This document shows, piece after piece, positions 1-16,264 of a stretch of DNA of 16,264 nucleotides (positions within the stretch are counted from its first letter, which is position 1; every line of letters starts with the position of its first letter). The position numbers and the translations under genes are program-made. Below the pieces are notes generated by a model. The model had not been told where the DNA came from, searched no databases, and saw nothing but the letters and a program-made list of their open reading frames with translations. Origin of the DNA: Bdellovibrionota bacterium (GTDB lineage Bacteria > Bdellovibrionota_C > UBA2361 > OMII01); contig JBIKWQ010000076.1 of assembly GCA_044356215.1 (NCBI GenBank), positions 1 to 16,264 on the forward strand. Reading direction: 5' to 3'.

Positions 1-748
1 TCATTGAGTGGTACTCCTTATTTAAGGTTAGTTTCTGTATTGATAACAAGCTATTAGCCTATTATCGATTACCACTCAATCTCTTAATTTCAACGGGAAT
101 TAGGACATCCTCGTTGCTGGCACTATTCCGATTATTTTAGCTTATAGCGCCTATACGACTCATCTCATTCACCTGCAGAGAGAGCGGTCGCCACACTGGC
201 ACCACGAAAAAGCCATTAACGAAATTAGCTCCATTCTATGGATTGGTAAGCGATGCTGGCCAACACCGCTAGCATTAAGTGCAATACCACCACTCTCAGA
301 TTCTTTTAGATCAGACTTTATAAATACATCTCTATTTATTGACCCACCTAATTAAGCCAGCACGCTCTGGGCAATAAACTTAGCGCTACGCTCACCTGCT
401 ATTAAACTTATTATTGCCACCTGTCCATCAATCTCACGCACTACGACTCAAAGACTAGAATTATCCGCACAAAAAAGTGGTGCTACAGCTATTTTACTCC
501 GCTCCCCTAAAGATATGACACTACCGAGCCGTGCTACTACTAGATGGGAAATAGCTCCTACGATCTCATCTAACGACAACCCATCCTGGAAAATCACACT
601 GATGAAGCTACGCGGCGGCTCTTTGCCTGAGCTATCTTGGATTATATGCGTTAATGAAACTAATCCTATTAGCACGTTGCTTAATACTCCAGCTACTACA
701 GATGCTTCCGTCAATATATCTGCAAATAGATCCGTAGCTTGCGGCTAA
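1..748 (+). pseudogene. imuA: ImuA-like (RecA/SulA-related) mutagenesis protein, disrupted; 5' end unclear or outside the window
   Basis: Frame 2 reads ...ILWIGKRCWPTP...SLFIDPPN*ASTLWAINLALRSPAIKLIIA...TTTQRLELSAQKSGATAILLR...SRATTRWEI, resembling ImuA motifs (LWA.e.ALR, RRLQLAA, SAA.TRW). In-frame stops at 101-103 (TAG) and 353-355 (TAA). Lies directly upstream of an imuB-like gene. Confidence 0.75.
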
Positions 749-749
749 C

Positions 750-1849
750 ATGAATCAATTTAATTTAATCAAAAATACACAGCGATATCTAGCTATATAC
801 TTTCCTGAGTGGTCAGTTGATGTAACGCGAAGAAAACTAGCGGCCCTCACCCCCCCCTAAACCCGACGGCGATTCTTCTAACTACCAATCAGGCTAATCA
901 AACTATAGTCATACGCGGATGCCGCGCGGCTTTACAAAGCGGGGTTCGCCCTTTAATGTCTCTATCTCTGGCGCAAGCTTTTGTACCAAGCGGTAGTTTC
1001 CACGAACCTTTCGATCCCATCAGGGATCTATCTGCTTTGCGCACCCTTGCTATCTGGTGTCACCGATTTGCTCCCTACGTTGGCATTGACCACGAACTAC
1101 ACAAAGCTCAAGTTAACAACGAACTAATAGCCATCTCTCCGCAACACTACGGTATTATGCTCGATCTCACCGGGACAGAGCGCATACACCGCGATGCACT
1201 GCTTTTATCTAAAAATATCCACTCTCTTTTTAAGAATAGAGCCAGAGTTGCTATCGCTCCAACTATCGGTGGAGCCTGGGCTCTCTCTCGATTCGCTATG
1301 CGATCCCCGGTGATAGCTAAATCTATTTCTGAACTGAAAGAATGCGCCAACAACCTCCCTATTGAAGCGCTCCGAATTGATTCATCAACCTTGGCAAAAC
1401 TAAGCGACTTGGGAATTTTCACTATCGGCGAACTAATGAAACTTCCGCGCCATAGTCTAGCAGACCGCTTTGGGAAAGGTCTGGTGTTGAGGCTATCGCA
1501 ATTACTTGGAGCCACTGAGGAACGCCCTTATCTCATTACTCCCCAAGAGCGCTACATTCAAACAAAGATCTTTGAAACTCCACTCTCTCATCGTGGTGCT
1601 ATTACTATAGTTATTGAGCGTATGTTTATCGCTCTAATAGCCACTCTTAAAGATGCCAATATCGTAGCAAGATTATTTATCTTAGAGAGACACCCTGCTC
1701 GCGTGCTATATTCTCGACAGAGATCTCACCTGACTTTACTCGCTCAACTATCGCGGCTCTCTGCTCTGAGGTGTGCCTCGTCATGCCCATACCTACGTCT
1801 CCAAAAAAATAACTTGGAGACTCAAACTAGCAACTACAGCGCGGCATGA
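750..1849 (+). pseudogene. imuB: ImuB-like inactive Y-family DNA polymerase, frameshifted and apparently C-terminally truncated
   Basis: ATG 750 gives MNQF...RYLAIYFPEWSVD..., stopping at 858-860 after a C8 run (850-857). Frame 2 continues ...AALQSGVRPLMSLSLAQA...LAIWCHRFAP...GIMLDLTGTERI...VAIAPTIGGAWALSRF...LPIEALRI...LSDLGIFTIGELMKLPRHSLADRFG. Similarity seems to fade after ~1690. No dnaE2 recognised downstream. Confidence 0.85.
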
Positions 1850-2065
1850 CTACCGCGTCGCTGGATGGACGCTTACCGACAGATTGGCGCCCTCTTGTTG
1901 TTAGGTTAAGTTTATGCATGCTGAGTTTCTTCCTAGCCCTGGGCGCTGCAAATCACCAAGCAACTTTTATTGCAGAACATCCGATTACATTACCTATAGC
2001 CAACAACATGCACCCGCCTAAGTCGAAGCGGGCGCAGAAGAATTTTTTATGTTTGAAGGATACAT

Positions 2066-2509
2066 ATGAACTACTCAATCTCGACCTCGGCTCCGTTCTC
2101 GTCCATCAATTGGAATAGCTACGAGAATCGCCCGGTCATCAACGATCGGTCGCGCTTCTGTTCAGAGGCCAAACAGGATAGGCCACAGGCGAAATGTTGC
2201 ATGGATGGTTACGCAATTGAAGCCGTTCTCGATGAGATTGCCGAATCCCCTGAACGCAATTTTCTTGCCGAATACCCGTGTGTAAATGGAGTTGAACTAA
2301 GCGATCTAGCCGATCGAGCTGGTGTCGTTGACGATTCGGGAAAAAGTTCCCCAGAAACTCCGCTAGTGCCGCAGTCATGTGACCAAAAGACCATTCAAGC
2401 ACTCCAGCGTTTGATTGATGTATTACCCGTTAAATTAGGGGACCTATCAGTGGCACTGCCCGAACTGTGTAAAGCTGCCATGGGGCTGATTACAAATTTC
2501 AAGAAGTGA
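2066..2509 (+). CDS. hypothetical protein (147 aa)
   Basis: ORF with an SD-like GAAGGA 5 nt before the ATG; its stop lies 2 nt from the stop of the convergent nuclease. No recognised motif. Confidence 0.5.
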   Translation: MNYSISTSAPFSSINWNSYENRPVINDRSRFCSEAKQDRPQAKCCMDGYAIEAVLDEIAESPERNFLAEYPCVNGVELSDLADRAGVVDDSGKSSPETPLVPQSCDQKTIQALQRLIDVLPVKLGDLSVALPELCKAAMGLITNFKK

Positions 2510-2511
2510 CG

Positions 2512-2904
2512 CTAGGAGGCGAGCACGGTACCCCGCATCGGATACGCTCCCTTCACGTCAAAAACCGGGCGCTTGCCACTACCATCCCATGGAAGGCCGT
2601 ACCCTTCTTTAATGAGATATAGGGCAAGCGACTCCCCTCCTTCAAGCGTTACGTCTGCAAGCCATCGTCCAAATTTTTCGGTCTTAGCACTCGCGAGACG
2701 AATCACTGAATGGAGAGGTAAGACCTCCGCAAGCTTCTCCTTGGCTTTACTTCCCATCTCTCGCTCAAGACCAGACATCTCTGGCGCCGAGTATCCACGT
2801 ATTCGAAACCGTTGTCGGCTGATGGTGTGAAATCCTAGATCGACATCAGCATCAAAGGTATCGCCATCCACAATTCGTATGATAGTCGCTTGATATTCAT
2901 ACAT
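2512..2904 (-). CDS. thermonuclease (SNase-like) family protein
   Basis: MYEYQATIIRIVDGDTFDADVDLGF...RFRIRGYSAPEM...EKFGRWLADV...YLIKEGYG: VDGDT, R..G..APE and KFGR.LA motifs. Confidence 0.92.
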   Translation of the reverse strand: MYEYQATIIRIVDGDTFDADVDLGFHTISRQRFRIRGYSAPEMSGLEREMGSKAKEKLAEVLPLHSVIRLASAKTEKFGRWLADVTLEGGESLALYLIKEGYGLPWDGSGKRPVFDVKGAYPMRGTVLAS

Positions 2905-3035
2905 AATTAGTCACCTATTACACCTCAAGCTTACGTTACCAAAAATCCACTCGCCGGCTTGAGAGACCCTCTCCATATCTGGATAATACCGTCTACAACG
3001 GCTGCATCAACAGGATCTTCAGAATTTTACCTGCT

Positions 3036-3935
3036 ATGCCGCTTTGTATCGACTACCCTACTATGACAAGTAAAGCGCCCCTCGAAGACAGACTCCTCTT
3101 AGCGCTTCAACGAATTGCCGAGTTGAGTCAGGAAAACAACGCACTGAGAGCTCAGAACTCCGCACTAAAATTGCTGGTAGATCGAACAGCTCAGGATCCC
3201 ACGGAATCTTCGGCTACGGAACACCAAATCACAGGTGAGCAATCGCGCCCCTCATCTACCAGACACATCTCCACGCTATCAAAGGCAGAGAAGATATCGC
3301 TCTTTAGAAGCCTATTTCGAGGGCGAGAGGACACGTATCCAGTACGATGGGAGAATTCGAAGACCAGCAAGTCGGGTTATTCTCCTGCGATAGAAAACAA
3401 GTGGGAGCACCTGGAGGCAAAGCGCACTAGATCTCCCGGGATTGAGCCACGATATCTCCCCGTCACGGATGAAGTCATTCAACATCATTTAGAGGGTCGA
3501 ATTATTGCGGGAGTGTATCCCCTGTTAACTGATGAAACTTGTTGGTTTTTAGCCGTGGATTTTGATGAACGTTCTTACGAGGATGACGTTAAAAGCTTTC
3601 TTGCCACGTGTCGGGAACTTGAGATCCCCGCATACTGCGAGAGGTCTCGGTCATGTTGTGGTGCACATGTTTGGATCTTTTTCGAATCACCGGTACGTGC
3701 CTCCTTGGCCCGTCAACTTGGATTCTGCATTCTGACCAAGACCCTTGAATGCAGGCATCAAATCAAGCTGACGTCCTATGATCGCTTCTTTCCGAATCAG
3801 GATACTCTTCCCAAAGGCGGGTTTGGAAACCTCATCGCTCTGCCTCTCCAACGCGAAGCACGCTCAAAGGGTGGTTCGGTATTCCTGCACGGCGATCTCT
3901 CCCCTGTCGATGATCAGTGGGAATTCCTACGTGCA
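3036..3935 (+). pseudogene. TOTE-conflict-system-type archaeo-eukaryotic primase domain protein, truncated (usual SF2 helicase region absent)
   Basis: EKISLFRSLFRGREDTYPVRWE...SGYSPA...HLEG...GVYPLL.DETCWFLAVDFD...ERSRS..GAHVWIFF...SYDRFFPNQDTLPKGGFGNLIALPLQ...DQWEFL, then an abrupt switch to transposase sequence. Start could be 3036 or 3063. Confidence 0.82.
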
Positions 3936-4139
3936 GTGGCAAAGTATGAAGAACTTAGTGATGCGCAATGGAGCGTAGTCGAGGAGCACATTCCGCAGCG
4001 TAAGAAGCGAGCGGACGGGAAAGGACGACCCGCTCGAAGCGATCGAGAGATACTGAACGGCACAATTTGGATATTAAGAACAGGGGCCCGCTGGTGCGAT
4101 CTTCCCGAGAAATACCCTCTCTACCAACCCTGTCATCAA
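3936..4139 (+). mobile_element. IS5-family transposase N-terminal fragment (DUF4096-like)
   Basis: (V/M)AKYEELSDAQWSVVEEHIP...GRP..SDREILNGTIWILRTGARWCDLPEKYP.YQ.CH is a typical IS5/IS427-group N-terminus. No DDE domain or terminal inverted repeats seen. Confidence 0.88.
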
Positions 4140-4279
4140 CCACCTTCTTGGCTGGCGCTGCTCTTGGAGAGAAAAAGGGGGGTTAGGGCAGCGATGTCGG
4201 AGCTCCAGAAGTATTTTAGCCTAGATCCGGCAGTTTTGCGGGCACCAATCCGGCATATTCCGGCATACAATCGGGCATC

Positions 4280-5013
4280 ATGAATACTGACACCATTCGC
4301 ATCACCCCGGAATTGCTTGCCCTGCTGTCGGAACTCGACGAGTTCAAGGGAGCCTGGCGCGCCTTGGGAACGCTCGCGCCCGAAAGGCTAAAGGCGCTGC
4401 GCCAGGTCGCCACAATCGAAAGCATCGGCTCATCCACCCGCATCGAGGGAAGCAAGCTGAGCTAGTCGCGTGGCTAAATGAGGTCCGCGAGCCGCGTCGG
4501 ATTCATCCGCTCCTGATTGTCGCCGTCTTCATCGTCACGTTCCTAGAAATCCACCCCTTCCAGGACGGCAACGGCAGACTGTCGCGGGTTCTCACCACGC
4601 TCCTGCTTCTACAGGCGGGCTATGCATATGTCCCCTATTCCTCGCTTGAGAGCGTCATTGAGAACAGCAAGGAAGGCTACTATCTGGCCTTACGTCAGAC
4701 GCAAGGGACCATCCGTAGTGACGCGCCCGATTGGCAGCCCTGGCTAATGTTCTTCGCGCGCGCCCTCCAACAGCAGAAGCGCCGCCTCGCTGCGAAAGTG
4801 GAGCGCGAGAAAACCGCGCTTTCCACCCTGCCACAGCTGGCCGTGGATATTCTGGATTACGCCCGCGAGCATGGCCGCGTCACGACGCGCGACATGGTAC
4901 GCGAACGTGGCGCAAGTCCTAATACGCTGAAAGCGACCTTTTCCTCGCTCGTCGCCAAGAGCCTCTTGGCGCGCCACGGCGGAGGCCGTTCGACCTGGTA
5001 TTCTCTGCCATAG
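4280..5013 (+). pseudogene. Fic family protein with internal deletion and frameshift
   Basis: Frame 2 MNTDTIRITPELL...ESIGSSTRIEGSKLS* (stop 4463-4465); frame 1 from 4459 ELVAWL...IHPLL...EIHPFQDGNGRLSR...GGGRSTWYSLP*. Fic motif at 4552-4578. Visibly more GC-rich than its neighbours. Confidence 0.9.
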
Positions 5014-5123
5014 GAGAAAACCACGCTGCGGCACATCTACGATTCAGCCGTGACTGTTAATGCTCATGTAATCGACCCGATAGGGATCTATTACATTAGC
5101 TGGAGGCCGATACCTTTTACTGA

Positions 5124-6041
5124 CTAGCTATCCAATACTCTTTGAAGTCTCTCCAGCTCAGTCTTCCGTTTCGCGGCTGGCATCTTTCGAATGTTAGCAA
5201 GCTTCCACTGCACTCCGGGCAGTTGCTCAACTTTTGCAATCCCCAATAATTCCCACTGGGGCTCGCCGCTCTTTAGAGAGAGAAGAAAGGCTCGCTCGTT
5301 CTCGGTTAAACCTCCTCTGAGGGCAACAAGCATCACCTCCCTCACCTCTCCCAGCTCTTTCAAGGAAACATCATCAATTGTCATGCCGCGAAATTCCCTC
5401 TCGAAGGATGCTTCAAGGTTCTGCCAACGAGGATTCAGCAATTCGTTAATCGGTCTTGAATGGGATATGAGATACACAAGAAATGCTTTACGTATCTCCT
5501 CTGTAATTCCCTCATGAGCGAGAAGGAGCTTCACGTCAAAGAGGTCGCGAGGGTGCTGACGATCAAGGGCGGCACACAGCTTGCCACCGTACAAGTCCGC
5601 GACCGAAAGGGTCTGCACCTCCGAGAACAGCTCAAACTCATCTTGAGCTCGTCGGCACAATGGTAGCACTACGGCAGGATATACGGTGCCACGCAAAACG
5701 AAATTCACCTCTATTCTAATTCGAGCAGACGGTGATTCAACATTCATACTTGTCGGAGCAGCAGATCCTCGAACCGTAACAAGCTCGGCCTTGACGTTTG
5801 CCAGAGAGCTCCCTGTGCGCTGTTTGATACGAGCGAGGGCACGGCCGATCGTGTTAGAATCCGTTTCCCGATCCACCACCGGTAGAAAAGTCAGATCAAT
5901 ATCAACCGATAGCCGAGGCATATTCCTGACAAAGAGGTTAATGGCAGTTCCGCCTTTGAGCGCAAACACCTCCTCCTTGGCTACAAGAGGCAAAACCCTT
6001 AGCAGTAACTCGACCTGACCGTAAAATGGCGACCCCTTTAT
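5124..6041 (-). CDS. abiEii: AbiEii/AbiGii-family nucleotidyltransferase toxin (type IV TA); expected start position reads ATA
   Basis: FALKGGTAINLFVRNMPRLSVDIDL, IRIEVN, LYGGKLCAALDRQHPRDLFD motifs. Family-like sequence (SPFYGQVELLLRVLP) extends upstream of the tracked TTG 5993 to ATA at 6041-6039, which overlaps the antitoxin stop. Confidence 0.92.
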   Translation of the reverse strand: MKGSPFYGQVELLLRVLPLVAKEEVFALKGGTAINLFVRNMPRLSVDIDLTFLPVVDRETDSNTIGRALARIKQRTGSSLANVKAELVTVRGSAAPTSMNVESPSARIRIEVNFVLRGTVYPAVVLPLCRRAQDEFELFSEVQTLSVADLYGGKLCAALDRQHPRDLFDVKLLLAHEGITEEIRKAFLVYLISHSRPINELLNPRWQNLEASFEREFRGMTIDDVSLKELGEVREVMLVALRGGLTENERAFLLSLKSGEPQWELLGIAKVEQLPGVQWKLANIRKMPAAKRKTELERLQRVLDS

Positions 6042-6811
6042 CCCTCCCTCTCTGACAGAAACGAATCAGGTAGCGTTATCCTATACTTCTTATGGAGCTT
6101 GCCACCGCGCACAAGAGTACGAGGGCCTCGCCCGAGATCTACGCTCGTTAAATCAAGGTGACGCATCCAGGCATGCCCCGCTGCATCGGCGAGGGCAAGA
6201 AAGAGTCGTTTCGCCTTAATCGATTTACAAGCGCGTAATAGCTCGGACACCTTTTGCGGATTACTTGCTGTCAAACCTTTTACAAGTTCCCCTGCCTCAT
6301 CCACCCCAACTCTGTCAGGAACGCACGCAAGCACTTCGAACACTGCCCGTAGCTCGTTGGAAATACGAACCACAAATCCTCCCCCTCCTCCTCGATACTC
6401 GATGAGAGTTTCCGATTCCATGTCAGAAACGAGTGCTGCTGAAGTGTAATTGAGTTCGCCGCCCCAATCATGATTGGTGAACCAGCGCGGCAAGCGCTTG
6501 GGAACACCAAAGAGCCACACTCGCTGCGCACCGGGTCGTACAAAGTGGGCCCGGCCCAGCAACTCAAGAGATGACAATCCTCCAAGATGAACCGAGAGTC
6601 CCATATCGTGCTGGAGCGCGTAGAGACCTCCGAGAATGGTTGGAGTCTCACCTCTTTTTATGACAGCCCCATCCCCGAAACTCGAAAACCATCCTAACTG
6701 CTTGTACTTAGCGATGAGGGATTGGGAGAATCCTTCGGCCTTAAGAGCTGCGACGGTACGAACTGCGTTGGGCGGCCAGGTTGTGAGTAGGTTCTGTAGT
6801 TTGGTGCTCAT
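6038..6811 (-). CDS. abiEi: AbiEi-family antitoxin/transcriptional regulator (AbiEi_3-like)
   Basis: MSTKLQNLLTTWP...LKAEGFSQSLIAKYKQLGWF...VHLGGLSSLELLGRAHF...LPRWF...LLRACKSIKAKRLFL.LA...VDLGRGPR...KYRITLP, directly upstream of the toxin. ATG 6811 preferred, since the tracked TTG at 6871 is part of the predicted -35 box. Confidence 0.9.
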   Translation of the reverse strand: MSTKLQNLLTTWPPNAVRTVAALKAEGFSQSLIAKYKQLGWFSSFGDGAVIKRGETPTILGGLYALQHDMGLSVHLGGLSSLELLGRAHFVRPGAQRVWLFGVPKRLPRWFTNHDWGGELNYTSAALVSDMESETLIEYRGGGGGFVVRISNELRAVFEVLACVPDRVGVDEAGELVKGLTASNPQKVSELLRACKSIKAKRLFLALADAAGHAWMRHLDLTSVDLGRGPRTLVRGGKLHKKYRITLPDSFLSEREG

Positions 6812-6906
6812 ATAGATACCATAGGTATCGTTACAGGCACCAGAATACAGCATCGGTAGTCTGGCCGTCAATTTTATTGTTGGTATAGATACCTTTGGTA
6901 TCTATA
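6811..6906 (-). promoter_or_regulatory. putative abiE promoter flanked by two 23-bp inverted-repeat operators
   Basis: Perfect IR TATAGATACC-TTT-GGTATCTATA at 6884-6906 and a degenerate copy TATAGATACC-ATA-GGTATCGTTA at 6811-6833. Between them on the minus strand, TTGACG (6871-6866)-18 bp-TATTCT (6847-6842). Confidence 0.7.
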
Positions 6907-7061
6907 GAGAAACCCTGGTAAACTTCTGGGAAGGAGCCCCCACTCTGCAATGGTGAGGGGGGTAATCTGCCAGCCCCCTACCCTCCCACGACTTTCTTGA
7001 ACTGGTTGGCACCGTTCTTGACGCCATGCAGAAATGCACATCTTTAGACTACACCGTGACC

Positions 7062-7133
7062 TTGCGTTACTATCTCCGCTTCGCTGACGATTGCCTCTTT
7101 CTTGCCCCTAGTCGGCACGAGCTAGAGGAGCGG
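7062..7133 (+). pseudogene. reverse transcriptase catalytic-motif fragment (DGR/group II-like)
   Basis: LRYYLRFADDCLFLAPSRHELEE resembles the RT domain-5 context (k.YiRYaDDf.il....e.l). Only ~24 codons; other RT domains not found. Confidence 0.65.
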
Positions 7134-7139
7134 CATCTT

Positions 7140-7345
7140 GTCAAGGAGATACACGCCACTGCAAAATCTCTGGTGGCAGGACCCAGCCCCCGCTCAATGA
7201 CCTCGTATATACCTCGGCTAATTTTCTCAATGACACCTGCGCTCGCAAGTCGCACTACTGCCGTCCAGCTTCCTTGGCCTGCTTGAAAGTAAGCCTTCCC
7301 AATTTATACAATGAGATCGGTAGTTTAGATTGTTGGATAGTGATT
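7140..7345 (-). pseudogene. AbiEi-type antitoxin N-terminal wHTH fragment
   Basis: LYKLGRLTFKQAKEAG, then a frame change, then VVRLASAGVIEKISRGIYEV...DFAVAC, matching the L...G.IE+..RG+Y pattern. Confidence 0.6.
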
Positions 7346-7470
7346 AATACAAAGTAGCATTTTATCAGCTAAATGCAATAATATAATCTCTCAAGCGCTG
7401 TGCTCTATTCGATTCGACACCTTCGTGCTTTGGCCAGTCTCACGGGGCGATCGTGCGGGGCGCATTCCCC

Positions 7471-8628
7471 TTACCCAGCCCCCCGTTCAAGCAACACAAG
7501 GAGTTCCGTATAAACGTAGAGGCGCTCTTTGCCTTTACCGCTGAGGACTTTCACCATCCCCAGCTTATGAAGGTTTTGAAGCGCGGCTCTAGCTGTAGGG
7601 ACGCTTACGCCAAGCACCTGCGCAGCCTCTATCGCCGTGGTCATCGCTTTTTTCCGTAGTACCTCATGCGCCTGAGTCGCGCTGGCTGCGGCACGTTTAA
7701 GAGTGGTAATTTTAATCCCATCCGATGCGAAGAGCTGGGAAATCTTTTGACTGGTTGTCACGACCTGATCGGCAGTTTCCGCAACTCCGTGCAGGAAGAA
7801 ATCAAGCCATCCCTCCCAGTCCCCCTTCTGGCGTACGGCATTCAAGCGTTCGTAGTATTCTTCGCGGTTGTTTTTAAAGAACAAGCTGAGGTACAGCCAA
7901 GGCTTCTTCATATCCCCCATGACGATCAGGAAAAAGGTAATCAAGAGTCGTCCGATGCGTCCGTTTCCATCGAGGAACGGATGGATCGTTTCAAACTGGA
8001 CATGGATGAGTCCTGCATCAATCAGGGATGAATACGGTCGCTCTTCGTGGTGCAGATACTTCTCGAAATCATCAAGGCACTCCGCTAGCCGATCGGGAGG
8101 TGGTGGAACAAACCGCGCATTGCCAGGGCGAGAGCCACCAATCCAGTTTTGAGAGGTACGGAATGCGCCAGGCTGCTTATGACTCCCTCGTCCTTTGGAA
8201 AGCAATACTTCGTGCATCTCTCGAATCAATCGCAAGCTAAGAGGAAAGCCTCTCTGAATGCGCCGCAAACCATGCTCGAACGCCGCAACGTAACAGCACA
8301 CCTCTGCTACGTCATCAATAGGAACGGAAGGAGTCTCATTACTCTCATAAAGTAGCAGGTCAGATAACGACGATTGCGTACCTTCGATCTGCGAGGAGAG
8401 TACCGCCTCTTTGCGAATGTAGTAATAGAGAAACAAACTACTGTCTGGCAAAATGTCTGCAACCCCATCGAGCCTCCCGATGGCCTTTGAGGCTTTGGCA
8501 AGTAGCCTCGATAGGGGTAGGAGATTGATAGGTGGCTCTGGTGGTAGCGGCGGTGGGACGAAGGCTCGGTAGCTTTCGCTCGCAACGCTGGACTTAACGT
8601 AAGTGCCGAGTCGCTTAGTTTTGGTCAT
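7471..8628 (-). CDS. Fic family protein (class II-like, N-terminal inhibitory motif, C-terminal HTH)
   Basis: Canonical HPFLDGNGRIGR motif, EAVLSSQIEGTQ inhibitory motif, PGAFRTSQNWIGG; 385 aa and intact. Confidence 0.95.
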   Translation of the reverse strand: MTKTKRLGTYVKSSVASESYRAFVPPPLPPEPPINLLPLSRLLAKASKAIGRLDGVADILPDSSLFLYYYIRKEAVLSSQIEGTQSSLSDLLLYESNETPSVPIDDVAEVCCYVAAFEHGLRRIQRGFPLSLRLIREMHEVLLSKGRGSHKQPGAFRTSQNWIGGSRPGNARFVPPPPDRLAECLDDFEKYLHHEERPYSSLIDAGLIHVQFETIHPFLDGNGRIGRLLITFFLIVMGDMKKPWLYLSLFFKNNREEYYERLNAVRQKGDWEGWLDFFLHGVAETADQVVTTSQKISQLFASDGIKITTLKRAAASATQAHEVLRKKAMTTAIEAAQVLGVSVPTARAALQNLHKLGMVKVLSGKGKERLYVYTELLVLLERGAG

Positions 8629-8633
8629 ACGTT

Positions 8634-8660
8634 TTCTTTCTTCTTAGGTAAAAGAAAGAA
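8634..8660. promoter_or_regulatory. inverted repeat just upstream of the fic start (possible operator)
   Basis: TTCTTTCTT-9 nt-AAGAAAGAA, 5 nt from the ATG; low complexity, so weak support. Confidence 0.35.
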
Positions 8661-9086
8661 TAAGACATTATCTTTTCTTTTTCAACCTTTAAAAATCAGT
8701 CTTTTTTCAGCTATCTTTGTCGCCCAGGTCGACCGTTTAATTGATCATATCAACTAATTAGTCGACTCCAGCGCTATCGAACAGACGTTTTTCACCGACT
8801 CAGCTAGGAGAATTAATTTAAGCCCATGGCAAGGACCTGTCTGAGCTACTGGAAGTAAGCGAGCTCCCCTATCCTTGGCACCTGTGTACTAAACCCCAAA
8901 AGATTAGAGGCGGTGAACCCTGCTGGGAATACCGGTCCTTTGGCATCGACTTTCTCGCGTAGTAAGCGCGGATGAGGACGACTTGGTCCAAACAAAATCT
9001 GACGCGGCATGTGATAGGATCCTCAAATATGTATTTACAACAGCTTAGTTAGTTTAGGGAGTGGTATGTTTGGCAAATCACAGACC

Positions 9087-10232
9087 TCAAAGTAGGGCAG
9101 CGCTTTTTGTCGCGAGTTCGCAAAAGATATCGGGAGTTACGATCTGAATCTCCGCCCTTGGATACTGCTGCACAAATCTCTCAAGGCTTCTAGGATTCTT
9201 CGTTCTTTTTGACTTCACTTCGTACGCAATGGTTCTGCCGTCTACTTCCCGAATAAAATCCACCTCAAAGTTTCCGTCGCTCCAATATGAGAGTTTGCCG
9301 GGGAGCTTGGCTAACTCAGCACCGACGGCTGCTTCGAACACGTAACCTTGCCAGGTTGCGTCGTCCCGCGAGAGAGACTCGGGGCGGTAAGCTTGGGAAA
9401 GAGCTGGAGCCAGGGGCAGGAGTTTCGGAGAGGAGCTTTTCGCTCGAATCTGATTTCCGGAGAATCTCGGGAGAAGTTTAAGGAGAAATGCGCCCTCAAT
9501 CAGCTCTAGGTAATGTCGTATGGTGGTGGTGTTTCCGCGGTCTTGAAGCTGTCCGAGAAGTTTGTTGTATGAAATGATCCGACACGGATGCTGCATGGCC
9601 AACTCAAAAGTTTGGCGGAAGAGAGCTGGTTTTAAGATCGGGATGATCCCGCCGATATCTCGACCGAGAACCGGTTCAATAATCGAATCAAGGATGAACG
9701 ACCGCCACCGTTGGTCTGAATCGATGAGGAGCGAAGCCGCAGGATATCCGCCATATAGCAGGTACTGCGGCAGGTCCCATCCAAACTCCTGTGCGCTCTC
9801 GGCATAGCTCCAATGAGTCGCTCGGTTAAGTTCAAACCGTCCGGTCAGCGCTGCGGAGAGTCCAGATTGAATAGATAGACTCGCCGATCCCAATAGCACC
9901 ACGGAGAGCTCTCGCCTCTCGCGAATAGGATCGTAGAGCTCTTTGATCGCCTCGGACCAAGAGCCAACCTTCTGGATCTCGTCTACCACGAAGAGTGTTC
10001 CAGGACCTTTTTGTTCAGCAATCTTCCACTGCATGGAGAGCCAAGAGGCGCTTTTAGGCGTTGGGTCATCCGCGGACACAAATACCTTCGGTCCTTTCCA
10101 CTGCTCTACGATTCTTCGGACTGCGGTAGTTTTGCCTACCTGTCTGGGGCCGACCAAAACCTGAATAAAAGGTAGATTTTGGGCCAACCTTTCAGCCAAA
10201 ATTGATTCAAAATGTCTAGTTATACCAGTCAT
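9087..10232 (-). CDS. AAA_14 ATPase with DUF4143 (C-terminal PD-(D/E)XK-like) domain
   Basis: Walker A GPRQVGKTT, Walker B VVDEIQK, LLGSAS, LTGRFE, YGGYP, C-terminal EVDFI...AYEVKS. Confidence 0.93.
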   Translation of the reverse strand: MTGITRHFESILAERLAQNLPFIQVLVGPRQVGKTTAVRRIVEQWKGPKVFVSADDPTPKSASWLSMQWKIAEQKGPGTLFVVDEIQKVGSWSEAIKELYDPIRERRELSVVLLGSASLSIQSGLSAALTGRFELNRATHWSYAESAQEFGWDLPQYLLYGGYPAASLLIDSDQRWRSFILDSIIEPVLGRDIGGIIPILKPALFRQTFELAMQHPCRIISYNKLLGQLQDRGNTTTIRHYLELIEGAFLLKLLPRFSGNQIRAKSSSPKLLPLAPALSQAYRPESLSRDDATWQGYVFEAAVGAELAKLPGKLSYWSDGNFEVDFIREVDGRTIAYEVKSKRTKNPRSLERFVQQYPRAEIQIVTPDIFCELATKSAALL

Positions 10233-10548
10233 ATATAGAAATACGAGATCTATCTCAAAGTTATTTTAGTAGCTTCTAGTAAAAAAGTATACCGATTATT
10301 TCCGAACTATCCAGATCAGGCCCACATCGCCTGAACTGGCATCAAGTGTTTTAACAAGGATGCCGACCACGAATAGGCAAGATAGTGAAGAGTTAGCATT
10401 ATTCAGCTGCCTCGGAGCGGATACTTGCTGCACCCCGCATTTCCGGGGCTACATACCCATCAAGCAACTTCCCCCTCCCCTTTTTCAGAACACTCCCTGT
10501 GTATGCTACGCCGCTACATTAGCGGCTATCTTTACTTTGCTCACTCGG

Positions 10549-11523
10549 CTAAAGCCGCTCAAGGTCTCTGCCAATACGGGCCAGAATCTCGGCAAGCGAT
10601 GGACGCCCCTTAAAGTACAGGCTTGCGCTCCGAGAGTACTCTTTCTCGAAGACAGCACGATCGCGCGGGTCTGCCAGTGTAAAAGCATCGCTATGTGCGA
10701 CCACGGTATCGTCACCACCAAAACGCTCCTTCTTGAAATGCTCATACTCTTCGGTTCCGATAAATTCCTGAATATCTGCCCGATCGATAAGCTGAAAGAG
10801 GTCGTAGTAGTGCCGAATGAAGTTAGCAGGGACGCTTGAGCTTGATCCCCCTTGCTTGTACATGCGAAACTTTCTAATCACCGCTTGGAGCTTTTCTACA
10901 AAAGTGAATTTGGGCTCATAGCACGGCACTGCAAGGGCGCGGTTATCGATAATGTCTATACCCGGGACGGTCACAGCGCGTTCATAAGCCCACGAGGTGA
11001 TAAGCCGCGGCTGGTTGGGAGCGGTTCGATCAAAGCCCACTTCGAGAAGGATGCCCTCTTTCAGGCCATCCGCAGCCGCAAAAAGCGATGGGTAATAGAG
11101 CCTGACACCGCCGCTCCTAATTTTCTGAGAGTCGTCGAATGTGGTGTCCCGCTCAATATCCATTACACCTGGAATCTTGCCTCGTAAGTAACTGGCCAAC
11201 CAATCAAAGTACTGAGATCGTGACTTGCGATGTTTCGGAGCGTCGTGATTCCTACCGGCATACACCTTGAACCCACACAGTCCCTCATCAGGCTCAATTT
11301 TAATGTCGATATCTTCTGAAAAGCGGTGAATGCATCCGTATCCCTTCGAGAGAGAGGTTCCTCCCTTGAGATGAAATACAAAACCCTGCTGTTGAAGCCC
11401 CCAAAGAACATGCATTAACCAGTAGTCCTTCTCAACGAGAGAGGGATCCATAATGTTCATTGCGGTCGCGGTGATCTCAACCAACTCCCTAAAGTCAGCT
11501 CTATTATGGAGACACACAGTCAC
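10549..11523 (-). CDS. abiEii: AbiEii/AbiGii-family nucleotidyltransferase toxin
   Basis: LVEKDYWL...FHLKGGTSLSKGYGCIHRFSEDIDI...ILLEVGF...TFVEKL...RHYYDL. GTG start overlaps the upstream TGA (GTGA, 11523-11520). Confidence 0.92.
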   Translation of the reverse strand: MTVCLHNRADFRELVEITATAMNIMDPSLVEKDYWLMHVLWGLQQQGFVFHLKGGTSLSKGYGCIHRFSEDIDIKIEPDEGLCGFKVYAGRNHDAPKHRKSRSQYFDWLASYLRGKIPGVMDIERDTTFDDSQKIRSGGVRLYYPSLFAAADGLKEGILLEVGFDRTAPNQPRLITSWAYERAVTVPGIDIIDNRALAVPCYEPKFTFVEKLQAVIRKFRMYKQGGSSSSVPANFIRHYYDLFQLIDRADIQEFIGTEEYEHFKKERFGGDDTVVAHSDAFTLADPRDRAVFEKEYSRSASLYFKGRPSLAEILARIGRDLERL

Positions 11524-12146
11524 TGGATCCCCTCCAGTTCGTCTCCACGTTCGAGCAGCAGCTTTAACCTCTTTTGTGAGGAGAGCGTGCCGTATTTAGA
11601 GGAAGCGATCAGAAGCCGCCTACGATTAAACCCTGCTAGTTTCTGCTGGAGAGTTGTCAACACTTGGTGACGATCTTCTGCAAGCTCATCAATACGGTTT
11701 AGTAACTCGACAACAAGAAACTCACGAGTTAGTTGCTTCGGGGCCTCTCTCCAACGATGGAAAGAATACGTGCGCCCTCCTAGGCTAAACTCGCCAACAC
11801 GCTTACGATTAAACACGATCAGACGATTGTACAGCTGCGTAGTACCTAGACCCAGCGCATTAAACTGACTCGGTCCGTATACAACAAAGCGATCATCCTT
11901 CAGGAAACTCTTCAAAAGAGACTCGGCATTGGGCGGAGCCTCACCGAATTGAGTGTTCTTCGGTGCTGCATACATTCCTTGAGAGATCTTTTTCAAATGC
12001 CCTTCAGCCACAAGCTTTGCGAGATGGCGATCAACATTGCTCGATAGGGGCGCGAGATCAGCACGACGATACACCTCCCCGGGCACGAGGGCAGACTTTA
12101 GCTTAGTAAGGATTGTATCTTGGCGCACGCTCAGCTCTCTCCACAC
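11520..12146 (-). CDS. putative type IV TA antitoxin (AbiEi/DUF6088-like wHTH protein)
   Basis: GEVYRRADL...VDRHLAKLVAEGHLKKISQGMYAAP...FNALGLGTTQL; translationally coupled to the toxin. True start may be GTG 12128. TTGACA on the minus strand at 12180-12175. Confidence 0.82.
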   Translation of the reverse strand: MWRELSVRQDTILTKLKSALVPGEVYRRADLAPLSSNVDRHLAKLVAEGHLKKISQGMYAAPKNTQFGEAPPNAESLLKSFLKDDRFVVYGPSQFNALGLGTTQLYNRLIVFNRKRVGEFSLGGRTYSFHRWREAPKQLTREFLVVELLNRIDELAEDRHQVLTTLQQKLAGFNRRRLLIASSKYGTLSSQKRLKLLLERGDELEGIQ

Positions 12147-12555
12147 TCTTAGGATGCCCCAATGCGCTACACAGTGTCAATTTTTTTCGTAATGTTTCAT
12201 GTATTAAATGCGATTTAGCAAGTACTTTCAATATATTATAGAATCCTATATAATAGTATAAATATGCAGGACAGGCTAGCGCATGGCTCTGGTACGCATT
12301 CATTCAGAGCAAGAGAAGAAGCGCGTTCCTGTTTATAGGTCTCCTTGGTAAAGGCCCGCCAGACGACGCTCCCAAGAGTAACTAGCGGCCTGGAGAGCGG
12401 CGAAAGACTATCATTAGAAAATGGTCCCAACCATGCCTGATGTCGTCGCCTTGTCAAACCAGGTGCCACGATGTGGCGAATCTTTCGGCGCGGCCCCCTA
12501 GCGAAGCTTTTTAGTAAGCACACCCGTGGTTGCTAAGGTGCTTAATCTCCCAGCA

Positions 12556-12803
12556 TTAGCTCCTCTCCTGCTCTGGTATCCCAGTTAAGAGATCAAGAGA
12601 GCTTTCTTGGAGTAACTTGCCGTTGTCGTCAGTCCGCCAGGCGAGGTTATTGTTAAGAAGATATGCGTTGAGGCACTGCCCATCGCGAGCTCTATACACT
12701 ACAGCCATGGTCCGCCCGAACTTGCCCCGCACCTGGCCGGTTCTATCGTAAGCCATTGAGGTGATTACAAGAGGCTCAGCTTTATCAAAAACCCAGGCTT
12801 CAC
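12556..12803 (-). pseudogene. thermonuclease C-terminal fragment
   Basis: EAWVFDKAEPLVITSMAYDRTGQVRGKFGRTMAVVY...CLNAYLLNNNLAW has the KFGR.LA.VY and LN..L motifs; the N-terminal DGDT part is absent. Confidence 0.65.
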
Positions 12804-12805
12804 TA

Positions 12806-12937
12806 AATGAAAATCAAACCCAGCAGAGCACCGAGGGTGACCCTGATTGCAGTTCTGTTGACCCCTATGAGGTCCTTGGAGTTACTCCCACGGCATCTCA
12901 GAGGGAACTCAACGCATGTTATCGACAGATTCTTTGA
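12806..12937 (+). pseudogene. DnaJ (J-domain) fragment
   Basis: Polar linker then DPYEVLGVTPTASQRELNACYRQIL*; stops before the HPD motif. Confidence 0.7.
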
Positions 12938-13004
12938 GGCCTAAACATCCCCTCGCAAACTCACCTTAATCCTTACCCGCACTACTTTGCAAATTGCAAC
13001 ACAA

Positions 13005-14153
13005 CTATAACCCAATCTCTCGTAAACCCTCTTGCCACGGTAGCGACCAGATCTTGCCGAACTTTCTAGCTGTCTTGCCCATGTGAAACACAAAGGCCCC
13101 CGCTACTTTCCCTTTAAATTGCTCATTGAAGAACCCCAGCCCGGTCAAGTCGTCGGTAACGATGTCATCGCTCGTCTTAACTTCAATCGCGAAGAGCTTG
13201 TTTGAGAGCTCAACGATATAATCAACTTCCAGGCCACCACGGGTTCGAAACGTGGAAACGGTTATATCCTCATCGTGCGCCCATGCGGAATGCACGAGCT
13301 GGTTGAGCACGAGCTGCTCTGCGAGAATTCCAATTCGGTCTCTACTCGCTGTGAAATTGCCCAGCATTCCGTTGGAGACACCGTTGTCGAAGAGGTAAAA
13401 TTTAGGGTGTTTGACGAGATCTATGTCGTGTTCGCGCCCTGTAAAAGGATAAAGTCGGCGTCCAATCATTGAATCCTCCAATATCTCAAAATATCGGGGC
13501 GCCGCATGGCGGGAGATCTTAGCCCTCTGAGCAAGCTTAGTAAGATCGATAAATGTTCCGAGTAAGACGCCAACTTCGCTTAAGAACCGAGCGAATGAGT
13601 TTAGGTCTCTCACTAAGGATTCAGCTTTAATCTCTTCAGCGAGGTAGACACCAGCATATGTTTTAAGTAAACGCTCGGAAAGCTCGCGGCTTTTCTCTAA
13701 GTAGACCTCCGGCAGTGTGCCAACCTCAAGAGCTTTGTTTGTATTTAGCTTGTAGTCCAATTCACTGGCTACAATTGGTCCTAAGTTGTATCGAAGAATC
13801 CTTCCCGGCAGGAGATTCGCTTCACCCCGCCGTAGTTTTCTCGCACTTGACCCGGTGAGGTAGAATTTCAGTCTCCGATTATCATCGATTATCGCTTGAA
13901 TAGAGTTCAATAGTCTGGGCAATCTTTGAATCTCATCAATAAATATCGTCGAACATTCTGAGCCGAGTATGTCATCACGGAATTGCGCCGGGTCTGACGC
14001 GTAGCGAAGGAATTGGGCCTCGTCCGCTAGATTGATTTCAAGCTCGGGCTTGAGAGCCTTGATCAGGGTGGACTTACCAACTTGTCTTGGACCGAGAAGG
14101 AGCACGCTTTTAGGAGATTTTTGCAGAGAGGAACTTAGTAATCGGGATATCAT
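13005..14153 (-). CDS. AAA_14 ATPase with DUF4143 domain
   Basis: LLGPRQVGKST, IFIDEIQR, LTGSSARKL, LLPGR, PKFYLFDNGV, FRTRGGLEVDYIV...AIEVK. Confidence 0.94.
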   Translation of the reverse strand: MISRLLSSSLQKSPKSVLLLGPRQVGKSTLIKALKPELEINLADEAQFLRYASDPAQFRDDILGSECSTIFIDEIQRLPRLLNSIQAIIDDNRRLKFYLTGSSARKLRRGEANLLPGRILRYNLGPIVASELDYKLNTNKALEVGTLPEVYLEKSRELSERLLKTYAGVYLAEEIKAESLVRDLNSFARFLSEVGVLLGTFIDLTKLAQRAKISRHAAPRYFEILEDSMIGRRLYPFTGREHDIDLVKHPKFYLFDNGVSNGMLGNFTASRDRIGILAEQLVLNQLVHSAWAHDEDITVSTFRTRGGLEVDYIVELSNKLFAIEVKTSDDIVTDDLTGLGFFNEQFKGKVAGAFVFHMGKTARKFGKIWSLPWQEGLREIGL

Positions 14154-14182
14154 ATGCTCATTTTTAGCTAAAAATGAGCATA
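14153..14182. promoter_or_regulatory. perfect 30-bp palindrome abutting the ATPase start codon (putative operator)
   Basis: TATGCTCATTTTTAG|CTAAAAATGAGCATA; its first base is the complement of the A of the ATG. Confidence 0.7.
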
Positions 14183-14467
14183 CAGCAAGCGAAATTTTCC
14201 TAGCGGCAGGGCTAGATAGCTGTTATTACATATCAGTATAGCCTGCGTGGGGCAGCAAAGGCAGCTGCCCACATACAGAGTCATGACAAGCCAAAAACGC
14301 TTTCACTACTCCTTCAGACCTCGCCATTTGACTTAAGTCTTTGACTGATGTTTGGGCCGCTAGCACCCTCTTGCTTTGCAGTCAGAGCAATGGAGTAAAT
14401 GTACTTGAATATACGGCGAGGATGTACCAGGGATGGCGATGCTTTTGGTTACGTGTGGTCGCAACCC

Positions 14468-14815
14468 TTAACCGAAAAAGCAACAGTTATCATCATTCCC
14501 AACGATCTCTAATACCTCTTCGATCCTTTTTACCTCTGAGGCTGGGGCGTAGGCGTGCCATTTAAGATCTGCCTTCATCCAATACAGCTTCCAAAGGTCT
14601 CGACTTTTGAAGTAGGTTGCCTTTGCACAGGGGTGATGTTGAATGACTTTCGGATTATCCCATTGTGGTCTGAGCTCAAATATCTCGCTGCTGTAACCTT
14701 TAATATTAGAGCCTAAATCTACCTGAGATCTAACCTGTATCGGGGGTCGGTGGGAGCTCATGAAGGCGGCGATAGCTCTTTCAATGCGCTTCTTTTCGAT
14801 ATCATTAAATGGCAT
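14468..14815 (-). CDS. DUF3024 domain-containing protein (115 aa)
   Basis: MPFNDIEKKRIE...RPP..VRSQVDLG...EIFELRPQWDNP...AKATY.KSRDLWKLYWMKADLKWHAY.P...D..CCFFG. GGAG lies 7 nt before ATG 14815, favouring it over 14941. Confidence 0.85.
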   Translation of the reverse strand: MPFNDIEKKRIERAIAAFMSSHRPPIQVRSQVDLGSNIKGYSSEIFELRPQWDNPKVIQHHPCAKATYFKSRDLWKLYWMKADLKWHAYAPASEVKRIEEVLEIVGNDDNCCFFG

Positions 14816-14836
14816 GTTGGTTCTCCACGTGAAAGT

Positions 14837-14947
14837 GCGGTTGATATAAAGGTGCTTCCGATGAAGAAAGCCGTACCTATCCAAGAGCGGCTCGATGAGA
14901 TCGGACGCATGCTTGGAGGGTGGATGAAGAGCGTTCGGCATAGGTAA
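14837..14947 (+). pseudogene. avd: Avd-like four-helix-bundle protein, C-terminal fragment
   Basis: AVDIKVLPMKKAVPIQERLDEIGRMLGGWMKSVRHR*: EIGRMLGGW is the characteristic last helix of DGR Avd proteins. Stop is 17 nt from the TR; the N-terminal part is replaced by the DUF3024 gene. Confidence 0.75.
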
Positions 14948-14964
14948 AAGGGGGGAGACAGCAG

Positions 14965-15080
14965 TTCCGGGGAGGGAGAGCCAGACGCAGCGACATTGTT
15001 GTCGTTGTCGTCGTCGTACCTGTTGACGTTGACACCGTTGTTGTCATTGGTGTTCAGCGCGAACCCAGGGACAGAGCCGC
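14965..15080 (-). repeat. DGR template repeat (TR), 116 bp
   Basis: Minus strand is rich in AAC/GAC/AAT codons (would read GSVPGFAL-NTNDNNGVNVNRYDDDNDNN-VAASGSPSPE). Identical to 15553-15665 except at adenines and one 3-nt gap. Confidence 0.96.
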
Positions 15081-15500
15081 CCTCTTTGCCCAAGCCCTTA
15101 CGGACCCACCACCGTTTGAGCGCCTTTACGCGTTTCTCACGGTTGAATTTTATTTGGAGAGGTTGTGGTGCCGTTAGCTAAGCTTCACGACCTTGGTATC
15201 GTCCGATACCAACCAGCAAGATCCCCTCACGAGACCTGGACAAGAATTGCTGCTCCCATCACAGTTCTGCACGCTCATTGAATCTAAAAGAGGCGGCTAC
15301 GCCGCCTCTCATCTGGACGCAACGACTCTGGCAGTTCCTGCAAAGTTTACTTTGCAGTTGTTACTGTGGGAACAGCCCTTGGGTGCTAGGAAGCCTTAGC
15401 CGCCTTGTCATTACCCGAGGTAATGTCAAAGATACCATGTCAACGTCTTCAGCTAAAGCTAAAAAAATTTCGATCAAAGCACCAATGATCAAAAACCCAA

Positions 15501-15517
15501 CCCCTCCTTCGGAGGGG
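15501..15517 (-). promoter_or_regulatory. DGR target-recognition hairpin/cruciform (may also act as a terminator)
   Basis: Minus strand CCCCTCC-GAA-GGAGGGG: 7-bp stem, GAA triloop, 23 nt past the target stop, followed by TTGGGTTTTT. Confidence 0.75.
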
Positions 15518-15540
15518 ATCAAGAAATCAATGATCAACTA

Positions 15541-16149
15541 TCAATTTTTTAATTCCGGGGAGGGAGAGCCAGACGCAGCGACATGGCCGAAGCCGACGAC
15601 GCACCCGAAGACGCGGACACCGTAGGAGACATGGGTGCACAGCGCGAACCCAGGGACAGAGCCGCGTACCCAGAAGCCGTCAAACAGGTCTGCTCCTTCA
15701 TGCTTACAAGCATGGATCGCTGCTGCTAGCGCCTGGTCTCTCGGATCGGAGAAAACAAGGGTTTTGGCCTCGAGAACACTTACCTGGGTAGTGCTATTCT
15801 CTCCCTTCGTACCCTTAACTACTCCCGTGATGGTGATCTCCCTAGCTTGCGAGTAGTCCCGCGTCTCACAATGGGCCGGGAATGCTTTAGGCAAATTCTC
15901 AAGCCATTCGAGATCACCCGCATAGATCGCGTCTCTATTGAACTCAGAGTGATTCTTCCTAAAGTACTCATTAAGAGCCTTCATCGCTTCAACATCGGTA
16001 ACGCCGGCGGGAACGGTGAATGTAGAGACTCCCGTATTCTTATCGAATGCGTAGGACTTAACCATCTCTTCCGCTATCTGAAGCGAAGTCTTTTGGGCGG
16101 TGGTGACTCCAGCTGATGTAGACACCTCATCCCCTCTAAGAGCTCGCAA
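15541..16149 (-). CDS. DGR target (variable) protein, family not recognised
   Basis: Open 202-codon frame ending in the VR. Likelier start is GTG 16125, which has AGAGGGG 5 nt upstream. Confidence 0.88.
   Translation of the reverse strand: MRALRGDEVSTSAGVTTAQKTSLQIAEEMVKSYAFDKNTGVSTFTVPAGVTDVEAMKALNEYFRKNHSEFNRDAIYAGDLEWLENLPKAFPAHCETRDYSQAREITITGVVKGTKGENSTTQVSVLEAKTLVFSDPRDQALAAAIHACKHEGADLFDGFWVRGSVPGFALCTHVSYGVRVFGCVVGFGHVAASGSPSPELKN
15553..15665 (-). repeat. DGR variable repeat (VR), 113 bp, at the 3' end of the target gene
   Basis: Encodes GSVPGFAL-CTHVSYGVRVFGCVVGFGH-VAASGSPSPE; 20 substitutions versus the TR, all at TR adenines. Confidence 0.96.
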
Positions 16150-16264
16150 AGGGTAGATTCAACTCCGAAACGCAACACCTAGAATGCGTATCGCATCTAG
16201 GTAGTTATGGAAGATTCAAAAGGACAGTTAGGTGTGGCCGAAAGGCGAGTGATTTGGAAGTATC

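Follow-up and report, generated by a model that had tools for sequence, protein, structure and literature searches.

Diversity-generating retroelements (DGRs) are, to our knowledge, the sole known prokaryotic system for targeted protein hypermutation, and they are under development as directed-evolution tools. The closest described system is the DGR of phage BPP-1 with the order VR-avd-TR-RT, in which mtd with its variable repeat (VR) is followed by avd, the template repeat (TR) and the reverse transcriptase (RT) gene brt. The TR of BPP-1 is rich in AAC with the adenines at codon positions 1 and 2, the TR-to-VR differences are adenine-specific, and the VR codes for the C-terminus of the lectin-fold protein Mtd. 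A GC-rich 3′ flank shared by both repeats is followed by a VR-specific segment and then by a GC hairpin. The folded RNA lies 3′ of the TR. According to Handa et al. (bioRxiv 10.1101/2023.10.23.563531), one strand of this spacer forms two adjacent duplexes, template:primer and cPRT Stop, of 10 and 11 bp, with the TR looped out.

Other arrangements have been catalogued. According to Wu et al. (2018; PMC5758913), the B3 architecture has the order TR-(avd)-RT, and TR and VR differ in length in 25 of 372 DGRs, 14 of these 25 differences being multiples of 3 bp. The same study describes genomes with several targets, some of them far from any TR, and reports that avd, TR and brt function from a plasmid in trans.

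The DNA analyzed here (the window) is a stretch of 16,264 nt from a freshwater bacterium of the Bdellovibrionota; unlike the DGR of BPP-1 the locus is chromosomal, and phage genes were not observed in the window. Judged from the sequence, its two repeats are very probably the TR and VR of a DGR with the layout target-VR-TR-(avd)-RT, of which the window holds a non-autonomous copy. The likeness to BPP-1 extends to the adenine-specific differences, the AAC-rich TR, the VR at the C-terminus of a protein modelled as a lectin-like fold, the succession of elements behind the VR and, in intact relatives, Avd and RT proteins of the same families. The gene order differs from that of BPP-1, avd is inverted, and the folded RNA is located on the 5′ side of the TR instead of the 3′ side.

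The TR/VR pair and its target protein

The repeat search returned two matches, one of 32 nt with 100% identity (D2, 14965-14996 / 15553-15584) and one of 72 nt with 79% identity (D1, 15009-15080 / 15594-15665). In a global alignment of the minus strand, the TR (15080..14965, 116 nt, 28 A) and the VR (15665..15553, 113 nt) differed by a single 3-nt gap within a GAC-AAC run and by 20 substitutions, which affect adenines of the TR without exception (10 A>T, 6 A>G and 4 A>C). This reproduces the hand alignment of the initial annotation, and no mismatch was found over the 87 aligned non-A positions. The hypergeometric chance of 20 out of 20 substitutions on A is 2.9e-17 for the 113 aligned positions and 3.5e-12 for the 55-nt core. 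A length difference in frame beside AAC repeats is also known from the DGRs of Wu et al. (2018; PMC5758913).

The VR is composed of a 5′ flank (15665..15640), a variable core (15639..15585) and a 3′ flank (15584..15553). The flanks are identical to those of the TR, as had been annotated, with lengths of 26 nt (5′) and 32 nt (3′) replacing the previous 30 and 26 nt; the 3′ value varies with the counting of the unchanged AT of the last AAT. The core contains 26 of the TR adenines and the other two are located in the terminal GAA, the flanks being otherwise free of adenine. All 26 occupy positions 1 and 2 (VR reading frame) of 17 codons (7 AAC, 2 AAT, 5 GAC, TAC, AGG and ACC), from none of which a stop can be reached; this codon count of the initial annotation was likewise obtained with the codon table. 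Of these adenines, 20 were changed, two fell into the gap and four were unchanged. The TR itself is non-coding, and the open reading frames overlapping it had no Pfam match.

The segment directly downstream of the VR (15518..15552, minus strand) is specific to the VR and has the position of an IMH. It includes the stop codon and four TTGAT repeats with a spacing of 7-8 nt. It has invariant alignment columns, is kept in distant cassettes and differs from the sequence after the TR; an IMH-type function is putative. It is followed by a GC-rich hairpin (15501..15517, minus strand), identified in the terminator scan, with a 7-bp stem, a GAA loop and then a T-rich tail. The hairpin corresponds to helix 1 of the alignment fold (two of four pairs compensatory), looks like a terminator and has the same place as the post-VR hairpin of BPP-1-type DGRs.

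The VR codes for the last ~38 residues (163-199 of 202) of the target, a 5′-truncated gene on the minus strand (15541..16151) with an ORF of 202 aa from a TTG (16149..15541). The entire lectin-like domain is kept, whereas ~50 N-terminal residues of the family members are missing. This family comprises 178 homologues from freshwater metagenomes, typically of ~250 aa, and a 2059-aa protein terminates in the same domain. The target protein had no match in Pfam or NCBIfam. The AlphaFold model (pLDDT 90.3) was compared with solved structures using VIA-align, and almost all of the top 50 rows were C-type-lectin, FGE or Link folds. The best Z was 6.2; TvpA of Treponema denticola (2y3c), also a lectin-like fold with a C-terminal VR, was matched with Z 5.7 (129 aligned, identity 8%), and Mtd (1yu0) with Z 5.3 (109 aligned). 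These matches are modest, as a Z of 5-6.2 is below the tool's caution line of 8, and a Foldseek search of the model against the PDB returned nothing at E <= 0.001. A lectin-like fold that carries the VR towards its C-terminus is suggested by the model, and the binding role is putative.

Across 75 homologues, the 17 residues that derive from A-containing template codons had an entropy of 2.86 bits, compared to 0.60 bits at the 20 repeat codons without A and 0.92 bits in the body of the protein. The residue sets at the A-codon positions are consistent with GNC, TNC and NGG. Related targets occur in MAGs labelled Bdellovibrionota, Deltaproteobacteria or Pseudomonadota. Among 11 genome loci with the target family, a TR was found in L011 only; on the DNA examined the other 10 had none, five of these with at least ~5 kb on both sides. 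Such loci may be remote targets or may lie on incomplete contigs.

A folded leader 5′ of the template repeat

Upstream of the TR, a structured leader was identified on the minus strand (15086..15407). It comprises helices 2-11 of the consensus fold, including a stem of 8 bp capped by a tetraloop near 15210-15190. Compensatory changes support 27 of the 68 pairs in the RNAalifold consensus, and 94.8% of the cells are paired. Changes on both sides were found for 27 pairs (84 cells) compared to 5-14 pairs in the slid controls, a value matched by none of 500 shuffles.

One strand of the leader (15244..15257) forms a long-range helix whose other strand (14967..14954) is made up of the TR 3′ end plus the next 11 nt. 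This helix is paired in 89.5% of the cells versus 41-53% when slid, with three pairs changed on both sides; the comparison favours the helix, since it was spotted by eye in the same sequences. The minimum free energy fold of the window RNA alone also recovers it. Contiguous with it is helix 9 (15243..15232 with 15097..15086), the 3′ strand of which lies just upstream of the TR. Because the two adjacent duplexes of the leader flank the TR, the TR would be looped out. The 3′ strand of the long-range helix is part of a post-TR motif (14945..14967, minus strand), which continues with a pyrimidine/U run. The motif is kept in 15 of 15 aligned cassettes, and covariation supports its helix strand. The template RNA probably has its 3′ end at the U run. 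From the leader through the U run, the template RNA gene is whole in the window.

In Rfam, the BPP-1-type DGR RNA is represented by the RT-10 motif (Weinberg et al., 2017). With all 4227 families of Rfam 15 at E <= 1, only a chance hit to PinT (E 0.32) was obtained for 14700-15800, and the relatives L019, L020, L026 and L011 gave no match. The 190 nt downstream of the TR (avd antisense) yielded a consensus fold with 0 pairs from 15 sequences, with no sign of a BPP-1-like spacer RNA at this place. The sigma-70 promoter scan of 14700-16264 returned 0 sites.

The arrangement is similar to the template:primer and cPRT Stop duplexes of BPP-1 in that one strand makes two adjacent duplexes around a looped-out TR. 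The duplexes are 14 and 12 bp in length, compared to 10 and 11 bp in BPP-1 (bioRxiv 10.1101/2023.10.23.563531). Since the pairing strand is located ~165 nt 5′ of the TR here and in the spacer 3′ of the TR in BPP-1, the connectivity is permuted. In contrast to BPP-1, no adenosine is found at the equivalent of Sp A56, the priming position there; an invariant A stands opposite a C three pairs inside the helix. Any priming chemistry like that of BPP-1 is putative for this RNA. A narrow word search of the literature did not turn up any account of a scaffold on the 5′ side of the TR, which is not a claim of its absence from print.

In the proposed working of the element, an RNA would be transcribed from the strand bearing the TR adenines and would comprise the folded leader of ~330 nt, then the TR and finally a short tail. 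The leader strand would pair with the TR at its 3′ end and, adjacently, with the stretch immediately before the TR. RT and Avd would then copy the TR into cDNA, with random bases opposite the adenines, and the cDNA would replace the VR, whereby the C-terminal strands of the putative lectin-like binding domain could be rewritten at up to 17 codons. On a further reading, the template RNA is self-contained, is circularly permuted relative to the DGR RNA of BPP-1 and ends at the U run, and TR-VR modules lacking an RT could be written in trans by a shared RT-Avd in a non-CPR, possibly predatory freshwater bacterium. A transcript that ends at the U run after the closing helix would need nothing from the avd/RT side. 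This further reading is rather unlikely.

Decay of the window copy, and sister cassettes of the genome

The window holds a real TR/VR module of a known kind that is non-autonomous and decayed. None of 24 scanned ORFs has an RT domain. Using tblastn with the L020 RT, scraps were detected on the plus strand at 7022..7134, which cover residues ~38-52 and ~210-238 (the latter with the FADD motif) in different frames. They are not a gene; 51 nt are identical to L019, and scraps were also found in C99, another contig of the same assembly. On the strand opposite the TR, an avd remnant (14837..14947, plus strand) comprises the last 36 codons and the stop, and the corresponding residues 81-116 of the L019 Avd are 35/36 identical. 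The avd homology breaks at 14837/14838, where a rearrangement beside a DUF3024/ATPase gene pair has cut the gene. The orientation of the TR and the avd remnant is that of the inverted-avd layout; unlike the B3 cassettes of Wu et al. (2018; PMC5758913), the window retains these two parts only.

The 5′ end of the target is replaced by a multi-copy repeat (16152..16264), which ends the contig and is 100% identical to the ends of C10, C11, C30, C99 (both), C124 and C126 of the same assembly. Target homology to the intact relative L019 stops at 16151 (breakpoint 16151/16152). A genome search for the missing part, in which the L019 upstream DNA served as the query, matched nothing but the adjacent J-domain gene (C33 and C123). 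The signature part of the DGR assignment made in the initial annotation therefore holds for the window, and the assignment does not extend to a working element, as the RT gene is absent, avd is cut to 36 codons and the 5′ end of the target is lost. With these losses the VR of the window records past retrohoming, and its further diversification would need RT-Avd from another cassette. The 4^26 variants calculated previously are arithmetically correct (4.5e15 at the nucleotide and 1.9e15 at the peptide level) and apply only if RT-Avd comes from elsewhere.

The source genome (3.2 Mb) contains three sister cassettes. An intact DGR RT is lacking from its assembly, a draft of 131 contigs with a 2.5-kb contig floor, and this speaks for the assembled sequence only. 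The only full sister cassette is on C123, the contig of which ends ~40 codons into the RT. Its Avd is of full length and scored 83.7 bits with NCBIfam DivGenRetAVD (cut-off 80) and 67.8 bits with Pfam bAvd (cut-off 40), and its leader is 87% identical to that of the window. In the cassette on C43/C12, the RT stops after motif 4, before the FADD motif, and avd is truncated and adjoined by the same DUF3024/ATPase pair. Partial avd remnants were also found in two genomes of the same genus (G003 and G006). At least three targets of the source genome have their own TR copy, which differs from multi-target DGRs sharing one TR. The presence of several targets per genome, some far from any TR, agrees with the multi- and remote-target DGRs of Wu et al. 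(2018; PMC5758913).

A full RT of 345-363 aa with IGNLTSQ and FADD motifs was found beside the same TR in L020, L026, L028, L030 and L033. We take the motif IGNxxSQ to mark DGR RTs. The best solved relative of the RT fragment was 8ub7_A (a 328-aa RT; E 9e-21), ahead of group II RTs. Divergent RT and avd genes with the TR after avd were found in 18 of the 30 metagenome loci listed and in L011. In all of these, as in C123 and C43+C12, avd is located on the opposite strand between TR and RT. The sister cassettes and the 18 metagenome loci match the B3 architecture of Wu et al. (2018; PMC5758913) in order and orientation.

In a set of 15 cassettes, TR adenines account for 238 of 247 substitutions, a count that leaves out L025 (poor alignment), L028 (multiple VRs) and L029 (VR cut by the contig end). 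In the window, C4/C43, L011 and L022, the VR and its TR have their own non-A flank variants in common. Comparing the window with L019, 1/116 positions differ in the TR, 3/340 in the leader, 19/55 in the VR core and 30/486 in the gene body, and 17 of 17 VR differences are at TR-A sites. Between these populations the variation is not spread equally over TR and VR, the distribution that the initial annotation had named as evidence against a DGR. Its view that the repeats are the signature of mutagenic retrohoming is further supported by the position of the VR at the 3′ end of the target, the non-coding AAC-rich TR, the Avd and RT of the intact relatives and the cognate non-A variants of each pair. 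DGR activity, past or present, is accordingly suggested at the level of sequence comparison. In Logan contigs of four public lake/freshwater runs, 14400-16264 was covered by short unitigs, none of them spanning, and in all four runs the longest target piece ended at 15634-15648, in or just inside the 5′ flank of the VR. These contigs are too fragmented, and polymorphism of the VR within a sample is neither shown nor excluded.

It is possible, though somewhat less likely than not, that the organism has lost its working DGR RT, that the cassette is a dead relic and that the A-only pattern was left by the last retrohoming before decay. All stretches of DGR RT that were assembled are disrupted or truncated (C43/C12, the window, C99 and C123), avd is truncated in both the window and C43, the target is interrupted by the repeat, and the avd remnants of G003 and G006 are in line with such a loss. 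However, TR and VR have zero non-A differences over the 87 aligned non-A positions, and leader and TR are 99% identical to the intact relative, so that any decay would be recent. Contigs below 2.5 kb are also missing from the assembly, and an intact RT between repeats could therefore be lost from the bin.

Continued rewriting of the window VR by the RT-Avd of C123, which would recognise the leader-TR RNA of the window, is possible, if somewhat doubtful. The whole template RNA gene and the lack of any non-A mismatch between TR and VR are consistent with it, as are the full avd and the RT start retained in C123 and the 10 of 11 genome target loci without a TR on the DNA examined. Remote targets and plasmid-borne avd, TR and brt acting in trans are known from Wu et al. 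(2018; PMC5758913). On the other side, the C123 RT can be read for ~40 codons only, its leader is just 87% identical to that of the window, and the 5′-truncated target is perhaps unexpressed.

That the organism has an ordinary complete cassette, with breakpoints in the window that are chimeric joins in a metagenome bin, is improbable. The 131-contig draft does break at these repeats, and contigs of other populations, read by eye, run from 14836 into a full avd and from 16151 into a normal target N-terminus. Against this, two contigs of run X1 are identical to the window across the breakpoints, at 14644-14865 (28 nt past the avd breakpoint) and at 15643-16180 (29 nt into the repeat), both overhangs being just below the 31-nt bridging rule and X1 being possibly the source sample. 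The DUF3024/ATPase pair also adjoins a second broken avd in C43. An ordinary segmental duplication with neutral divergence, as two direct repeats 588 nt apart might suggest, is ruled out by the substitution spectrum and has practically no probability, with 20 of 20 differences on the adenines of one copy (P 1e-12 or less), the same pattern in 14 other cassettes, and one copy coding and the other non-coding.

Significance for the DGR family

The TR/VR pair in itself is ordinary for a DGR. The locus adds a target family without a Pfam or NCBIfam match, and it adds the inverted-avd layout outside the candidate-phyla bacteria where this has been catalogued. It is also a natural case in which the template RNA gene is whole while the adjoining protein genes are destroyed.

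If the leader recruits the RT and does so from the opposite side of the template, the RNA requirements known from BPP-1 could be satisfied by a different connectivity, which would bear on the finding and reprogramming of DGRs. If the permuted reading is true, a single RT-Avd could act on several template/target modules that each have a TR of their own.

Adenine-specific substitutions and origin of the variable repeat

The draft genome of the Bdellovibrionota bacterium comprises 3.24 Mb in 131 contigs (96.5% complete), the window being the entire contig C64. A mechanical repeat search detected the template repeat (TR) and the variable repeat (VR) of the diversity-generating retroelement (DGR) as a 32-nt half at 100% and a 72-nt half at 79%, with a spacing of 585–588 nt. 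By alignment, the TR was located at 15080..14965 (116 nt) and the VR at 15665..15553 (113 nt), both on the minus strand. The initial annotation had described adenine-only differences, and this was borne out: all 20 substitutions are at TR adenines (10 A>T, 6 A>G and 4 A>C). The probability of this by chance is 2.9e-17 for the aligned repeat and 3.5e-12 for the core only. The identical flanks are 26 and 32 nt long, and a single 3-nt gap lies within a GAC-AAC run. In-frame length differences between TR and VR beside AAC repeats are ascribed to template slippage by Wu et al. (2018; PMC5758913). The codon usage described before was also found: the 26 TR adenines are in 17 codons, each at position 1 or 2 of the VR frame, and none of the adenine codons is able to reach a stop. 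The theoretical VR diversity is 1.9e15 peptides. The observation of the repeat pair is confirmed. The element is a genuine DGR module of known architecture, and its target is lectin-like and uncharacterised.

Non-A positions in the 3′ flank distinguish the window, the joined contigs C4/C43 of the same genome and two further compared loci (L011 and L022) from one another, and in each case the variant of the VR is that of its own TR. Between the window and L019, an intact metagenome relative, 1 of 116 positions differs in the TR, 3 of 340 in the leader, 19 of 55 in the VR core and 30 of 486 in the gene body. Whether polymorphism is confined to TR-adenine positions beside an invariant TR was the check suggested in the initial annotation, and between these two populations (not within one) 17 of 17 VR differences outside the gap are at TR adenines.

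A metagenome scan with the Avd of contig C123 as query yielded 124 relatives, and 80 of these were retained. In 18 of the first 30 loci listed, the reverse transcriptase (RT) gene is head-to-head with avd. The closer loci carry a T-rich repeat at most ~20 nt past avd and a partner repeat 520–620 nt further on (start to start). All substitutions were at TR adenines in L019 (22/22), L024 (16/16), L031 (14/14) and L026 (11/11), and for 15 cassettes including the window (L025, L028 and L029 excluded) the count was 238 of 247. Full RTs of 345–363 aa were found in L020, L026, L028, L030 and L033. The closest solved structure to the RT fragment was 8ub7_A (328-aa RT, E 9e-21), which we take to be the BPP-1 enzyme; group II RTs ranked behind it. 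The layout target-VR-TR-(avd)-RT corresponds to architecture B3 of Wu et al. (2018; PMC5758913), which according to that study is found in 90% of its CPR set and is all but missing from its core set.

The diversified target protein

The VR codes for residues 163–199 of the target ORF 16149..15541 (minus strand). The protein matched no family in Pfam or NCBIfam. Its 178 homologues at E ≤ 0.001 are all unnamed metagenome proteins, mostly of ~250 aa. Public runs containing the target DNA are lake, river and freshwater metagenomes, and relatives of the gene were found in MAGs labelled Bdellovibrionota, Deltaproteobacteria or Pseudomonadota. For 75 homologues with at least 55% identity over the body, the 17 positions whose TR codons contain A had a residue entropy of 2.86 bits, compared to 0.60 bits at the remaining 20 repeat codons and 0.92 bits in the body. 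The observed residues match the codon logic (GAC to D/G/V/A; TAC to Y/F/C/S; AGG to R/G/W).

The AlphaFold model of the target (input 89 sequences) was confident, with a pLDDT of 90.3 and a pTM of 0.86. Foldseek found no match for it in the PDB at E ≤ 0.001. In an all-against-representatives structure search, nearly all matches were C-type-lectin, FGE-sulfatase or Link-module folds, with the C-terminal domain of Bdellovibrio Bd2740 on top (Z 6.2, rmsd 3.5, 98 aligned). Both of the classical variable proteins of DGRs were among the matches, TvpA at Z 5.7 (rmsd 3.9, 129 aligned) and Mtd at Z 5.3 (rmsd 3.8, 109 aligned). Since all Z values are below 8, the caution line of the search tool, the modelled fold is termed lectin-like, short of proof.

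A protein of 2059 aa encoded on C4 (L005, 1613-7792), for which no Pfam family was found above the cut-off, ends in the same lectin-like domain with its own VR. The diversified domain therefore serves also as the tip of a giant protein. In two sister cassettes (L004, 2575-2916; L007, 4236-4754) and in L019 (2686-3213), the gene immediately upstream of the target codes for a small membrane protein that has a DnaJ (J) domain at its C-terminus.

Predicted structure of the template RNA

VR and TR are separated by 472 nt, which are more than a loose spacer. For 16 cassettes, RNAalifold predicted 68 pairs in this interval, with 94.8% of the cells paired. Two-sided changes were found in 27 pairs (84 cells), compared to 5–14 pairs (6–21 cells) with the partners slid by 1–3 columns, and none of 500 shuffled controls attained the observed values.

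A long-range helix, found by noticing complementarity in these sequences, joins 15257..15244 in the leader (15086..15407, minus strand) with 14967..14954, a conserved motif directly after the TR. In 15 sequences, 89.5% of its cells are paired versus 41–53% when slid, and 3 of its 14 pairs show two-sided changes. Its G-U pairs fit this strand only, and MFE folding of the window RNA by itself also recovered the helix. The same leader strand continues directly into helix 9, where its partner is the 12-nt stretch immediately upstream of the TR, so that one strand holds both TR ends. The pairing order along this strand, the TR 3′ end first and then the upstream sequence, matches that which Handa et al. 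(bioRxiv 10.1101/2023.10.23.563531) describe for Sp 47-56 and Sp 59-70 of the BPP-1 ribonucleoprotein, whereas there the pairing strand is 3′ of the TR and here in the 5′ leader. Within the helix, an A (15247) is opposite a C (14964, minus strand) and unpaired in 15 of 15 sequences (columns 422 and 829 of the cassette RNA alignment A5), three pairs from the helix end abutting the TR. This adenosine is a candidate functional nucleotide.

On the 3′ side of the TR, the next 190 nt (antisense avd) showed no consensus structure. No Rfam family matched the template RNA, and the RT motifs of Weinberg et al. (2017) were among the families without a match. The whole template RNA gene is intact in the window. 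The RNA would end at the U run and would recruit RT-Avd. In C4 (L005), a ~200-nt insertion lies within the leader; it is not in the window or L019.

Directly after the VR, four TTGAT repeats with 7–8 nt spacing were observed (15518-15552, minus strand), and similar TTGATC/TTGG boxes (15470-15495, minus strand) follow past a hairpin. Several columns of these repeats and boxes are invariant even in cassettes with only 53–64% identical Avd. These elements could be a protein-binding array or a homing signal. The hairpin loop carries insertions of 30–60 nt in C123 (L004, 3700-3790) and C4, which are not present in the window or L019; on C4 (L005), the loop and leader insertions together fall in 7820-7860 and 8130-8330.

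Incomplete state of the cassette and its sister copies

An RT domain was absent from all 24 window ORFs scanned. Of avd, only the last 36 codons remain (14837-14944), 35 of 36 being identical to the intact relative. They lie on the strand opposite to the TR and downstream of it. Homology to L019 covers exactly 14838-16151 (95.7% over 1317 nt). On the left, this block adjoins a DUF3024 gene and an AAA_14/DUF4143 ATPase. On the right, 16152-16264 (113 nt) is 100% identical to seven other contig ends (C10, C11, C30, both ends of C99, C124 and C126). This multi-copy repeat takes the place of the first ~50 target codons, and the contig stops with it. It marks the end of a multi-copy element, probably an insertion sequence with a body that is missing from the bin. 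The in-frame sequence upstream of target residue 1 contains stops and showed no homology to the family. Contigs of other populations run on from 16151 into the normal N-terminus of the family, with the coding read by eye. The window copy cannot act on its own.

Two DGR-type RT scraps in different frames (residues ~38–52 and ~210–238, the latter including the FADD motif) are located at 7022-7134 (plus strand), 7 kb from the repeat pair and adjoining an AbiEi gene; one more scrap is on C99. In the rest of the contig (2512-12146), defence and toxin-antitoxin genes form an island that comprises a staphylococcal-nuclease homologue, an AEP-TOTE primase fused to DUF4096, two AbiEii/AbiEi pairs, a Fic/DOC protein and a second AAA_14/DUF4143 ATPase.

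Related TR/VR DNA was found on C4, C43, C123 and C33 of the same genome, with C33-C4-C43-C12 joined by exact end overlaps. The C4/C43 cassette encodes the 2059-aa target, and its VR differs from its own TR by 18 of 18 substitutions at TR adenines and a 6-nt length difference. Its TR is followed by ~5 kb of inserted genes, including a second DUF3024/ATPase pair, then by the first 60 avd codons and an RT that ends after motif 4, before the FADD motif. C123 encodes a 207-aa target (18/18 substitutions at TR adenines), a full-length Avd (NCBIfam DivGenRetAVD, 83.7 bits; cut-off 80) and the first ~40 RT codons up to the contig end. On C33, a target of 286 aa is accompanied by a second VR-like remnant; an A-rich TR was not seen there.

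The DUF3024/ATPase pair abuts truncated avd both in the window (13005-14815, minus strand) and on C43 (L006, 3445-5256), the DUF3024 parts being 92% identical, and on C12 a 3′-end piece of the ATPase directly follows the truncated RT. The pair may be a mobile module landing repeatedly in DGR cassettes. A C-terminal nuclease-gene fragment at 12548-12791, 96% identical to a full gene on C43 (2202-2687), is a further sign of scrambling between the two regions.

By eye, the genome's two other RT genes resemble those of group II introns, and no intact DGR RT was found among the assembled contigs. Such a gene may have dropped out of the bin, because the bin holds no contigs shorter than 2534 nt. The window copy may be a fossil or may be served in trans. 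The Avd family was detected in 12 of 41 related genomes (own genome included); within the genus, the count was 7 of 24. Two genomes of this genus showed partial avd matches only (G003, C14:23135-23248, profile 67-104; G006, C76:137-343, profile 38-104). Disrupted DGR cassettes may be frequent in this group.
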